Of a DNA stretch of 58,426 nt, positions 1 to 58,426 are shown in pieces. The notes beneath the pieces were generated by a model that saw only the letters and a list, made by a program, of their open reading frames with translations, ran no database searches and was not told where the DNA came from. Source of the DNA: a virus (Duplodnaviria > Caudoviricetes). The DNA is taken from positions 1 through 58,426 of the IMG/VR virus record IMGVR_UViG_3300011114_000309. One strand, written 5' to 3'. The position numbers were made by a program, and so were the translations under genes. Each line of letters begins with the position of its first letter. The first letter of the stretch is position 1.

Positions 1-208
1 TCAAGTAGCTTCTATGTTGCCTAACGAATTAGCTGGAGCTGGTAAAAACGCTGTCACCCAACTTGTAACAACAGGAAAACTCGACCCAACAGTTTTAGCA
101 ACAAGAGTCGGAATGCAAACTGCAACCGATGCGTTAGCCGCTGAAACAGGAATGGATAAAGCTACGGCAAGTCGTCTTGTCAAAGCTGGCGTGACCGCAA
201 TAAGTGGA
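1..208. repeat. Terminal direct repeat (left copy); circularisation overlap
   Basis: 1-208 equals 58219-58426 except position 82 C vs 58300 A (CTC/CTA, both Leu). Confidence 0.97.
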
Positions 209-2326
209 AACGAAATTGGTGCGTTAACACAATTATTTAACGCGGCTGTCACAGGAATAAAACCAGCTACACAAACTGATGCACAAACTACTGCGGCACC
301 AACATTATTAACAGAAACGCAGGCATCAGATCTGCTTAAACTTGGCGGCTTTGATACATCAAAAGATGATCCAGTAGCGCAAGCAATCATAAAAAATCTT
401 TCTGGTACAGAGTACGCGCAAGCATTACCAGTAGGAACACCTACAACAACAATTATTCAAGATGGATTCATTCGTGCGTTGCCGCAGTTAGTACAAGAGG
501 CTGCAAACGATCCAACGATGCAAAGATCGTTGTGGGGAAGGATGATTGATTTTGCAAAAGGTTTGGGAACTGATGCGCTTGCTCGAGTAGGCGCAGCTGC
601 TGCAACACTGTTTTATTCACCTAATTTAAATACAGGTGAACAAGAAGCTTTAGATCGTATTAAACAAGAAGCAGCAAACAACAAAGACTTGGCTAACGAG
701 ATTCAAAGACTTCTTAATCGAGTCCCTGCCCCAACGGCAAATCAAAGTGCAAATGACGTTACGCAACTTGTTATACGTTCAACAAGACTGTTTGACCCAA
801 ACGTCACGCCAGAAACAGAAAAAGAAGTTGTACCCTCTGACGATCCTGATTGGGAAGAATTTAAGCGGCGCATTTTAAAACCTGCGGAACCAGCTACAAC
901 GGCTGCGCCGACCACGCCTACACCTACAACTAAAGCACCAGAAACTAGTGCGGCTCCAACAACAACGGCTGCACCTACTACGCAACCTGCAACAACAAAA
1001 GCTCCTAGCACCACACAAGCACCATCAACAACTCAAAAACCTTTTAACCCGTACGACCCAACGACATGGCCGGATCCGGAAGCCAATCCGGTTTTTAACC
1101 CAGCAGATCCAAAAACTTGGCCCGAAGAAAATACGACTGCTGCGCCAAAGCCATATGATCCAAATAAACCCGTGTTTGATCCAAGAGATCCAACGACATG
1201 GCCCGATCCGGACATAAATCCAGCATTTGATCCAGCCAATCCAAAAACATGGCCGGATACCAATGTTCCACCCAAAACAGTACCAACGACGGGATTACCG
1301 CAGACAACGGTAACGCCTGCCACAACTGCCGTCCCTACTACAAAAGCACCAGTTACTACACAACAGCCAGCAACAACGCAGGCTCCTTCAACGACGTCGC
1401 AACCCGCTACAACGCAGGCACCGGCTACTACAGCGCAGCCAGCCACAACGCAAGCACCTGCTACAACCGGCCAACCTGCAACAACGCAACAACCCGCTAC
1501 AACGCAAGTTCCAGTCACCACAGTAAAACCGTCTGAGCAGCCTACACCATCGACTACTGGAATGCCTTCGACTACCCAGGCACCTGCAACAACACAAGCA
1601 CCAGCAACATCGTTAGCACCAGCTACGTCACAAGCACCTTCTACGTCTTTGGCACCAGCAACATCGTTAGCACCAGCAACATCGTTAGCACCAGCTACGT
1701 CTTTGGCACCGGCTACGACCGTTTCTCCTGTAACGACAGCGTTTCCAGTAACAACTGTAGAACCAGCGACAACAGTAATTACACAAACAACAGTTAAGCC
1801 TGAGATAGGAACAACTGGTGTCCCAACGACAATTCCAGCAACAACTGGTGTTCCAACAACAGTTCCCCCTACAACTGAAGTTCCAACGACGATACCGCCA
1901 ACCACGATAGAACCGACAACTACAGTTAGTCCTACGACAATCGCACCAACTACAGTCGCCCCAACAACAGCGGCACCAAGAGTTACGATTGCGCCTACTA
2001 CAACGCCGTCAACGCCAGGACAAATGGCATGGCCCATGGCACAAGCTATTGCGGCATCATTTGGTATGCCTCAGTTAGCGAATGTCTTTTATTACGGCAA
2101 AGAGTTTGGATCAAAGAAACAGAAGCTAACCAAAGAAGGAACGATTGAAGAAGAAGAATATAAGCCTCTTAGTGTTACTCAAGCTGGTGTAGAACCAGAA
2201 CAAATTGCTGAACAGATTGAAGGCAAAGAGAAAAGAGAGGAAAATTCTGTCGATCAAGTACTTAGGGCAGTTGATGACGACAGCTTATCGTTTGATGACT
2301 TGATACGAATTTTAAGAGGGCAGTGA
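14..2326 (+). CDS. C-terminal 770 aa of a ~1204-aa Thr/Pro/Ala-rich mucin-like putative virion protein (true start 56930)
   Basis: In frame with the ORF starting at 56930 across the repeat; PATTQA/APATSL/PTTV repeats and four (N/D)PxxPxTWP repeats. Confidence 0.85.
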   Translation: MLPNELAGAGKNAVTQLVTTGKLDPTVLATRVGMQTATDALAAETGMDKATASRLVKAGVTAISGNEIGALTQLFNAAVTGIKPATQTDAQTTAAPTLLTETQASDLLKLGGFDTSKDDPVAQAIIKNLSGTEYAQALPVGTPTTTIIQDGFIRALPQLVQEAANDPTMQRSLWGRMIDFAKGLGTDALARVGAAAATLFYSPNLNTGEQEALDRIKQEAANNKDLANEIQRLLNRVPAPTANQSANDVTQLVIRSTRLFDPNVTPETEKEVVPSDDPDWEEFKRRILKPAEPATTAAPTTPTPTTKAPETSAAPTTTAAPTTQPATTKAPSTTQAPSTTQKPFNPYDPTTWPDPEANPVFNPADPKTWPEENTTAAPKPYDPNKPVFDPRDPTTWPDPDINPAFDPANPKTWPDTNVPPKTVPTTGLPQTTVTPATTAVPTTKAPVTTQQPATTQAPSTTSQPATTQAPATTAQPATTQAPATTGQPATTQQPATTQVPVTTVKPSEQPTPSTTGMPSTTQAPATTQAPATSLAPATSQAPSTSLAPATSLAPATSLAPATSLAPATTVSPVTTAFPVTTVEPATTVITQTTVKPEIGTTGVPTTIPATTGVPTTVPPTTEVPTTIPPTTIEPTTTVSPTTIAPTTVAPTTAAPRVTIAPTTTPSTPGQMAWPMAQAIAASFGMPQLANVFYYGKEFGSKKQKLTKEGTIEEEEYKPLSVTQAGVEPEQIAEQIEGKEKREENSVDQVLRAVDDDSLSFDDLIRILRGQ
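1598..1712 (+). repeat. 18-bp-period coding tandem repeats (GCACCAGCAACATCGTTA-like, APATSL)
   Basis: About six imperfect consecutive units visible in DNA and protein. Confidence 0.85.
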
Positions 2327-2327
2327 A

Positions 2328-3191
2328 ATGGACGGCGATAATGTTACATACGACACCAGCATCTATGGCGACAATGATTTAGAAGCTGGCGACCCTTATG
2401 GTGGCGATCCATTTAGTACTTCAACGTCAGATAATTTAAATCTGTCGGATTATTTCAAATCGCTACCAAGTGATGTAACTGGCTCTGGATCTTTAAGTGA
2501 CATCATTAAAGGCATAGGCTCTTTATTTGCTGGAACTTCTAGTCTTGGAAAAGGTGGACAACTTGCCGGTTTGTTAGGTGCTGCCGCACTAGCCAACAAA
2601 ATGTTTGGATCTAGTGGAGGCGGTGGATTTGCTGGATATCAAGGTGGTATTCCATCCTATACCGCTTCGCGTACGATGAACGCGATACCAACAACCATGA
2701 CGGTTCCTAAACAAGGTGGTGGTACGCAAGTAGTCCCACGTCGTCCTGGTTCAGGAGGTATTTCGTACTTTAGTCCTATGACTTACACCTTAAAACCAGC
2801 AACAACTTCTGGCGCTACAACAGTTACCGGAGGGGCAGGTAACGACACTGTATCTGGAGGTAACGATACGGTTCAAGGTGGCGCAAGTGGTGGGATTATG
2901 TCGTTGCGTAACGGTCATCTAGGTTCTTATTCAGACGGTGGTCAACTGCTTCGTGGGCCTGGAGATGGAGTAAGTGATGATATTCCTGCAACTATCGCAG
3001 ATAAACAGCCTGCACGTCTCGCTGATGGTGAATTCGTGATTCCCGCAAGAATTGTTTCTGAACTTGGCAATGGTTCTACCGAAGCAGGGGCAAGGAAACT
3101 TTACGCCATGATGGATAGGATTAAGAAAGCAAGACGCAGTGCTAAAGACATTGCGGCTGATACTAAAACTGATCGTTATTTGCCGAGGTAA
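2328..3191 (+). CDS. Putative internal virion/ejection protein
   Basis: Gly-rich; C-terminal GPGDGVSDDIPA...LADGEFVIPA motif of a type seen in phage tape-measure/ejection proteins; position in late operon. Confidence 0.6.
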   Translation: MDGDNVTYDTSIYGDNDLEAGDPYGGDPFSTSTSDNLNLSDYFKSLPSDVTGSGSLSDIIKGIGSLFAGTSSLGKGGQLAGLLGAAALANKMFGSSGGGGFAGYQGGIPSYTASRTMNAIPTTMTVPKQGGGTQVVPRRPGSGGISYFSPMTYTLKPATTSGATTVTGGAGNDTVSGGNDTVQGGASGGIMSLRNGHLGSYSDGGQLLRGPGDGVSDDIPATIADKQPARLADGEFVIPARIVSELGNGSTEAGARKLYAMMDRIKKARRSAKDIAADTKTDRYLPR

Positions 3192-3193
3192 TT

Positions 3194-4018
3194 ATGGCTA
3201 CTACTACCACACCAGCCGCTGGAACATCTACTCAGTCAACGCTGTCTGAGTGGGCCGGTCCTTATGTAACTGGCATGTTAGGTAAAGCACAAGCTTTATC
3301 TGAACAGCCTTATCAAGTTTATGGTGGTCCAATGACTGCTGGCGAGTCTGCCTTGCAGTCAAAGTACTTTTCAGGATTAGGTGGACTTACGTTTCCTACA
3401 CAGTTAGGACAAAGCTTTTCGTCTTCGACGGCTCCAACGTTACCGACGGCTACCGGACCGGCAGGATCTACCACGCCAACCGGACCAGCGGCGCAGTATA
3501 TGAATCCGTATCTCCAAGCGGTTCTTGCGCCACAGTTAGAGGAGCTTCGCCGTCAGGCTGGAATCGCGCAACAGACACAAGCAGGCAAAGCCGCACAAGC
3601 TGGTGCATTTGGTGGATCTAGATATGGCTTGATGGAAGCAGAAGGTGCAAGAAACCTGATGCAAGAAATGAACAAAACCATCGGCACGGGTTATGCCAAT
3701 GCCTACGATAAAGCCATGCAACAGTTCAATGCTGAACAAGGCCAAGCCAAGACACTGGCCGACATGATGGCAAGTGCTGGCGCGCAACAGCGTGGTATTG
3801 AGCAAGAAGGTATTACAGCGGATTACAACGAGTTCCTTGCACAGAGAGACTATCCGCAAAAACAAGTTCAGTTCTTACAGTCTATGTTGCAGGGATTACC
3901 CATTTCCACAGTATCCACTTCGCAAGCACAGCAATCAGGAATTGGGCAGTTGGCTTCAACCGCTGGCGCATTAGGATCGACCTACGATCTATTGAAGAAA
4001 TTAGGTGTTATTGGTTAA
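3194..4018 (+). CDS. Putative DNA ejection/pilot protein
   Basis: Gln/Ala-rich helical protein with YMNPY and AGAFGGSR motifs typical of podophage internal proteins. Confidence 0.6.
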   Translation: MATTTTPAAGTSTQSTLSEWAGPYVTGMLGKAQALSEQPYQVYGGPMTAGESALQSKYFSGLGGLTFPTQLGQSFSSSTAPTLPTATGPAGSTTPTGPAAQYMNPYLQAVLAPQLEELRRQAGIAQQTQAGKAAQAGAFGGSRYGLMEAEGARNLMQEMNKTIGTGYANAYDKAMQQFNAEQGQAKTLADMMASAGAQQRGIEQEGITADYNEFLAQRDYPQKQVQFLQSMLQGLPISTVSTSQAQQSGIGQLASTAGALGSTYDLLKKLGVIG

Positions 4019-4027
4019 GGAATAGCT

Positions 4028-5842
4028 ATGAACCTTGTTCAAATCCAAGAGCGACTCAAGGACATGCCGCTTCAAGCGGTGATGCAGTATGCCAACGGCA
4101 TGAACCCGGAGGTTCCTCCGTACCTAGCGCTTGGGGAATTGAACCGGCGAAAGAAGATGGAACAGGCCATGCAGCCTGCTGAGATGCCGCAAGGCACAGT
4201 TAAGGAACAACTTGAACAAGAGGTTGGTCTTGCTGCACTGCAAAAACAACTAATGAATCAGTTGCAGACTCAAGGTCTTCGCCAACAACAAGCGGCTATG
4301 AGTCAGGGTCAGCAGATGGCAAACATGCCTGGTCCTGCACCACAGGGTGTACCGCAACCAGAAGTTCCTGAAGAAATGGCAAGCGGCGGTATTACTACGA
4401 TCAACGTACCAGACGATCAGTTTGAGTTTGGATCGGGCGGGATTATTGCGTTTAAAGAGGGTGGGGATAAGGGAAGAAGAATACCCACATCTGAATTAGA
4501 CATAGACCCATTAGGAACGTCAGAAGCTGGAACAGAGGCTTACTTAGCAAAGTTAGCTAAAGAAGCGGAAGAAAAGAAAAAACAAGAAGACGCAGCAAGA
4601 CTTGAGTTCTTGGAAAGAGCTGGCGTTCCTGTGGATATGGTTAAAGCAACCCAAGAAGGACGTGTTTTAACAACCAATCCAATAACACCAGATAGGGGCT
4701 TTCCTGACAATCGTGGATCAGCCCAACGATTCCCACCAGGACCGCCACCTGCTCCTTCGGCGGCTCCTGCTCCTGCACCAGCAAGACAGCCTGTTGCTCA
4801 AGCGGCTGCGCCTCAAGGGATTGCTGCTGTTGCACCGCAACAAGTTGCATACCCACAGGCTGGTCCTATGCAACAAGCGTTAGCAGCTATGGCTACTGGA
4901 CCACAAGCGCCATATCCAAGTTATGAGCAAATGCGTAAAGAAGCAGAAGCTAAAGATGAGTATCTTACGAAACGTCCAGGCGAAAAGCTTGAGCAATATT
5001 TAGCCACGTTGGAACGACGTGACCGAGAAGATCAAGAACGTTTCCAAGAGATGGAGAAAGAACGTACCCGTGGTGCGTTGTGGAAATCATTGATGGCTGC
5101 TGGAGAAGCGTCTCGAGGACAACGAGGAATCGGCGCATTGTTAGGTGGATTTGGCAGAACATCTGAAACCGAGATGGAAGCTGCTCGAGGCCGTGAAGAA
5201 AAGCAACGTGCTTTGATGCGTGAACGTGAAATGAATCGCGTCAAGATGTCGCAAGAAATTGAAAGCGCCAGGATTGCAGCATCAGAAGGTCGGTTCAAAG
5301 ATCAACGTGAACACGAACAAAAAGCCGCGCAGTACAACCAAGAAAACAAAAAGATTGATGTTCAATTGGCTACCACACAAGCGGGTATTGAAGCGGCTCA
5401 ACAAGGTAGGCAGTACGAATCTGCAAGTGCTATGGCGCGAGAGCAACTTCGTATTGAAGCCGAAGCAAGAGAAAGAAAGTTGGATCGGCAATCTCGGGAA
5501 AGCATTGCCAATTTACCTACGGGTGAAGAACGCATGGCAAGTGCTTTCATTAATAACTACATGAAGGAAAATCCCGGAAAGAAATATCACGAAGCATATG
5601 CTGCGTATAAACAATCTGGACAAGGTGGGATACCTGCTGAACGTCAACAGTTGGCAGAACTCAAAGCTTTACAGAGTAGTTTAAAGAGTCAATTAGAAAC
5701 AACCTTTAAAACCGAAGATCGTAAGAAAGTTCAAGAACAACTTAATCAAGTGAATGAGGCTATTGGCCGTATGGCTGGAATTGGTGCGGCGCAAAACCTA
5801 CCTTCAGATATTCAAGATATCCTTAAAAGATATTCTAGATAG
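4028..5842 (+). CDS. Putative internal virion/ejection protein, coiled coil
   Basis: 604 aa, AAGGA RBS, Q/E/R-rich helices, between the other ejection-type genes. Confidence 0.6.
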   Translation: MNLVQIQERLKDMPLQAVMQYANGMNPEVPPYLALGELNRRKKMEQAMQPAEMPQGTVKEQLEQEVGLAALQKQLMNQLQTQGLRQQQAAMSQGQQMANMPGPAPQGVPQPEVPEEMASGGITTINVPDDQFEFGSGGIIAFKEGGDKGRRIPTSELDIDPLGTSEAGTEAYLAKLAKEAEEKKKQEDAARLEFLERAGVPVDMVKATQEGRVLTTNPITPDRGFPDNRGSAQRFPPGPPPAPSAAPAPAPARQPVAQAAAPQGIAAVAPQQVAYPQAGPMQQALAAMATGPQAPYPSYEQMRKEAEAKDEYLTKRPGEKLEQYLATLERRDREDQERFQEMEKERTRGALWKSLMAAGEASRGQRGIGALLGGFGRTSETEMEAARGREEKQRALMREREMNRVKMSQEIESARIAASEGRFKDQREHEQKAAQYNQENKKIDVQLATTQAGIEAAQQGRQYESASAMAREQLRIEAEARERKLDRQSRESIANLPTGEERMASAFINNYMKENPGKKYHEAYAAYKQSGQGGIPAERQQLAELKALQSSLKSQLETTFKTEDRKKVQEQLNQVNEAIGRMAGIGAAQNLPSDIQDILKRYSR

Positions 5843-5850
5843 GAGCCGTC

Positions 5851-8800
5851 ATGGCAAACATGAACGATCTTTATGACGCACTGCGTCGTGCGGATGCGGC
5901 TGGTGATACAGAAAGCGCAAGAAAACTAGCAGAGTACATAAGGTCGTTACAGGCTCCTGCACCACAACCACCGTCTAAACAACGTACCTACGGGGAAGCA
6001 CTTCAAGATATTGGTGCTGGTGTAGTCGGTGGTATTGGGTCGTTAGTTCAACTACCAGGCCAGCTTTATGGTTTGGCTACGGGTGATATGAGTCGTACCG
6101 GCGCATTAGGCGTTGGTAAAGATATTGAGGAATACGCAGAGACACTGAAGTCTGCTGGCCTTAAAGCCAGAGAAGAAGCAAGACGCAAAGCTATTGAAGA
6201 AGCAACCGCTAAAGAAGGACAGTTTGGTGCGTTCAAATCTGCATTCTCTGAGACGGTCAAAGATCCGGCATTACTGCTTACGTTCCTAGCCGAGCAGGCT
6301 CCACAGTTACTTGTTCCTTTTGGCGCAGCAAAGATTGCTAAGGGTGTTACTGCTGCCAAGGGTGCAGAAGCCGCCGCACAGGCTGGCGTACGCGGTGCTA
6401 TAGGTGCTGCTGGTGTACAGCAAGGTGCAGACGTAGGTGCAGGTGCATACGAAAACATTTACGCAGAACTGAAGTCTAAAGGCGCATCAGATAAAGAAGC
6501 GGCTGAAGGCGCATTGAATCTTGCTCGAGCAGCAGGCGCATCTGGTGCGATTATTTCTGTACTGGCTCAACGACTTCCTGGTGCGAAGGCGTTGGAAGAA
6601 ACATTTGCTGGTGTGCCGGGAACAGCAGGCAGGGCTGCTCGTGTATCTCGAGGTGCATTAGGTGAAAGCGCAGGCGAGATAACCGAGGAAGTTGGCGGTC
6701 GTTTCGGCCAGAACCTAGCGATGCGGGAAGTCAAACCAGAACAGTCATTGACTGAAGGTCTGGGTGAGACTGCTGGTATGGCTGCTATTGGTGGTGGCTT
6801 ATTAGGTGGCGTAGCAGGGTTGGCTCGCCGTCCTCAGCCACCAGAAGCGCCAGTAATAGAACCACCTCCACCACCTCCTATTACATCGCCAGAACAACAA
6901 AGAATTGAACAAACAACCGGCGTTGAAAGACCATCCGCTGTAGGTATTGAAGGGCTGTTATCGGCGGAAGAAGCAGAACGTCAGCGTATTGCTATGCTTC
7001 GTGAAAGATCTGACGAAGCAGCAAGACAACAAGCTGAACGTGCAAGAACAGAAGGTGTTATAGGCGAGACTCAATTCCCTGTATCTGTACCGGAAACGCC
7101 AAGGTTTGAACCGGAACCAGTTACTAAAACCCAAGAAGAACTTGCAGCGCAACAAGCAGAAGTAGATCGTCGTCGTCAAGAAGCAGGTCTTCCTACTGCG
7201 GCGCAACAAAGAGCTGGCATCACTGGGGTAGAGAAACCAAAGATTGCTCAGAGTTCGCCCGTACCTAAGCTTGTAGACCCACGTCCGCTTACAGAACAAC
7301 AAGCGAATGCAAGGCTTGGTGTTTTGAGGGATATGTTGTCTATTGAAGGTGGCGATCCTAATAGTCTTGGTATCGTTCCTCATCCTACCGTTCAAGGTAA
7401 GTTTGCAATCAAGTCGTTTGACTTACCATTTAAGTTATCCCCAGAAACCCAAGCCACGGCATTTGGTACGCCAGAGAAACCGGTAGTCATCGATCCGGTG
7501 GAGGCGTATGTCAATATCGCTAGACAGACGAATACGCCTGCGGCCAAACGGTTTGTCAAAGACTGGGAAGCAGGACGTATCCCAAGAGAGGATGTTGAAC
7601 GTGCGTTACAGACAGAACGTCAACTGTTGAGTCTGCCACCGCTAACATTCCTTGGATCACCTGGGGCGAAGATCTCTCAACAACCTATTGCTGGCCCAAC
7701 GCTAGAAGGTGTGAGAGATGTATTTGATCGCCCAATTACTAATGTTGCAAAGCCTCCCCCTAAACCATACGATGTACCTACTCCTAGCGTTCCATTTTCA
7801 TCAACGACTTGGAATGTATCAGCCGGTCAGGTTGAACCAACAAGCAATCTTGAGTTGCCTGCTATCCAATTTTTGAACAACCCGAGTGTAGATCCTGTGG
7901 ATTATTACATTCGCATGTTGACGAACCTGACAAATATAGATCCAGCATCGTTAACAACAAACGAAGAGAAATCGCAATTCCAAAAAATTAAAACATTCCT
8001 TGAAGCATACAGCCAAAACAAAATACCAAGATCATTTATTGAAAACGCATTAAAACGAACAAGTCCAACTGGAACACCGGTAACCCAACAGCCTCCTACA
8101 CAACAGCCTCCTACGACTGGTCAAGAAGCAGAAGTAACAACGCTGGAAGAATTTAAAAAACGTATGCCTGTTCTAAGGCAAAACGCTGAAGTTGAGGCGG
8201 CAAACTTAGCAGGAGATTTGAAAAAACTTGGAGAAGCGTTAGCTAAGAGTTCAAACCCAGCTATTGCACGGGTTGGAGAACTTACTAACTTAATTGTTGG
8301 TAAAGTGACTTTGAAGAAGCCTCGTAAATTAGCGGCTGGCGTTGCGGGTCAATACGCATACGCTGACGATTCTATTCAAATGGATCGCAGTTATGCAGGG
8401 GATGAACATACTAGCGCGCATGAAATTATTCACGGCTTAGTTGCAAAGTCACAAAGATTCCCTGGACCAAAACAAAAGCGTTATGCAAAAGATCTGCAAA
8501 CGTTATATGAACATGTCAGAACAGAACTAAATAAACAAGGCATGGGATGGGGAAGAGGATATAAAACTCAAGTTTACGGTTTGCTTAACGAGCGAGAGTT
8601 TGCATCAGAAGCAATGACGAACCAAGAGTTTCAATTCATGCTAATGAAAATCCCATACAAAGGGAAAAAGTCAGCATGGTCACAGTTTGTTTCCATCGTT
8701 GCTAATCTTTTAGGCATCAAAAATACAAATGCCTTAAGCGAAGCAATGCTGTTAATTGAAAATCTTGCAAAGGCTGGAAGACCCCTGAAGACACCGATTG

Positions 8801-11439
8801 ACCCGTCGCTTGTCGATGCACGGGTGACAGCAGAGCAAGTAAAAGAGAAGGCCAAACAAGCGTTACAAAAACGTGGTCCGCTAAAACTTGCTCCACAGGT
8901 ATCCGAAGAAACAGCAACAAAGTTACAACAAACATTTGCTCCTGAGAACAAGACCATCATCGATAAGATCGAAGGTCTTAAGGATCGTTTCTGGCAGCGC
9001 ATGTCTCAGGGTATTGCTGATCAGTTCAGGTCTATCAAAGAGTACGACGAGAAAGCCTACATGCAGGCGCGTCTGTCAAAGTCTGTTGACGGTGGACTAG
9101 AAGGTCTACTGTTCTACGGTGAGGTCTATAACGACGACGGCGCATTGAACATTCGTAAAGACGGCAAAGGTTTGATCAAAGTCTTGGAACCTGTAGGGAC
9201 TGAAGTCGATAACTTCATGATTTGGGTGGCGTTGAACCGTGAGGAACAGCTCCAACGGGAAGGGAAGATTCCCTCTATCCCTGAAGACTTGATCGCAGAG
9301 AAGAACAACCTATCAAGCGGTACGTTGAACGGCCAGCCAAGACTGCAAGTCTATAAGCGCGTATTAGAGGACATGAACAAGTTAAATCGTTCTGTCTTGA
9401 AGATTGCGTTAGACACTGGTCTTATTGATCAAAACGGCTACGATAAGTTTTCAAGTGATATCTATTACGTTCCATTCTACAAAGAGATGGAAGGCAAAGA
9501 CATTGATGCGCCGTCTACTGCGTCAGGTCTAACAAGTCAGTACTTCTCTAAGCAACTTAAAGGTGGCGAACGTCCATTTGGTGATTTGGTAGAAAACACC
9601 TTGCGGAATTGGAATCACATCCTCTCTGCGGCCATGAAGAACCAGGCTGCGGTATCCACCATACAGTCTGCGTCACGGTTTAGGTTAGGTGATACACCAG
9701 TTGTAGAACCTACAACTGAGAAAACCGGATCTGCAAAGATCATGGTTGATGGGCAGGCGCAGTACTTTAAGATCAATGATCCCTTGCTGTTTGAAGCTAT
9801 CTCTGCAATTGGATACTTAGGTCCGAAGTCTAAGTTCCTTGATGTCGCAAGAGACTTTAAAAATATCCTACAGTTTGGTGTGACACTGTCGCCTGCTTTC
9901 AAGGTTAATAACTTGATACGTGACTCGGTTTCTGCCATGGCTGTCACGGAACTTAACAAGAACCCGATTGCCAACGTTCTTAACGGTGTATCGATCTTTA
10001 ATAAAAACGATCCGACATACATATCAGCACTCGCTGGTGGGGCAATCTTTAACTTCGGTACAGCGTACGAAGGCGATCAATCAAAATTGATTAAACGATT
10101 AATTGAAAAAGGAATTAATCGTGACACTATTCTAGATACTCCAGACCGAATTAGAAAGGGTCTTCGGATGGCTTGGGATAAATACCAAGACTGGGGTAAT
10201 GCATCGGAAGCGGCTAATAGATTGGCGTTGTATAAACAGTTGCGTGACAAGGGTATGAGTCACCTCGAGGCTACATACCAAGCCCGTGATCTGTTGGACT
10301 TCTCGATGCAGGGATCATGGCCTGCATTCAGGTTGGTTACACAAGTTGTACCGTTTATGAACGCACGTATCCAAGGTTTGTATAAGCTTGGACGTGATGG
10401 CGTGATACCGACGTCACGAGTTCTTTATAACGTTGCAACAGGCAAAGAGATCGAAGGAACCGACAAACATAAAGCCGAGGCATTTGGATTGGTTACTGGT
10501 GCGGTCATGCTTGCATCGATGGCGTTGTACTTGACGTTCAAAGATGATGAGGAATACCAAAAACGTGATGAGTGGGATCGTGACAATTTCTGGTGGTTTA
10601 AGTTACCAGGTATGGACGTAGCGTTACGGGTTCCAAAGCCTTTTGAGATTGGTGCATTTGGTACGCTGACTGAACGTATCCTCGAGCAAGTAGTTGATGA
10701 AGGCGCAGAAGGCAAACAGTTTACTGACGCACTGACAAGGATGTTGGGAGATACGTTTGCACTGAACCCAACACCACAAATGGTAAAGCCGCTACTTGAT
10801 CTATACGCCAACAAAGATTCGTTTACTGGCGCGCCTATCGAGTCGGCAGGGTTAGAACGGCTATCGAAACAAGAACGTGTCAACGATAACACCAGCGCTT
10901 TAGCTATAGCACTAGGTGGTATATCAACAGTCTTCCCAGAGAAGTTCCAGTTGTCCCCGGTACAAGTGGACTACGCAATCAAAGGATACTTTGGGTGGTT
11001 AGGTGGATTAGCATCAACGACTTCTACCTATGCAGTCATGCCATTCAAAGAAGGTTCGTATCCTGATACCAAGTGGATCGACAGGGCGAGTCTTGGGTTA
11101 GCTCGTGACCTACCTTCTAACCAAGCAAGGTACGTCACGGCGTTCTATGAGAATGGAAAAGAAATCAATCAAGCCTATGCCGACATGCGTCATTACGCAG
11201 AAGTTGGTGATGCGGAAAAGGTAGAAAAGATTCTCGAGGAAAAGGGTGACAAGATTGCGCTGGCTAAGTTCTACGATAAGACTGCAAAGAACATGTCAGA
11301 AATTCGCAAGCAGATCAGAGTCATCATGGCTGACACCACCATGGATGGCGCAGCCAAACGAGAAGAGATTGATCGTATGAAGATGATCATTGCTGAACTA
11401 GCTAAACAGGCTGAAGAAGCTAGAAAGTCATTCAAGTAA
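5851..11439 (+). CDS. Large polyvalent/internal virion protein with zincin-like HExxH domain and C-terminal LPD38-like domain
   Basis: 1862 aa; AHEIIHG...REFASEA; EEYQKRDEWDRDNFWWF...RVPKPFEIG resembles LPD38; last gene of the late operon. Confidence 0.8.
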   Translation: MANMNDLYDALRRADAAGDTESARKLAEYIRSLQAPAPQPPSKQRTYGEALQDIGAGVVGGIGSLVQLPGQLYGLATGDMSRTGALGVGKDIEEYAETLKSAGLKAREEARRKAIEEATAKEGQFGAFKSAFSETVKDPALLLTFLAEQAPQLLVPFGAAKIAKGVTAAKGAEAAAQAGVRGAIGAAGVQQGADVGAGAYENIYAELKSKGASDKEAAEGALNLARAAGASGAIISVLAQRLPGAKALEETFAGVPGTAGRAARVSRGALGESAGEITEEVGGRFGQNLAMREVKPEQSLTEGLGETAGMAAIGGGLLGGVAGLARRPQPPEAPVIEPPPPPPITSPEQQRIEQTTGVERPSAVGIEGLLSAEEAERQRIAMLRERSDEAARQQAERARTEGVIGETQFPVSVPETPRFEPEPVTKTQEELAAQQAEVDRRRQEAGLPTAAQQRAGITGVEKPKIAQSSPVPKLVDPRPLTEQQANARLGVLRDMLSIEGGDPNSLGIVPHPTVQGKFAIKSFDLPFKLSPETQATAFGTPEKPVVIDPVEAYVNIARQTNTPAAKRFVKDWEAGRIPREDVERALQTERQLLSLPPLTFLGSPGAKISQQPIAGPTLEGVRDVFDRPITNVAKPPPKPYDVPTPSVPFSSTTWNVSAGQVEPTSNLELPAIQFLNNPSVDPVDYYIRMLTNLTNIDPASLTTNEEKSQFQKIKTFLEAYSQNKIPRSFIENALKRTSPTGTPVTQQPPTQQPPTTGQEAEVTTLEEFKKRMPVLRQNAEVEAANLAGDLKKLGEALAKSSNPAIARVGELTNLIVGKVTLKKPRKLAAGVAGQYAYADDSIQMDRSYAGDEHTSAHEIIHGLVAKSQRFPGPKQKRYAKDLQTLYEHVRTELNKQGMGWGRGYKTQVYGLLNEREFASEAMTNQEFQFMLMKIPYKGKKSAWSQFVSIVANLLGIKNTNALSEAMLLIENLAKAGRPLKTPIDPSLVDARVTAEQVKEKAKQALQKRGPLKLAPQVSEETATKLQQTFAPENKTIIDKIEGLKDRFWQRMSQGIADQFRSIKEYDEKAYMQARLSKSVDGGLEGLLFYGEVYNDDGALNIRKDGKGLIKVLEPVGTEVDNFMIWVALNREEQLQREGKIPSIPEDLIAEKNNLSSGTLNGQPRLQVYKRVLEDMNKLNRSVLKIALDTGLIDQNGYDKFSSDIYYVPFYKEMEGKDIDAPSTASGLTSQYFSKQLKGGERPFGDLVENTLRNWNHILSAAMKNQAAVSTIQSASRFRLGDTPVVEPTTEKTGSAKIMVDGQAQYFKINDPLLFEAISAIGYLGPKSKFLDVARDFKNILQFGVTLSPAFKVNNLIRDSVSAMAVTELNKNPIANVLNGVSIFNKNDPTYISALAGGAIFNFGTAYEGDQSKLIKRLIEKGINRDTILDTPDRIRKGLRMAWDKYQDWGNASEAANRLALYKQLRDKGMSHLEATYQARDLLDFSMQGSWPAFRLVTQVVPFMNARIQGLYKLGRDGVIPTSRVLYNVATGKEIEGTDKHKAEAFGLVTGAVMLASMALYLTFKDDEEYQKRDEWDRDNFWWFKLPGMDVALRVPKPFEIGAFGTLTERILEQVVDEGAEGKQFTDALTRMLGDTFALNPTPQMVKPLLDLYANKDSFTGAPIESAGLERLSKQERVNDNTSALAIALGGISTVFPEKFQLSPVQVDYAIKGYFGWLGGLASTTSTYAVMPFKEGSYPDTKWIDRASLGLARDLPSNQARYVTAFYENGKEINQAYADMRHYAEVGDAEKVEKILEEKGDKIALAKFYDKTAKNMSEIRKQIRVIMADTTMDGAAKREEIDRMKMIIAELAKQAEEARKSFK

Positions 11440-11685
11440 ACGTTCAATCGTTACAGAAAGTGCATCAAGTTCATCCATCTTACGGATGGACCATGCTCTT
11501 TTCTGGCCATGCCAACCAAGGATAGAACCTTGGTGGCAGTCTTTGCATAAGGCAACCACGGTGTATTGTTGATGTTGCTTTACGTGGTGTGCATCCGAAG
11601 GACCAGGCGCATCACATACGGAGCAGGGTAAGGACTTCACCCTGCGTACGTGTTCACGTTCCTTTGCGGTTAACTTGTTGTTCAC
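11428..11685 (-). CDS. Small HNH-like Zn-binding nuclease (DUF968/Ref-like)
   Basis: CSVC...AHH...LCKDCH; probable GTG start at 11685. Confidence 0.65.
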   Translation of the reverse strand: MNNKLTAKEREHVRRVKSLPCSVCDAPGPSDAHHVKQHQQYTVVALCKDCHQGSILGWHGQKRAWSIRKMDELDALSVTIERLLE

Positions 11686-11860
11686 GTTTCTTTCTTTCGC
11701 GCAGCATCTCTTCTGCAATGTTGAAACAGGTTTCTGGTAATTCGTTGTAGGGAATCTTGCTTGCAAAACTCATCAACGCAAAACTGGCATACCAGTCCAA
11801 CATCGTCAGTTCAGAAACGGATTGATCCTCGGTAGATACCAGTGATTCAACCCCGCGCAT
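11654..11860 (-). CDS. Hypothetical small phage protein
   Basis: MLDWYASFAL...IAEEMLRERK resembles the LRDYFAAKAL...MADAMLKARE segment of 19888-20199; start uncertain. Confidence 0.5.
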   Translation of the reverse strand: MRGVESLVSTEDQSVSELTMLDWYASFALMSFASKIPYNELPETCFNIAEEMLRERKKREQQVNRKGT

Positions 11861-12098
11861 CTTGTTCACCGTGGGCAAATAGGCTTCTCCAGTAGGCCCA
11901 TTTCTTTTGGTATGCCGGATCTTCCGTCGGTGGAATCCAGAGTACTTCCGTGTCGGGCCATTCAAGTTCTTCTCGTTCGATGGGAATTGGTTCGCTCTTT
12001 TTTCCATACAGATCAATCTTCACTACATGAGTGGGTGCTTTTTGTTTTCTCCAAAGTGCCATGGCATCTGCGCCAGACTTCCAAAGTCTTTCATTCAT
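11847..12098 (-). CDS. Hypothetical protein
   Basis: Tightly packed ORF in leftward operon with ATGA overlap. Confidence 0.55.
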   Translation of the reverse strand: MNERLWKSGADAMALWRKQKAPTHVVKIDLYGKKSEPIPIEREELEWPDTEVLWIPPTEDPAYQKKWAYWRSLFAHGEQDARG

Positions 12099-12400
12099 TT
12101 CTTTTTCCTATTTGGTTTTTGATGAACGATCATCGGGGTTAATAAGTCTTCGATGTAATACGCTAAGGTCAAGCCTTTAAGACCGATCAGGTTGCAGTAA
12201 TCGTCTTCGTGTAAAGCACTGATCACATCTCTGATTGCTTTGTTATAACCAGCGTTGAATTCGTCATTGCCTTCAATCATCATTGTGATGGCATCACGTA
12301 CCAACGCCGTGGCTTTACGGTCTTGTGCGGCCTCTTTGACCTTTAAGTAAATATCCTCCCTCAGATGGACTGAGTAGGGGATGAGACGTTTGCTTTCCAT
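12095..12400 (-). CDS. Putative ribbon-helix-helix DNA-binding protein
   Basis: Start MESKRLIPYSVHLREDIY after a CAGGA RBS; strand-helix-helix pattern. Confidence 0.5.
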   Translation of the reverse strand: MESKRLIPYSVHLREDIYLKVKEAAQDRKATALVRDAITMMIEGNDEFNAGYNKAIRDVISALHEDDYCNLIGLKGLTLAYYIEDLLTPMIVHQKPNRKKK

Positions 12401-12801
12401 GAATTGAATTCCTGTTCGATAACGAATAATCGTTTGGCTAATGATGGCTTGTCTTTTAGTTCTGACCGAGAGGAAATACCTAGCGTGTCTTTGAGCCAAT
12501 CAGTGGCGGCGCTTTCAGACTCCTCAAAGGTATTGCCTGTCTCTACCAAGAAGTTATGAAAGACTGGATCCTTGCATAACATGGCAGAAGCTCTTACGGG
12601 ATCACGACCGTACTCACGTTCACGAACCATTGGGGTTTCGTCGTTGTTAAGCCGGACCATGACAACCTGGTATCTGGCCCCAACAAAGTCCCTGAGTATT
12701 TCATCAGGGATCTCATCGGGGTGTATACACAACGTTAATACATAGCCCGTCTTATCCTGTTTGATTGCCACCTTAGCGGCTTCAAATTGGGAAGTCTTCA
12801 T
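12361..12801 (-). CDS. Hypothetical phage protein
   Basis: 146-aa ORF directly downstream of ssb. Confidence 0.7.
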   Translation of the reverse strand: MKTSQFEAAKVAIKQDKTGYVLTLCIHPDEIPDEILRDFVGARYQVVMVRLNNDETPMVREREYGRDPVRASAMLCKDPVFHNFLVETGNTFEESESAATDWLKDTLGISSRSELKDKPSLAKRLFVIEQEFNSWKANVSSPTQSI

Positions 12802-12803
12802 GA

Positions 12804-13181
12804 TCAGAACGGGATGTCTTGGTCATCATCCTGCTTGATAGCAGGCTTCTCAGGACGGCCAGCCTCACGAGTTCCACCAAGCATTGTCATGGCTGAACAA
12901 ACGATATCAACGGTGGTCTTTTCTACGCCGTCTTTGTCGGTGTATTTGCCGTACTTAATCGATCCTTCCACGTAGATCTGGATACCTTTCTTGACCCACT
13001 CGGCAACGATCTCGGCAAGCTTGCCAAAGAAAACCAATCGATGCCATTGGGTTTCTTCCTGACCTTTTACTTTCTGTGAAGTAGCAAGGGATACGTTGGC
13101 AATAGCCATGCCGTCGCCGGTGTAACGAACGACAGGGTCTTGTCCTACGCGACCGATTAGGGTTACGCGATTTACACTCAT
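12804..13181 (-). CDS. ssb: Single-stranded DNA-binding protein
   Basis: SVNRVTLIGRVGQDP, TQWHRLVFFGKLAE, acidic C-terminal DDDQDIPF. Confidence 0.97.
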   Translation of the reverse strand: MSVNRVTLIGRVGQDPVVRYTGDGMAIANVSLATSQKVKGQEETQWHRLVFFGKLAEIVAEWVKKGIQIYVEGSIKYGKYTDKDGVEKTTVDIVCSAMTMLGGTREAGRPEKPAIKQDDDQDIPF

Positions 13182-13882
13182 GCTTCATCTCCTTTTTCAA
13201 ACTTAGCTTTCTTTCTGGAAAAGTCTTCCATCAAAAGCTTGTAGGTACCAGGGTCTAACTGTTTGAGTTTGTCAAAGATGTTCCTGTTGACTTTGAATAA
13301 GTCAGTCACATCCGTTTTGTTTTCACAGAACGCAAGCCCAGTCATTGCGATTTGGGTTACTTTCTCTGACCAGTCCTCGAGGTTTGCCTCTGGTGTCACG
13401 GTGACTTTGATCTGCCAGCCGGTATCGAATCCTTCGATGTGAGCTGGGATCTTTGACTCGACCTTTGGTTCTACCTTGGGTTCAGGTTTGGGTTCAGGCT
13501 TAACAAACTTCTTACTAGCGGCGTTAGCGTCATCGTCTTCTGGTGCGATGCCACACGCAGCCATAAGGCTATATCTTCTTGCATAAGTTAACGCCGAGCC
13601 ATACCCTTGGGGATCTTGTTTGGCCGCGGGGACGTGGAGTCGTCCGTTACTCAACATCTCCCCCGACTCATGGACAAAGATGGTTTCAACAATGACGCCG
13701 TTGTCGCAGTCATGAGTCTGTTGAACCAAAGCAATCCCGTTATCGTTTAAAGCGTCTATGACGGCCTCAACGCAGGCGGATAGGTCTGCATACTTCGTAC
13801 GGAAATGCGGGTTCGTAGAGGACTTTAGAGCCGGTCCAAAGGCCTTCTGTGCTTTAACGAATGACTGGGCGATCTTCTGCAT
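13178..13882 (-). CDS. erf: ERF-family ssDNA annealing recombinase
   Basis: NPHFRTKYADL and PQGYGSALTYARRYSL...GIAPEDDD signatures. Confidence 0.95.
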   Translation of the reverse strand: MQKIAQSFVKAQKAFGPALKSSTNPHFRTKYADLSACVEAVIDALNDNGIALVQQTHDCDNGVIVETIFVHESGEMLSNGRLHVPAAKQDPQGYGSALTYARRYSLMAACGIAPEDDDANAASKKFVKPEPKPEPKVEPKVESKIPAHIEGFDTGWQIKVTVTPEANLEDWSEKVTQIAMTGLAFCENKTDVTDLFKVNRNIFDKLKQLDPGTYKLLMEDFSRKKAKFEKGDEA

Positions 13883-13972
13883 CGTCGTCTCCTCTTAAAA
13901 TGATTTCTATTTCCAACAACATTTGTCTGATGTCGTAGATCAAATACATCAGTCGGTTCATATCTTCTTGGC

Positions 13973-14230
13973 TCATGCTGGCTTCCTTCCTGGCTTGGCC
14001 CGTGGTGTGCCGTCTTTCTTAAGACCGTACTTGGCTTTCTTGGGTTTGGTTTCTACGGGTTGTTCAGCTTGTTGGTATGCAAGTTTCTTTTGTTCGTACT
14101 CTAAGTTGATGCGATGGTTCTTCTCGATGTTCTGAAGACGGGTGATGAGATGGTTTACTTCCACCCAAGGAAGAACCATCAGTCCACGGAATACCAGTTC
14201 AAGATCTTTTGATCCAAGTTCTACGTTCAT
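13973..14230 (-). CDS. Hypothetical protein with basic C-terminal tail
   Basis: KYGLKKDGTPRAKPGRKP tail; overlaps the stop of the upstream exonuclease. Confidence 0.6.
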   Translation of the reverse strand: MNVELGSKDLELVFRGLMVLPWVEVNHLITRLQNIEKNHRINLEYEQKKLAYQQAEQPVETKPKKAKYGLKKDGTPRAKPGRKPA

Positions 14231-15105
14231 GTTTTCTCCAAATAAGTTTTGTACTGCTTACAAAAATTAGCGACCTGACAGTACGATTTGCAACGTACTC
14301 GCTCGCCTTCTCTAACCTCCACGGTGTAACCCTTGGAGTCCTTCAAAGAAGTGAATGCAGCATTCGCTTCCTCTAAAGTCGGGTGAACTGACTTAGCCCG
14401 GACATTCCCGGTCTTGATCAGTGCGTAGGTTGTGGGCCTCTCCCACATCTCCTCTGATGAACACTCCGGCATGTCATCGTCTAACTGGAGTGCAAAGTAC
14501 GCATCGTTGTGTTTCGATAATCTGGATTTGACATAAGCCTCACGGGCCTCAGAAGGCCACAGGGGGATGTCAATCACAGCGACGGGGGATTGTGGGTATC
14601 CGTCCTTCGTTTGCGCTTCACGGGCCGTCCAATCCCTTACGATGGCTACGATCTTGGCGGCTTTGACTGGAACGTTCTTGCACCGTTCAATCAACCAGGC
14701 GTAAACGTTTAACTGGTTATGCCAGTCTTGCTTCTCATTCATCACGGCCCAAGCACCGGTGACTTTGTAGTCAGAGATGATGATGCCGTCTGGTTCAACT
14801 TCTTGTAGGTCCATCTGTCCTGACAATGTCCAGCCGTCGAGTTTTGTGTAGAGGCGTTCCTCGATGACGTGATGGGAGTCCTTGCCATGCTCGAGGACTT
14901 TATGAACGGCGGAGCCGAACAGTTGCCATACCATCTCCGAAGCATCCTGTTCTAAATCATCCCAATGCTTATGCTTAAGACTCACAATCTGAGGAGAGTT
15001 AAGCAATTCAGTCACCGAGATATGAGAGTCACCCTTGGTATAGGTAGGCCTCTTGATGACGTTGATAAACGTCTGAGGTAACTCAAACTTGTTTGTTAGC
15101 TTCAT
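14227..15105 (-). CDS. PD-(D/E)XK exonuclease (RecB/Cas4-like)
   Basis: GSAVH, E...LSGQMD...ISDYK, QLNVY motifs, terminal CxxYCxxxxxC; next to ERF and SSB. Confidence 0.85.
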   Translation of the reverse strand: MKLTNKFELPQTFINVIKRPTYTKGDSHISVTELLNSPQIVSLKHKHWDDLEQDASEMVWQLFGSAVHKVLEHGKDSHHVIEERLYTKLDGWTLSGQMDLQEVEPDGIIISDYKVTGAWAVMNEKQDWHNQLNVYAWLIERCKNVPVKAAKIVAIVRDWTAREAQTKDGYPQSPVAVIDIPLWPSEAREAYVKSRLSKHNDAYFALQLDDDMPECSSEEMWERPTTYALIKTGNVRAKSVHPTLEEANAAFTSLKDSKGYTVEVREGERVRCKSYCQVANFCKQYKTYLEKT

Positions 15106-15343
15106 GGATAGACCAATTTAAAAGTTTGTAAAAGCACATCGAGTCTTTGTTAGATCCGCCTAACCACGTTTGCCATGTAGGACTAACTTCGTCATAGGTA
15201 AAAAGAAGCATGAGGTGGTAGTACATAGCGGCGTCATACTCTTCGTTCTGGTAGTAGTGCCACATCAGGTCTAAGTTTTTGGCTTGCTCACTGACGTAAA
15301 AGGCGTATTCCCTGGCACGTCGGATAACTTCTAATCGTGTCAT
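15083..15343 (-). CDS. Hypothetical protein, first gene of leftward operon 1
   Basis: ACAGGAG RBS and a strong promoter immediately upstream. Confidence 0.7.
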   Translation of the reverse strand: MTRLEVIRRAREYAFYVSEQAKNLDLMWHYYQNEEYDAAMYYHLMLLFTYDEVSPTWQTWLGGSNKDSMCFYKLLNWSIHEANKQV

Positions 15344-15372
15344 GTCATCTCCTGTCTGCTAGTTGTGCAGTC

Positions 15373-15401
15373 AATATAGCAGGTAGGTTCTGACATGTCA
15401 A
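15373..15401 (-). promoter_or_regulatory. sigma70-type promoter, leftward operon 1
   Basis: TTGACA-N17-TATATT with TGn extension on the minus strand. Confidence 0.85.
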
Positions 15402-15409
15402 CTAGGTTT

Positions 15410-15435
15410 AAACTCCATAAATATTTATGGAGTTT
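15410..15435. repeat. Perfect 26-bp palindrome, copy 1 (putative operator)
   Basis: AAACTCCATAAATATTTATGGAGTTT is self-complementary; near-identical copy at 29281. Confidence 0.9.
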
Positions 15436-15725
15436 TGATGCGACGCGCAGCCAGGGTTGATGAAAATCAAGGACTTATCGTCAAGGCGTTACGCGCTTGT
15501 GGGGCGACGGTACGGGTCATTTCGCAGGGTGATGGCATACCTGATCTGTTAGTTGGGTACCGAGGCCATACGATTCTGATGGAAGTGAAGGACGGGAATA
15601 AGCCTCCTTCGGCGAGACAGCTCACCACGGCAGAGCAGATCTTCTTTGACCAATGGACTGGCGGGAAGTTATTCATTGTGAACAGCGTAGAAGAAGCGCT
15701 TGATGTATTGAAGGATTGCCGATAG
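15435..15725 (+). CDS. VRR-NUC-like PD-(D/E)XK nuclease / resolvase
   Basis: RVDENQ...GIPDLLVG...LMEVKDG...LTTAEQIF...NSVEEAL. Confidence 0.85.
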   Translation: MMRRAARVDENQGLIVKALRACGATVRVISQGDGIPDLLVGYRGHTILMEVKDGNKPPSARQLTTAEQIFFDQWTGGKLFIVNSVEEALDVLKDCR

Positions 15726-15728
15726 CAT
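15700..15728 (+). promoter_or_regulatory. Candidate sigma70 promoter for a small RNA
   Basis: TTGATG-N17-TAGCAT, ~70 nt upstream of an intrinsic terminator. Confidence 0.5.
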
Positions 15729-15734
15729 GAGGGC

Positions 15735-15800
15735 TGTAGTCCATGTTGTCTCCTGTTGGTCTTCCCAACTTTTGCCCCTTGCAATAAGGGGCATTTTTTT
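15735..15800 (+). ncRNA. Candidate anti-RBS small RNA
   Basis: Promoter, CATGTTGTCTCCTGT seed complementary to RBS/AUG of leftward leaders, then terminator. Confidence 0.55.
15773..15800 (+). terminator. Rho-independent terminator
   Basis: TGCCCCTT-GCAAT-AAGGGGCA followed by T7. Confidence 0.9.
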
Positions 15801-15808
15801 GGTATAGT
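15779..15808 (+). promoter_or_regulatory. sigma70 promoter overlapping the terminator, upstream of structured RNA
   Basis: TTGCAA-N18-TATAGT with TGn extension. Confidence 0.6.
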
Positions 15809-15811
15809 CAT

Positions 15812-15958
15812 CTGGTCGGTGTGGCAACCGGCAGCGCTAAGGTGAACCCCAGAGCATTTAGGTGGGGCTTGTGTGGTCACAATGTCTTCCTTAGCAGACT
15901 GCGTGATTGCCCATGCCAAGGGCCATGCCCCTCCTAAGTCTTCTGGGGTTTTGCTTTT
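15812..15958 (+). ncRNA. Structured RNA resembling phage C4-type antisense RNAs
   Basis: Hairpin with loop GTGGCA; long stem AACCCCAGA..TTAGG..GGGGC / GCCCC..CCTAA..TCTGGGGTT enclosing a hairpin with loop ATGCCAA; followed by T-runs. Confidence 0.55.
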
Positions 15959-15959
15959 G

Positions 15960-16205
15960 GCACTGACCGTACTCCGCACGAGAGTAGGGGCCGCAAGTGG
16001 GGCTGCTCGGAGTTAAACCGCACACGGTATGCCGTTAGGCTAGGGGGCAGATCCCGAACAATCCGTGGGACTCGCCGTAGGCCCAAGTCCGGGGGTGTGA
16101 GAGTTAACCCGTCTCGCACATGGGCCTCCCGCAAGGGGGTGGAATCCTCTCTCTCTATCCTGTATGGGGTAGGGGGAGCCTTTGGGTGGAAATACCCACA
16201 GATGT
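15960..16205 (+). ncRNA. Unidentified GC-rich multi-hairpin structured RNA
   Basis: Several stems with G-U pairs on the + strand; GCAA and GAAA tetraloops; no credible ORF. Confidence 0.5.
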
Positions 16206-16209
16206 GTTT

Positions 16210-16422
16210 TTAGGTGGTTTGGCCGTCGATAAATTCGTCGAGGCCTGAGCCGGTCAGGACATAAGCGGCGTCCTTATATTCCACAGTGATTAGCTGTTGT
16301 CTTAGCCACTCGTATCGTTTGAGTTGGTGTTCTAGTTCTTCAAGTCTTACTGCTGCTCGCTTCGCTACAGCGGCGTCGGCCCAGGGACCGTTAATCCCCT
16401 TTAGCTGGTCGATCAAGTTCAT
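16210..16422 (-). CDS. Hypothetical protein
   Basis: RYEWLRQ...LDEFID pattern common in small phage proteins; last gene of leftward operon 2. Confidence 0.65.
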   Translation of the reverse strand: MNLIDQLKGINGPWADAAVAKRAAVRLEELEHQLKRYEWLRQQLITVEYKDAAYVLTGSGLDEFIDGQTT

Positions 16423-16576
16423 TGGTTAAATCCTTCAGAAGTTCTTCGGCCAAAGCTTTAAGCGCGATGGACTTTAGCATCAGGGTATAGGCCTGACGAT
16501 AGGCATGTTCTGCTTCGTCGTGGAGCTGCTCCACACGGACTTGAAGTTGGACTCTTGGATCAATTTTTAACATCAT
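16391..16576 (-). CDS. Hypothetical coiled-coil protein
   Basis: Probable start MMLKIDPRVQLQ overlapping the end of the HTH-sigma4 gene. Confidence 0.5.
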   Translation of the reverse strand: MMLKIDPRVQLQVRVEQLHDEAEHAYRQAYTLMLKSIALKALAEELLKDLTNELDRPAKGD

Positions 16577-17420
16577 GTAACCCCTGTTTCCACCCCTCAC
16601 GGAAGGCATCCACGATGTAAACGTCGTTGAGAGGGATCTTGTTAAAGTGACTGTAGGCGGTCCAGAAATGTGATCGACTAACCACCCGCTTTGCACAATT
16701 CTGAGTGGCTCTGTCATAGGCATAGTAAAAGGCTTGTTCACAGGCATCAAGAAGTTCTTTGCCAGGTTTCTTTCTTGCCACAAAAATATGCCAAGCGGCA
16801 GAACGTTTACTGGAAAACGTGTCTATATCAAGGCATGACATTAACTTGTCTTTACGATCTCTAAGTTTGATTAGTCCTTTATGTTCAATCTGCCTAACTC
16901 TTTCCCTTGTCACATCAAAGGCTCGACCAACTTCTTCTAAGTTGTGTTCTTTGGAGCCGTCCATGCCGTAACGCATCTTGATGATCTTCGCTTCCTTTGG
17001 CGACAAAGTATGTAAGACCTCGTGGACTTTCTCTTGGATTTCTTTTTTGTGAACCATGTCCTCGAGGGATAAGGTCTCTTCGTCACCGCCGTAGGTGAGA
17101 ACGGACATCTGATGTTTATCCAACAAGACCTGGCCTTTGTTGGTGGTCAAGGTATTCCAGAGTTGTTCTTCGGACCAAAGATCTTCAGGTAAAGCACAGA
17201 AGTAATCTAATAACTTTTGTGCGGTGGCTGTGAACGTACCGTCTTGTTTCAGCGGCGCTTCTTTTAAGGTTATTAATCGGTGAATGGACTGCATGTGAAC
17301 GCCGATGTCTCGAGAGAACTCAGCAATTGATTTAAACCCAGCATTTTCTATGGCACTTAGCAGTAGATTGTTTTTTATTTTTAGTTCTACGCGGTATTCT
17401 TTCATGGTTTCTCCTTCCAT
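16560..17420 (-). CDS. HTH plus sigma70 region 4 fusion transcription regulator
   Basis: LSPKEAKIIKMRYG...NLEEVGRAFDVTRERVRQIEHKGLIKLR matches RpoD region 4.2; N-terminal SIAEFSRDIGVHMQSIHRL HTH. Confidence 0.85.
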   Translation of the reverse strand: MEGETMKEYRVELKIKNNLLLSAIENAGFKSIAEFSRDIGVHMQSIHRLITLKEAPLKQDGTFTATAQKLLDYFCALPEDLWSEEQLWNTLTTNKGQVLLDKHQMSVLTYGGDEETLSLEDMVHKKEIQEKVHEVLHTLSPKEAKIIKMRYGMDGSKEHNLEEVGRAFDVTRERVRQIEHKGLIKLRDRKDKLMSCLDIDTFSSKRSAAWHIFVARKKPGKELLDACEQAFYYAYDRATQNCAKRVVSRSHFWTAYSHFNKIPLNDVYIVDAFREGWKQGLHDVKN

Positions 17421-17653
17421 GCTGCTTCAAACCCTTTAAGCCAAGCCTTCTCCCAGGCGATACACCACAGGTCATAAGACCCATCAAGTGGAAACTTGAA
17501 ATCTTCCTTGCCTTTCATCATGGCTTTAACATCTTTGCGCTTGATGAATGCCTCCCAAGCTTTGTCTCTGTCAGGGTTAACAAGGGGTACGTCGTCAAAC
17601 AGTCCTTTCTTACTGCCTTTACTTTTCTGGTGCATGTTGTGATCGCCACTCAT
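17402..17653 (-). CDS. Hypothetical protein
   Basis: Probable start MSGDHNMHQK overlapping the stop of the upstream gene. Confidence 0.55.
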   Translation of the reverse strand: MSGDHNMHQKSKGSKKGLFDDVPLVNPDRDKAWEAFIKRKDVKAMMKGKEDFKFPLDGSYDLWCIAWEKAWLKGFEAAWKEKP

Positions 17654-17886
17654 TGCTTTCCCCTTGCTCGCGTCCGTAGCCGTAGCGTCTGCACTGCACT
17701 GTCCTTGCTTCGTTGCCCTCTGTATACCGTTCCGTCCCCGTAGCAATTACCACCATCGACAAGTGCTTGGCGCAGTTCGTCAATTTCTTCCTGCATCCGC
17801 GCTTGGATCATCGACTCGCTAATCATGCCCATCTGATGATCGGGATGCTCCTCGCATCTTTCGTTCCAAGTCTTAATGTGTTTCAT
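17650..17886 (-). CDS. Small modular-array protein
   Basis: LRQALVD module and RARGKQ end; ATGA-coupled. Confidence 0.6.
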   Translation of the reverse strand: MKHIKTWNERCEEHPDHQMGMISESMIQARMQEEIDELRQALVDGGNCYGDGTVYRGQRSKDSAVQTLRLRTRARGKQ

Positions 17887-18161
17887 TTATTTCCCCTTGC
17901 TCGTATGGCGCCTTCGCTGTAGTCGGGACGAACCCACTCGCTTTTTGCCACGGCGATGCAGTCGTTCGAATCCAGCATGTAATCGCCTTCGGTGACGCAG
18001 TAATCGTCTTCCTCTTTGATCGCCTTGCAGATGCGATCAAGCTCGGCGGCAGCAACAAGGGCAGCGAAGCGTTCGAGCTGCCCTTCCCAGCAGGTCCAAC
18101 CAAGCCCGTGCTTGGCGATGCCAGCCTTCCGCGCCAGCTTAATAATTTCCTCGTGGGTCAT
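17883..18161 (-). CDS. Small modular-array protein (LERFAALVAA...AIRARG)
   Basis: Paralogous to neighbours; probable start MTHEEIIKLAR. Confidence 0.65.
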   Translation of the reverse strand: MTHEEIIKLARKAGIAKHGLGWTCWEGQLERFAALVAAAELDRICKAIKEEDDYCVTEGDYMLDSNDCIAVAKSEWVRPDYSEGAIRARGNK

Positions 18162-18421
18162 GTGTTTCCCCTTGCTCGTATAGCTTTCTTGCAATCCTCG
18201 GCATCAGGTTTGTTTCTGTAAGCCTCGTCCTCGTCTTCAAATTCTTGATTGCACCAGTCATGAAACATCTGGTCACACAACCTTGCACATGACTCGCGTT
18301 CATGCGCGGCAACAAGGGCAGCGAAACGTTCAAGGTCTTCAACGTGTGCCGTTGTGACAAAGTAGGAGAAATGCGACATGCCCGACTCCAGCGCCATGCG
18401 GATTATTTCTTCTCTGTTCAT
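18158..18421 (-). CDS. Small modular-array protein (LERFAALVAA...AIRARG)
   Basis: Probable start MNREEIIRMA; ERESCARLC motif. Confidence 0.65.
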   Translation of the reverse strand: MNREEIIRMALESGMSHFSYFVTTAHVEDLERFAALVAAHERESCARLCDQMFHDWCNQEFEDEDEAYRNKPDAEDCKKAIRARGNT

Positions 18422-18654
18422 TTGTTTCCCCTTGCTCGTATGGCGGCGGCGCAGTCTTTTCCATGCTTGTACCACTCAGGTCCACCATTAAATACATTCA
18501 ATGCCGGATGCACCCCAAGCCCCTCACACACCTTCGCACACGCCTCACACTCGGCAGCAGCAATGATGGTGGCGAACTCTGCGAGTGACTCTGCGGTAAA
18601 AGCATAAATGCCGTACTCGTTCCTCGCCATGCGGATGATGTCTTCTCTATCCAT
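18418..18654 (-). CDS. Small modular-array protein
   Basis: MDREDIIRMAR...ECEACAKVC...DCAAAIRARGNK. Confidence 0.65.
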   Translation of the reverse strand: MDREDIIRMARNEYGIYAFTAESLAEFATIIAAAECEACAKVCEGLGVHPALNVFNGGPEWYKHGKDCAAAIRARGNK

Positions 18655-19102
18655 GATTCTTCTCCTTCAAGGCTTGCTCAATGGCTTTTGCAAAGGCAAG
18701 CACACCATAATTCTTACCACCATCGTAGAGATTTGTATCTGCCAGCTCAAACACAGCATCATCCGTCAGTGAAACCCATTCACGCTTTGGGATTACTTTT
18801 TCATGGTACGTCTGATCGTTCATTACTGCCATAGCAAGTGACACGCAGGTTTGGCATGGTGCGGTGTAGAGAGGTGTCCATCGCTCAGGATGACGGCCAA
18901 TATCTGCTGGTATGTGCGTGATGACATTATTCGTAATAAAGTTGTGCATCCACGCCACCGGCTCTTGCTCTGTCTCTAATGCTTCGTGCAACCGGCGCAG
19001 TTCGACGGCTGATTCCCTGCCCGTGCTATTGCTTATTCGTCCTTGCACAAACTCAGCGTCCAGCGCATCAGCCAGCCGCAGGGCTTTGGGTTGTGTGCTC
19101 AT
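18647..19102 (-). CDS. Small modular-array protein (EPVAW...PLYTA...KREWV)
   Basis: Shares DNA modules with 19099-19521. Confidence 0.65.
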   Translation of the reverse strand: MSTQPKALRLADALDAEFVQGRISNSTGRESAVELRRLHEALETEQEPVAWMHNFITNNVITHIPADIGRHPERWTPLYTAPCQTCVSLAMAVMNDQTYHEKVIPKREWVSLTDDAVFELADTNLYDGGKNYGVLAFAKAIEQALKEKNHG

Positions 19103-19521
19103 GCGTTCTTCTCCCGCAGCTTGGCTTCGATGTATCGGGCAAACCTCACACCGTCCTCATTCAAGAAAAGTGCTTCCATGTCCTCCTCCGTCAGCCCAAC
19201 CCATTCACGCTTTGGTGATGCGGTGTAGAGGGGTATGTCATCTGGATTGGGGCCGATCAGGTTGCCTTCTTCGTCAAATTTTGATGATTGATACCACCAA
19301 AGTTCGCCTTTGCCCCCATCGGTAATCCACGCCACCGGCTCATGGTCAGTTTTCACCATTTCATCGACACGTTTTTGCGATGTGTCGTCGGCATCGACAA
19401 GTGCTTGGCGCAGGATGGCGATGGCTTCAGCGTAGTAATTTTCATCGCCCGTTTCCATCAACATCTGTGCGCTTGCATCCTCCAGCACCTCTATCGCTTC
19501 TTCAATATCTTCCCTGCTCAT
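19099..19521 (-). CDS. Small modular-array protein (EPVAW...PLYTA...KREWV)
   Basis: Shares modules with 18647-19102 and 17650-17886. Confidence 0.65.
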   Translation of the reverse strand: MSREDIEEAIEVLEDASAQMLMETGDENYYAEAIAILRQALVDADDTSQKRVDEMVKTDHEPVAWITDGGKGELWWYQSSKFDEEGNLIGPNPDDIPLYTASPKREWVGLTEEDMEALFLNEDGVRFARYIEAKLREKNA

Positions 19522-19745
19522 GTGTTTTTCCTTTTGATTGCTGCCTCTAGTGCTCTAGCAACATCAAGCCAACCGCCACCTTCAAGAACGTCATCAATTG
19601 CATCAAATACTTCTTTATCTGTCAGCGCAACCCATTGCTTGGCTGGTTTGCTTGAAATACAAGTGACTGTATAGGCTCTGCCACACTGACAACCCCAAGC
19701 TACAGGCCCGTCTGCGGATGACCTTGCGTTTTTGTTTTCACTCAT
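19518..19745 (-). CDS. Small modular-array protein
   Basis: PVAW, QWVALTD, ARALEAAIKRKN modules. Confidence 0.6.
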   Translation of the reverse strand: MSENKNARSSADGPVAWGCQCGRAYTVTCISSKPAKQWVALTDKEVFDAIDDVLEGGGWLDVARALEAAIKRKNT

Positions 19746-19747
19746 AT

Positions 19748-19891
19748 TCACCACCACTTTTGAGGTTCAAGAAATAAAGCAGCACAGACTGCTGCCATCG
19801 CAAACCACCCACCTGCTGCCATTGCCATGGATATACCAAGGCCAAGCAACGCAAACATGCGGAACCACATATCAAATTCGCTTAACTTCAT
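19748..19891 (-). CDS. Small membrane protein, 47 aa (not in ORF track)
   Basis: GGGAG RBS; MKLSEFDMWFRMFALLGLGISMAMAAGGWFAMAAVCAALFLEPQKWW; fills the operon gap. Confidence 0.6.
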   Translation of the reverse strand: MKLSEFDMWFRMFALLGLGISMAMAAGGWFAMAAVCAALFLEPQKWW

Positions 19892-20199
19892 TTCTCCCTC
19901 GCTTTCAGCATGGCGTCTGCCATTGCATATGATTGCTCGGCAAGATCTTCAAATCCCCAATCTTCAAATTCTTCCCAAACCTCAAACATTTGTTGCAGAG
20001 CCTTGGCTGCAAAGTAATCACGAAGTGGCGTGTCGTTCTGAGGTTGGCAGCAATGTCCGCACCGAGGGCATTCAAATTGCTGTGACGCTTTCCTCAATCG
20101 ACTTACATGACCTTTGTTATAGCCAGTCTGTTGCGCGATATCTTTGATCGTAAGTGAAGGATCTTTGACCAACTCACGAACCTTTGTGTAACGGTTCAT
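19888..20199 (-). CDS. HTH-containing small protein
   Basis: LTIKDIAQQTGYNKGHVSRLR HTH, CPRC knuckle, LRDYFAAKAL module. Confidence 0.65.
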   Translation of the reverse strand: MNRYTKVRELVKDPSLTIKDIAQQTGYNKGHVSRLRKASQQFECPRCGHCCQPQNDTPLRDYFAAKALQQMFEVWEEFEDWGFEDLAEQSYAMADAMLKAREK

Positions 20200-20501
20200 G
20201 TCCTTGCTCCTAAACCAAACGGGTTATGCCAATTCATTGGCACTTTTGGTTTACGTGCTTGATAGGTTTTATGTTCTTCTTTGACTTCGTAGTAATTCAC
20301 GATGGTCTTTTTCCAAGGGATGGTTTGCTCTTTAAACCCTTTTGATTTCACAACCATATCGTCTGCTGCCATTTCATCTAACAGTTGACCGGCTCGCTTC
20401 GCTGTGAAGTCAAACTTCTCGCCAATGGTCCAAGCATTCACAGGATTCTTTAACTTCTTTAGATAGTCAAAGATCATTTGCTTTCTTTTTTCTTTATTCA
20501 T
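20196..20501 (-). CDS. Putative winged-helix protein
   Basis: IFDYLKKLKNPVNAWTIGEKFDFT pattern; C-terminal WHNPFGL; start uncertain. Confidence 0.5.
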   Translation of the reverse strand: MNKEKRKQMIFDYLKKLKNPVNAWTIGEKFDFTAKRAGQLLDEMAADDMVVKSKGFKEQTIPWKKTIVNYYEVKEEHKTYQARKPKVPMNWHNPFGLGART

Positions 20502-20730
20502 CTTTACTTGTTTCATTAGCTTTCTCCTTTGCAAGCTTAGAAGCGTCAGCCATTGATAACCCTTCTGGAATATCTTCCAACTCAGAAGTCTTGACCCAAC
20601 GTCCTACATAAGTAAGACCGCCAACGTCTTCAGTATGAACAGCAAGAATGCCAAACCGTTTTGACATGACAAACTTCATTGATCCACCAGGTATGGCAAA
20701 CAGTACATCGTTTAATTTGTTTTTGTTCAT
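20494..20730 (-). CDS. Hypothetical protein
   Basis: ATGA-coupled ORF in the operon. Confidence 0.6.
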   Translation of the reverse strand: MNKNKLNDVLFAIPGGSMKFVMSKRFGILAVHTEDVGGLTYVGRWVKTSELEDIPEGLSMADASKLAKEKANETSKDE

Positions 20731-21014
20731 GACCGTCCCTCGTAATCAATCTCTACCGTCTCAGCAAAACCAAAGACCCTGCCGTTATCTTCTGCATACT
20801 TAATATCTATATTCCTAGCCACCTCATACAGGGTTTTATATCCCTGAGTTTTAAAGATGTGGTCTTCCAACATCTGTACGGCGGGCAGGTATTTAGAACT
20901 CTGACGATCAGCTTCTTGTTTCCATTCTTGAATTTGTTTTTCTTGCTGTTGAATTAATTTGTCCTGTTGTTCTATTAACAGTTCGTACGCCTGAATTAGT
21001 AAATGATTTTTCAT
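20727..21014 (-). CDS. Hypothetical coiled-coil protein
   Basis: CAGGAG RBS; Gln-rich helix. Confidence 0.65.
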   Translation of the reverse strand: MKNHLLIQAYELLIEQQDKLIQQQEKQIQEWKQEADRQSSKYLPAVQMLEDHIFKTQGYKTLYEVARNIDIKYAEDNGRVFGFAETVEIDYEGRS

Positions 21015-21348
21015 GTTGTATCTCCTGATTCAATATTGATTGTTCCCGTTCCATCTTTTTTCTAAGCTTCTGTTTGAATTTGTATCTCCTTGCTATTTCA
21101 GTTCTAGTTAGCTTAAATCGTGGCTTGTCTTCACCAACCCCAAGGGTGTAGATCTTTGTTGCGTCTGCACCTCTTTTATTCTTCACCCAACCCGAGATAT
21201 GCACCGCACCAACATCATGTAAAGCGCGAAGATAAGACTGTGCGGTCACAATATGCAGGCCTGTTTCTGCACAAATGTTTTGAGCTGTACACCCATCAAA
21301 CAACATCTTGATCATCCTGGCATACAGCCGTTCGTTCATCTTGATCAT
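20908..21348 (-). CDS. Putative winged-helix DNA-binding protein
   Basis: TAQNICAETGLHIVTAQSYLRALH...VHISGW pattern. Confidence 0.6.
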   Translation of the reverse strand: MIKMNERLYARMIKMLFDGCTAQNICAETGLHIVTAQSYLRALHDVGAVHISGWVKNKRGADATKIYTLGVGEDKPRFKLTRTEIARRYKFKQKLRKKMEREQSILNQEIQHEKSFTNSGVRTVNRTTGQINSTARKTNSRMETRS

Positions 21349-21611
21349 GCTTGGTCATTACCCCACAGCTTCCACTCTTCACCGTCTTTGACAATCTTCT
21401 TTGTATCTTCGATTGCAGCGTCATAACCGGCGCGGAATGCTCTGCCATAAGAGGATCTGGAGAACATGAACTTGTTGGCCTTGATGTCAATCTTCAGTTC
21501 TTCGTACCACTTGGCCCATGCGTCGTAGGCGGGATGAGATTCTGCTGGGCAGGCCTTCCCTTTGGTGCATTCACCGTGACATGGAGGACAGCTAGAAGGG
21601 TTCATTGTCAC
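21345..21611 (-). CDS. Hypothetical protein with N-terminal CPPC Cys motif
   Basis: CPPCHGECTKGKACP. Confidence 0.6.
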   Translation of the reverse strand: MTMNPSSCPPCHGECTKGKACPAESHPAYDAWAKWYEELKIDIKANKFMFSRSSYGRAFRAGYDAAIEDTKKIVKDGEEWKLWGNDQA

Positions 21612-21765
21612 CAGCCTTTGTGCGTACTAACAAGGTAGCCATGCGTGACTCAGCGATAGCCTCTAGTCCACACTCAATGGCCTCTTCAAAGTTCTTGTCC
21701 TCACACAGGTTGTGCATCTTTTTCAGTGCGTTGATTGCTCTCATGATGTGTATCGCGTGATCCAT
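21592..21765 (-). CDS. Hypothetical 57-aa protein (not in ORF track)
   Basis: GAGGA RBS; MDHAIHIMRAINALKKMHNLCED... Confidence 0.55.
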   Translation of the reverse strand: MDHAIHIMRAINALKKMHNLCEDKNFEEAIECGLEAIAESRMATLLVRTKAGDNEPF

Positions 21766-21937
21766 AGTTCCTCACTTTAAATTCAATGGCTCGGGCAAAA
21801 GCGTATAAGAAGTTGTCTGCGGTAAGTGAATTGGGTATGTCGTCCATACAGGCTCGGATGTCTGCATCACTGATGCGAGCAGGACATAGACGACCTTGGT
21901 TACAAGTTTGATTACACGGCGGACAGGTCTTCATCAT
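21701..21937 (-). CDS. Hypothetical protein with N-terminal CPPC Cys motif
   Basis: CPPCNQTCNQGRLCP plus FARAIE module. Confidence 0.55.
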   Translation of the reverse strand: MMKTCPPCNQTCNQGRLCPARISDADIRACMDDIPNSLTADNFLYAFARAIEFKVRNYGSRDTHHESNQRTEKDAQPV

Positions 21938-22085
21938 GTCTTCTCAGAAATGACGGTTGCTGAGGGAAGTGGCACATCAGTTCAGACACTTCTGTCAGTG
22001 CATCCCATTCCTCTAAAACAATCATCAAGTGCATGTAATCTACAAGGATCTGCTTCTGCACATCCTGGTTCGTATAGTCTTTCAT
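21912..22085 (-). CDS. Hypothetical 57-aa protein, first gene of leftward operon 2 (not in ORF track)
   Basis: ACAGGAG RBS; MKDYTNQDVQKQILVDYMHL... Confidence 0.6.
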   Translation of the reverse strand: MKDYTNQDVQKQILVDYMHLMIVLEEWDALTEVSELMCHFPQQPSFLRRHDEDLSAV

Positions 22086-22114
22086 TTCATCTCCTGTCTG
22101 TTAGGTTAGACTCT

Positions 22115-22153
22115 AATATACCAGTTGACTTTGGTAAACGCAAGTGGTAATCT
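22115..22153. promoter_or_regulatory. Overlapping divergent sigma70 promoters
   Basis: Minus: TTGCGT-N17-TATATT (22143 to 22115). Plus: TTGACT-N17-TAATCT (22125 to 22153). Both have TGn extensions. Confidence 0.75.
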
Positions 22154-22184
22154 GACTACTCTTTCATACTTTTATGGAGTCGAA

Positions 22185-22331
22185 ATGGATCAGGCAAGGA
22201 AGATTTTTGAGACGATGTTGACTGCTTCGGGCAGGTCAGCACCGGTGTGGGACGGGAGGAAGTACACAACCAAGAACGTGCAAACCTACTGGCGCTGGTT
22301 CTGGCTGGGTTATTCGATGAGTGGCAAATGA
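22185..22331 (+). CDS. Hypothetical 48-aa protein
   Basis: GGAG RBS; MDQARKIFE...YWRWFWLG. Confidence 0.6.
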   Translation: MDQARKIFETMLTASGRSAPVWDGRKYTTKNVQTYWRWFWLGYSMSGK

Positions 22332-23083
22332 CAGCTATCAATATCGACATCATCAATATCGGAGCAGGGACTCAGTCTCGAGCCGAGATCAACGAGCAGG
22401 TAGTCAGCGAGTACGCCGAAGCGATGGACCACGGGTCTATCTTCCCACCTGTCCAGTTGTATTCAGACGGCGTTAATTATTATTTGGTTGATGGGTTCCA
22501 CCGGTATCACGCGCATCGTCGGCTTAAGAAGAAGGCGATCAACGCTGATGTTCTTCAGGGGACTCTGCGGGATGCGATCCTTCATTCGCTCGGGGCCAAT
22601 GCTTTGCATGGACTTCGGAGGACGAACGAGGACAAGCGCAAGGCTGTCATCACGATGTTGGAAGACATTGAATGGCAGGACTGGGCTGACAACGAGATAG
22701 CTAGGAACTGCAAGGTGTCAGCTCCTCTGGTAGCCAAGCTACGCAAGGAGATGGGTGCGGCTAGGACGACGAGAAAGTTCAACACCAAGACCGGCAAGAC
22801 ATCTGAGATCAAGGTTGAACCTCCGAAGGAGGAAGAGTTCAATCCAGAGAAGGACGCTGTTGACGATCTACTGGCAGAGAATGAATCGTTGAAGGATCAG
22901 CTAGCCGTAGCGAAGATGGGGACTACACCGGATGCATCGATGGCGCAGGAGACCATTGAATCCTTACGGGAGGAAATTAGACTCTTGAAGATTGAGAATG
23001 AAGCACTTCGTATATCTCGAGACACGTTTCAAAACGAGAACGCACAGTTGAAGAAACAAGTAGCCATGTTGCAGAAGAAATGA
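22328..23083 (+). CDS. ParB/Srx-like N-terminal domain protein with HTH and coiled coil
   Basis: FPPVQL...YYLVDGFHRYHA, NALHGLRRT, DNEIARNCKVS. Confidence 0.85.
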   Translation: MTAINIDIINIGAGTQSRAEINEQVVSEYAEAMDHGSIFPPVQLYSDGVNYYLVDGFHRYHAHRRLKKKAINADVLQGTLRDAILHSLGANALHGLRRTNEDKRKAVITMLEDIEWQDWADNEIARNCKVSAPLVAKLRKEMGAARTTRKFNTKTGKTSEIKVEPPKEEEFNPEKDAVDDLLAENESLKDQLAVAKMGTTPDASMAQETIESLREEIRLLKIENEALRISRDTFQNENAQLKKQVAMLQKK

Positions 23084-23313
23084 AGATCAACGCACGTAAA
23101 GCCATGACAATGGCTATTCAATCCTTGGAACTTTGGAAGAGGACACATGCCTTAGATTGGGAGCAGCATGATGAAGACGCACTTCAAGCATTGCGAGAGA
23201 GTTTGCATTTATGTGAAACGCCGATTCCGGAGGATCGTATGCGACTCCTTGCATTGGATTACAAAGGTTGGCGTTTAGTCAGGGCAACAGAGAAGGAACA
23301 CGGTATCTACTAA
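23080..23313 (+). CDS. Hypothetical protein
   Basis: ATGA-coupled ORF. Confidence 0.6.
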   Translation: MKINARKAMTMAIQSLELWKRTHALDWEQHDEDALQALRESLHLCETPIPEDRMRLLALDYKGWRLVRATEKEHGIY

Positions 23314-23349
23314 CCCACGCCGAGGGGTGTCTCGGCAGGAGAAACGAAC

Positions 23350-24822
23350 ATGGAGTTGAAACTTCGACCTTATCAACTGGAAGCTTTGGAGCAACTGCGA
23401 CAGGGTTTTGCAGCAGGGAAACGAAAACAAGTTTTAGTTAGTCCCACCGGATCTGGAAAGACTGAGATGGCGATAGCTTTGCTGAACGCCACAAAACAAA
23501 AGGGCAACAAAGCAGCGATGATCCTTGACCGGATCATTCTCTGCGACCAAACCAGTAAACGACTCGATAGGTACAACATCGACCACGGTGTGTTGCAGGC
23601 CAAACACTGGCGTTGGAGGCCGTACGAAAACATCCAAGTTTGTTCGGCACAGACGTTGGAGAAGCGAGGATCGTTTCCTGGTCTTAACCTTTTGATCGTT
23701 GATGAGGCGCATACAACACGCCAACAGACGATGGACTTTATCAAGAACAATCCAGATGTCAGGGTGATTGGTTTGACTGCAACCCCTTTCACAAAAGGTC
23801 TTGGTTCGGTGTATGAGCATGTTGTATCCACGGTCACGACCAAGGAACTGGTCAATCAGGGAGTGCTTGTACCGCTGAAGGTCTTTGTGGCGAAAGAGAT
23901 CGACATGACCGGCGCAAAGAAGGTGGCCGGTGAGTGGTCATCAGGCGAAGCCGAGAAGCGTGGGATGGTCATCACTGGAGATATTGTTGCTGAATGGATT
24001 AAGAAGACTCATGAAATATTTGGTAAGCCAGAGAAGACTATTGTCTTTTGTTCTGGTGTAGCGCATGGAGCAGACCTTGCTCGGAAGTTCGCAGAGCAGG
24101 GATACAACTTCGTAGCCGTTTCGTATCTGGACGATGACAAGTTCAAACAAGAAGTGATTACGGAGTTCAGCAAACCGGACACCGAGATACATGGACTGAT
24201 CGCAACGGACATCTTGACCAAGGGTTTTGATGTACCGGATGTGAAGATCGGCGTAAGCGCCAGGCCATTTAGTAAATCATTATCCTCACACATCCAACAG
24301 ATGGGCCGTGTGATGCGTGGAGCCACGGGTAAGGATTTTGCCTTGTGGCTTGATCATTCGGGCAACTACGTTCGTTTTAGGGACGAATGGGAGGAAGTAT
24401 TCGAGGCCGGTGTTCAGGAGTTGGACGACGGCAAGGAGAAGGCTAAGAAAGAACCAAGCCAGAAGGAAAAAGAAGCCAGTAAATGTCCTGTCTGCTCGGC
24501 GTTATGGCCTAAAGGTTCGGATACGTGTGCGAACTGTGGTCATGTGAGGGAGAGGAAGAACAAGGTAGCTTCGGTGGCAGGAGAGCTGACCGAGTTGGGT
24601 GCGATGTCTAGGGAGAACAAGCAGGACTTCTGGAGTCAACTTCGGTGGAAGGTGATGTATGACGGTTGGCGGGAGGGTCGAGCAGCACACACCTACAAGG
24701 ATAAGTTTGGAGTATGGCCTCGAGGCCTGGACGATAAGACCGTTAAACAACCGACTTCTGAGACAGAACGGTTTATAAAACAACGGCTAAGACATTTCTT
24801 ATACAAGAGCAGGAAGATCTAA
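23350..24822 (+). CDS. Superfamily 2 DExH helicase (YejH/RadD-like) with Zn finger
   Basis: LRPYQ, PTGSGKT, DEAH, TAT, QQMGRVMR, CPVC...CANC. Confidence 0.95.
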   Translation: MELKLRPYQLEALEQLRQGFAAGKRKQVLVSPTGSGKTEMAIALLNATKQKGNKAAMILDRIILCDQTSKRLDRYNIDHGVLQAKHWRWRPYENIQVCSAQTLEKRGSFPGLNLLIVDEAHTTRQQTMDFIKNNPDVRVIGLTATPFTKGLGSVYEHVVSTVTTKELVNQGVLVPLKVFVAKEIDMTGAKKVAGEWSSGEAEKRGMVITGDIVAEWIKKTHEIFGKPEKTIVFCSGVAHGADLARKFAEQGYNFVAVSYLDDDKFKQEVITEFSKPDTEIHGLIATDILTKGFDVPDVKIGVSARPFSKSLSSHIQQMGRVMRGATGKDFALWLDHSGNYVRFRDEWEEVFEAGVQELDDGKEKAKKEPSQKEKEASKCPVCSALWPKGSDTCANCGHVRERKNKVASVAGELTELGAMSRENKQDFWSQLRWKVMYDGWREGRAAHTYKDKFGVWPRGLDDKTVKQPTSETERFIKQRLRHFLYKSRKI

Positions 24823-25625
24823 TGGACTTCATATCGTTTTGCAGGGGACACGGCATCATCATCGACCAGACACCACCAATCGGGGTGTGGAAAAGGTATC
24901 GAACTGAGGATCACCCAAACAAGAAGAACGGCGCAGTGAAATGGATGGGGACGTACGGATTCGTACAGAACCATGCGTTGGATACTGCTGTATCGGTGTG
25001 GCAGTCTGATAAACCGGACGACCTGAAATTTAAGAAGTTCATTCAGGCTGCGACCGATAAGACTCAAGAGACGCAGGAACGTGCGGCAAAGAAGGCCGGA
25101 TGGATTCTGAATCAGTGTGAACTGTTTACCCATGAGTACTTTCTACGGAAAGGTTTTCCGGATGAACGTGGGAATGTGTGGTTCAAGGATAATGAAAAGA
25201 TCCTGGTCATTCCGATGCGGATAGGGACTCGGTTGGTCGGATGCCAGATGATCAGTGAGACCGGAGATAAGAAGTTTTTGTTCGGCCAAAAGACCAGTGG
25301 GGCTGAATTTGTGTTTGATAACAAAGGCCCAAACTTTTGGTGCGAGGGATACGCCACGGCGTTAAGCCTTCGGATGATCTTAAAGTCGATGAAGCGTAGG
25401 TATACGATTCACGTTTGTTTCTCGGCACATAACATGCAGAAACTTGCCAAGGACGGGTATGTGATCGCGGATAACGACGCAAGCGAGACGGGTGAGACGG
25501 TAGCGAAGCGAAGTGGCTTGCCTTATTTCATGCCACCGGACGTTGGCGATGACTTCAACGATTACCACAGGAAAGTCGGGATACTAAAAGCCGGACTCTC
25601 GCTAACAAAATCACTGCGTTTGTAA
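24822..25625 (+). CDS. Toprim-domain primase-like protein
   Basis: CEGYATA, IADND, DFND motifs; follows the helicase. Confidence 0.85.
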   Translation: MDFISFCRGHGIIIDQTPPIGVWKRYRTEDHPNKKNGAVKWMGTYGFVQNHALDTAVSVWQSDKPDDLKFKKFIQAATDKTQETQERAAKKAGWILNQCELFTHEYFLRKGFPDERGNVWFKDNEKILVIPMRIGTRLVGCQMISETGDKKFLFGQKTSGAEFVFDNKGPNFWCEGYATALSLRMILKSMKRRYTIHVCFSAHNMQKLAKDGYVIADNDASETGETVAKRSGLPYFMPPDVGDDFNDYHRKVGILKAGLSLTKSLRL

Positions 25626-25817
25626 AGCATAAAAGACCCCTTCAACTTTCATGTGGGAGGGGTTTTCCCGTTCGGTATGCTTCAGGAACATGAGCATTTC
25701 CATGCCAAGGGAATAGCTAGCTTCGCCTGGGCCATAGTGATCGGCACTGACTCGTACAAAGCCGGTTTCATCTTCCATCAAATAGATGGCGAACATCGTC
25801 TTATTTTTCATGGTCAT
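25611..25817 (-). CDS. Hypothetical protein
   Basis: Probable start MTMKNKTMFAIY just after the DpdA-like stop. Confidence 0.5.
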   Translation of the reverse strand: MTMKNKTMFAIYLMEDETGFVRVSADHYGPGEASYSLGMEMLMFLKHTERENPSHMKVEGVFYALQTQ

Positions 25818-25821
25818 CGTC

Positions 25822-26550
25822 CTAGATGAACAAAGGCTTTTGATATTGCATGGTATTGATGCGATCTTCAAACACTTTCGCTTCCCGCCAATCATTTCCG
25901 TTGCGGCGTTCGTACCGAGCGGCAAAAGACCATGCCATAGAGTCTGCTGTGTAGAGTAATTCACGCACCAATCCGGATGATAGGGCAGTAGTCTTTACAC
26001 CAAACCCGTGAAGACGTAGATCGGGACGTTCGGTTTTGATAGCAAGCAGTACTTGCTCGATAGATGCGATGTTGTTATTGCGTTTGCATACGGACCCCAC
26101 ACCGACCCACATGCCTTGCTTTAGGCGGTCTCCGTACATACGGATGTGATTAACGTAGTCTTGTGGGTCGTACCCTTGCAGGACCGGAATGATGTAAACA
26201 CCTCCAACGTCATGTTGAAGCAGCTCGTCGTAGCGTTCGATGGTCATGCGTTGATGTTCGGGTATGGTTTTCCCGGTCATCTTCAGGACAAATGCTTCGC
26301 ACATAAAATCCTGGGACACTGCGGCTAGTAGGTTGCCGCAGGTGGAGAATCGTTTGATGTGATGGGCATATTCAGACACGGGGAAACGGTATCCCCCATG
26401 TCTGACCACCTCGGTAAATGCACCTGAATCCATGATCCAGTCGTTGACTGGGAAATGGCTTTTGCGATTCCGTATGGTGTTTACGGAAATAAAAGCAGAC
26501 TCAAAGTGTTTCGAGTCTGCGGGGTGATGCAGTCCAGTGAAAAACCTCAT
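25822..26550 (-). CDS. TGT-fold 7-deazaguanine DNA transglycosylase-like protein (DpdA-like)
   Basis: MDSGAF, QDFMCE, PVLQG, GVGSVC, LHGFG, ADSMAWS motifs. Confidence 0.8.
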   Translation of the reverse strand: MRFFTGLHHPADSKHFESAFISVNTIRNRKSHFPVNDWIMDSGAFTEVVRHGGYRFPVSEYAHHIKRFSTCGNLLAAVSQDFMCEAFVLKMTGKTIPEHQRMTIERYDELLQHDVGGVYIIPVLQGYDPQDYVNHIRMYGDRLKQGMWVGVGSVCKRNNNIASIEQVLLAIKTERPDLRLHGFGVKTTALSSGLVRELLYTADSMAWSFAARYERRNGNDWREAKVFEDRINTMQYQKPLFI

Positions 26551-26641
26551 TCAGAAAACCACCATTTCACCATCATCCAACCAAGTGCAACACCGGATAC
26601 AACCATCACCACAAGGTCTAAGACCAAATCAGTTAAACGTT

Positions 26642-26863
26642 TCATGCCCAAGCCTCCAAAAATTCAGCGTCTGACTTTTGACCCTCGAGAATCTGAGTGT
26701 TCAGCCAATGGTCATAGATATCGACCAAGGGTTCGAGGTTTTGACCGTGACGGTCTACGAACTCCCAAACTTGGATGAACGCATAGAGAAAATCGCGTTG
26801 ATCTTGAGTGAGTCGGGATCCGTATTCAAAAAGCATCTCGTCGGCGGTTCTATTGGGCATCAT
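26642..26863 (-). CDS. Hypothetical protein
   Basis: AAGGA RBS; member of leftward operon 3. Confidence 0.6.
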   Translation of the reverse strand: MMPNRTADEMLFEYGSRLTQDQRDFLYAFIQVWEFVDRHGQNLEPLVDIYDHWLNTQILEGQKSDAEFLEAWA

Positions 26864-27010
26864 GTTGATTTTCCTTTTGGTCTATTAAATCGCCCACGGC
26901 TAACCAGTAGCGGTAACCGAGGCTTTCGGATGGAAACTTGCTTGCCATGTACATACAAAAGACATAAGCATGCTCTCCGTACATGGCAACTACTTTGTCG
27001 GCGGTCCGGT

Positions 27011-27139
27011 TCATTTCAGGATGAAATCGTCGATAACGTAGGACCGAAGGCCCAACTTGCGCGCGGCTTGAAGGGCTAAAGCTTCGGTGGTAAAGACGCC
27101 GATGACATCGACGCCGGACATGAGTACGAAGACTTTCAT
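27011..27139 (-). CDS. Hypothetical 42-aa protein (not in ORF track)
   Basis: MKVFVLMSGVDVIGVFTTEALA...; starts just after the GP88-like stop. Confidence 0.55.
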   Translation of the reverse strand: MKVFVLMSGVDVIGVFTTEALALQAARKLGLRSYVIDDFILK

Positions 27140-27140
27140 G

Positions 27141-27809
27141 CTAATGCTCGATAAAGGCTATCGCCTTAGTCGTGGACCAACAAAGGCCGCATGTCAGGCA
27201 TGAGGAGGTTTTCCCGGTTTGTTCCGGGCATGTAATGCCTTCGCCCATGACGTTAGCCGACATGGATCCACCCTTGTCGGACCATCGGATCCACGCGCGA
27301 TCATTTTGCAGATTGTCGGCTATGGCATCGGCGATCGGACCGTCGGTTCTATGGGTGTAACCGAAGACATGCAACGAAGGGTATGCCCGAAGGGCATTAG
27401 CCCAAAAATCTACATAATCCGTACTGTAAAAGTCTCCTAAGACATGAAGACGAACTACAAACCCTTGCGGATGTTTCCGGGCTAAATAGTCCAGTTCGTC
27501 ATTAAGTCTCATTTCCAATAATTCGGGTTCGGACGAACTAATCCGGTGAGCGAACCCCATATTGTTCCCGAAGCATCGGTCCCATTGCTGACATGATCGG
27601 GAACAGGTAGCCCGTTCTTCAAGAGTAAGGGTGTACATGGGCATACCGGACCATTTACCCTTTGTGACTACGTTCGAACCCGCACCAAGCTTGGCATTTC
27701 CCGAAGCCGGTTTAAGTAGACGCGAAGCATAGTCGGCTAAGGGTTTAACCGTCTTCGGGTGAATTGTCACGGCATGCTCGAGTGCCGGGTGATTTGCGCG
27801 TAGTCTCAT
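27141..27809 (-). CDS. GP88-like Cys-rich protein (radical-SAM-related)
   Basis: SGNAKLG, TCSRSCQQWDRCF, VRLHVLGDFYS, FGYTH, CPEQ...CLTCGLCW; GGAG RBS before ATG 27809. Confidence 0.7.
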   Translation of the reverse strand: MRLRANHPALEHAVTIHPKTVKPLADYASRLLKPASGNAKLGAGSNVVTKGKWSGMPMYTLTLEERATCSRSCQQWDRCFGNNMGFAHRISSSEPELLEMRLNDELDYLARKHPQGFVVRLHVLGDFYSTDYVDFWANALRAYPSLHVFGYTHRTDGPIADAIADNLQNDRAWIRWSDKGGSMSANVMGEGITCPEQTGKTSSCLTCGLCWSTTKAIAFIEH

Positions 27810-27824
27810 TGTTATCTCCGTTAG

Positions 27825-27866
27825 TAGGTCCACAAAAACCCTCCGCGAAGGGTTTTAATTGACCTA
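27825..27866 (-). terminator. Hairpin / intrinsic terminator between leftward genes
   Basis: AAAACCCT-CCGCGA-AGGGTTTT, extended by TAGGTC/GACCTA. Confidence 0.55.
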
Positions 27867-28160
27867 CTTGAGAGCAAGCTTCAAGGCCTTGATCCAGTAC
27901 TTTTCTTTTCTCTCCGGTCCTACGAAGTGCAAGTGTTCGGTCCTGTACTCTCCGGTCCTATAGTCTTGTTCGGGTTCGCTCGATACCCAAGTATCCGGAC
28001 CGATAACAGAACTTGAAGGGTGAGGAAAGAAACGTAACTGCCTGACTAAATCACGAAACGAAAAAGGCTCGAATTCGAACTCGAAGCCTGACTCCTCCAC
28101 TTCGCCATGCTCGGCGGACTCTTCGGTGATTACTTCGTAGGTTTTACTGATTAAAAGCAT
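27864..28160 (-). CDS. Hypothetical phage protein
   Basis: GGAG RBS; TYEVITEESAEHGE motif. Confidence 0.7.
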   Translation of the reverse strand: MLLISKTYEVITEESAEHGEVEESGFEFEFEPFSFRDLVRQLRFFPHPSSSVIGPDTWVSSEPEQDYRTGEYRTEHLHFVGPERKEKYWIKALKLALK

Positions 28161-28211
28161 TTTTTACACTCCAAAAAATAGGGTTTGAACCAGCTCCAAA
28201 TCTATAGCGGT

Positions 28212-28377
28212 TTACTCGTCTTCGACATCGATAATGTCAATTTGGTAGTCGGCGGAATTCAATTCCTCGTCGATGTCAGTACATCCATTGAGGATCAAAT
28301 CGCGCAACTCCTCCTCGGATTTGGCGCTGATTGCCCGGGTAACGGAAACGGTTACGGTTACGGTGTAGGTTTTCATG
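28212..28377 (-). CDS. Hypothetical acidic protein, first gene of leftward operon 3
   Basis: GGAG RBS; MKTYTVTVTVSVTRAISAKSEEE; start approximate. Confidence 0.6.
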
Positions 28378-28408
28378 TATCGCTCCGGTGTTTGGTGTAC
28401 GAACTTCC

Positions 28409-28438
28409 ATCTTAGTACACTTAATCGCACCATGTCAA
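28409..28438 (-). promoter_or_regulatory. sigma70 promoter, leftward operon 3
   Basis: TTGACA-N18-TAAGAT on the minus strand. Confidence 0.65.
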
Positions 28439-28458
28439 GCGATTATGCTGAGGGTTTG

Positions 28459-28487
28459 TTGTTTTCCTCTTTTGTTCCCATTAGAAT
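28459..28487 (+). promoter_or_regulatory. Candidate rightward promoter for terS
   Basis: TTGTTT-N17-TAGAAT. Confidence 0.5.
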
Positions 28488-28522
28488 CGCGCGATGATCA
28501 ATAGCCCGAAGGGCAATAGCCT

Positions 28523-29203
28523 ATGAAGCTTTCACGTAAACAAGCAAAGGAAACGCTAGAAACAATCCCAAGTGAGATATTGCTAGGGAAGTCCGTTTCC
28601 AAAGGGTTAACCCATAAGCAAAGGGAATTTGCACGAAGGGTAGCAATGGGACAAACAAAGGCTAGTGCATACAGACAAGCGTATAAGGAAAACGCAAGCA
28701 AACGAACTCTAGCGTGCAAACCCTACGAACTAATGCGCGATGAGAGGATACAGAGAGAGATCCAAGCGTATGAACTGGCAATTGAGTCGGCGAAATATCG
28801 AACCCCTATTGCCCTTCGCGAACTTGTAATCCAATCCTTAGTTCAAACACTGATCGATCCCCAGGCTAAACACGCACAAAGGGTCGCGGCGGCGAAGGTA
28901 CTCGGAACCGTCGCAGAGGTATCCGCCTTCGTTGATCGCAAGGAGATTACTCACGTTTCATCGAGCGAACACGCTAGAGACCAAATCATGGACATGCTCT
29001 CGGACATGCTGAAGGCGAACGCCATCGACGTGGACCCCACCTCATTGATTCAGGAACTGGGGGGAACCCACCCCTCCCCCACCCCCCTTGACGCTGAATC
29101 GGAGTCCCCTCCGCATGTACATACTATTCCCCACGAATCAGCCACCTCTGAATCAGATACCCCCACCCCCTTTCAAAATTCCGACCAAGATAGTGATAAG
29201 TAA
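28523..29203 (+). CDS. terS: Terminase small subunit
   Basis: LTHKQREFARRVAMGQTKASAYRQAY HTH typical of TerS; upstream of TerL. Confidence 0.75.
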   Translation: MKLSRKQAKETLETIPSEILLGKSVSKGLTHKQREFARRVAMGQTKASAYRQAYKENASKRTLACKPYELMRDERIQREIQAYELAIESAKYRTPIALRELVIQSLVQTLIDPQAKHAQRVAAAKVLGTVAEVSAFVDRKEITHVSSSEHARDQIMDMLSDMLKANAIDVDPTSLIQELGGTHPSPTPLDAESESPPHVHTIPHESATSESDTPTPFQNSDQDSDK

Positions 29204-29280
29204 AATAGCGAAAACCCCCCATGTATGATTTGGTACCATCTTGTATGGGGATATATACCAACTTACAGCTATGCATACCA

Positions 29281-29306
29281 AAACTCCATAAACGTTTATG
29301 GAGTTT
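29281..29306. repeat. Perfect 26-bp palindrome, copy 2 (putative operator)
   Basis: AAACTCCATAAACGTTTATGGAGTTT; differs from copy 1 only in the central 2 bp. Confidence 0.9.
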
Positions 29307-29332
29307 GCGGTATAGGTTATAGAATATGTGAA

Positions 29333-29614
29333 ATGGTCAGTGTACCAAAGTTCACCAAGAATTCGACCTTTGAGGAGTGTATTGGAGTCATGTCGCCGGT
29401 ACAGAGGGATATGTTTATTTTGATTGATGAGTATTGGAAGAAGTTCCAATATAGCCCTACGTTGAGGGAGCTGGCGTACTTACGGGGGAAGATGGGGATA
29501 GGGAATACGAAACGGATTGTGGACCAGTTAGTGAGGATTGGCGCGGTTAAGAAGGTAGGTAAGAGAGGACGTACGATTCGGCCTATATATATCAACTTTA
29601 GGAATTTGGATTGA
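29333..29614 (+). CDS. LexA-like DNA-binding domain protein
   Basis: MSPVQRDMF..IDEYW...YSPTLRELA...LVRIGAV...RTIR; no peptidase domain; start uncertain (29333 or 29390). Confidence 0.75.
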   Translation: MVSVPKFTKNSTFEECIGVMSPVQRDMFILIDEYWKKFQYSPTLRELAYLRGKMGIGNTKRIVDQLVRIGAVKKVGKRGRTIRPIYINFRNLD

Positions 29615-30051
29615 GAAGGGTTGATTTAACGGAAGTGGAGAAGAAGGTAGTCATGATGGTGGCTAGGGAGAAGTATGAGTACAGTAGGGACCATCATGTA
29701 GATATGAAGCGGATGGAAGATGGGTTACAGGCAGATATAGATGGGATGATTGGAGAGGTTTGTTTTGGGAAGATGTTTAACTACTTTGTGAATTTAAGTG
29801 CAAGGAAGGCTGATGCGGACTTTTATACAAAAGATGGGAAGTCTATTGATGTGAAGAGTACGAGGTACAAGACGGGGAGATTAGTGGCGACGATTAATAA
29901 GAAGAGGAGTCCGTGTGATTTATATGTCTTGATGGTGATTGACGACGAAGGTGGTTGGTATAAAGGTTATGTGAGTAAAGAAGAATTATTTAGAGACGAG
30001 AACATTAAGGACTTAGGCCACGGGCCTACGTATGTCTATGAAATTAGATGA
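29611..30051 (+). CDS. Putative PD-(D/E)XK nuclease-fold protein
   Basis: GMIGE...DADF...IDVKST motif. Confidence 0.6.
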   Translation: MRRVDLTEVEKKVVMMVAREKYEYSRDHHVDMKRMEDGLQADIDGMIGEVCFGKMFNYFVNLSARKADADFYTKDGKSIDVKSTRYKTGRLVATINKKRSPCDLYVLMVIDDEGGWYKGYVSKEELFRDENIKDLGHGPTYVYEIR

Positions 30052-31519
30052 CTTGATACAGAAGCTTCCTGTTGCAGAGCAGGAGAAGTTATTAAGTCAA
30101 GTCATGGCTTATAAAAACGCTGTAGAAAGAGAGCGATGCCAAGCAAAGTTCATGAACTACGTGAAGAAGATGTGGCCTGGATTTATATTGGGCAGGCACC
30201 ATGCCTTGATGGGGCAGAAGTTTGAAGAGATCGCAGAGGGGAAATTAAAAAGACTAATTATCAACATGGCGCCGAGACATACAAAATCGGAGTTTGCTAG
30301 TTACTTATTACCGAGTTGGTATCTGGGCAAGTTCCCTAAAAAGAAAGTTATACAAACATCGAACACGGCGGATTTGGCCGTTAACTTTGGTAGGAAAGTT
30401 AGGAACTTAGTGATAAGTGAGCAGTACGCCGAGGTATTTCCTAACGTTTCTTTAAGGCAGGATAGTAAAGCCGCTGGTCGTTGGGCTACTAATCATGACG
30501 GCGAGTACTTTGCTATCGGCGTAGGTGGTACGGTAACTGGTAAAGGTGCGGACCTTTTAATTATTGACGACCCACATTCAGAACAGGAAGCCACACTAGG
30601 CGATCCTTCTGTGTTTGATAAGGTCTTTGAGTGGTATACGTCAGGTCCAAGACAGCGTCTTCAACCTGGCGGGGCCATCGTCGTAGTCATGACAAGGTGG
30701 TCGGACAGAGACTTGACAGGAAAAATAATTAGTGAAGCGGCGAAAAGGGAAAAGCATGAAGAGTGGGAGGTCATTGAACTGCCTGCCATTATGCCAAGTG
30801 GTAATCCTTTATGGCCGGAGTTTTGGTCATTAAAAGAACTCGAGGATTTAAGGGAAGAACTCCCTCCTTCTAAGTGGAATGCCCAGTACCAACAACAACC
30901 CACCGGCGAGGAAGGTGCCATTATTAAAAGAGAATGGTGGCAGCTATGGGAAAAAGACGACCCGCCGCCTTGTGAATTTATTATTCAGAGTTGGGACACC
31001 GCATTTACAAAGAGTGAACGAGCTGACTTCTCAGCATGTACAACATGGGGTGTGTTTTATAAAGATGAGGATAAACGAGACGCTAACATCATCATGTTAG
31101 ATGCCTTCCAAAAAAGGATGGAGTTCCCAGAGTTAAAAGACAAAGCCTTAAATCAGTATAAATACTGGGAACCTGACGCTTGTATTATCGAGGCCAAAGC
31201 TGCTGGCGCGCCGTTAGTTTTTGAATTAAGACAAATGGGAGTGCCTGTTTCGGAGTACACCCCGGTAAGAGGAAACGATAAATTTGTTAGGATTAATTCG
31301 GTATCGGATCTTTTTAGGTCCGGTAAAGTGTGGCGACCTGATACCCGCTGGGCTGATGAAGTCGTTGAGCAAATGGCGGCATTCCCTAATGCAGAACACG
31401 ACGACCTCGTAGACTCAAGTGTTCAAGCGCTGATACGATTCAGGCAAGGCGGCTTCTTAAGACTGGCATCTGACGAGGAAGATGAGCCGCAAACCTTTCG
31501 ACGGAAAGCCTACTATTAA
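30032..31519 (+). CDS. terL: Terminase large subunit
   Basis: MAPRHTKSE Walker A, LLIIDDPH Walker B, SWDTA and HDDLVDS nuclease motifs. Confidence 0.97.
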   Translation: MSMKLDDLIQKLPVAEQEKLLSQVMAYKNAVERERCQAKFMNYVKKMWPGFILGRHHALMGQKFEEIAEGKLKRLIINMAPRHTKSEFASYLLPSWYLGKFPKKKVIQTSNTADLAVNFGRKVRNLVISEQYAEVFPNVSLRQDSKAAGRWATNHDGEYFAIGVGGTVTGKGADLLIIDDPHSEQEATLGDPSVFDKVFEWYTSGPRQRLQPGGAIVVVMTRWSDRDLTGKIISEAAKREKHEEWEVIELPAIMPSGNPLWPEFWSLKELEDLREELPPSKWNAQYQQQPTGEEGAIIKREWWQLWEKDDPPPCEFIIQSWDTAFTKSERADFSACTTWGVFYKDEDKRDANIIMLDAFQKRMEFPELKDKALNQYKYWEPDACIIEAKAAGAPLVFELRQMGVPVSEYTPVRGNDKFVRINSVSDLFRSGKVWRPDTRWADEVVEQMAAFPNAEHDDLVDSSVQALIRFRQGGFLRLASDEEDEPQTFRRKAYY

Positions 31520-31528
31520 GGATAGACC

Positions 31529-33877
31529 ATGTTAGATAAGCCCCTTGAGCCAATATTGTCCAGTGACTCAGAAATTGAAATTGAAATTGAAAACCCCGAG
31601 TCTGTAACCATCGGCATGGATGGACTCGAGGTCGTTTTAGAACAAGGTGAAGAAACCGCAGAAGACTTCGATGCAAACCTGGCTGACTATATGTCGGAGT
31701 CAGAACTTCAAACCTTGGCGTCTGATTTAATGGGTGAGGTAGACGCCGATATTGGATCCAGAAAAGACTGGGTCGATATGTACGTCAAAGGTTTAGAAGT
31801 CCTTGGTATGAAATATGAAGAGAGAACAGAACCTTGGAACGGTGCCTGCGGTGTGTTCTCCACCTTATTAACAGAAGCAGCCGTGCGGTTTCAATCAGAA
31901 ATGATTATCGAAACCTTCCCTGCCCAAGGACCAGTAAAAACAGAAATCATTGGTCAAATAACCAAAGAAAAAGAAGACTCCGCAGAACGTGTTCGTGACG
32001 ATATGAACTTTCGTTTAACCGAAACAATCCCAGAATACAGACCCGAACATGAACGGATGTTATTTAACTTAGGTCTTAGCGGCGCTGCTTTTAAGAAGGT
32101 TTACTACGATCCTAATTTAGGACGTGAGACATCCATTTTTATTCCGGCTGAGGATGTGATTATTCCTTACGGATCGTCAGGTGCAAGGACGGCGGAACGT
32201 GTCACCCATATGATGCGTAAGACTAAAAACGATATCCATCGTTTACAGGTAAAAGGTTTTTACAGAGACGTAGACCTTGGAGATCCAGTAAAAGTTATTA
32301 ATGATATCGAGGAAAAGAAAGCCGACGAAACAGGGTTTTCTATTAATGATGATGACCGATATCTCATTTGTGAAATACAGGTTGACTATAACTTACCTGG
32401 TTATGAAGTAGACGATGACATCGCGGTTCCTTACATTATTACGATTGATAAAGGAACTAATAAAGTCTTATCGATTTATCGTAACTGGCGTGAAGGCGAT
32501 CACTTATATAGGAAACGCCAGCACTTAGTTCAGTACGATTACGTCCCAGGATTTGGAGCCTATGGGTTTGGATATATCCATCTTATTGGAGGATATGCTC
32601 GAGCAGGCACGATGTTAATTAGGCAACTGGTAGACGCAGGGACATTATCTAACCTACCCGGAGGTCTTAAGTCTCGTGGTTTAAGAGTTAAGGGTGACGA
32701 CACCCCGATTGCACCTGGCGAGTTTAGAGACGTTGACGTACCTAGCGGTGCTATTAAAGACAACATCATGACGCTTCCTTATAAGGAACCGTCACAAGTT
32801 TTAGCTGCTTTATTAGACAAAATCAGCGAAGAAGGAAGGCGTTTAGGTTCTATTGCTGACATGAAAGTCAGTGATATGTCGTCTCAGGCTCCAGTCGGAA
32901 CGACCTTAGCCCTGTTAGAAAGACAGCTAAAGACCATGAGTGCCGTGCAAGCACGTGTTCATGCGGCGATGAAACAGGAATTTAAGCTGTTAAGGGACAT
33001 TATTCGGGACTATACCCCTGAAGAATATGCCTACATCCCTGAAGGTGGTAACCGAAAAGCCAAGCAAGAAGACTACGAACACGTCGATATTATCCCTGTC
33101 AGTGATCCTAACGCTGCAACCATGGCGCAAAGGATCATGCAGTACCAAGCGGTCATTCAATTAGCGGCTCAAGCACCTCAAATTTATGATTTGCCCCAGT
33201 TACACCGGCAAATGATTGAAGTTTTAGGGGTGAAAAACGCCGATAAGTTGGTTCCACTACCTGAAGATCAGCATCCTAAAGACCCTGTATCAGAAAACAT
33301 GGCGTTTTTGCGGATGGAACCCACAAAAGCGTTTATTTATCAGGACCACGACGCGCATATAGCGACGCATATGTCGTTTATCCAAGACCCAATGATCATG
33401 CAAATGATCGGCCAGAACCCTATGGCCCAGCAAATCGCGTCAGCAGTACAGGCTCACGTCGCAGAACACTTGTCTTTCCTCTATAGGAAGAAGATTGAAG
33501 AGCAAATCGGTGTTCCTTTACCGCCGCCTAACGAGAAATTACCTGATGACGTAGAGGTAGAGATCTCAAGACTGACCGCGCAAGCAGGCACACAGCTCTT
33601 GCAGATGAATATGGCCCAAGCCAAACAGGCTCAAGCTATGCAACAAGCCCAAGACCCCATGGTTCAGATGCAACAGGCCGAACTTCAAATCAAAGCCGAA
33701 GAAGTTAAGCGAAAAGCCGCTAAAGATGCAGCAGATATTGCACTTGCACAAGCCAGATTACAGGTTGAGCAAGAACGTATCGCTGTTGAAGCACGTAAAG
33801 AGCAGCAACGTATTGCGGCAAAGTCGTCTGACTTTGACAAGAAGTTAAAAGCTGATGTGTTAACTAAACTAAGGTAA
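31529..33877 (+). CDS. Portal protein
   Basis: 782 aa directly after TerL; Gln-rich C-terminal coiled coil as in P22-like portals. Confidence 0.88.
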   Translation: MLDKPLEPILSSDSEIEIEIENPESVTIGMDGLEVVLEQGEETAEDFDANLADYMSESELQTLASDLMGEVDADIGSRKDWVDMYVKGLEVLGMKYEERTEPWNGACGVFSTLLTEAAVRFQSEMIIETFPAQGPVKTEIIGQITKEKEDSAERVRDDMNFRLTETIPEYRPEHERMLFNLGLSGAAFKKVYYDPNLGRETSIFIPAEDVIIPYGSSGARTAERVTHMMRKTKNDIHRLQVKGFYRDVDLGDPVKVINDIEEKKADETGFSINDDDRYLICEIQVDYNLPGYEVDDDIAVPYIITIDKGTNKVLSIYRNWREGDHLYRKRQHLVQYDYVPGFGAYGFGYIHLIGGYARAGTMLIRQLVDAGTLSNLPGGLKSRGLRVKGDDTPIAPGEFRDVDVPSGAIKDNIMTLPYKEPSQVLAALLDKISEEGRRLGSIADMKVSDMSSQAPVGTTLALLERQLKTMSAVQARVHAAMKQEFKLLRDIIRDYTPEEYAYIPEGGNRKAKQEDYEHVDIIPVSDPNAATMAQRIMQYQAVIQLAAQAPQIYDLPQLHRQMIEVLGVKNADKLVPLPEDQHPKDPVSENMAFLRMEPTKAFIYQDHDAHIATHMSFIQDPMIMQMIGQNPMAQQIASAVQAHVAEHLSFLYRKKIEEQIGVPLPPPNEKLPDDVEVEISRLTAQAGTQLLQMNMAQAKQAQAMQQAQDPMVQMQQAELQIKAEEVKRKAAKDAADIALAQARLQVEQERIAVEARKEQQRIAAKSSDFDKKLKADVLTKLR

Positions 33878-33885
33878 GTCAAATT

Positions 33886-34737
33886 GTGAGAGATTTAACT
33901 ATCGGCATGGCGGTGTATGAAGATTTTGATGGCGTTTATTTCACTATTCAGGCTCTTCGTTATTATCACCAAGATGCCGATGTCTCTCGCATTAAATACC
34001 TTGTTATTGATAACTGTGTAAATGGCACTCACTCAAAACACATTGAGAACTTTCTAAAGTCTTATGTTCCAAACAGCAAATATATAAACACAGACAAGAT
34101 AAAAGGAACGGCTGTTAGGGATTTAATATTTGAAGAGGCTGATACCGAATATGTGATGTGTTTAGACTCACATGTTTTACTAGAGCCTGGTTCAGTTAAA
34201 AGACTTTTGGAATATTACGATCTAAATCAAGACACAAAAGATTTACTACAAGGACCGCTTGTACACGACGACATTTATTCAATGTCTACTCATTTCGAGC
34301 CTCAATGGAATGAAGGGATGTTTGGCGTATGGGGTTTTGATGAACGAGCAAGAAATAAAGATGGCGAACCTTTTGATATACCTGCACAAGGCCTTGGATT
34401 ATTCACATGTAAAAAGGACGCATGGTTAGGGTTTAATAGAAACTTCAAAGGTTTTGGTGGAGAAGAGTTTTATATACATGAAAAATTCCGCCAAGCAGGG
34501 AATCGAACATTATGCCTTCCGTTTTTAAGATGGATACATAGGTTTGGCAGACCCAACGGGACGAAATATAACAACGTGTGGGAAGACAGAATAAGAAATT
34601 ATGTAATAGGGTGGTTAGAAATAGGTCGTCCGATAGAAGATATTCAAGAGCACTTTTCCAAAATTATTGGGGAAGAGAAAACAAACAAAGTGATTGAAGA
34701 AACGATGAAAGAAATGGACCATGAACTCTGTGTTTGA
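33886..34737 (+). CDS. GT-A fold glycosyltransferase with ppGalNAc-T (GT27)/GT60-type motifs
   Basis: LVIDN, CLDSHV (DxH), PAQGLGLF, GFGGEE, WIHRF. Confidence 0.85.
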   Translation: MRDLTIGMAVYEDFDGVYFTIQALRYYHQDADVSRIKYLVIDNCVNGTHSKHIENFLKSYVPNSKYINTDKIKGTAVRDLIFEEADTEYVMCLDSHVLLEPGSVKRLLEYYDLNQDTKDLLQGPLVHDDIYSMSTHFEPQWNEGMFGVWGFDERARNKDGEPFDIPAQGLGLFTCKKDAWLGFNRNFKGFGGEEFYIHEKFRQAGNRTLCLPFLRWIHRFGRPNGTKYNNVWEDRIRNYVIGWLEIGRPIEDIQEHFSKIIGEEKTNKVIEETMKEMDHELCV

Positions 34738-34915
34738 TTTACTTCAAAAGAAAATACAAGACCGCATTCAAAATTTGAATGAGTCTGTGAGCAACGGCTC
34801 GGCAAAAGATTATGCCGAGTACCGAGAACTGTGCGGCGTTATCCGAGGTCTACGATCTGCACAGATGGAAATACAAGACCTTGAGAGTCGTATAAAGGAA
34901 GATGAAGATGAGTGA
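34721..34915 (+). CDS. Small head-module protein
   Basis: GSAKDYAEYRELCGVIRGL; between portal and GroES-like genes. Confidence 0.75.
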   Translation: MNSVFDLLQKKIQDRIQNLNESVSNGSAKDYAEYRELCGVIRGLRSAQMEIQDLESRIKEDEDE

Positions 34916-35309
34916 GTTACTAATCTCCCAAGATGGAGAGTCGGCAACAACGTTGCCTGAGACGGCAGAAGAAAAGGCAAAGCAGTTGCCTGAACCTTCT
35001 ACCTATCATGTGTTGTGTGTACTTCCCGAAGTGGATGAGGAGTACGACAGTGGACTAGTTAAGGCTGGATCGACTGTGTACTACGAAGAAGTATTATCAC
35101 CAGTTTTGTTTGTCGTAAAACTAGGACCAGATGCGTATAAAGATAAAACGCGTTTTCCTAGCGGACCTTCATGCAAAGTAGGTGACTTTGTTCTTGTTCG
35201 TCCTAACACTGGAACGCGAATCAAGATTCACGGTAAAGAGTTTCGGATCATTAATGATGATTCGGTTGAAGCCGTTGTTCAAGATCCTCGCGGCATTTCG
35301 AGAGCATAG
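34902..35309 (+). CDS. groES: GroES-like co-chaperonin
   Basis: VVKLGPDAY...CKVGDFVL...GTRIKIHGKEFRIINDDSVEAVV. Confidence 0.85.
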   Translation: MKMSELLISQDGESATTLPETAEEKAKQLPEPSTYHVLCVLPEVDEEYDSGLVKAGSTVYYEEVLSPVLFVVKLGPDAYKDKTRFPSGPSCKVGDFVLVRPNTGTRIKIHGKEFRIINDDSVEAVVQDPRGISRA

Positions 35310-35317
35310 GAGGAGAT

Positions 35318-36211
35318 ATGAGCGAAGAATACAAGTTTCCTGACGAGAAGGAAGAGAAGATTGAAGTTGAGGTGGAGGGTGATGTAGAGGTTGAAATCGT
35401 CGAAGACGAAAAGCCTAAGTACCCAAAGCTTCGTGAAGATCCAAAACCTCTTGATGACTCAGAAGTAAAAGAGTACAGCGATAGAGTCAAACAACGGATT
35501 GATCATCTCTATAAAGGATACAAAACCGAAAAGAGTCGTGCTGAAGAAGCGGAACGTGCCAAGGAAGAAGCGTTTCGTGTAGCCCAGGCTATTGCCGAAG
35601 AGAACAAAAAACTAAAAAGTTCTTTATCGGAAGGGCAACAGGCTTTACTTGAGCAGGCTAAGAAAACGGTAGCCAAGGAGGTAGAAGACGCCAAGAAGAA
35701 ATACACGGAGGCGTATGAATCTGGCGACAGTGATCGATTAGTTTCGGCTCATGAAGAGTTAACTTCAGCCAAAATAAAGTTGGAACGAGTTAATAACTTT
35801 AGGCCGACTAGACAAGAGCCTGAAAAAGAAGTACATATTGAGGCACCGAGGGTTGATCCTAAAGCCGAATCATGGAAAAAGGATAATCCCTGGTTTGGCT
35901 CAGACGATGAAATGACTGGGTTTGTCTTGGCGTATCACTCCAAGCTCATTAAGCAAGGCGTCGATGCATCGTCTGATGAGTACTACGAGAAACTAAATAC
36001 TCGTATGAGACAAGTGTTCCCGGAATACTTTGACGCCGAGGAACCACCTGAAAGAGTTCAGCGTTCAGTTAAGTCAAATGTGGCACCTGCTACGCGCAGC
36101 ACAGCCCCTAAAAAGGTAAAGCTGACACAGAAACAGGTTGATTATGCTAATCGCTACAAGATACCTCTTGAGGTATATGCACGCGAAGTGGCAAAACTAC
36201 AAAGGAATTGA
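35318..36211 (+). CDS. Putative capsid scaffolding protein
   Basis: Acidic N-terminus, long coiled coil, NPWF motif; upstream of capsid genes. Confidence 0.7.
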   Translation: MSEEYKFPDEKEEKIEVEVEGDVEVEIVEDEKPKYPKLREDPKPLDDSEVKEYSDRVKQRIDHLYKGYKTEKSRAEEAERAKEEAFRVAQAIAEENKKLKSSLSEGQQALLEQAKKTVAKEVEDAKKKYTEAYESGDSDRLVSAHEELTSAKIKLERVNNFRPTRQEPEKEVHIEAPRVDPKAESWKKDNPWFGSDDEMTGFVLAYHSKLIKQGVDASSDEYYEKLNTRMRQVFPEYFDAEEPPERVQRSVKSNVAPATRSTAPKKVKLTQKQVDYANRYKIPLEVYAREVAKLQRN

Positions 36212-36212
36212 G

Positions 36213-36662
36213 ATGGAAAAGCAAGAACGAGGTCAACGCGAGTCAAGAGAAACGGTTGAACGTCCGAAGCAGTGGATGCCGCCGCAGTTATTGCCTGATC
36301 CGACACCGGAGCCTGGGTATAACTTTCGCTGGATTCGTATTAGTACTTTGGGTGAAGCTGATCCACGTCATATTTCTTCCAAGTTACGTGAAGGCTGGGA
36401 ACCTGTTAAAGCTTCGATGCATCCTGAGATTCAGATGATGGCTGGTCAAACCTCGCGGTTTCCAGACAGCATTGAGATCGGTGGTCTATTGCTTTGCAAA
36501 ACACCTTCAGAAATGGTCGGTCAGCGCAATGAGTTTTATCAGAAACAAACTGATGCTCAGATGCAATCTGTAGACAATAACTTCATGCGAGAAAATGACT
36601 CGAGAATGCCGTTGTTTAAAGACCGGCAAAGTAAAGTCACTTTCGGACGTGGAGCTTCTTAA
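36213..36662 (+). CDS. Head-module hypothetical protein
   Basis: FRWIR...LREGWEPV...GGLLLCK; start 36213 after an AAGGA RBS. Confidence 0.75.
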   Translation: MEKQERGQRESRETVERPKQWMPPQLLPDPTPEPGYNFRWIRISTLGEADPRHISSKLREGWEPVKASMHPEIQMMAGQTSRFPDSIEIGGLLLCKTPSEMVGQRNEFYQKQTDAQMQSVDNNFMRENDSRMPLFKDRQSKVTFGRGAS

Positions 36663-36678
36663 ACTTAGGAGTTAAAAG

Positions 36679-37551
36679 ATGGCTTACCCCACTGTTGATG
36701 CTCCATACGGTTTCAAAGCTATTAATGAACTTAATGGCCTACCGTATGCGGGAGCAACCCGACAGATTCCCATCGCAAGTGGCTACACCTCCAGTCTTTT
36801 TTATGGTGATTTAGTCCAACTTACAACCGATGGTACTCTGATCAAAACGTCCTACTCTGCCGCTTCCAGCCCCACTTCAGTGATTGCTGGTCTTATTGGC
36901 GTGTTTGTAGGTTGTTCTTACACCAGCCCTTCAACCGGCCAGAAGTTGTTTGCTCAGTATTTCCCAGCAAACACTGCTGCTAACGACATCCTTGCATTTG
37001 TTGTGGATGATCCGTCTGCACTGTTCCGTGTTGCTATGGTTGGTCAAACCTCTAGCGAAAGCAATACTGCTTCGACCATTGGTTATGCTAATCAGTCGTT
37101 TGTTGGAACCAACGTGTACGCAATTACCGGCGTTGCTGGCAGCACGACCACGGGCAATTCCAAAATGGCAGTATCGGGTGACGGTCCTTCAAATGGTACT
37201 GGTAACGTTCGCGTTGCTTCAAGTTCGTTGCCGTTCCGTGTTGTTGCTATTGTTCCTGAGACGGCATACACCGTTAATGGAACGGGATCTTCGTCCAGCA
37301 CGACGATCACACTCGCAGCTGCTGTAACGGGCCTTCAAGCAGGTATGCAGGTTGTTTGCCCTGCCGCTACTGCTGGTGGAACGCCTGGTGACTATAACTA
37401 TGTCACCAATGTTAACGGCACTTCTGTAACGGTGGCTAAGACTTTGACAGCCGCTTCTGGTTCTTCGTTTAGCTTCGTTGGCTACCCTGAAGTTCTTGTG
37501 AAGTGGAACCAAGGTTGGCATAGCTATCAGTTCGCTACCGCACTTGCGTAA
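36679..37551 (+). CDS. Putative capsid decoration/minor head protein
   Basis: Beta-rich protein immediately upstream of the major capsid gene. Confidence 0.7.
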   Translation: MAYPTVDAPYGFKAINELNGLPYAGATRQIPIASGYTSSLFYGDLVQLTTDGTLIKTSYSAASSPTSVIAGLIGVFVGCSYTSPSTGQKLFAQYFPANTAANDILAFVVDDPSALFRVAMVGQTSSESNTASTIGYANQSFVGTNVYAITGVAGSTTTGNSKMAVSGDGPSNGTGNVRVASSSLPFRVVAIVPETAYTVNGTGSSSSTTITLAAAVTGLQAGMQVVCPAATAGGTPGDYNYVTNVNGTSVTVAKTLTAASGSSFSFVGYPEVLVKWNQGWHSYQFATALA

Positions 37552-37563
37552 AGGGGAAACTAA

Positions 37564-38472
37564 ATGGCTATTTCACGCGCACAACTACTGAAAGAGCTTC
37601 TCCCCGGCCTGAACGCACTGTTCGGTCTGGAGTATGCTCGTTATGGTGAAGAGCATAAGGAGATTTACGAAACTGAATCTTCTGAACGTTCTTTTGAAGA
37701 AGAAACCAAGCTGTCTGGCTTCAGTGCCGCACCGGTCAAACCGGAAGGCAGTGCGATTGCTTATGACAACGCACAAGAAGCATGGACCGCAAGGTATAAC
37801 CACGAAACCATTGCTATGGGCTTTTCGATCACCGAAGAGGCCGTGGAAGATAACCTGTACGACAGCCTGTCGTCGCGTTATACCAAAGCATTGGCTCGTG
37901 CCATGGCTTACACCAAACAGGTGAAGGCAGCAGCAGTTCTGAACAATGGCTTTAATTCGGCAGTTACCTACGGTGACGGCCAGCCCTTGTTCTCAACGGC
38001 TCATCCCCTCATCTCTGGTGGCACCAACAGCAACACGCCGTCTACCGCTGCTGACTTGAACGAAACGTCGTTGGAAAACGCCGTCATTCAAATCGCAGGC
38101 TGGACTGACGAACGTGGTCTGTTGATCGCAGCCAAGCCACGCAAGTTGGTAGTCCCCCCGAACCTCATGTTTACGGCAACCCGTTTGCTGCAAACCGAGC
38201 TTCGTGTGGCTACGGCAGACAACGATGTGAATGCACTGAAGATGATGGGTTCAATCCCTGAAGGCTATACAGTCAATCACTTCTTGACTGACACCAACGC
38301 CTGGTTCCTCACCACCGATGTTCCCAACGGATTGAAGCACTTTGTGCGTACACCGTTGAGTACGTCAATGGATGGTGATTTCGACACCGGAAATGTCAGA
38401 TATAAAAGTCGTGAACGCTACTCTTTCGGAGTCTCGGATCCGCTTGGTATCTTCGGTTCTCCCGGAGCATGA
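37564..38472 (+). CDS. Major capsid protein (Mu-like gpT family)
   Basis: MAISRAQLLKELLPGLNALFG...DFDTGNVRYK.RERYSFG; strong RBS; followed by a terminator. Confidence 0.93.
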   Translation: MAISRAQLLKELLPGLNALFGLEYARYGEEHKEIYETESSERSFEEETKLSGFSAAPVKPEGSAIAYDNAQEAWTARYNHETIAMGFSITEEAVEDNLYDSLSSRYTKALARAMAYTKQVKAAAVLNNGFNSAVTYGDGQPLFSTAHPLISGGTNSNTPSTAADLNETSLENAVIQIAGWTDERGLLIAAKPRKLVVPPNLMFTATRLLQTELRVATADNDVNALKMMGSIPEGYTVNHFLTDTNAWFLTTDVPNGLKHFVRTPLSTSMDGDFDTGNVRYKSRERYSFGVSDPLGIFGSPGA

Positions 38473-38480
38473 CCCATATA

Positions 38481-38493
38481 AATCAATCACTTA
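38481..38493. promoter_or_regulatory. IHF consensus match
   Basis: AATCAATCACTTA fits WATCAANNNNTTR. Confidence 0.35.
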
Positions 38494-38504
38494 GATTGGT
38501 TTAG

Positions 38505-38530
38505 AACCCCGCTTAGGCGGGGTTTTTTAT
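38505..38530 (+). terminator. Rho-independent terminator after the capsid gene
   Basis: AACCCCGC-TTAG-GCGGGGTT-TTTT. Confidence 0.92.
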
Positions 38531-38536
38531 TGTCTA

Positions 38537-38565
38537 TTGACATCAGAGGTTCCAAGCGGTACATT
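38537..38565 (+). promoter_or_regulatory. sigma70 promoter of the homing endonuclease gene
   Basis: TTGACA-N17-TACATT. Confidence 0.75.
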
Positions 38566-38598
38566 ACGAAGACAGTTTTATATCGCAAGGAGAAGTGT

Positions 38599-39519
38599 AT
38601 GTCGCAGGTCATCTACAAAATTATCAATCTTGTAAACAACAAGTTTTATATAGGAAGCACGACAAATAAAAAGGTAAGGTTTCGCCAGCACCGAAAGTTG
38701 TTGAGAGGCAATCGACATCATTGCAAACACCTTCAGGCGTCTTGGAACAAATACGGCGAAAACAAATTTGAGTTTGTTGTAGTTGAAGAAGTGCCACAAG
38801 AGATAGAACTTTGGAAAGTAGAGGACAAATGGTTGCAGCAACATGTTGGAAAAGAACATTGTTATAACAGCGGCTATGCTGCGGTGGCCCCTTGGCGTGG
38901 CGTAGTTGGCAAAAAGCATCCAAAATTTGGGGTTACCGTTACTCCATTACAGAAAGAACAAATCTCTAAGACTCTTAAAGATTTTTACGCAGCCGACTAC
39001 TTTAATCACCCTCGAGTTGGTAAGAAACATTCGGAAGAAACTCGTCAAAAGATAAGGCAAAACAGAACGCCAACAAGCGGCGAGAACCATTACCGCTACG
39101 GCAAGACCCTTTCCGAAGAAGTAAAGAAAAAGATTGGTGATGCACAAAGAGGCAAACCAAAAGCACCAGGTAGGAAAGTGTCAGAAGAAGGCTTGAAAAA
39201 AATCAGGCGAAATATTGAGGAAGGCCGCAGCCATAAATCTTTTTTAGGTAAGAAACATACAGACGAAACTAAATTGAAAATGAGAAAGCCAGTTTTTGCT
39301 ATGCCGGAAGGCATCCTCTTTCCTAGCCTTACAGAAGTGCTTTCATGTTACGACATACCTATGCCAACGCTTCGTCGCGCCTTAGCTTCGGGCAACCCAA
39401 TAAGCAAAGGCAAACTAAAGGGTTACACTTTTACTTACGCAGGAAAGGATGCAAGGCCAACAGAAAACGACCTTGCGTTAATCAAAGCCAAACGCATTGA
39501 CACCACCTCTATAAACTGA
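38599..39519 (+). CDS. Free-standing GIY-YIG homing endonuclease with NUMOD3 repeats
   Basis: VIYKIINLVNNKFYIGST...R; GKKHSEETRQKI, GKTLSEEVKKKI, GKKHTDETKLKM repeats; AGGAG RBS before ATG 38599. Confidence 0.92.
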   Translation: MSQVIYKIINLVNNKFYIGSTTNKKVRFRQHRKLLRGNRHHCKHLQASWNKYGENKFEFVVVEEVPQEIELWKVEDKWLQQHVGKEHCYNSGYAAVAPWRGVVGKKHPKFGVTVTPLQKEQISKTLKDFYAADYFNHPRVGKKHSEETRQKIRQNRTPTSGENHYRYGKTLSEEVKKKIGDAQRGKPKAPGRKVSEEGLKKIRRNIEEGRSHKSFLGKKHTDETKLKMRKPVFAMPEGILFPSLTEVLSCYDIPMPTLRRALASGNPISKGKLKGYTFTYAGKDARPTENDLALIKAKRIDTTSIN

Positions 39520-39525
39520 TAAAAC
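39497..39525 (+). promoter_or_regulatory. Candidate promoter at the end of the endonuclease gene
   Basis: TTGACA-N17-TAAAAC with TGn extension. Confidence 0.55.
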
Positions 39526-39532
39526 CATACTA

Positions 39533-39608
39533 TTCCGGGGTTATCCGGTGTATTAGACAGTCCCGGCTGACGAACATGCAGACTAATACACCGTATCGCA
39601 TGTAAGGA
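39533..39608 (+). ncRNA. Double-pseudoknot RNA, probably the Mu-gpT-DE motif
   Basis: CCGGG/CCCGG, CGGTGTATTAG/CTAATACACCG and ACATGC/GCATGT interleaved; downstream of a Mu-gpT-type capsid gene. Confidence 0.7.
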
Positions 39609-39613
39609 ATGAA

Positions 39614-39979
39614 ATGGCTAACACCACATTTACTGGTCCAGTTAGATCGGTTGCTGGATTCCAAGATATTTCAGTTAATGCCACGACGGGTGCTGTCACT
39701 GTTGACGCTACGTTTGCTGCTGCCACTTCTGTCGCTTCGCTTTCTGCCACGGGGAATGTTACTGCTGATAGCGGTACTGCTCCTGCTGCTGGCGGTATGG
39801 CAGCGTTCTTAATGTCTTCCACCGCTAACCTAGGTATTTTTGTAGGTTCTGGCGCGCCGACAATATCGGCAGCTCAAGGGTCGTTGTATCTCCGCACTGA
39901 TGGGTCTTCGACCAGTACTCGCGCCTACATCAATACGGACGGTGCTACGACTTGGACTGCTATCACGACCGCAGCCTAA
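39614..39979 (+). CDS. Putative head fibre/decoration protein
   Basis: MANTTFTGPVRS; GSGAPT.SAAQGSLYLRTDG module. Confidence 0.7.
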   Translation: MANTTFTGPVRSVAGFQDISVNATTGAVTVDATFAAATSVASLSATGNVTADSGTAPAAGGMAAFLMSSTANLGIFVGSGAPTISAAQGSLYLRTDGSSTSTRAYINTDGATTWTAITTAA

Positions 39980-39992
39980 TTAGGAGTGCATC

Positions 39993-40574
39993 ATGGGGAT
40001 GCAATATGATGTATGGTCGGTAAAGATTAGATCTAGTGCTAATTTTTATGTGACCTCCGTGACGCCTTCAGGGGCTGGTGCTTTGTCAATGGTAAAGAAC
40101 CAGCCAGGTATCAATGGGTATGGATATAAAGTATCCATCACTGGTGGTTCAAACGAGTCAGGCAAGACTTTTACGATTGTTGGCAAGACGGTTGCTGGAA
40201 ATACGGTGACTGAAGTTGTTACTGGTCCTAATGCCACAACGGTTTACAGTTCTAACTACTTTGCGTTTGTCACGTCTGTAACGGTAAGTGCTGCGACTAC
40301 TGGCGCAATTACGGTAGGTTATGGCGGCGCATTAGCTTTACCGCCGACGCGGATCAAAGGACTGTATTACTTAGCCAGTGCTACCGCAGGTACGGTGGTT
40401 GTAACAAGAAACAGTGATTCACAAATCTTGTTAGAAATTGACACCCCTGCTTCAGCCACTCAAGTAAATAGCTTATACATGGCGGCTGAAGGCATTCGTA
40501 CTGCGTACAGTAATAACGACTTTGCAATCGTTACGCCTACAGATGTCACGGCAGTGACACTGATCTGCGGATAA
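39993..40574 (+). CDS. Putative virion structural protein
   Basis: Beta-rich, AGGAG RBS, late operon. Confidence 0.65.
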   Translation: MGMQYDVWSVKIRSSANFYVTSVTPSGAGALSMVKNQPGINGYGYKVSITGGSNESGKTFTIVGKTVAGNTVTEVVTGPNATTVYSSNYFAFVTSVTVSAATTGAITVGYGGALALPPTRIKGLYYLASATAGTVVVTRNSDSQILLEIDTPASATQVNSLYMAAEGIRTAYSNNDFAIVTPTDVTAVTLICG

Positions 40575-40577
40575 ACC

Positions 40578-40832
40578 ATGGCTAAGACACCGGCTTGGCA
40601 AAGAAAAGAAGGAAAATCCGAGAAGGGTGGATTAAATGCCAAAGGAAGGGCTTCATATAACGCAGCCAATCCGGGAAAGCCGGGACTTAAGCCACCTCAA
40701 CCAGAGGGTGGATCCCGTAAGAAATCATTCTGTGCCAGGATGGAAGGAATGAAAAAAAAGCTTACGTCGGCTAAAACCGCTAATGACCCAAACAGCCGTA
40801 TTAATAAATCGTTAAGGGCTTGGAAGTGTTAG
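40578..40832 (+). CDS. Small basic protein (RKKSFCARM family)
   Basis: GGLNAKGRASYN...RKKSFCARM...SLRAWKC. Confidence 0.75.
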   Translation: MAKTPAWQRKEGKSEKGGLNAKGRASYNAANPGKPGLKPPQPEGGSRKKSFCARMEGMKKKLTSAKTANDPNSRINKSLRAWKC

Positions 40833-41084
40833 ATGGAAACTGGTACGCTGATTTGGAATTTAATCACTTCTTTTTTAGTGGGGCTGGTGATGTTCATGTT
40901 GAAGAATTCTTCTGATGAACAGAAACGTATCCAGATCCTATTAAATAGAACTCGGGAGGAAATTGCCCGTGATCACATCACTCGTGCAGAAGTTCGTGCG
41001 GATCTTGAAAAAATTATGGAACGATTTGACTCAGGCTTTGAACGGCTTGAAGCAAAAATTGATGCCCTCGCTAAGAAAGGATGA
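40833..41084 (+). CDS. Small membrane-anchored coiled-coil protein
   Basis: N-terminal hydrophobic helix; LLNRTREE...RLEAKID. Confidence 0.7.
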   Translation: METGTLIWNLITSFLVGLVMFMLKNSSDEQKRIQILLNRTREEIARDHITRAEVRADLEKIMERFDSGFERLEAKIDALAKKG

Positions 41085-41308
41085 TCATGTCAGTGACAAA
41101 TAATGTACCCAGCCCACCAGATATGGCATCGTCTGAATACGATCCACGTCTTGCACCTAAGAAGCCTATGCCAAAACCAAAACCCAAGCCTGTTAAAAAA
41201 GCAGAATTGGAAGTAGAAGTGGCAACCGCTAAGAATGGTGGTTATGTCAAAGCAGCCGACGGATGCGTCAAGAAAGGACGTACTCGTGGCACGATGGTAA
41301 AGATGTAA
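41081..41308 (+). CDS. Small basic protein
   Basis: AKNGG and ADGCVKKGRTRG motifs. Confidence 0.7.
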   Translation: MIMSVTNNVPSPPDMASSEYDPRLAPKKPMPKPKPKPVKKAELEVEVATAKNGGYVKAADGCVKKGRTRGTMVKM

Positions 41309-41709
41309 TGCCACCTGTTTCTGAAAAACAGAAACGTTTCATGCAGGCGGTGGCACATAGCCCATCGTTTGCAAAGAAGGTTGGTGTTCCAATGTCAGTA
41401 GGAAAAGAGTTCACTAAAAAGGATGGTGGTGAAGTGAAAGAATCCAAAGCAATGGTCAAGAAGGAAGTTGGCTTTATGAAAGCCAAAGGCGCGCCAAAGT
41501 CCATGATCAAACATGAGATGGAAGAAATGAAAGGCATGAAGCGTGGTGGTAAAGCTTATGCTGCTGGCGGTCTAGCTGCTGGTCATAAGGCTGCCGACGG
41601 CATCGCCAAGAAAGGTAAGACCCGTGGCATGGAAGTAACCATGAAAGGTTCTACCGGCATGAAGGCTGGCGGTAAGGTCAAGAAAATGAACTACGGCGGG
41701 AAATGCTGA
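41308..41709 (+). CDS. Small basic Lys/Met-rich protein
   Basis: Start MPPVSEKQKRFM; several xxGG motifs; ADGIAKKGKTRG. Confidence 0.75.
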   Translation: MPPVSEKQKRFMQAVAHSPSFAKKVGVPMSVGKEFTKKDGGEVKESKAMVKKEVGFMKAKGAPKSMIKHEMEEMKGMKRGGKAYAAGGLAAGHKAADGIAKKGKTRGMEVTMKGSTGMKAGGKVKKMNYGGKC

Positions 41710-41710
41710 G

Positions 41711-41989
41711 ATGATGGCTTCTCGTGGGATGGGGGCAATCATGCCTTCCAAAATGCCCACGGCTCGGCGTAAGAAGCGTCGGGACGATACGGACTTCATA
41801 GCCTTTGCAGAAGGCGGTGAGTCTCGTGTCAATGAAGCAGGAAACTACACTAAGCCTGGGATGCGTAAAGCATTGTTCAACAGCATCAAAGCTGGTGGCA
41901 AAGGTGGATCGCCTGGGCAGTGGTCAGCTCGTAAAGCACAGATGCTTGCTATGAAGTACAAGCAGCGTGGTGGAGGTTACCGTGACTAG
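41711..41989 (+). CDS. Small basic protein
   Basis: SRGMGA, FAEGG, GQWSARKAQMLA..YK..GGGY. Confidence 0.75.
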   Translation: MMASRGMGAIMPSKMPTARRKKRRDDTDFIAFAEGGESRVNEAGNYTKPGMRKALFNSIKAGGKGGSPGQWSARKAQMLAMKYKQRGGGYRD

Positions 41990-42248
41990 TTCGTATTTAA
42001 GTAGGTATTTAAAAAATGAGAAAAACGCTTTAACCCCTAATAAACCGGGGGATACGAAGCTAAAAACGTTTTACTTAGATAAAGAAGGTAACCAAGTAGA
42101 AAAAACAATTAGCCCCCCTCCAAAAGATAAAGAAGATTACCCAGAGGATGATCGAGGCGCATATAAAAAAGGCGGTAAAGTAGGTTCTGCTTCCAAACGT
42201 GCTGATGGTATAGCGCAGCGCGGCAAGACTCGTGGAAGGGTGGTGTAA
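41982..42248 (+). CDS. Small basic protein
   Basis: YKKGG...ADGIAQRGKTRG; probable GTG start. Confidence 0.65.
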   Translation: MTSSYLSRYLKNEKNALTPNKPGDTKLKTFYLDKEGNQVEKTISPPPKDKEDYPEDDRGAYKKGGKVGSASKRADGIAQRGKTRGRVV

Positions 42249-42249
42249 T

Positions 42250-42516
42250 ATGGCACGGTTTCCAGATCTAAATAAAGATGGCGAAGTAACCCAAGCTGAC
42301 ATTCTTAAAGGTCGTGGGGTTTACAAAAAAGGTGGTATGGCTAAAGGTGGTAAGTGGATTCAGTCAGCCATCAAGAAGCCTGGAGCCTTACGCGCACAGC
42401 TTGGTGTCAAAGACGACAAACCGATTCCAGCAGCTAAGTTAGCTAAGGCAGCAAAAGCGCCAGGTAAGTTGGGTCAACGAGCAAGACTGGCGCAGACTTT
42501 AAAGAAGATGAAGTGA
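42250..42516 (+). CDS. Small basic protein with EF-hand-like loop
   Basis: DLNKDGEVTQAD; WIQSAIKKPGALR. Confidence 0.7.
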   Translation: MARFPDLNKDGEVTQADILKGRGVYKKGGMAKGGKWIQSAIKKPGALRAQLGVKDDKPIPAAKLAKAAKAPGKLGQRARLAQTLKKMK

Positions 42517-42758
42517 AAGCACCGCAGAAAAGTCTGAAGGATTGGACGGATCAACGTTGGAGGACACGCAGTGGCAAACCTAGCACACAGGGTCCAAAAG
42601 CAACTGGCGAACGATATCTCCCGGAGGCGGCAATTAAGTCTCTTACACCTTCAGAGTATGCTGCGACTACAAGAGCAAAACGAACTGGAAAAAGCGCAGG
42701 AAAACAGTTCGTTAAGCAACCGGCAAAAATTGCCTCAAAGACTGCGAGATTTAGATGA
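42513..42758 (+). CDS. Small basic protein
   Basis: QKSLKDWTDQRW...GERYLP. Confidence 0.7.
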   Translation: MKAPQKSLKDWTDQRWRTRSGKPSTQGPKATGERYLPEAAIKSLTPSEYAATTRAKRTGKSAGKQFVKQPAKIASKTARFR

Positions 42759-43693
42759 CCACTAGCGGTTCAACTGGGTTTTCACCAGAGTTCACAGAAA
42801 TAGCCGAAGAGGCGTGGGAGAGGGCTGGCCGTGAGATGCGGACTGGTTATGACTTACGCACTGCTCGGCGTTCCATGAACCTGATGACCATTGAGTGGCA
42901 AAACCGTGGCATCAACATGTGGACCATCGATCAGGGAACCATCACCCTGACGGCTGGTGTAAACACATATGCATTGCCTGTAGATACGATTGATTTGCTA
43001 GAACACGTCATTCGTACCGGTCAGAATGTATCGTCTACGCAGGCAGACCTAACAATTACACGTATTAGCGTTTCGACCTACGCTACGATTCCTAACAAAC
43101 TACAGCAGGCTAGGCCTATCCAAGTTTGGATTCAAAGACTCTCAGGTCAGGTATCCCCCGCTAATGCAACGTTGTCTTCGACGATTAACTCAACGACAAC
43201 GACAATCACCCTTAGTTCAACGGCAAGTCTTCCTAGCGCAGGATTTATTCGTATTGACAGTGAAGATATTCTCTATCAATGGTTAGATGGTAATTCGCTT
43301 GGCGGGGTAGTACGAGGGCAAAACGGCACCACGGCTGCAAGCCATACTTCTGGGGCAACGATATATAACCCCAACCTTCCGGCCATAACAGTCTGGCCTA
43401 CGCCAGACAACAGTACGACATACCAATTTGTCTACTGGAGAATGAGAAGAGTGCAAGACGCAGGAGCAGGTATACAGACTGCGGATATGAACTTCCGTTT
43501 CCTTCCATGTCTAGTTGCAGGACTTGCTTACTACATCGCTATGAAGCAACCAGAACTTGTTTCTCGAGTTGATATGTTGAAGATGGCTTATGAAGAGCAA
43601 TTCAACCTAGCAGCAGGCGAAGATCGAGAGAAAGCCGCTATCCGATTTGTCCCACGCCAACAGTTCATAGGATCTGGAGGTGGCTATGGGTAA
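42755..43693 (+). CDS. Putative head-tail adaptor with inserted beta domain
   Basis: EEAWERAG...ARRSMNL; RFLPCLVAGLAYY; insert TTITLSST...VRGQNGTTAASH. Confidence 0.65.
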   Translation: MTTSGSTGFSPEFTEIAEEAWERAGREMRTGYDLRTARRSMNLMTIEWQNRGINMWTIDQGTITLTAGVNTYALPVDTIDLLEHVIRTGQNVSSTQADLTITRISVSTYATIPNKLQQARPIQVWIQRLSGQVSPANATLSSTINSTTTTITLSSTASLPSAGFIRIDSEDILYQWLDGNSLGGVVRGQNGTTAASHTSGATIYNPNLPAITVWPTPDNSTTYQFVYWRMRRVQDAGAGIQTADMNFRFLPCLVAGLAYYIAMKQPELVSRVDMLKMAYEEQFNLAAGEDREKAAIRFVPRQQFIGSGGGYG

Positions 43694-44099
43694 TAGATAT
43701 GCCTCTGGAAAGCATTCAATTGCTATGTGTGATAGGTGTGGCGCGCAATTTAAATTAAAAAAACTTAGAACAGAAGTTATAAAAACCAAACGGTATAACT
43801 TATTGGTTTGTGACGAGTGCTTTGATCCCGATCAACCTCAATTGCTTCTTGGTATGTTTCCTGTGGACGATCCACAGGCTGTACGTAACCCAAGAAAAGA
43901 TACAACCTACGTCACTGCTGGGGTAAATGGTCTTGAGTTACTGCCTAATTCTTCTGGTGGATTTCCGACTGGAGGATCTCGAGATATACAGTGGGGGTGG
44001 AATCCAGTAGGTGGTGCTTCGGCATACGATGACGGACTAACACCAAACTACTTGGCCGCAGCAACGGCTGTTGGTACAGTAACGATATCTTTAACATAG
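43680..44099 (+). CDS. Zn-finger-containing protein
   Basis: CDRC...CDEC; DPQAVRNPR. Confidence 0.7.
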   Translation: MAMGNRYASGKHSIAMCDRCGAQFKLKKLRTEVIKTKRYNLLVCDECFDPDQPQLLLGMFPVDDPQAVRNPRKDTTYVTAGVNGLELLPNSSGGFPTGGSRDIQWGWNPVGGASAYDDGLTPNYLAAATAVGTVTISLT

Positions 44100-44108
44100 G
44101 AGTGCATC

Positions 44109-44282
44109 ATGGATGCAAAGACTGCGGTACACAAACATGAAAAGGCAATGCACCCTGGCAAGCCTTTAACAAAACTAGCTAAAGGCGGAAAGACAAACGC
44201 TGATATGTTGAAGATGGGACGCAACCTAGCAAAGGTAGCGAACCAGAAAAAATCTTCGTTTACTTATCGGGGTATGAAATGA
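44109..44282 (+). CDS. Small basic protein, 57 aa (not in ORF track)
   Basis: AGGAG RBS; MDAKTAVHKHEKAMHPGKPLTKLAKGG... Confidence 0.7.
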   Translation: MDAKTAVHKHEKAMHPGKPLTKLAKGGKTNADMLKMGRNLAKVANQKKSSFTYRGMK

Positions 44283-44431
44283 AAGATATTAAGGTTGTTA
44301 AAAAACCGAAACCCGTTCCTGTGGTTCATACGGCTGGGTATCCGGAGAAAGACATTAAAACCAGTGGCATAAAAATTCGTGGCACTGGCGCGGCAACTAA
44401 GGGTGTAATGGCTCGGGGGCCGATGGCGTGA
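44279..44431 (+). CDS. Small basic protein, 50 aa (not in ORF track)
   Basis: ATGA/GTGA coupling at both ends; KTSGIKIRGTGAATKG.MARGPMA. Confidence 0.7.
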   Translation: MKDIKVVKKPKPVPVVHTAGYPEKDIKTSGIKIRGTGAATKGVMARGPMA

Positions 44432-45339
44432 ATTATCAAGAGCTTGTTACGGCGGTAGAAGACTACCTCGAAACAACGTTTAAGACGGCGGACATGAACA
44501 CCATGATCCGCCAAGCGGAGCAACGTATTTACAATACGGTGCAGATTGCTAATCTGCGTAAAAACGTCACAGGCTCGTTAACGGCAAATAATAAATATTT
44601 GCAATGTCCCTCAGACATGCTTTCGGTATATTCGCTTGCAGTCATAAAAAGTAATGGTGAATACCTATACTTGTTAAACAAAGACGTTAACTTCATTAGA
44701 GAAGCGTACCCTGATCCAACGTCAACTGGCTTGCCAAAACATTACGCTTTGTTTGGTCCAGACTATCCAACGTTTCCAAACGAACTTGTATTTATTGTCG
44801 GTCCCACACCTGATACAGGTTACAGTGCTGAACTACACTATTACTTTTACCCGACATCAATTGTGCAACGCGCAATAAATAGCGTTGGTGCGATAGTTGG
44901 TGGATCAGGTTATGTAAATGGCACGTACTTTGATGTGCCGCTTACGGGAGGTAGTGGGTCGGCAGCGACGGCCACAATTACGGTATCCGGCAATGCAGTA
45001 ACAGCAGTTGCTATATCTAACCCTGGTTGTTTTTATGTGGCAAACGACTCGTTAACTTGTGCCAATACTTATCTAGGTGGCACGGGATCAGGATTTACAG
45101 TAGCCGTTTCTGCCGTAGACAACATAGCAGGTACAACGTGGTTAGGCGATAACTTTGATTCTGCGTTGTTAAACGCAACCATATTAGAAGGGACCACGTT
45201 CTTAAAACTTGAGCCGGATCTTATGAAGCTTGCTAGCGATAGATATGTCCAATCGATTGCGCTTCTCAAGAATCTTGGAGACGGTAAGCAAAGGATGGAT
45301 GCATACCGAGACGGCCAGGTTAGGGTTCAAGTGTCATGA
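44428..45339 (+). CDS. Putative head-tail adaptor with GSGY-type beta insert
   Basis: MNYQEL...IRQAEQRI, GLPKHY, GPTPD, TTWL motifs. Confidence 0.65.
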   Translation: MNYQELVTAVEDYLETTFKTADMNTMIRQAEQRIYNTVQIANLRKNVTGSLTANNKYLQCPSDMLSVYSLAVIKSNGEYLYLLNKDVNFIREAYPDPTSTGLPKHYALFGPDYPTFPNELVFIVGPTPDTGYSAELHYYFYPTSIVQRAINSVGAIVGGSGYVNGTYFDVPLTGGSGSAATATITVSGNAVTAVAISNPGCFYVANDSLTCANTYLGGTGSGFTVAVSAVDNIAGTTWLGDNFDSALLNATILEGTTFLKLEPDLMKLASDRYVQSIALLKNLGDGKQRMDAYRDGQVRVQVS

Positions 45340-45752
45340 GTATCGTCCAAGGGCAGACAACAAGCTTTAAGTATGAATTGTATTTAGGTATACATGACCT
45401 AGATACAGACGTATTAAAAATAGCTTTGTTTACTGCAAATGCGAACCTTAACCAAGGAACTACCGTTTACTCGTCAGCCAACGAAGTAAGCGGTACTGGG
45501 TATACACTTGGCGGGAAAGTATTGACAGGCGTTACAGTAAGTTATTCAGGTACGACGGCATACGTAGACTTTGATAATGTGATTTGGAATCCTGCTTCAT
45601 TTACAGCTCGATGTGCATTGATTTACAACAGCAGTAAAGCAGATCGTTCGATAGCAGTTTTAGATTTTGGATCTGACAAAACAACCACAACTCAATTTAC
45701 AATTACGATGCCGACCAATTCAGCAACCAATGCTTTGATACGGATGGATTAA
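45336..45752 (+). CDS. Putative tail protein
   Basis: LKIALFT...NEVSGTGYTLGG...ALIYN...AVLDFGSDKT. Confidence 0.7.
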   Translation: MSIVQGQTTSFKYELYLGIHDLDTDVLKIALFTANANLNQGTTVYSSANEVSGTGYTLGGKVLTGVTVSYSGTTAYVDFDNVIWNPASFTARCALIYNSSKADRSIAVLDFGSDKTTTTQFTITMPTNSATNALIRMD

Positions 45753-45754
45753 AG

Positions 45755-46336
45755 ATGGAAAAAGCAAAAGCGGGTGATCAAGTTTCTAGCGGGTTAGCCG
45801 CTAAAACATCGTGGGGTGAATCGGCTGTGGCCTGCGGTAGGTACTATGCAGAGTGCCATGACAAGGATGGCAACCTCAAGTGGACTGCTGAGGGTGATAA
45901 CTTGGTGGTTAACGTCGGTCTTCAGTACATGGCTGGCACAGCACTGGCAAACTCGGCAGCACAGATCACAACGTGGTATGTGGGCTTATACGGTGCTGCT
46001 GCAAGTAACACACCGGCTGCTTCAGATACGCTGGCAGTACACCCTGGATGGACCGAATTAGCAGGTGGCGGCTCCATTTATTCTGGGACTAGACCAGCGG
46101 CAACTTTTGCCGCTTCTACGAATGCTAATCCTTCCGTAGTAACAAACACCTCTAATAAAGCTGTTTTCAATATTACGGGTACTTCAACGGTTGGCGGTGC
46201 GTTTCTTTGCTCTGTTGCATCAGGCACTTCTGGTACGTTATTCAGTGCCGCAGACTTCCAGGCACCCGGAGATCGGTCGGTAGTTTCAGGTGATGTAATT
46301 TCTGTAACGTACCAATTTTCATTAACGGCAACATGA
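45755..46336 (+). CDS. Putative tail protein
   Basis: NLVVNVG, WYVGL, GTLFSAADF; tail module position. Confidence 0.65.
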   Translation: MEKAKAGDQVSSGLAAKTSWGESAVACGRYYAECHDKDGNLKWTAEGDNLVVNVGLQYMAGTALANSAAQITTWYVGLYGAAASNTPAASDTLAVHPGWTELAGGGSIYSGTRPAATFAASTNANPSVVTNTSNKAVFNITGTSTVGGAFLCSVASGTSGTLFSAADFQAPGDRSVVSGDVISVTYQFSLTAT

Positions 46337-46809
46337 GTGAAGGCGGCTGGGGATCAGGTGCATGGGGAATTGGGCCTTGGGGCAGGTCAGCTTATGATCG
46401 TTCTGTTCTTGAACTGGCTTCAGGAAACGACACAGTTGCTGTGCCGGGGGTTGAGTATCCAGCATCTATTCTTGAAGCCGCATCGGGTAATGACCGTATG
46501 GAGGGCAACCCGTACTTCGCCGCCAATATTCTTGAAGCAGCCAGTGGTGCAGATACAATTGCAGGGGCTGCTAATTTTGGTGGAACGATTATTGAAACAT
46601 CTGCTGGTGCAGACAGTATTTCAGGTTCAGCAAGCTTTATTAGTTCTGTGCTTGAGAATGCGGCTGGTAATGACCTTGTTTCAATCAATCTTCAAATGCA
46701 GCTATCTGTACTTGAAAACGCATCTGGCGCTGATAGCATCTCTGCTGTATTGTTCTGGGAGCAGATCAATACAACACAAAACGCCGGTTGGTCGCAGATA
46801 ACGACGTAA
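46333..46809 (+). CDS. Putative tail protein with ~21-aa repeats
   Basis: GWGxGxWG N-terminus; six (I/V)LExASGxD-like repeats. Confidence 0.65.
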   Translation: MSEGGWGSGAWGIGPWGRSAYDRSVLELASGNDTVAVPGVEYPASILEAASGNDRMEGNPYFAANILEAASGADTIAGAANFGGTIIETSAGADSISGSASFISSVLENAAGNDLVSINLQMQLSVLENASGADSISAVLFWEQINTTQNAGWSQITT

Positions 46810-46818
46810 GGAATAGTT

Positions 46819-49218
46819 ATGCCTTATACAAGTCTATTAGATTTAATTACCCCAGTCCAAGGAACCGAATCGGGAACTTGGGGTGATGCGGTCAATCGTG
46901 GCCTAACGGCTTATCTTGATATTGCAATTGCAGGTACACAGACATTAAGTACAGATGCTGATGTAACGCTGGTAAATACTCAAGGCACGAATTCAGCAAC
47001 AAATATTGGGACGACATCAGCCCAGTACATGATCCTGAACTGTACCGGTTCCAGATCGCAACTACGCTACATAAACGTACCCAATAGTAGTAAAGCCTAC
47101 ATTGTGATGAACAACACCTCTGGTGGGTTCAATGTCACGATCAGGGGAAGCACTGGGCCTACGACAGGTATTACGGTTGCTCCTGGCAAACAGACTTGGG
47201 TGGCCTGGGATACAAATGCCGGTGATTTCAAAGAGATTGCTTCGGGTGATGTAGACGGACCTTCGTCTTCTACTGATAACGCAGTTGCTCGGTTTGATGG
47301 TACGACCGGCAAGATCATTCAAAACTCAGCCGTTACGATTGCTGATACCACCGGTGATATTACTGGCGGGGCTTACAACAAAGTCACGATCACTGCTCCA
47401 GCATCTAGCGCAACACTAACGATTGCTGATGGCAAGACATTAACGGCTAGTAATAGCCTGACGCTAGCGGGTACTGATAGCACCACGATGACCTTTCCGG
47501 GGACCAGTGCAACGATTGCACGGACGGATGCGGCTCAGACATTTACGGGCATACAGACCTTTAGTTCGGCACCGATCTTATCCTCGGCCACGGCAAGTAA
47601 AGCAGTCTTTACGGATGGATCTAAAGCACTTACCTCTACAGGTACGCTAACCACGGATCAGGGTGGTACAGGTCAGTCTAGTTACACCGCTGGTGATTTG
47701 GTTTACTACGCCACGGGTACAGCGTTTACCAAGCTTGCGATTGGTTTAGGCACGACCATCCTTACGTCTTCAGGAACAGCACCGCAGTGGAGTGCTGCAT
47801 CAGGTGTGACGGTTGGGACGGCTACGAATCTTGCAGGTGGTGCAGCAGGGTCGGTGCCTTATCAGACAGGATCAGGTGCGACAAGCTTCTTATCCATCGG
47901 CACATCTAACTATGTCCTGACTTCCACAGGATCAGCGCCAACCTGGACAGCGAATACCGGTACAGGGAATGTCGTTAGAGCAACATCACCTACGCTTACC
48001 ACGCCTGTTCTTGGTGTAGCTACAGCAACAAGTTTGAATGGTCTAACGGTATCCACGACCACGGGTACGCTAACACTTGCAAATGGATCTACGCTTGCAA
48101 CCTCTGGTGCTAATAGCATCACGTTGACTTCCACGGGTGCTACAAACGTCACGCTTCCCACGTCGGGAACCTTGGCAACCACAAGCAATACCGTAGCAAC
48201 GATCTCATTTGGCACGACAGGTTTAACGCCAAGCACGGCAACAGGTGGTGCAGTAACGGTTGCGGGTAACTTAAGTCCTGCTAATGGTGGCACGGGTGTA
48301 TCTAACAATGCACTGAATACGATTACTTTCACGGGTAACTACAGTCTTGGGCTGACCTTAAATGGCAATACATCGGTTACCTTACCAACGACCGGCACGT
48401 TAGCGACGCTGGCAGGGGCAGAAACCCTGACCAACAAGACCATCAACGGTGCTAACAATACGATCAGTAATATCAACCTAGCCTCTCAGGTCACAGGTAC
48501 GCTGCCTTTTGGGAACGGTGGTACAGGCAATACGGCCACACCAACGAATGGTCAGTTGCTGATTGGTAATGGATCAGGCTTTAGCCTTGCTACGTTGACT
48601 GCTGGTTCGGGCATCACGGTTACTAACTCCTCTGGCGGCATCACTATTGCTGCATCGGGTGGCGGTGGATCGGGTACGGTTACTAGCGTTAGCTGGACGG
48701 GCGGTATTGTTTCTGTAGCTACAGCGACGACCACACCGGCATTTACGATTGCTGGTACGTCAGGTGGTATTCCATACTTCTCAAGCGGTACAACTTGGGC
48801 AAGCTCTGGTGCGTTGGCTGCTAATGCGATTGTGATTGGTGGTGGCGCAGGGGTTGCACCGAGTACAACGTCCACGGCGGCAGGCATTCTGACCTTCTTG
48901 GGTACGCCATCATCGGCTAACCTTGCAGCGGCAGTCACGGATGAAACGGGGTCAGGTTCTTTAGTATTTGCTACCAGCCCCACGCTAGTGACACCAACAC
49001 TTGGTGTAGCAACGGCAACAAGTGTTAACAAGGTTGCTATCACAGCACCGGCAACAAGCGCCACGCTAACACTGGCTAACGGTTCTACCTTGGCGACATC
49101 GGGTGCAAACAGTATTACCTTAACGTCAACTGGTGCAACGAATGTGACGTTGCCAACGTCTGGAACTCTTTCTACAACAGGTTTTGCTATAGCTATGGCT
49201 TTAGTTTTCGGAGGTTAA
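46819..49218 (+). CDS. Tail fibre protein
   Basis: 799 aa, Thr/Gly/Ser-rich; GTWGD N-terminus, STDNAVARFDGTTG and GGTG repeats; internal duplication. Confidence 0.8.
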   Translation: MPYTSLLDLITPVQGTESGTWGDAVNRGLTAYLDIAIAGTQTLSTDADVTLVNTQGTNSATNIGTTSAQYMILNCTGSRSQLRYINVPNSSKAYIVMNNTSGGFNVTIRGSTGPTTGITVAPGKQTWVAWDTNAGDFKEIASGDVDGPSSSTDNAVARFDGTTGKIIQNSAVTIADTTGDITGGAYNKVTITAPASSATLTIADGKTLTASNSLTLAGTDSTTMTFPGTSATIARTDAAQTFTGIQTFSSAPILSSATASKAVFTDGSKALTSTGTLTTDQGGTGQSSYTAGDLVYYATGTAFTKLAIGLGTTILTSSGTAPQWSAASGVTVGTATNLAGGAAGSVPYQTGSGATSFLSIGTSNYVLTSTGSAPTWTANTGTGNVVRATSPTLTTPVLGVATATSLNGLTVSTTTGTLTLANGSTLATSGANSITLTSTGATNVTLPTSGTLATTSNTVATISFGTTGLTPSTATGGAVTVAGNLSPANGGTGVSNNALNTITFTGNYSLGLTLNGNTSVTLPTTGTLATLAGAETLTNKTINGANNTISNINLASQVTGTLPFGNGGTGNTATPTNGQLLIGNGSGFSLATLTAGSGITVTNSSGGITIAASGGGGSGTVTSVSWTGGIVSVATATTTPAFTIAGTSGGIPYFSSGTTWASSGALAANAIVIGGGAGVAPSTTSTAAGILTFLGTPSSANLAAAVTDETGSGSLVFATSPTLVTPTLGVATATSVNKVAITAPATSATLTLANGSTLATSGANSITLTSTGATNVTLPTSGTLSTTGFAIAMALVFGG

Positions 49219-49219
49219 T

Positions 49220-49603
49220 ATGGCGGCGCCGAATATAGTTTCTGTAACAAGCATCGTACCCCATACGGTGTCCATCACCCCTGCTGATACCTCACGAAAT
49301 GCTTTGGTGACGGCACCTGCGACAGGGGCAACGCATAAGGTCAATTCATTGTTAGTGTCTAACATAGACACGGCATCGCCTTACAGTGCCACGGTAGAGT
49401 TGAGGCTGGCGGATGGAACGACTTATCGCTCTATCATTACATCGGTGACGGTTCCAGTTGGCGGCACGGTTGAGGTGATTACCACGGGAACTTCGTTGTA
49501 CTTACTGGATACAAGCGTGACAGGTGAGGCATCAACCTTATGGGTAACAAGCTCCACGGCATCTAAACTGACTTACACCTGTTCTTACACGACGATTTCT
49601 TGA
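49220..49603 (+). CDS. Tail fibre-associated protein
   Basis: MAAPNIV; between the two fibre genes. Confidence 0.65.
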   Translation: MAAPNIVSVTSIVPHTVSITPADTSRNALVTAPATGATHKVNSLLVSNIDTASPYSATVELRLADGTTYRSIITSVTVPVGGTVEVITTGTSLYLLDTSVTGEASTLWVTSSTASKLTYTCSYTTIS

Positions 49604-49613
49604 GGCATAGATC

Positions 49614-51359
49614 ATGGCTCAATTTCCATCTAACTATAACGCGACGGGTATCTGGTCGCTGAGGGATCAGTTTGTTGCTCGGATGGGCAATAACTGGCCT
49701 GGGCCGGTTACGGTTGTAGAGATTTTCACGTCATCCACAACATGGACTGCTCCCACGGGTGTTTCAAGTGTTGATTATTTAGTAGTTGCCGGTGGTGGCG
49801 GAGGTGGCGCAGGGGCAGGTACTCAAGCTGGCGGTGGTGGTGGTGGAGCAGGCGGTTTTCGCACAGGCTCCGGGTTTTCTGTAACCGCTGGAACTAGCTA
49901 CACAATAACAGTAGGCGCTGCGGGAGCGGCAAGTTCCGGTGGTAATGGTGGTGTTGGCGGTAACTCCGTATTTTCTTCCATAACATCAGCTGGCGGCGGG
50001 TATGGCGCAGTAATTGGCCCTGGTTCTGCTGGTGCTGCCGGAGGTTCTGGTGGTTCTGGTGGCGGCGCATCTAATGGAATTGGGTCGGCCCCAGGCGGCA
50101 GCGGAAATACTCCGTCTACATCCCCATCACAAGGAAATAATGGGGGTTCGGTGACTGGAACACCTCCATATTCTTCAGGTGGTGGAGGCGGCGCTAGCGC
50201 AGTTGGTTCTAATGCCGGTGGAAGTGGTGGCGGCGGGAATGGAGGCGCAGGTACTACATCATCTATTTCGGGGATGTCCGTAACCTATGCTGGTGGCGGA
50301 GGTGGTGGTGGCGGTGATTTATCTCCTTCTGGAACTCCAGGTGGGACGGGTGGAGCTGGAGGTGGCGGCAATGGTGGAAGAGGAAATAACCAAAGCCCTG
50401 CATCAACAGCTGGATCGCCAAACACAGGTGGTGGAGGTGGTGGAGCTGGTGGTAATCCTTCTGGAACAACTAATGGTTCCGCAGGCGGCTCCGGCATTGT
50501 CATTCTTCGTTACACCATAAACCCATCTACCCAAACAACTGGCATTCTTACATTCACTAGCAGTACCGTGTGGGTATGTCCTGCTGGTGTGACTTCGGTG
50601 GATTACCTAATTGTTGCCGGTGGTGGCGGTGGTGGTGCTGCTGCGGGTGGCGGTGGTGGTGCAGGAGGATTTTTAACAGCCTCTGGGTTTGCAGTAACAG
50701 CCGGGGATTCATATGTGATTTCTGTTGGAGCCGGAGGTGCCGCAAGCACAACTGCGAATACTACTGCTAGTTCTGGTGGTAGTTCCACATTTGGTTCTAT
50801 TAGAAGCGCCGGTGGCGGCGGTGGTGGTAGCGGTAATAGATCGGGAACATCAGGAGCAACTGCTGGAGCAAATGGTGGATCTGGCGGTGGCGGCGGCGGA
50901 TCATCTCCAGCGCCAGCTACATCAGGTGGAACAGGAAATACACCTAGTACAAGTCCATCACAAGGTAGCAACGGTGGGCAAGGTTATAAGGATGTTGGTG
51001 GTTCTGATGCTGAGTTAGGCGGAGGTGGCGGCGGTGCTTCTGCTGTCGGATCTGATTATTCAACCACAAGTAGTGGATTTGGTGGAAACGGCGGTAACGG
51101 CACAGCATCATCAATTTCTGGGTCTTCGGTTACATACGCCGGTGGCGGAGGTGGCGGTGGAAGAAGCGATGCATCAGGAGCCGGAACCGGCGGAACCGGA
51201 GGCGGAGGCGCTGGATCATTTGCCTCCCCATTCACTGGTACGGCAGGGACTGCAAACCTAGGCGGCGGAGGTGGTGGCGGCGGAGGCCAAAGCGGCTTTG
51301 GAACTGTCTATGGCGGTGGCAACGGCGGCTCTGGTATCGTCATCATTAAAACTTACTGA
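49614..51359 (+). CDS. Glycine-rich tail/receptor-binding protein with two tandem domains
   Basis: Two copies of FTSS.W..P.GV.SVDYL.VAGGGGG...GGSGIVI. Confidence 0.8.
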   Translation: MAQFPSNYNATGIWSLRDQFVARMGNNWPGPVTVVEIFTSSTTWTAPTGVSSVDYLVVAGGGGGGAGAGTQAGGGGGGAGGFRTGSGFSVTAGTSYTITVGAAGAASSGGNGGVGGNSVFSSITSAGGGYGAVIGPGSAGAAGGSGGSGGGASNGIGSAPGGSGNTPSTSPSQGNNGGSVTGTPPYSSGGGGGASAVGSNAGGSGGGGNGGAGTTSSISGMSVTYAGGGGGGGGDLSPSGTPGGTGGAGGGGNGGRGNNQSPASTAGSPNTGGGGGGAGGNPSGTTNGSAGGSGIVILRYTINPSTQTTGILTFTSSTVWVCPAGVTSVDYLIVAGGGGGGAAAGGGGGAGGFLTASGFAVTAGDSYVISVGAGGAASTTANTTASSGGSSTFGSIRSAGGGGGGSGNRSGTSGATAGANGGSGGGGGGSSPAPATSGGTGNTPSTSPSQGSNGGQGYKDVGGSDAELGGGGGGASAVGSDYSTTSSGFGGNGGNGTASSISGSSVTYAGGGGGGGRSDASGAGTGGTGGGGAGSFASPFTGTAGTANLGGGGGGGGGQSGFGTVYGGGNGGSGIVIIKTY

Positions 51360-51368
51360 TAAAACACT

Positions 51369-51620
51369 ATGACCAAAACATACAGACTCTACGGTGTAGA
51401 TACAGCAATGGCACTGCTTCGTCCCGGTGCCAAGTGGGAGATTAGTAACTCTCATTTCACACGCTGGGATGATCCACGTCCTTGCCCGACATGGCAGGAA
51501 GTGCAAGACACGATGGAAAAGATCAAAGCCTTTGAGGATTCCATTAACACGATCTACACCGAAGAGCAGATCAAAGAGCATAACGCTTGGACAGACATGA
51601 TGAACAAGGCGGCGGCATGA
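51369..51620 (+). CDS. Tail fibre assembly-like small protein
   Basis: LLRPGAKW...WDDPRPCPTWQE. Confidence 0.6.
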   Translation: MTKTYRLYGVDTAMALLRPGAKWEISNSHFTRWDDPRPCPTWQEVQDTMEKIKAFEDSINTIYTEEQIKEHNAWTDMMNKAAA

Positions 51621-52219
51621 ATTTGCACGGCTTATTCGCCCAGCCGGTTGGGTTCTTTGACCTCAACAGGCCACTGTCTGATGAGGAGAAGTTCTTCCTC
51701 ATGGAGTTGGAACAGCGTCCCAACATGGGCAACCGCACAAGTGCGAACAACTTTGTCCTGCGCGATAAGCTGATGACGAGTCTGCGCGGCTGGATGGAAG
51801 ACTGTGTAGCTGAGTATTTCAAAGCCACAACCAACCCTAAGCACGATGTCACGCTAAGGCTTACACAGTCTTGGGTGAATTACTCGGAGCCAGGGCAATA
51901 TCACCACAAACACGCGCATCCGAATTCATTTGTGTCTGGTGTGTTTTATATCCAGACAAACCCCAACGACAAGATCTTTTTCTACCGTGACGGCTACAGC
52001 CAGATCAAATTCCCTCCTGCTGAGTGGAATAGCTGGAACAGTGAGTCATGGTGGTTTGAAGCGATCACGGGCAGGCTGATTCTTTTCCCGTCAAGTTTGA
52101 CGCACATGGTGCCGACGGTGGAAGGTGAAGATGTTCGTGTTAGCTTGTCATTTAATACCTTCCCTGCCGGAACGGTTGGCGAAGAGATGGATTTAACCGG
52201 ATTGAAACTGGAGGTTTAG
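51617..52219 (+). CDS. 2OG-Fe(II) oxygenase-like protein (TIGR02466-like)
   Basis: SWVN, HHKHAHPNS.VSGVFY, LILFPS.L.H.V, RVSLSFN. Confidence 0.88.
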   Translation: MNLHGLFAQPVGFFDLNRPLSDEEKFFLMELEQRPNMGNRTSANNFVLRDKLMTSLRGWMEDCVAEYFKATTNPKHDVTLRLTQSWVNYSEPGQYHHKHAHPNSFVSGVFYIQTNPNDKIFFYRDGYSQIKFPPAEWNSWNSESWWFEAITGRLILFPSSLTHMVPTVEGEDVRVSLSFNTFPAGTVGEEMDLTGLKLEV

Positions 52220-52220
52220 C

Positions 52221-52589
52221 ATGGCGCACTTTTGCAAACTGGATGCAAACAACGTAGTGACCCAAGTAGTGGTCATTGACAATCGGGATACCGCAGATGC
52301 CAGCGGTGTGGAAAAGGAACACATCGGCGCAGCATTTTGCGAACGACTTTTTGGCGGCACCTGGAAGCAGACTTCGTATAACGGCAATATCAGAAAGAAT
52401 TACGCCGGGATTGGTTATACCTACAGGGCTGACATTGATGCTTTCGTGGCACCAAAGCCTTTCCCAAGTTGGATTCTGAATGCCAACGCGCAGTGGGAAG
52501 CGCCAGTGGCTATGCCGACCGATGGTCAGATGTATAGCTGGGATGAAGCCACTACCTCATGGAAAGTGAATGAACCCGCTCAAGCTTGA
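52221..52589 (+). CDS. Tail-associated hypothetical protein
   Basis: MAHF...WKQTSYN..IRKNYAGIGYTY...PKPFPSW. Confidence 0.7.
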   Translation: MAHFCKLDANNVVTQVVVIDNRDTADASGVEKEHIGAAFCERLFGGTWKQTSYNGNIRKNYAGIGYTYRADIDAFVAPKPFPSWILNANAQWEAPVAMPTDGQMYSWDEATTSWKVNEPAQA

Positions 52590-52719
52590 ACTCACCCTTG
52601 ATGAAGTCAATACAGTGCTAGATACGCTGGGGAATCTTCCTTATAAGCAGATCGCAGCACTGTTTGAGAAGATCAAGTCACAGGCTGTAGCCCAGCTTGA
52701 GGAACAGAAGACGGACTAA
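52570..52719 (+). CDS. Small helical protein, 49 aa (not in ORF track)
   Basis: MNPLKLELTLDEVNTVLDTLGNLPYKQIAALFEKIKSQA. Confidence 0.65.
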   Translation: MNPLKLELTLDEVNTVLDTLGNLPYKQIAALFEKIKSQAVAQLEEQKTD

Positions 52720-52734
52720 ACGTGGGAGACTGCT

Positions 52735-53004
52735 ATGAATTGGAGCGACGTCCTCAAGGCAGTCATCCCTGTCATCGTTGCATCATTAGCGTGGTTGTTA
52801 CAACAAGTAGCTGACTTCTCCACGCGGCTTACCAAGATTGAAGGTGCTATGCCTGCCTTGATTACTAAGGAGGGTGTGCCGACTGATTCGCCTATATCAG
52901 CCGAGAAGCGTGCTTTGCAGAAAGAGCAACTCATGCAACACATCAACGAACTTCAAGTCAAAGTCAGGCTGCTTGAAGAACGTGAAAAGATGGGGAGGAA
53001 GTAA
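52735..53004 (+). CDS. Membrane-anchored protein, lysis module
   Basis: N-terminal hydrophobic helix plus coiled coil; GGGAG RBS. Confidence 0.6.
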   Translation: MNWSDVLKAVIPVIVASLAWLLQQVADFSTRLTKIEGAMPALITKEGVPTDSPISAEKRALQKEQLMQHINELQVKVRLLEEREKMGRK

Positions 53005-53492
53005 TGTTTGAGCTACTTGGCGGTGGTTTGCTCGGCTCCATCTTTGGCGGCATCTTCCGCCTTGCCCCTGAAGTCCTCAAGTTCTTAGACAAGAAGAACG
53101 AACGTCAGCATGAACTCAGTATGTTCCAACTCCAGACTGATCTGGAGAAGATGCGGGGCGAGTTCAAGATGGAGGAGAAGTATGTTGACTACTCTATCCA
53201 GCAGATGGACACGATTAAAGAGGCATTTAAGGAACAGGCCCAGACCGCAAAAGAGGCTGGCTGGTTCGCTAGCTTTATCACTGCTGTTACCCGCCCCGGT
53301 CTTACTTGGATTGCATTTGGCGTATACGTGGCTGTCAAAGCTGCTGGCCTGACGATTGCCTTCCAGACCAACGCTAACTGGGCTGAAGTTCTAACTAAGA
53401 GCTATGACGAGGATGACTTCGCCATGCTGAACATGATGTTAACGTTCTGGTTTGTAGGACGTTCTATAGAGAAGTACAGTAAAAGTGCTTAA
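53004..53492 (+). CDS. Putative holin
   Basis: Hydrophobic helices, AVTRP, FWFVGRS motif; upstream of lysozyme. Confidence 0.65.
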   Translation: MFELLGGGLLGSIFGGIFRLAPEVLKFLDKKNERQHELSMFQLQTDLEKMRGEFKMEEKYVDYSIQQMDTIKEAFKEQAQTAKEAGWFASFITAVTRPGLTWIAFGVYVAVKAAGLTIAFQTNANWAEVLTKSYDEDDFAMLNMMLTFWFVGRSIEKYSKSA

Positions 53493-53494
53493 TC

Positions 53495-53677
53495 ATGGAA
53501 GCCTTAATAGACTCACTTGCAAGAGTTTGGTTCTTGGGGGTCGCGCTTGTTGGCGTGGCCGTTTATGCCGTGACCATTAAGACGCGGCTTGATTACCTCG
53601 AGAAGGACCACGATAGGCAGATTCATGCGCTGTGGGAACACGTTAACCGACTGATTGCTGAGAAATCCGGTGAATGA
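53495..53677 (+). CDS. Small membrane protein, lysis module
   Basis: One hydrophobic helix; between holin and lysozyme. Confidence 0.55.
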   Translation: MEALIDSLARVWFLGVALVGVAVYAVTIKTRLDYLEKDHDRQIHALWEHVNRLIAEKSGE

Positions 53678-54137
53678 AGCAAAGAAGCTTTGCAAGGATG
53701 TATTGATCAAGCCCTTTGAAGGGCTAGCAAAGCGTTTGCCTGACGGACGAGTAACAGCTTATCCTGACCCCGGAACCCGTGGTCACCCTTGGACAATCGG
53801 CTGGGGTGCAACCGGCCCTGATATTAACCCCGGCACGGTATGGACAATTGAGCAGTGTGAGGATGCACTGGATCACCACGTTGAATACTTTCTCAGGGGT
53901 TTGTTTAAACTTTCCCCAAAGATTCAAACCGCACTACCCCGACGCATTGCCGCTGTGACTAGCTGGGTCTACAATTGTGGCCTAGGGAACTACCGAGTTT
54001 CTACGTTCAAGAAGCGGATAGATGCGGGGGATTGGGATGATGCAGCCGACCAATGTATGCTGTGGAATAAAGCCGCTGGAAGAGTCCTGCCGGGGCTTAC
54101 CCGCCGCCGAGCGGCAGAAGCTGCACTGATGAGGTGA
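53670..54137 (+). CDS. Endolysin, GH24 phage lysozyme
   Basis: FEG...AYPD...WTIGWG, YNCG, GLTRRR.AE. Confidence 0.95.
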   Translation: MNEAKKLCKDVLIKPFEGLAKRLPDGRVTAYPDPGTRGHPWTIGWGATGPDINPGTVWTIEQCEDALDHHVEYFLRGLFKLSPKIQTALPRRIAAVTSWVYNCGLGNYRVSTFKKRIDAGDWDDAADQCMLWNKAAGRVLPGLTRRRAAEAALMR

Positions 54138-54140
54138 GCC

Positions 54141-56288
54141 GTGCCATTAGTCAAGACACTGTACAAGTCAGGCGTAAACAAAGAAAATACTCGTTATACT
54201 TCTGAGAACGGATGGTATGTCTCAGAGAAAGTTCGTTTCCGCCAAGGTACGCCTGAAAAGATTGGTGGTTGGGTAAGAATATCGCAAGCGGTTTTTCTTG
54301 GTATTTGCCGTTCTCTTTGGAACTGGGTAACTTTAGGTAACGCAAATCTATTAGGCGTTGGCACCAACCTTAAGTATTACATTGAGCAGGGTGGTGCTTA
54401 CTCAGATATTACGCCTATCAGGAAAACACAGTCTGTCACATTTGCTGCGGTTACTGTGTCACCTTTCTCCTCTACCATCACAGTCACATCTGCTAATCAT
54501 GGCGCAATCACTGGAGATTTTGTCACCTTTTCTGGCGCTGTAAGTCTTGGTGGAAATATTACTGCGGCTGTTTTAAATCAAGAATATCAAATCACATCAG
54601 TACCGACCTCAAGCACATTCACGTTTACAGCGAAAAATGCCAGTACGGGTGCGACAGTTACATCAAACGCGTCAGATGTTGGTAACGGAGGCGCATCTTC
54701 GGTTGGTGCTTTCCAAGTTAATACGGGTCCAGGTGTTGCTCAGGTTCCGCTGATTGGATGGGGAGGTGGCGCATGGGGTGGTGGATCATGGGGTGTTACA
54801 CCTACAGTCACTGATCCGTTACGGATATGGAATGCGAATAACTGGGGTGAAGATTTAGTCTTCGGGCCAAGAGCTGCTGGTCTTTACTATTGGGATGCCA
54901 CAGGTGGTTTGTCCTCAAGAGGCGTTGCTTTAAACAGCCTTGGGGGTACTGTAACTATTACGATTGCATCACCTGGGGTGGTCACATTCACCGTGTCCCT
55001 GGTAGAAGGTACAGCCGTATCGTTTACAACAACAGGTGCTTTGCCAACCGGTTTATCGGCAGGTACAACGTACTACTTGAGGAATGTATCCGGATTGACG
55101 GCAAACCTATCTGCCACACCAACCGGTTCAGTAATAACAACAAGCGGCACACAATCAGGTGTGCATTCGATGATTCTGGAAGATGTTCCAGATATTCAAT
55201 ACTCTTTGATTGTGTCGGATGCGTATCGATATTTATTAGTCTTTGGGTGCAACCCAATAGACTCTGCTGTTGCAGACCCAATGCTTATAAGATGGTGTAG
55301 CCAAGAGTCATTGGTAGATTGGAGTCCAGCGGCAACCAACACGGCTGGGTCATTAAGATTGTCTCGTGGATCTCAAATCATTACGGTCCAACAACAAAGA
55401 CAAGAAATACTTGCATGGACTGATTCGGCTTTATTCTCTATTCAATTTCTTGGCGCACCTTTGGTATGGGGTTCGCAGATCCTTGCTGACAATATTTCTA
55501 TCGCTGGGCCGAACGCTGTTGCAGTGGCTTCAAGTAAAACCTATTGGATGGGTATAGATAAGTTTTACATCTACGATGGGGTCGTAAAAACACTGAACTG
55601 TGACCTACGCAGATATATCTTTAATGATATAAATCTGTATCAAAACTTCCAAATATTCGCCGGTACAAACGAAGGCTTCAACGAGATTTGGTGGTTCTAT
55701 TGTTCAGAGAGTTCGTCCACTATAGACCGTTATGTCGTATTTAACTACGCTGAGAATAATGGTCAAGGCGTCTGGTACTACGGCACGATGGCACGAACTG
55801 CTTGGAGTGATTCAGGTCTGAGACAGTACCCTCAAGCAGCCACATACAGTAACAACATCGTAGACCATGAACGTGGCGTTGACGACAATGTATCGGGTAC
55901 GCCTGCGGCTATCAACGCGTATATTGAATCAGCAGAGTTTGATATCCAAGATGGTCATAATCTTGGATATGTTTATAGAGTCCTACCAGATATTACGTTT
56001 GATGGGTCAGAGACAAGTTCGCCCGCTGTCACTATGACGCTGATCCCTATGATGAACTCAGGATCTGGATACAACAATCCTCAGTCTAATAGCGGCTCAT
56101 CTTCAGCTTCAGTAGTGCGTACATCAACCACTACGATTGAGCAGTTCACAGGCCAGGTTTATGTCCGTGTGCGTGGACGTCAAATGATCTTTAAGGTTGA
56201 GTCCAATCAGTTAGGTTGTACATGGCAGTTAGGTGCGCCAAGGATAGACATTAGACAAGATGGTCGGGCTACAGGTCAAGGCGCATGA
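54141..56288 (+). CDS. Putative tail nozzle/stabilisation protein (P22 gp10-like)
   Basis: VRFRQGTPEKIGGW, LIRWC, EIWWFY, RVRGRQ motifs; precedes the ejection genes. Confidence 0.7.
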   Translation: MPLVKTLYKSGVNKENTRYTSENGWYVSEKVRFRQGTPEKIGGWVRISQAVFLGICRSLWNWVTLGNANLLGVGTNLKYYIEQGGAYSDITPIRKTQSVTFAAVTVSPFSSTITVTSANHGAITGDFVTFSGAVSLGGNITAAVLNQEYQITSVPTSSTFTFTAKNASTGATVTSNASDVGNGGASSVGAFQVNTGPGVAQVPLIGWGGGAWGGGSWGVTPTVTDPLRIWNANNWGEDLVFGPRAAGLYYWDATGGLSSRGVALNSLGGTVTITIASPGVVTFTVSLVEGTAVSFTTTGALPTGLSAGTTYYLRNVSGLTANLSATPTGSVITTSGTQSGVHSMILEDVPDIQYSLIVSDAYRYLLVFGCNPIDSAVADPMLIRWCSQESLVDWSPAATNTAGSLRLSRGSQIITVQQQRQEILAWTDSALFSIQFLGAPLVWGSQILADNISIAGPNAVAVASSKTYWMGIDKFYIYDGVVKTLNCDLRRYIFNDINLYQNFQIFAGTNEGFNEIWWFYCSESSSTIDRYVVFNYAENNGQGVWYYGTMARTAWSDSGLRQYPQAATYSNNIVDHERGVDDNVSGTPAAINAYIESAEFDIQDGHNLGYVYRVLPDITFDGSETSSPAVTMTLIPMMNSGSGYNNPQSNSGSSSASVVRTSTTTIEQFTGQVYVRVRGRQMIFKVESNQLGCTWQLGAPRIDIRQDGRATGQGA

Positions 56289-56926
56289 CACTACGTTTAG
56301 ACAGTCCCGCTGCACCTAATTTACCTCAAGGTGCAGAAAGTTATTCTAAGGTTTATCAAGACCAGTTGAATAATGTATTGAGACTTTACTTTAATAGGCT
56401 TGAGAATATAACAAGAAGCTTGCTTGGGCCAGACGGCGGTCGGTTTATGAGTAATCCGTTTGGTGCTTGGTCAAGCGATACGGATCAGGTTGCGGTTAGT
56501 ACAACGGCAGCGTACGCAATTACTTATGATGTCACTGATATAGCCGATAGTGTTTATTTGCAAGGCAATTCTAAACTGACGGTTACTTATCCAGGCGTTT
56601 ACAACTTACAATTCAGTATTCAATTTGCCAATACCTCAGTTCAAATTCATGATGTTGATGTTTGGGCTGCGGTTAATGGCATCAATCTTGATAATAGCAA
56701 TTCAAAGTTTTCGGTTCCTAACAGTCATGGTGGTATAGACGGGCATCTTATTGCAGCGTTAAATTTGTTTTTGACTATGCAAGCGGGGGACTACGTAGAA
56801 CTTTATTGGCATACTGACAACACTAATGTGTTGATTGAACACCTTCCTGCTGCGTCTTCACCAACTCGCCCAGCCACGCCTTCTGTTATAGCAACGATGG
56901 TTTTTGTTTCATCAATACCGGCATAA
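56285..56926 (+). CDS. Putative tail protein with C1q-like beta domain
   Basis: LRLYFN; GVYNLQFSIQF...GDYVELYW. Confidence 0.65.
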   Translation: MTLRLDSPAAPNLPQGAESYSKVYQDQLNNVLRLYFNRLENITRSLLGPDGGRFMSNPFGAWSSDTDQVAVSTTAAYAITYDVTDIADSVYLQGNSKLTVTYPGVYNLQFSIQFANTSVQIHDVDVWAAVNGINLDNSNSKFSVPNSHGGIDGHLIAALNLFLTMQAGDYVELYWHTDNTNVLIEHLPAASSPTRPATPSVIATMVFVSSIPA

Positions 56927-56929
56927 ATT

Positions 56930-58426
56930 ATGGCGCTTAACTTACCCGGAGATTGGAGTACATATAGTGGTGAAGAAAAAGTTAATTTCTTCAACACGAT
57001 GGGTGTTACGCCGTCGCAACTTATAAGTGCAGGAGTACCTCAATCAGACATTAACTGGATGTATGAGTTTGGTGGGTATAACGTTTATGACCCAGAAACC
57101 GAAGCAGTTACAGGTGTAAAGCCTCGGCAAGGTATTGAAACATTATTAACAACTTCTGCACCGGTCATCACAACCGTTGCGCCAGTCATTACAACCGCAG
57201 CACCAGTTTATGTAGAACCCGTCTATACGTACAACCCTTGGCAAGAAAGCGAACAAGGTGGTTATGTAGAACCAACAACTATTGCCCCTGTTGTCACAAC
57301 TTTAGCACCTATTGTTACAACCCCTGCACCAACAACTGCAACACCTACCACATTAGCACCGACTACAACGTTTACACCGACAGCCACGGTTACAACTCAA
57401 GCCCCATCAATAACTACAACCGCTGCACCTGTTGCTACAACACTTCCACCGGTTACAACTAATGCACCGGTGACAACATCTTCGCCTGTTGTCTATGAAG
57501 AAACTACAACATCAAGCACACAGCCGGAAACTACAACTGTAATTCCATCCTATGGAACTGGTCCTTCAGTTACGGGTGTAACGCTTGATCAAAATCTTGT
57601 CAAACCTGTAGAAACAACTTATCGCGGCGTTCAAATACCAACGTTTACAGACCGTACCGTGTATACAGGTGGTGGTGAAAATGCGGGTATTTTTCAATCT
57701 GCCGCAGAACAATTGACAGCTTGGAAAAGTGAGCAAGATCGTCGAGCATCATTAACGCCAGCACAACGTGCAATCGAAGATGCTAGGTATGTTGTTCAAG
57801 GAGAAGGATCTAATACTGAAGCATTTAATCCTGTAACTCTTAATGGTCAAGAATGGACTGTAACGCCAGGTGGTGATTCACTTGTCAAGCTTTCACAAGA
57901 TCAATCCGGTCTTGGGGAAAAACAATACCGATATGAACTTTTGAATCCTGCTACAGGACAGGTAACGCAACAAATTGGGGTTGAAGGTCCAGGTCTGTTA
58001 AGAAGTTTTTTAACAAATCCTGTAACCGGAATGATTTTAGGATTAGCGCTTCCTGGTGTTGGTCAAGCTATTGGTTCTGCATTAGGCGCAACTGGAGCAG
58101 CGGCAGGTGCTTTAGGTTCAGGTGTATTGAATTTTGGTTTACAAGTTGCAACTGGTAAAGATCCTGTTGATGCTTTAAAAGGTGCGGTACTAAGTGCTGG
58201 CGCTGGCTTTGTAGGATCTCAAGTAGCTTCTATGTTGCCTAACGAATTAGCTGGAGCTGGTAAAAACGCTGTCACCCAACTTGTAACAACAGGAAAACTA
58301 GACCCAACAGTTTTAGCAACAAGAGTCGGAATGCAAACTGCAACCGATGCGTTAGCCGCTGAAACAGGAATGGATAAAGCTACGGCAAGTCGTCTTGTCA
58401 AAGCTGGCGTGACCGCAATAAGTGGA
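56930..58426 (+). CDS. N-terminal part of the ~1204-aa mucin-like protein (continues across the join to 2326; missing from the ORF track)
   Basis: ATG 56930 MALNLPGDWSTY...; open to the window end; 58232 (equivalent to position 14) is 434 codons downstream, in frame; TTVAP/TTAAP/TTIAP/TTLAP repeats. Confidence 0.88.
   Translation, partial: MALNLPGDWSTYSGEEKVNFFNTMGVTPSQLISAGVPQSDINWMYEFGGYNVYDPETEAVTGVKPRQGIETLLTTSAPVITTVAPVITTAAPVYVEPVYTYNPWQESEQGGYVEPTTIAPVVTTLAPIVTTPAPTTATPTTLAPTTTFTPTATVTTQAPSITTTAAPVATTLPPVTTNAPVTTSSPVVYEETTTSSTQPETTTVIPSYGTGPSVTGVTLDQNLVKPVETTYRGVQIPTFTDRTVYTGGGENAGIFQSAAEQLTAWKSEQDRRASLTPAQRAIEDARYVVQGEGSNTEAFNPVTLNGQEWTVTPGGDSLVKLSQDQSGLGEKQYRYELLNPATGQVTQQIGVEGPGLLRSFLTNPVTGMILGLALPGVGQAIGSALGATGAAAGALGSGVLNFGLQVATGKDPVDALKGAVLSAGAGFVGSQVASMLPNELAGAGKNAVTQLVTTGKLDPTVLATRVGMQTATDALAAETGMDKATASRLVKAGVTAISG
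58219..58426. repeat. Terminal direct repeat (right copy)
   Basis: Matches 1-208 with one mismatch; implies a unit genome of 58,218 bp. Confidence 0.97.

Follow-up and report, generated by a model that had tools for sequence, protein, structure and literature searches.

The locus at positions 15736-15800 raises the question of whether the short interval behind a small phage gene is the tail of that gene or an RNA gene in its own right, and which messages such an RNA would act on. A sequence-only reading had proposed a trans-acting RNA that shuts off the translation of early operons. This study analyzed the whole stretch in which the locus lies, a 58,426-bp viral contig with an estimated completeness of 93% (hereafter the window), and the sequence features, their conservation, the complementarity to phage start regions, and the non-conservation of a rival open reading frame (ORF) were computed directly. 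On the basis of these results, we judge it rather probable that 15736-15800 is a real, conserved phage small RNA (sRNA) gene whose product occludes translation starts.

The candidate unit and its genomic surroundings

The nearest cultured relatives, according to the large terminase, were the pelagiphages HTVC027P and HTVC023P, with an identity of approximately 53%, and megablast and blastn searches against the phage collection revealed no close DNA relatives of the window. A search for tRNA and tmRNA genes across the whole window found none. The minus-strand gene at 25822-26550 matched queuine tRNA-ribosyltransferase (phrog_1279, E 1.2e-61); we take phage genes of this kind to be DpdA-like and, presumably, to indicate 7-deazaguanine modification of the phage DNA.

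A point that the sequence-only reading had not mentioned is that a real gene, read rightward, has its 3' end in the proposed unit (15438-15725, + strand); this gene encodes a 95-aa putative endonuclease. The translation displays a PD...EVK motif of the PD-(D/E)XK type, and the protein matched the profiles phrog_93 (endonuclease, E 2.3e-10) and phrog_5702 (Holliday junction resolvase, E 5e-5). Its assignment as PD-(D/E)XK or VRR-NUC-like thus draws on the PHROG matches and the motif, but a Pfam search with the 95-aa protein returned 0 matches, and the top hit among solved structures was a 92-aa protein named 'Nuclease' with a weak score (E 0.62). A scan of 185,579 species genomes with the nuclease, conducted in search of a prophage or a clue to the host, yielded no confirmed relative.

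The blocks on both sides of the rightward nuclease gene run leftward. The first block (from 15343 to approximately 11428) comprises an 86-aa ORF (gene 15343), a PD-(D/E)XK exonuclease, and an Erf annealing protein, and the 86-aa ORF overlaps the exonuclease start (15083 vs 15105). Its promoter (15373-15401, - strand) reads TTGACA-17-TATATT and matches the consensus at 11/12 positions, with a TG. The second block (from 22085 to 16210) comprises small ORFs and a sigma-70 region-4 protein. This 286-aa protein (16560-17420, - strand), in which a sigma-70 region 4 domain (E 3.4e-16) was recognized along with a weak match to NUMOD1, may be a phage transcription factor for promoters that the sigma-70 scan missed.

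A perfect palindrome, AAACTCCATAAATATTTATGGAGTTT (15410-15435), is located in the interval from the leftward promoter to the nuclease start codon and has the nuclease Shine-Dalgarno (SD) sequence (GGAG) in its 3' arm; a near copy occurs at 29281-29306. Both arms are altered together in the related locus L059 (CAT/ATG to CAG/CTG), and one arm is altered in L008, yielding a G-U pair on the + strand. The palindrome could serve as a 5' hairpin masking the SD or as an operator.

The hexamers, the unit of approximately 65 nt, the terminator, and the three pairings described by the sequence-only reading were all found in place. The -35-like hexamer TTGATG (15700-15705, + strand) lies within conserved Glu-Ala-Leu codons of the nuclease and is separated by a 17-nt spacer from the -10-like hexamer TAGCAT (15723-15728, + strand), which includes the nuclease stop codon TAG. 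This candidate promoter matches the consensus at 8/12 positions and is absent from the list of scanned promoters because the scan required 9/12; judged from the window alone, it is weak. Transcription would start 7-8 nt past the -10 element, giving a predicted RNA of approximately 65 nt (15736-15800, + strand). Folding from 15736 left 19 nt unpaired, followed by two hairpins (-18.8 kcal/mol, z -2.93).

The predicted RNA begins with a single-stranded seed, GUAGUCCAUGUUGUCUCCUGUU (15736-15757, + strand), that consists of an anti-SD plus a start-codon complement; CATGTTGTCTCCTGT was found at 15742-15756. In the fold, a small 5-bp hairpin follows (GUUGG-UCUUC-CCAAC; 15755-15769, + strand), which is present in the window and in L008 and L059 and missing from L005 and L006. 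The unit ends in a rho-independent terminator (15773-15800, + strand), with a 9-bp stem that includes 5 G-C pairs (15773-15793) and then seven T (15794-15800). Because of the orientation of the T-run, the hairpin is a terminator for the + strand only. It was the top-scoring terminator-like site within 14000-23000, a region with 8 such sites in total, no more than in shuffled sequences (9.1). A search of the whole window with Rfam 15 (4227 models) returned 0 matches at the gathering threshold.

Six RNA sequencing runs contained 6-34% of the sampled words of the window, and assembled contigs of three of these runs and of one DNA run were compared with it. RNA and DNA contigs from several studies break at 15800/15801, and their loose ends carry on with different sequence; one variant beyond this point brings a TTGACA promoter, as in L007. 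The contig ends were considered as a sign of transcription and rejected, since a DNA run ends there too. The position looks like a mosaic joint at the terminator end, reflecting strain mosaicism.

Directly after the sRNA unit, we observed a second noncoding unit (15779-16215, + strand), which is ORF-poor, G+C-rich, and approximately 395 nt long. Its promoter reads TTGCAA-18-TGgTATAGT, and the -35 element lies in the loop of the sRNA terminator. The motif TTCTGGGGTTTTNCTTTTGG of this unit was found in 30 viral contigs, and where it occurs elsewhere, the unit has a sigma-70-type promoter of its own, spaced identically from a 5' hairpin with a covarying stem and the loop GUGGCA. Another predicted element is a long-range helix between AACCCCAGAG...UUUAGG and CCUAAGU...UCUGGGGUU; compensatory changes were found in 11/30 consensus pairs, and G-U pairs point to the + strand. 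The second unit had no match in Rfam.

Conservation of the unit among related phages

Relatives were collected by scanning viral contigs with the nuclease, which found 103 loci, and the best 80 of these were kept. The results revealed that the module, with a terminator 41-63 nt past the nuclease stop codon, is present in 50 of the best 80 of 103 loci. The 50 loci share one layout, in which TTGnnn-N17-TAnnnT is located at the stop codon and is followed by a CU-rich anti-SD stretch and then by a hairpin that is G+C-rich and carries a T-run, whereas in the remaining 30 the nuclease gene runs directly into the next gene or is without such a terminator. Across the loci that carry the module, the identity of the nuclease proteins falls to approximately 60-70%.

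An alternative to an sRNA gene is a plain 3' untranslated region, in which the stretch would only end the nuclease mRNA as its tail and terminator, the hexamer would follow incidentally from the stop codon, and the CU stretch would have no role in trans and would at most affect mRNA stability. The nuclease gene needs a terminator anyway, the promoter in the window reaches just 8/12, and the TTG of the -35 element falls in a conserved Ala-Leu codon pair and is also TTG in some module-free homologues. Nevertheless, the composition of the hexamers is not what a stop codon by itself would leave. Among 45 unique module loci, the -10-like hexamer had T in 40, A in 45, two free positions, A in 40, and T in 40; positions 5 and 6, which lie past the stop codon, are thus kept, and positions 3 and 4 vary. 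The first three positions of the -35-like hexamer had T in 44, T in 39, and G in 42 of the same loci. TAnnnT at 17±1 nt from TTG was found in 40/45 unique module loci, compared with 1/27 unique homologues without the module. Moreover, where the stop codon has moved, as in L042 (TGA TAGGAT) and L038 (TAG TAAAAT), the hexamer still lies 17-18 nt from TTG. The retention of positions 5 and 6 and the constant spacing fit a -10 element and not a stop codon alone.

The stretch between the hexamer and the terminator also argues against an ordinary untranslated tail. An anti-SD 5-mer occurred in 40/43 unique bodies, compared with 16% of shuffled bodies and 0/16 of the other terminator-like sites in the same loci. 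Silent positions of the gene are, in addition, less well conserved than the stretch: the nuclease DNA of L008 and L059 shares 80-81% identity with that of the window overall and 60-61% at third codon positions, whereas the RNA is 93% identical in the seed part and 96-100% identical in the terminator. The high RNA identity in these two loci could come from a recent exchange of the segment. On balance, we regard the untranslated-region explanation as unlikely.

The terminator stems comprise at least a dozen different sequences that are always paired, and all five consensus pairs (5/5) exhibited compensatory changes. At least three T were present within the 6 nt before the terminator stem in 32/43 bodies. 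A MAFFT/RNAalifold consensus of 39 RNAs recovered the terminator only; no covariation was found in this alignment for the 5' hairpins of the single folds, which are group-specific.

The motif has also been read in the opposite direction. The sequence-only reading had itself raised the case that a minus-strand ORF beginning at 15744, with 23 codons in the window, is translated and has the motif as its true ribosome-binding site. The site reads ACAGGAGACAACATG, with a good SD and 5-nt spacing; the ATG is retained in all six members of the window's group; and the motif varies with the ribosome-site flavour of the lineage, which would be expected of a real site. However, the ORF is not conserved. 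A start codon (ATG, GTG, or TTG) 4-11 nt from an SD-like motif on the minus strand was present in 16/44 unique modules and absent from 28/44, and where a start exists the ORF length ranges from 7 to at least 49 codons. A 1-nt indel shifts the frame between the window (MDYSPH...) and L005/L006 (MDLQPP...). The hairpin and T-run are oriented for the + strand only, and the promoter scan lists no minus-strand promoter in 15757-16200. A minus-strand ribosome-binding site is consequently the explanation to which we give almost no credence.

A further alternative is a recombination relic, that is, a functionless direct copy left behind by insertion of the nuclease cassette at a gene start or by its exchange through one. 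Consistent with this possibility, 15341-15355 and 15742-15756 are direct repeats around the promoter region and the nuclease gene, phage mosaic joints are found at gene starts (L007 keeps the leader with another first gene), and contigs of several runs break at the terminator end. A relic should decay, yet the CU stretch persists in groups with nuclease proteins of just 60-75% identity. The copy also lies inside a transcription unit, between a stop codon and a + strand terminator, and most groups keep the SD complement only and no full copy. These observations make a relic very improbable.

The neighborhood of the module is conserved as well. An exonuclease homologue lies divergently upstream in 46/50 module loci; it is the first gene in 14 of these, lies behind a small ORF at 316-678 nt from the nuclease start in 20, and is farther away in 12. 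The window has the arrangement of the 20-locus class. In two groups (L026, L031, L035, L041-L048, and L072), the nuclease ATG is located 7-8 nt past a TATAAT or TATATG -10 element, with no SD, and the nuclease mRNA looks leaderless. A leaderless mRNA in these groups implies that the CU stretch is not meant for the nuclease's own SD.

In many relatives, the sRNA terminator is followed by the sequence ACGCATGGGGATTG, searched for with up to 1 mismatch (23 matches in 19 loci). L022 contains four copies spaced 190-196 nt apart (1910-2503), and four of the 19 loci lack the sRNA module. A phage-specific promoter is one possible role of this sequence; alternatively, a repeated RNA unit could begin with it.

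Predicted targets and the specificity of pairing

Pairing energies were calculated with ViennaRNA duplexfold and cofold. The 22-nt free 5' end was paired with all 140 candidate start regions of the window, which were collected by a crude ORF-plus-SD rule and include some spurious ORFs (e.g., 2729); the mean energy was -14.0 kcal/mol (sd 4.1). The results revealed that the best predicted target is gene 15343, the first cistron of the divergent exonuclease-Erf operon. Its start region (-14 to +8; 15336-15357, - strand) reached -26.5 to -26.7 kcal/mol and ranked 1/140, and it ranked 1/19 among local start regions by cofold. The pairing of 15/15 positions, two of them G-U, that had been proposed for this gene was seen at 15355-15341, ungapped and with G-U allowed.

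Gene 27809 (222 aa; phrog_2554, unknown function), a target candidate absent from the sequence-only reading, ranked 2/140. Its start region (-15 to +11; 27799-27824, - strand) reached -25.9 to -26.8 kcal/mol, which is about equal to the pairing with 15343. The first 23 nt take part in the duplex over their entire length, with GUAGUC pairing to GACUAC immediately past the start codon, and the homologue in the closest complete relative, G001, reached -26.6 kcal/mol (rank 3/118). Just upstream of this start region, a terminator-like hairpin, ACCCTTCGCGGAGGGT, is followed by TTTTT (27840-27870, - strand); gene 27809 may thus rely on read-through. Gene 2729, a 46-codon and probably spurious ORF, ranked 3/140 (-24.2 kcal/mol).

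The other two targets named in the sequence-only reading fared less well. The start region of the 57-aa gene 22085 (22073-22099, - strand; -23.7 to -23.9 kcal/mol, rank 4/140) does pair at 14/15 positions (22097-22083), and its leader has CAGACAGGAGATGAMATG in common with that of 15343. Gene 22085 is nevertheless a weaker candidate: G001 contains only a weak homologue (41% over 34 aa), and the leader in front of it is a different one. Gene 21014 (start region 21011-21028, - strand) pairs with a 2-nt bulge as described, but at -19.7 kcal/mol and rank 13/140 the match is generic. Of the two genes described as the first behind strong leftward promoters, 15343 fits the description, whereas the promoter of 22085 has a poor -35 element (TTGCGT) with an extended -10 element (TGgTATATT) and was not listed by the promoter scan. 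With up to 2 mismatches, ACAGGAGAYRAMATG was found at only three minus-strand places, those of 15343, 22085, and 21014; shuffled sequences had a mean of 0.99 places, and three places were reached in 7/100.

We compared these energies with those of control seeds. When CUCC was fixed and the flanks were shuffled, the best energy was reached by 5/300 seeds and the second best by 0/300. A stricter picture emerged from pseudo-seeds that are reverse complements of the real start regions of this phage: 11/86 reached -26.5 kcal/mol with their best partner, some of the 11 being overlapping start candidates, and the second and third best energies were matched by 3/86 and 4/86, respectively. This finding suggests that the seed is above all a good start-region complement and only modestly more than that.

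Seed-target covariation was examined in 33 loci with a close divergent gene, in ten groups drawn by eye from RNA similarity. The RNAs paired more strongly with their own divergent start regions than with those of other groups (-13.7 vs -9.8 kcal/mol), and a group-level permutation gave P 0.002 for the 10 groups and P 0.020 without the window's group. The effect was not target-specific, however, because another strong start region of the same locus had an equal advantage (0/20000 permutations). The seed therefore tracks the ribosome-site flavour of its lineage and not one target: AGGAGA-type sites go with UCUCCU in the RNA and AAGGAA-type sites with UUUCCUUU. Within the window's group, the seed is identical and the target spacer differs; hence, there is no compensatory change at close range.

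As a second control, we counted how often seeds complementary to other start regions place the divergent start at a rank that equals or exceeds the one obtained with the real RNA. In the window, the divergent start ranked 7/140 with the real RNA, and 2/66 control seeds did as well. The corresponding values were rank 4/118 and 2/72 in G001, rank 2/117 and 0/64 in G003, and rank 12/122 and 1/63 in G005. In G002 (rank 39/145; 12/84 control seeds) and G004 (rank 107/125; 59/68 control seeds), control seeds matched the real RNA more often. The divergent start was thus significant against control seeds in 4/6 complete genomes, namely the window, G001, G003, and G005. With a structure-aware energy, the divergent start ranked 2/118 in G001, 7/117 in G003, and 2/122 in G005, and the divergent gene fell beyond the top 8 in G002 and G004. 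The link between the RNA and the divergent first gene holds in 3/5 groups with complete genomes, the window's group included.

These results also bear on the possibility that the RNA is real but that its main targets are host mRNAs, or that it acts as a general start-region competitor rather than on 15343. The seed is near a generic start-region complement, the divergent gene is poorly matched in G002 and G004, and the scan of 185,579 species genomes found no relatives that would point to a host. Nevertheless, the divergent start ranks far above the result of control seeds in 4/6 complete genomes, and the RNA and the divergent start region are linked in 46/50 loci. We consider host or general targets improbable. 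Taken together, the proposal of a trans-acting RNA was partly supported by the conservation of the module in 50 of the best 80 of 103 loci and by the top rank of 15343, but it was weakened by ordinary start-region complements that pair nearly as well, by a 22085 leader unconserved in G001, and by a generic match at 21014. The specificity of pairing is moderate, and gene 15343 is a plausible target.

Returning to the sRNA gene that we favor, the following mechanism would fit the locus. A small RNA gene would be nested in the 3' end of the nuclease gene, with a sigma-70-type promoter whose -35 element lies in the last codons and whose -10 element spans the stop codon. The RNA may be transcribed from a promoter of its own, released from the nuclease mRNA by processing, or both; processing could contribute because the two transcripts would end at one terminator. 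Its free 5' end of approximately 22 nt, a translation-start complement composed of an anti-SD (CUCC), a spacer, and CAU, would pair with the ribosome-binding regions of phage mRNAs and block 30S binding, possibly followed by mRNA decay. The main target would be 15343, which heads the divergent exonuclease-Erf recombination operon approximately 400 nt away, and 27809 would be the second; the RNA would cover -14 to +8 of the former message and -15 to +11 of the latter. Transcription of the nuclease and the RNA would proceed rightward, away from the strong leftward promoter that serves the recombination operon. Because the 86-aa ORF overlaps the exonuclease start, its block could cut exonuclease synthesis by translational coupling. 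We infer from the computed features the transcription start, the existence of the RNA, the repression, and its timing, and in this way the RNA may shut off the translation of early operons.

A more far-reaching version, which we put forward as speculation with a low probability of being correct, is that the RNA is the master of a regulon, with a seed that co-evolves with the ribosome-site flavour of the lineage. It would switch off early messages (the exonuclease-Erf operon, 27809, and others), its terminator loop would supply the -35 element of the next structured RNA of approximately 395 nt, and an RNA-based early-to-middle switch would replace a protein repressor. If this were true, a large clade of uncultured aquatic phages would possess such an RNA-based switch.

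The candidate is of interest for several reasons. It would represent a family of about fifty members in uncultured aquatic phages, detected through comparison alone, with a clear anatomy of a promoter across a stop codon, a free 5' seed, and a terminator common with the gene. The adjoining recombination operon offers a testable target, and the locus could provide a simple system for asking how RNA times phage early genes. It also carries a warning for annotation, since a second gene may hide in the tail of a small gene.

Comparison with known RNA systems

According to one review, the known small RNAs of phages are few and come almost without exception from a handful of model temperate enterobacterial phages (PMC12197685). 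The same review describes the c4 RNA of P1 and P7 as a 77-nt trans-acting RNA that pairs imperfectly around a phage ribosome-binding site and blocks translation, and the sar RNA of P22 as a 68-69-nt RNA that pairs with the start region of the ant mRNA and lowers its translation (PMC12197685). Our literature search, as far as the sources were accessible, found nothing on the present phage clade. Like c4 as outlined in that description, the candidate RNA is predicted to cover the ribosome-binding site of a phage message, and like sar it is predicted to pair with the start region of a phage message.

The candidate differs from both in its arrangement. The c4 RNA is cut from the transcript of its own target and uses two loop sequences, whereas the candidate RNA lies on the strand opposite its predicted target, approximately 400 nt away, and has a free 5' end. 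The sar RNA is encoded directly opposite its target and is hence fully complementary, whereas the best duplex of the candidate RNA is approximately 20 bp with G-U pairs and mismatches, and its sites are 0.4 and 12 kb off. A cis-antisense RNA of the sar or OOP type was considered and rejected: the opposite strand holds only a non-conserved short ORF and no annotated 3' end, and the predicted targets lie 0.4-12 kb away with imperfect pairing.

The top Rfam match was the mmgR/suhB family RF00519, at 18 bits against a gathering threshold of 41 (E 0.77). Both the candidate RNA and this family have an unpaired CU-rich stretch in front of a terminator hairpin; the similarity extends no further than this layout, and the first stem of the model does not form in the candidate RNA, which belongs to no described family.

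DapZ and MicL of enterobacteria exemplify 3'-end sRNAs whose promoter lies within the preceding gene; both are Hfq-dependent and target host mRNAs. The candidate resembles them in having a promoter-like element in the last codons, a terminator common with the mRNA, a conserved single-stranded seed, and a U-rich stretch before the terminator. Unlike DapZ and MicL, however, the candidate gene resides in a phage, and its predicted targets are phage genes.

What the first reader, a model, noticed from the sequence alone, without database searches (positions are those of the whole stretch)
15960..16205. Unassigned ~245-nt highly structured noncoding RNA
Seen: GC-rich, no credible ORF. Hairpins TACTC/GAGTA (15970-15986), GGACT/AGTCC, GTGTGAGA/TCTCGCAC (16095-16119), CTCCC-GCAA-GGGGG, a long pyrimidine/purine stem (~16148-16178) and TGGGTG-GAAA-TACCCA. 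G-U pairs and GNRA loops work only on the + strand, favouring an RNA over DNA cruciforms. I cannot assign it to tRNA, tmRNA or a known ribozyme. Inference: novel phage ncRNA (ribozyme-like, protein sponge or replication primer RNA).
Basis: partly seen in the sequence, partly recalled or inferred. Interest (0 to 1): 0.72.

Follow-up and report, generated by a model that had tools for sequence, protein, structure and literature searches.

The report
New pseudoknotted phage RNA family
The flagged stretch encodes a roughly 224-base folded RNA belonging to a large, uncatalogued family carried by uncultivated freshwater phages; its fold is well supported but its job is still unknown.

Summary
Window 15967-16190 (+) is one copy of a conserved structured RNA. 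It has no Rfam match and no tRNA or tmRNA call. It hits only 4 of 185,579 species genomes and no cultured phage.

Folding energy alone is no better than shuffles (z -0.30). Covariation is strong: on 52 distinct copies, 91.4% of cells pair, against 76.2% in shuffles. 34 of 60 pairs change on both sides, and 0 of 500 shuffles reach the observed values.

The fold has a 5' pseudoknot domain shared by all subtypes (89 sequences). It then has a three-way junction, a second pseudoknot, two hairpins and a pyrimidine/purine arm. G-U pairs fix the + strand.

Two identical 6-nt boxes flank the last arm and co-vary in 62 of 67 copies. A complementary box lies between them, which suggests a conformational switch.

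The RNA is a mosaic cassette that follows a conserved promoter, hairpin and terminator unit. Function is unknown. My best guess is a stand-alone, trans-acting structured RNA.

The parts
15779..15808 (+). Promoter-like site, TTGCAA-18-TATAGT with TG upstream (extended -10)
   Evidence: 9 of 12 matches, TG present. Similar TGnTAnAnT words precede the upstream unit in several relatives (sequences). This is a consensus match only.
15815..15958 (+). Upstream unit: small hairpin 15815-19/15828-32, branched long hairpin 15847-15948, and U-run 15949-15958. It looks like a terminator or a short RNA.
   Evidence: Fold of 15812-16215, z -2.23. A T-run plus hairpin lies within 45 nt upstream of the RNA in 71 of 113 copies. 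92 of 107 upstream stretches fall in one blastn cluster. The unit is retained in L006/L007, which lack the RNA.
15967..16190 (+). The RNA itself: the family-conserved span, from CCGUACUCC to the end of box 2
   Evidence: Model R1 gives one match in the window, 15962-16224, + strand, 268 bits.
15973..16011 (+). P1 (15973-76 with 16008-11). It encloses a conserved internal loop and hairpin Pa (15989-92 with 16001-04).
   Evidence: P1 is 100% paired in 89 sequences, with one pair GC:83 GU:4 AU:2. All 4 Pa pairs change on both sides and Pa is 98% paired.
15997..16021 (+). PK1, pseudoknot 1: the Pa loop 15997-16000 pairs with 16018-21
   Evidence: MI up to 1.31. helix 3 (4 of 4 pairs change on both sides, 93.5% paired). 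helix 3 (82.5% paired across all subtypes).
16023..16067 (+). Pb (16023-27 with 16063-67). It closes a three-way junction with Pc (16031-33/16038-40, an arm of variable length) and Pc2 (16044-46/16053-55).
   Evidence: helices 4-7: Pb has 4 of 5 pairs changed on both sides and is 99.2% paired. Pc is extended by 120-190 nt in 15 copies.
16068..16127 (+). Pseudoknot 2: Pd (16068-72/16086-90) interlocked with Pe (16080-85/16121-26), with hairpin Pf (16095-16102/16112-19) in between
   Evidence: helices 8, 9 and 11: Pd 98.8% paired, 3 of 5 pairs changed on both sides; Pe 98.7% paired, 5 of 6; Pf 6 of 8 (76% paired on an alignment that is not structure-aware).
16128..16137 (+). Pg hairpin, CCC-GCAA-GGG
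   Evidence: helix 12: 3 of 3 pairs changed on both sides, 97.4% paired.
16138..16143 (+). Box 1 (GGUGGA)
   Evidence: An exact 6-mer of box 2 is repeated here in 62 of 67 type A copies. With permuted partners the mean is 17.1 and the maximum 24.
16149..16178 (+). Ph: variable pyrimidine strand 16149-61 paired with the invariant strand GGGGUAGGGGGAG, 16166-78
   Evidence: helix 13: 10 of 13 pairs vary on one side only (C/U opposite G), 84.8% paired.
16185..16190 (+). Box 2 (GGUGGA), preceded by the near-invariant CUUUG
   Evidence: box 1 to box 2 spacing has a median of 50 nt; 47 nt in the window.
16183..16198 (+). Local 3' hairpin UGGGUG-GAAA-UACCCA, specific to the window and L008/L088
   Evidence: It is not conserved in the family.

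Best explanation
Window 15967-16190 (+ strand) is a gene for a roughly 224-nt structured RNA. It belongs to a family that is in neither Rfam nor the papers I could search. The family is carried as an exchangeable cassette by uncultivated freshwater phages, whose hosts are probably Burkholderiales-like bacteria.

Shown here:
- The RNA folds on the + strand into a 5' domain (P1, a conserved internal loop, hairpin Pa, and a pseudoknot between the Pa loop and the strand after P1).
- This is followed by a three-way junction, a second H-type pseudoknot (Pd/Pe with Pf inside), hairpin Pg, and a pyrimidine/purine arm (Ph).
- All subtypes share the 5' domain. The 3' two-thirds come in at least three alternative versions.
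- The last arm is flanked by two identical purine-rich boxes that change together. A short complementary box lies between them.

Inferred:
- The RNA is made by read-through of a conserved promoter / small hairpin / long hairpin / U-run unit just upstream.
- It acts as a self-contained molecule, in trans or on itself, and is not the leader of one particular gene.
- The two identical boxes compete for the complementary box. The 3' arm would then switch between two pairings and expose one purine-rich, Shine-Dalgarno-like box, and perhaps the invariant G strand, to a pyrimidine-rich RNA or a protein partner.

My odds: about 0.9 that it is a real, uncatalogued structured RNA family on the + strand; about 0.45 that it works as a stand-alone, trans-acting or RNP-type RNA; about 0.3 that the box competition is a functional switch.
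For: Not a known family:
- 0 Rfam matches in the window, and none for the module at E<=10.
- No Rfam match at the RNA in 14 relatives' loci.
- No tRNA or tmRNA.
- No paper holds the two signature words; 21 papers hit only the short G-rich word, in unrelated contexts (listing only).

Family size and range:
- The 3' signature gives 11 IMG/VR stretches.
- There are 113 distinct copies among 139 motif matches. Of these, 112 were long enough to sort: 54 type A, 15 type A with an arm insertion, 23 type B, 20 other.
- It occurs in 4 of 185,579 species genomes, all metagenome-assembled: Aquabacterium, Burkholderiales, Sulfuritalea, and one 3-kb Legionella-labelled contig.

Fold:
- (52 distinct type A copies, 60 pairs): 91.4% of cells paired against 76.2 +/- 0.4 in shuffles. 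34 pairs and 423 cells change on both sides, against 25.1 and 120.6. The covariation score is 0.411 against 0.150, and at most 0.100 when the partners are slid. 0 of 500 shuffles reach the observed values.
- (89 distinct 5' domains of all subtypes): 93.8% paired against 72.0; score 0.508 against 0.147.

Strand: C/U alternates opposite invariant G in Ph. All 14 hits of model R2 are on the same strand as the neighbouring 96-aa gene.

Cassette behaviour: the closest relatives L006 and L007 (96-aa protein 97-98% identical) lack it, and carry about 660 nt of other sequence between the same flanks. Only 13 of the 80 loci found through that protein carry the 5' domain.

Not tied to one gene:
- The next ORF of at least 70 aa is co-directional in 50 of 82 loci and convergent in 32, the window included.
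- The downstream families are mixed.
- Box 2 is followed by a well-spaced start of an ORF of at least 50 codons in only 9 of 65 copies, and by no start codon at all in 37 of 65.

Boxes:
- Box 1 equals box 2 in 62 of 67 copies, against a permuted mean of 17.1 and maximum of 24.
- There are about two copies per RNA (128 in 65 RNAs, against 36.5 with permuted boxes), a median of 50 nt apart.
- The stretch after box 1 is complementary to the box: mean run 4.23, against 3.70 +/- 0.08 and a maximum of 3.95 in 300 permutations.

Upstream unit.

Presence in RNA libraries: contigs of 4 runs from 3 studies, including a 152-nt contig identical to 16040-16191.
Against: - No RNA ends were mapped. The RNA-library data are assembled contigs that also cover the flanking genes, so they do not prove transcription, strand or boundaries.
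- A terminator-like U-run lies only about 8 nt before the RNA in the window. Production therefore depends on read-through that I have not shown.
- 50 of 82 copies do have a co-directional gene downstream, often a replication gene, so a cis role is not excluded.
- No partner for the boxes was found: there is no excess of complements within 400 nt on either side.
- The window's own copy lacks the longer complementary box. Only AUCC 16144-47 can pair with GGGU 16184-87, and its tail pairs instead with a private downstream strand. The proposed switch may therefore not operate in this copy.
- Box identity could reflect shared recognition by one protein and not competition for a pairing partner.
- Related sequences inflate the shuffle-based statistics, as the tool itself warns.
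- Folding energy is not better than chance.
Confidence: 0.45

Rival explanations
1. It is a cis-acting leader (riboswitch- or attenuator-like). The RNA senses a ligand or protein and controls transcription or translation of the rightward genes that follow it, often replication genes. Boxes 1, C and 2 would act as anti-anti-, anti- and target sequence.
For: - The next ORF is co-directional in 50 of 82 loci.
- Recurrent downstream families include a Toprim + DnaB_C primase-helicase and other replication-type proteins.
- The three-box layout is what expression platforms look like.
- The boxes resemble Shine-Dalgarno sequences (recalled motif).
- In 9 of 65 copies a long ORF starts at the right distance from box 2.
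Against: - 32 of 82 copies, the window included, face a convergent gene.
- 37 of 65 copies have no start codon 4-13 nt after box 2.
- Gaps to the next ORF are mostly 45-130 nt, with no recurrent terminator seen in the tails I read.
- The downstream gene families are heterogeneous.
- The terminator-like unit lies upstream of the RNA, not downstream.
Confidence: 0.2
2. It is a catalytic RNA, for example a self-cleaving ribozyme that frees itself from the read-through transcript at its sharply defined 5' edge, or one with another chemistry.
For: - The size, two pseudoknots and about 45 invariant positions concentrated in junctions are typical of ribozyme cores.
- Conservation begins abruptly at CCGUAC, with no conservation in the 8-29 nt between the U-run and the RNA.
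- It occurs in intergenic phage DNA independently of neighbouring genes.
Against: - No match to any ribozyme family in Rfam.
- No biochemical test was possible.
- No joint or recurrent end was seen in the laid RNA contigs, and contigs cannot show ends.
Confidence: 0.12
3. It is a replication-origin transcript. The RNA, or the act of transcribing it, primes or activates replication, with the invariant G-rich strand forming a persistent RNA-DNA hybrid. This would be ColE1 RNA II-like or T4 R-loop-origin-like (analogy from recall).
For: - The position lies between the recombination genes (exonuclease, Erf) and, in many relatives, primase-helicase genes.
- The G strand GGGGUAGGGGG is invariant while its RNA partner drifts, so it has a second constraint.
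- A dedicated promoter lies upstream.
Against: - Type B and the other subtypes lack the invariant G strand yet keep the 5' domain.
- An R-loop does not need two pseudoknots and a three-way junction.
- There are no iteron arrays: no excess of box copies outside the RNA.
- Closest relatives do without the cassette.
Confidence: 0.1
4. It is an intron-like or otherwise autonomous mobile RNA element (group I-like).
For: - Mosaic presence and absence, and different genomic contexts.
- A peripheral arm that accepts 120-190-nt insertions.
- The Pd/Pe/Pf order resembles the P3/P7/P8 pseudoknot order of group I introns (recalled topology).
Against: - It lies in intergenic DNA after a terminator-like U-run, with no split gene around it.
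- Where it is absent, other DNA fills the site, so there is no clean empty site.
- No Intron_gpI match even at E<=10.
- The strands that would be P3 5' and P7 5' are only 7 nt apart, with no P4-P6 domain between them.
- No reverse transcriptase in the record.
Confidence: 0.03
5. It is a DNA-level element (protein-binding repeats or a recombination site), with no role as RNA.
For: - Two identical 6-bp boxes about five helical turns apart co-vary, as binding sites for one protein would.
- The stretch is a recombination boundary.
Against: - 34 of 60 pairs show compensatory changes, including two pseudoknots.
- G-U asymmetry points to one folded strand.
- Hairpin loops are often stable tetraloop types (GCAA, GAAA, UUCG).
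- RNA-library contigs hold it.
Confidence: 0.03

Closest known systems
Orphan ornate phage- or prophage-associated RNAs (GOLLD, ROOL; Rfam families; cryo-EM preprint 10.1101/2024.12.08.627333 seen as search listing and start of abstract only)
   Same: Phage-borne, intergenic, not tied to one neighbouring gene, many conserved junction nucleotides, pseudoknots, function unknown.
   Different: No sequence or structure match to them. This RNA is much smaller, about 224 nt. It has a modular design: one shared 5' domain with alternative 3' domains. Nothing is known about oligomerisation.
Satellite phage P4 immunity region and P1/P7 c4 (two direct repeats flanking a complementary sequence in a processed leader RNA; recalled, not fetched)
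   Same: Two identical short boxes on either side of a box complementary to both. It lies in an early, promoter-proximal non-coding transcript of a phage.
   Different: No match to the Rfam C4 family or any other. Here the boxes sit inside a large pseudoknotted fold, only about 50 nt apart. The complementary box is short or nearly absent in many copies, including the window. No termination target is evident.
Riboswitch-type leaders with H-type pseudoknots and three-element expression platforms
   Same: Compact junction-rich fold, pseudoknots with purine-rich linkers, and a candidate anti-anti / anti / target arrangement.
   Different: 32 of 82 copies have no co-directional gene. Downstream genes have no common metabolism. 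There is no conserved terminator or start codon after the platform.
Group I intron catalytic core (P3-P7-P8 pseudoknot; recalled topology)
   Same: The strand order Pd5'-Pe5'-Pd3'-hairpin-Pe3' equals P3-P7-P3'-P8-P7'. It is of similar size to the smallest introns and has an expandable peripheral arm.
   Different: No P4-P6 domain between the strands, no exons, an intergenic site, and no Rfam match.

Membership tests
Any Rfam 15 family (4227 models) | Score at or above the family's gathering threshold | tested here: not met
   0 matches in the whole window. In 14 relatives' loci the only hits were an int-alpA RNA and a tRNA, both elsewhere in L207. At E<=10 the only hit overlapping the module is a human lncRNA model with E 5.2.
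tRNA / tmRNA | Cloverleaf, or a tRNA-like domain plus tag reading frame | tested here: not met
   ARAGORN finds 0 genes in the window.
Group I intron | Interrupts a gene; the flanking exons restore an ORF, tRNA or rRNA | tested here: not met
   It lies in a 484-nt intergenic gap with a U-run and hairpin directly upstream. Relatives without it carry other DNA at the site.
Group I intron | P4-P6 domain between P3 5' and P7 5'; match to the Intron_gpI model | tested here: not met
   Only 7 nt separate Pd 5' from Pe 5'. No match at E<=10.
Riboswitch / cis-regulatory leader | Consistently upstream of co-directional genes of related function | tested here: not met
   50 of 82 copies are co-directional and 32 of 82 convergent. 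The downstream clusters are mixed.
Riboswitch / cis-regulatory leader | Expression platform: a terminator or a sequestered ribosome-binding site next to a start codon | tested here: inconclusive
   A three-box arrangement is present. However, a properly spaced start of an ORF of at least 50 codons is found in only 9 of 65 copies, and no start codon in 37 of 65.
Retron / reverse-transcriptase-associated ncRNA | Adjacent reverse transcriptase gene | tested here: not met
   No RVT_1 match in the 58,426-base record, with controls positive in 3 of 14 genomes.
Guide or scaffold RNAs of TnpB / IscB / IS110-type nucleases and recombinases | Adjacent large nuclease or recombinase gene | tested here: not met
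   In the window the neighbours are a 96-aa nuclease-like ORF, a 70-aa ORF, a sigma-70 region 4 protein, a PD-(D/E)XK exonuclease and Erf. No recurrent large neighbour was seen in 109 loci. The neighbour clusters were not all scanned against Pfam.
Processive antiterminator RNAs (HK022 put, EAR; recalled) | Promoter-proximal and upstream of the terminators they suppress | tested here: not met
   The terminator-like unit lies upstream of the RNA in 71 of 113 copies. No Rfam match.
Self-cleaving ribozyme classes | Site-specific self-scission | not testable with these tools
   The only evidence is the absence of Rfam matches.
The new family defined here | 5' domain: CCGUACUCC, P1, conserved internal loop, Pa, and the Pa-loop pseudoknot | tested here: met
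   Window 15964-16033, model R2, 63.5 bits, E 1.4e-15.
The new family defined here, type A | Pb junction, Pd/Pe/Pf pseudoknot, Pg, box 1, Ph with the invariant G strand, CUUUG plus box 2 | tested here: met
   Model R1, 268.4 bits over the full model length..

The most novel reading that the evidence does not exclude
This is a new class of phage RNA with a biochemical job of its own: a ribozyme, or the RNA core of an RNP. It would be built as a swappable cassette in which one invariant 5' pseudoknot 'engine' is combined with alternative 3' domains (types A, B and others) that set specificity. A built-in two-box switch would be present, and expression would be gated by read-through of a conserved upstream terminator unit.
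Probability: 0.2. Interest if true: 0.9.

Novelty: categorically new. Interest (0 to 1): 0.72.

Why it matters
Large, junction-rich RNAs with several pseudoknots and dozens of invariant nucleotides have repeatedly turned out to be ribozymes, riboswitches or RNP cores. Few such classes remain undiscovered, and phages are a main reservoir of the ones still unexplained.

This family is abundant in freshwater phage metagenomes and absent from cultured phages and from Rfam. It has an unusual modular design, with a shared 5' domain and interchangeable 3' domains. It also shows a rare signal: two direct-repeat boxes that co-vary with each other.

The family gives a defined, testable object of about 224 nt, with a covariation-backed model, for structure probing, self-cleavage assays, pull-downs and cryo-EM. 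It also flags a second unannotated conserved RNA unit just upstream.

Tried and rejected
- **RNAalifold closing helix.** RNAalifold on 10 sequences proposed a closing helix between 5' UAC-UCCG and 3' UGGGUG, and a pairing of CGAGAGU with ACUCGCCG. I rejected both. Variants of the tail (GGGAGG, GCGAGG) are not compensated at the 5' end. The second pairing conflicts with the better-supported Pd.

It is not conserved.

- **Pairing 16091-92 with 16179-80.** It looked covarying in my MAFFT alignment, but only 76% of cells pair on alignment A4 and no pair changes on both sides (helix 10). Left open.

- **Alternative pairing of the P1-PK1 linker (GGAAGG) with the pyrimidine strand.** The observed mean run is 4.97, against 4.70 +/- 0.10 and a maximum of 5.00 when permuted. 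This is too weak to claim.

- **5' UACUCCG with UGGGGUA of the G strand.** The pairing is possible in 41 of 54 type A copies (28 as a 7-bp and 13 as an 8-bp duplex). Both strands are invariant, so it cannot be tested by covariation.

- **Partner for the boxes near by.** No excess of complements within 400 nt.

- **Iteron arrays.** No excess of box copies outside the RNA.

- **Box 2 as a ribosome-binding site.** 9 of 65 copies.

- **Reverse transcriptase.** None.

- **Cultured phages.** No match, apart from one 49-nt, E 0.07 hit in a metagenome-derived record.

- **Laid RNA contigs.** Uncovered bins and contig ends in X16-X18 say nothing either way. Depth cannot rank the RNA against its neighbours.

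- **Metagenome-contig scan.** Not used, because the viral collection already gave more copies than could be listed.

- **Fremin et al. 2023 (PMC10690425; abstract, outline and section 2.4 read).** They predicted 10,006 candidate structured RNAs from IMG/VR and RNA viruses. Their lists are in supplements that I could not open, so this family may already be among them, unnamed.
Full report
**Setting.**

The window is an IMG/VR virus record of 58,426 bases, estimated 93% complete. The flagged stretch lies in a 484-nt gap (15726-16209). On one side is a rightward 96-aa ORF (15435-15725), which matches PHROG endonuclease and Holliday-junction-resolvase families. On the other side are leftward ORFs that start with 16210-16422 and include a protein with sigma-70 region 4. 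To the left lie a PD-(D/E)XK exonuclease and an Erf-type annealing protein, both leftward.

**Check of the observation.**

Rfam gives nothing at gathering score over the whole window. At E<=10 nothing credible overlaps the module. ARAGORN finds no tRNA or tmRNA.

Folding energy does not separate the stretch from shuffled sequence. The z-score is -0.30 on the + strand and +0.71 on the - strand. Energy alone therefore does not support the phrase 'highly structured'. The case rests on comparison with relatives.

**Relatives.**

- Loci found through the two flanking proteins showed that 15961-16205 behaves as a discrete module.
- The closest relatives, L006 and L007, match the window up to 15960 and again from 16226. 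In between they carry about 660 nt of unrelated sequence.
- Other, more distant phages (L008, L049, L009, L051, L038) carry the module at 70-90% identity. In L051 it sits at a different position relative to the 96-aa gene.
- A 26-nt 3' signature found 11 IMG/VR stretches.
- Weak covariance-model hits then showed that a wider set shares only the first 60 nt or so.
- That gave 139 motif matches and 113 distinct copies. Of these, 112 were long enough to sort: 54 type A (the window's type), 15 type A with a 120-190-nt extension of one hairpin, 23 type B, and 20 others with longer or different 3' parts.
- In types A and B the distance from the 5' signature to a shared 3' word (CYUUGGG) is about 190-235 nt.
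- The same 5' signature occurs in only 4 of 185,579 species genomes. All four are metagenome-assembled: Aquabacterium, an uncultured Burkholderiales, Sulfuritalea, and a 3-kb contig labelled Legionella.
- It occurs in no cultured phage record.
- DNA runs that hold the stretch are labelled viral, freshwater, estuary or reservoir metagenomes (run labels as listed).

**Structure.**

Mutual information on 52 distinct type A sequences picked out a set of helices. I then tested them on an independent MAFFT alignment (A4) with the pair-counting tool.

Whole-structure results:
- 91.4% of 2965 cells form standard pairs, against 76.2 +/- 0.4 in shuffles.
- 34 of 60 pairs and 423 cells change on both sides, against 25.1 and 120.6.
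- The covariation score is 0.411, against 0.150 in shuffles and at most 0.100 when every partner is slid by 1-3 columns.
- 0 of 500 shuffles reach the observed values.
- The tool warns that related sequences inflate such numbers. The slid controls keep relatedness and still collapse.

Helices, in window coordinates:

| Helix | Coordinates | Note |
|---|---|---|
| P1 | 15973-76 / 16008-11 | |
| Pa | 15989-92 / 16001-04 | |
| PK1 | 15997-16000 / 16018-21 | Pa loop with the strand after P1 |
| Pb | 16023-27 / 16063-67 | closes a three-way junction |
| Pc | 16031-33 / 16038-40 | the arm that takes insertions |
| Pc2 | 16044-46 / 16053-55 | |
| Pd | 16068-72 / 16086-90 | |
| Pe | 16080-85 / 16121-26 | interlocked with Pd, an H-type pseudoknot |
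| Pf | 16095-16102 / 16112-19 | inside the pseudoknot |
| Pg | 16128-30 / 16135-37 | |
| Ph | 16149-61 / 16166-78 | |

In Ph the purine strand GGGGUAGGGGG is invariant, while the pyrimidine strand drifts between C and U. This gives G-C or G-U on the + strand and would give A-C mismatches on the - strand, so the folded strand is fixed.

The 5' domain (P1, Pa, PK1) holds across all subtypes. On 89 distinct sequences, 93.8% of cells pair against 72.0% in shuffles, and the score is 0.508 against 0.147.

A model of the 5' domain finds one copy in the window. It also finds copies in 13 of the 80 loci that had been collected through the 96-aa protein alone. All are on that gene's strand, and none is in L006 or L007.

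**The boxes.**

- In type A the 6 nt after Pg (box 1; GGUGGA at 16138-43) and the 6 nt after the near-invariant CUUUG (box 2; 16185-90) are the same word in 62 of 67 copies.
- That word differs between lineages: GGUGAA, GGUGAU, GGUGGA, GGAGGA, CGAGGA and others. With partners permuted the mean is 17.1 and the maximum 24.
- There are about two copies per RNA, a median of 50 nt apart, and no excess outside the RNA.
- The stretch right after box 1 is complementary to the box (CACC, CCUCCC, AUCACC and so on) more than with permuted partners: 4.23 against 3.70 +/- 0.08, maximum 3.95.
- The simplest reading is that this middle box can pair with either identical box. With box 1 it forms a small local hairpin. 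With box 2 it forms a helix that closes the Ph arm.
- The window's copy, and that of L008, has lost most of the middle box. Its tail instead pairs with a private downstream strand (16183-98).
- All box variants are purine-rich and Shine-Dalgarno-like (recalled motif). However, a well-spaced start of an ORF of at least 50 codons follows box 2 in only 9 of 65 copies, and 37 of 65 have no start codon there at all.

**Context.**

- In 109 loci the RNA usually lies to the right of a leftward exonuclease/Erf block and of small rightward nuclease-like genes.
- The next ORF of at least 70 aa is co-directional in 50 of 82 loci and convergent in 32. Where it is co-directional, it is often a replication-type gene such as a Toprim + DnaB_C primase-helicase.
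- Two loci place the RNA after a terminase-like gene.
- No protein family accompanies it in more than about a quarter of loci.
- There is no reverse transcriptase in the record.

**Upstream unit.**

Immediately upstream there is a conserved unit. It consists of an extended -10-type promoter-like site (15779-15808), a small hairpin, a branched hairpin of about 100 nt, and a U-run that ends 8 nt before the RNA.

- A T-run with a hairpin lies within 45 nt upstream in 71 of 113 copies.
- 92 of 107 upstream stretches join one similarity cluster.
- L006 and L007 keep this unit although they lack the RNA.

This makes read-through from a dedicated promoter the most economical route to the RNA. It is an inference.

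**Expression.**

Contigs from four metatranscriptome runs of three studies contain the module or close relatives of it. One is a 152-nt contig identical to 16040-16191. These contigs also cover the flanking genes, and contigs cannot show ends, strand or level. The result is presence in RNA libraries, no more.

**What it is, and how it probably works.**

*Shown:*
- It is a + strand structured RNA of a large phage-borne family that is absent from Rfam and from the searchable literature.
- It has two pseudoknots.
- It is built in modules.
- It has a co-varying pair of boxes.

*Inferred:*
- It is a self-contained RNA gene and not the leader of a particular gene. The reasons are the 32 of 82 convergent contexts, the mixed neighbours and the cassette-like exchange.
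- It is produced by read-through of the upstream unit.
- Its 3' arm toggles between two pairings.

I put about 0.45 on this stand-alone, trans-acting or RNP reading. The rivals are a cis-acting leader of the rightward genes (0.2), a ribozyme (0.12), an origin or primer transcript (0.1), an intron-like mobile element (0.03) and a DNA-only element (0.03).

**Comparison with known systems.**

It works most like the orphan ornate phage-associated RNAs (GOLLD, ROOL) in its status and setting. In its box layout it resembles the repeat / complement / repeat arrangement of the P4 and P1 immunity leaders (recalled). It meets the defining features of none of them: see the membership rows.

The Pd/Pe/Pf strand order recalls the P3/P7/P8 core of group I introns. 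However, there is no P4-P6 domain, no exon context and no model match.

**Novelty and caveats.**

I found no description of this family. A 2023 screen of IMG/VR (PMC10690425; abstract, outline and section 2.4 read) lists 10,006 candidate structured RNAs in supplements that I could not open. An unnamed entry there is possible.

All family members beyond the first few were found with signature words taken from the family itself. The invariance of those words is therefore partly by construction. The covariation in the variable helices is not.

Noticed in passing
window 15779-15958: A second unannotated conserved non-coding unit sits just upstream. It consists of an extended -10 promoter-like site, a small hairpin (15815-32), a branched hairpin of about 100 nt (15847-15948) and a U-run (15949-58). 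Equivalent units, in several sequence types, precede the RNA in most relatives and have no Rfam match.
   Followed up: partly
L006 4523-5182 (and L007): The closest relatives carry a different stretch of about 660 nt at exactly the site of the RNA. About 450 nt of it have no long ORF, followed by a 67-aa ORF (4976-5179). It has no Rfam match. RNA-library contigs show a related stretch that begins with the same CCGUAC word (loose ends at 15960), so this may be another RNA cassette.
   Followed up: partly
L094 2188-2608, L097, L103-L105, L115 and others (15 copies): Hairpin Pc of the RNA is replaced by an extended stem-loop of 120-190 nt, with a long, nearly perfect stem at its base.
   Followed up: no
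L211 and L128, upstream of the RNA: A 770-aa terminase-like ORF contains an intein-like insert. Here the RNA lies between this ORF and the next structural-type gene, a context unlike the window's.
   Followed up: no
window 16560-17420 (-) and 16391-16783 (-): The 286-aa ORF has sigma-70 region 4 (E 3.4e-16) and a weak NUMOD1 hit. The overlapping 130-aa ORF gives a sub-threshold APOBEC4 hit (20 bits, cut-off 27.2), probably chance.
   Followed up: no
window 15967-15976 and 16165-16171: The invariant 5' UACUCCG can pair with UGGGGUA of the invariant G strand (41 of 54 type A copies). This would compete with both P1 and Ph. It cannot be tested by covariation because neither side varies.
   Followed up: partly
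L207 5170-5235 (-): One relative's locus holds an int-alpA RNA (Rfam RF02996, 39.7 bits) and a tRNA about 2 kb from its copy of the RNA, which hints at a prophage or integrative context.
   Followed up: no
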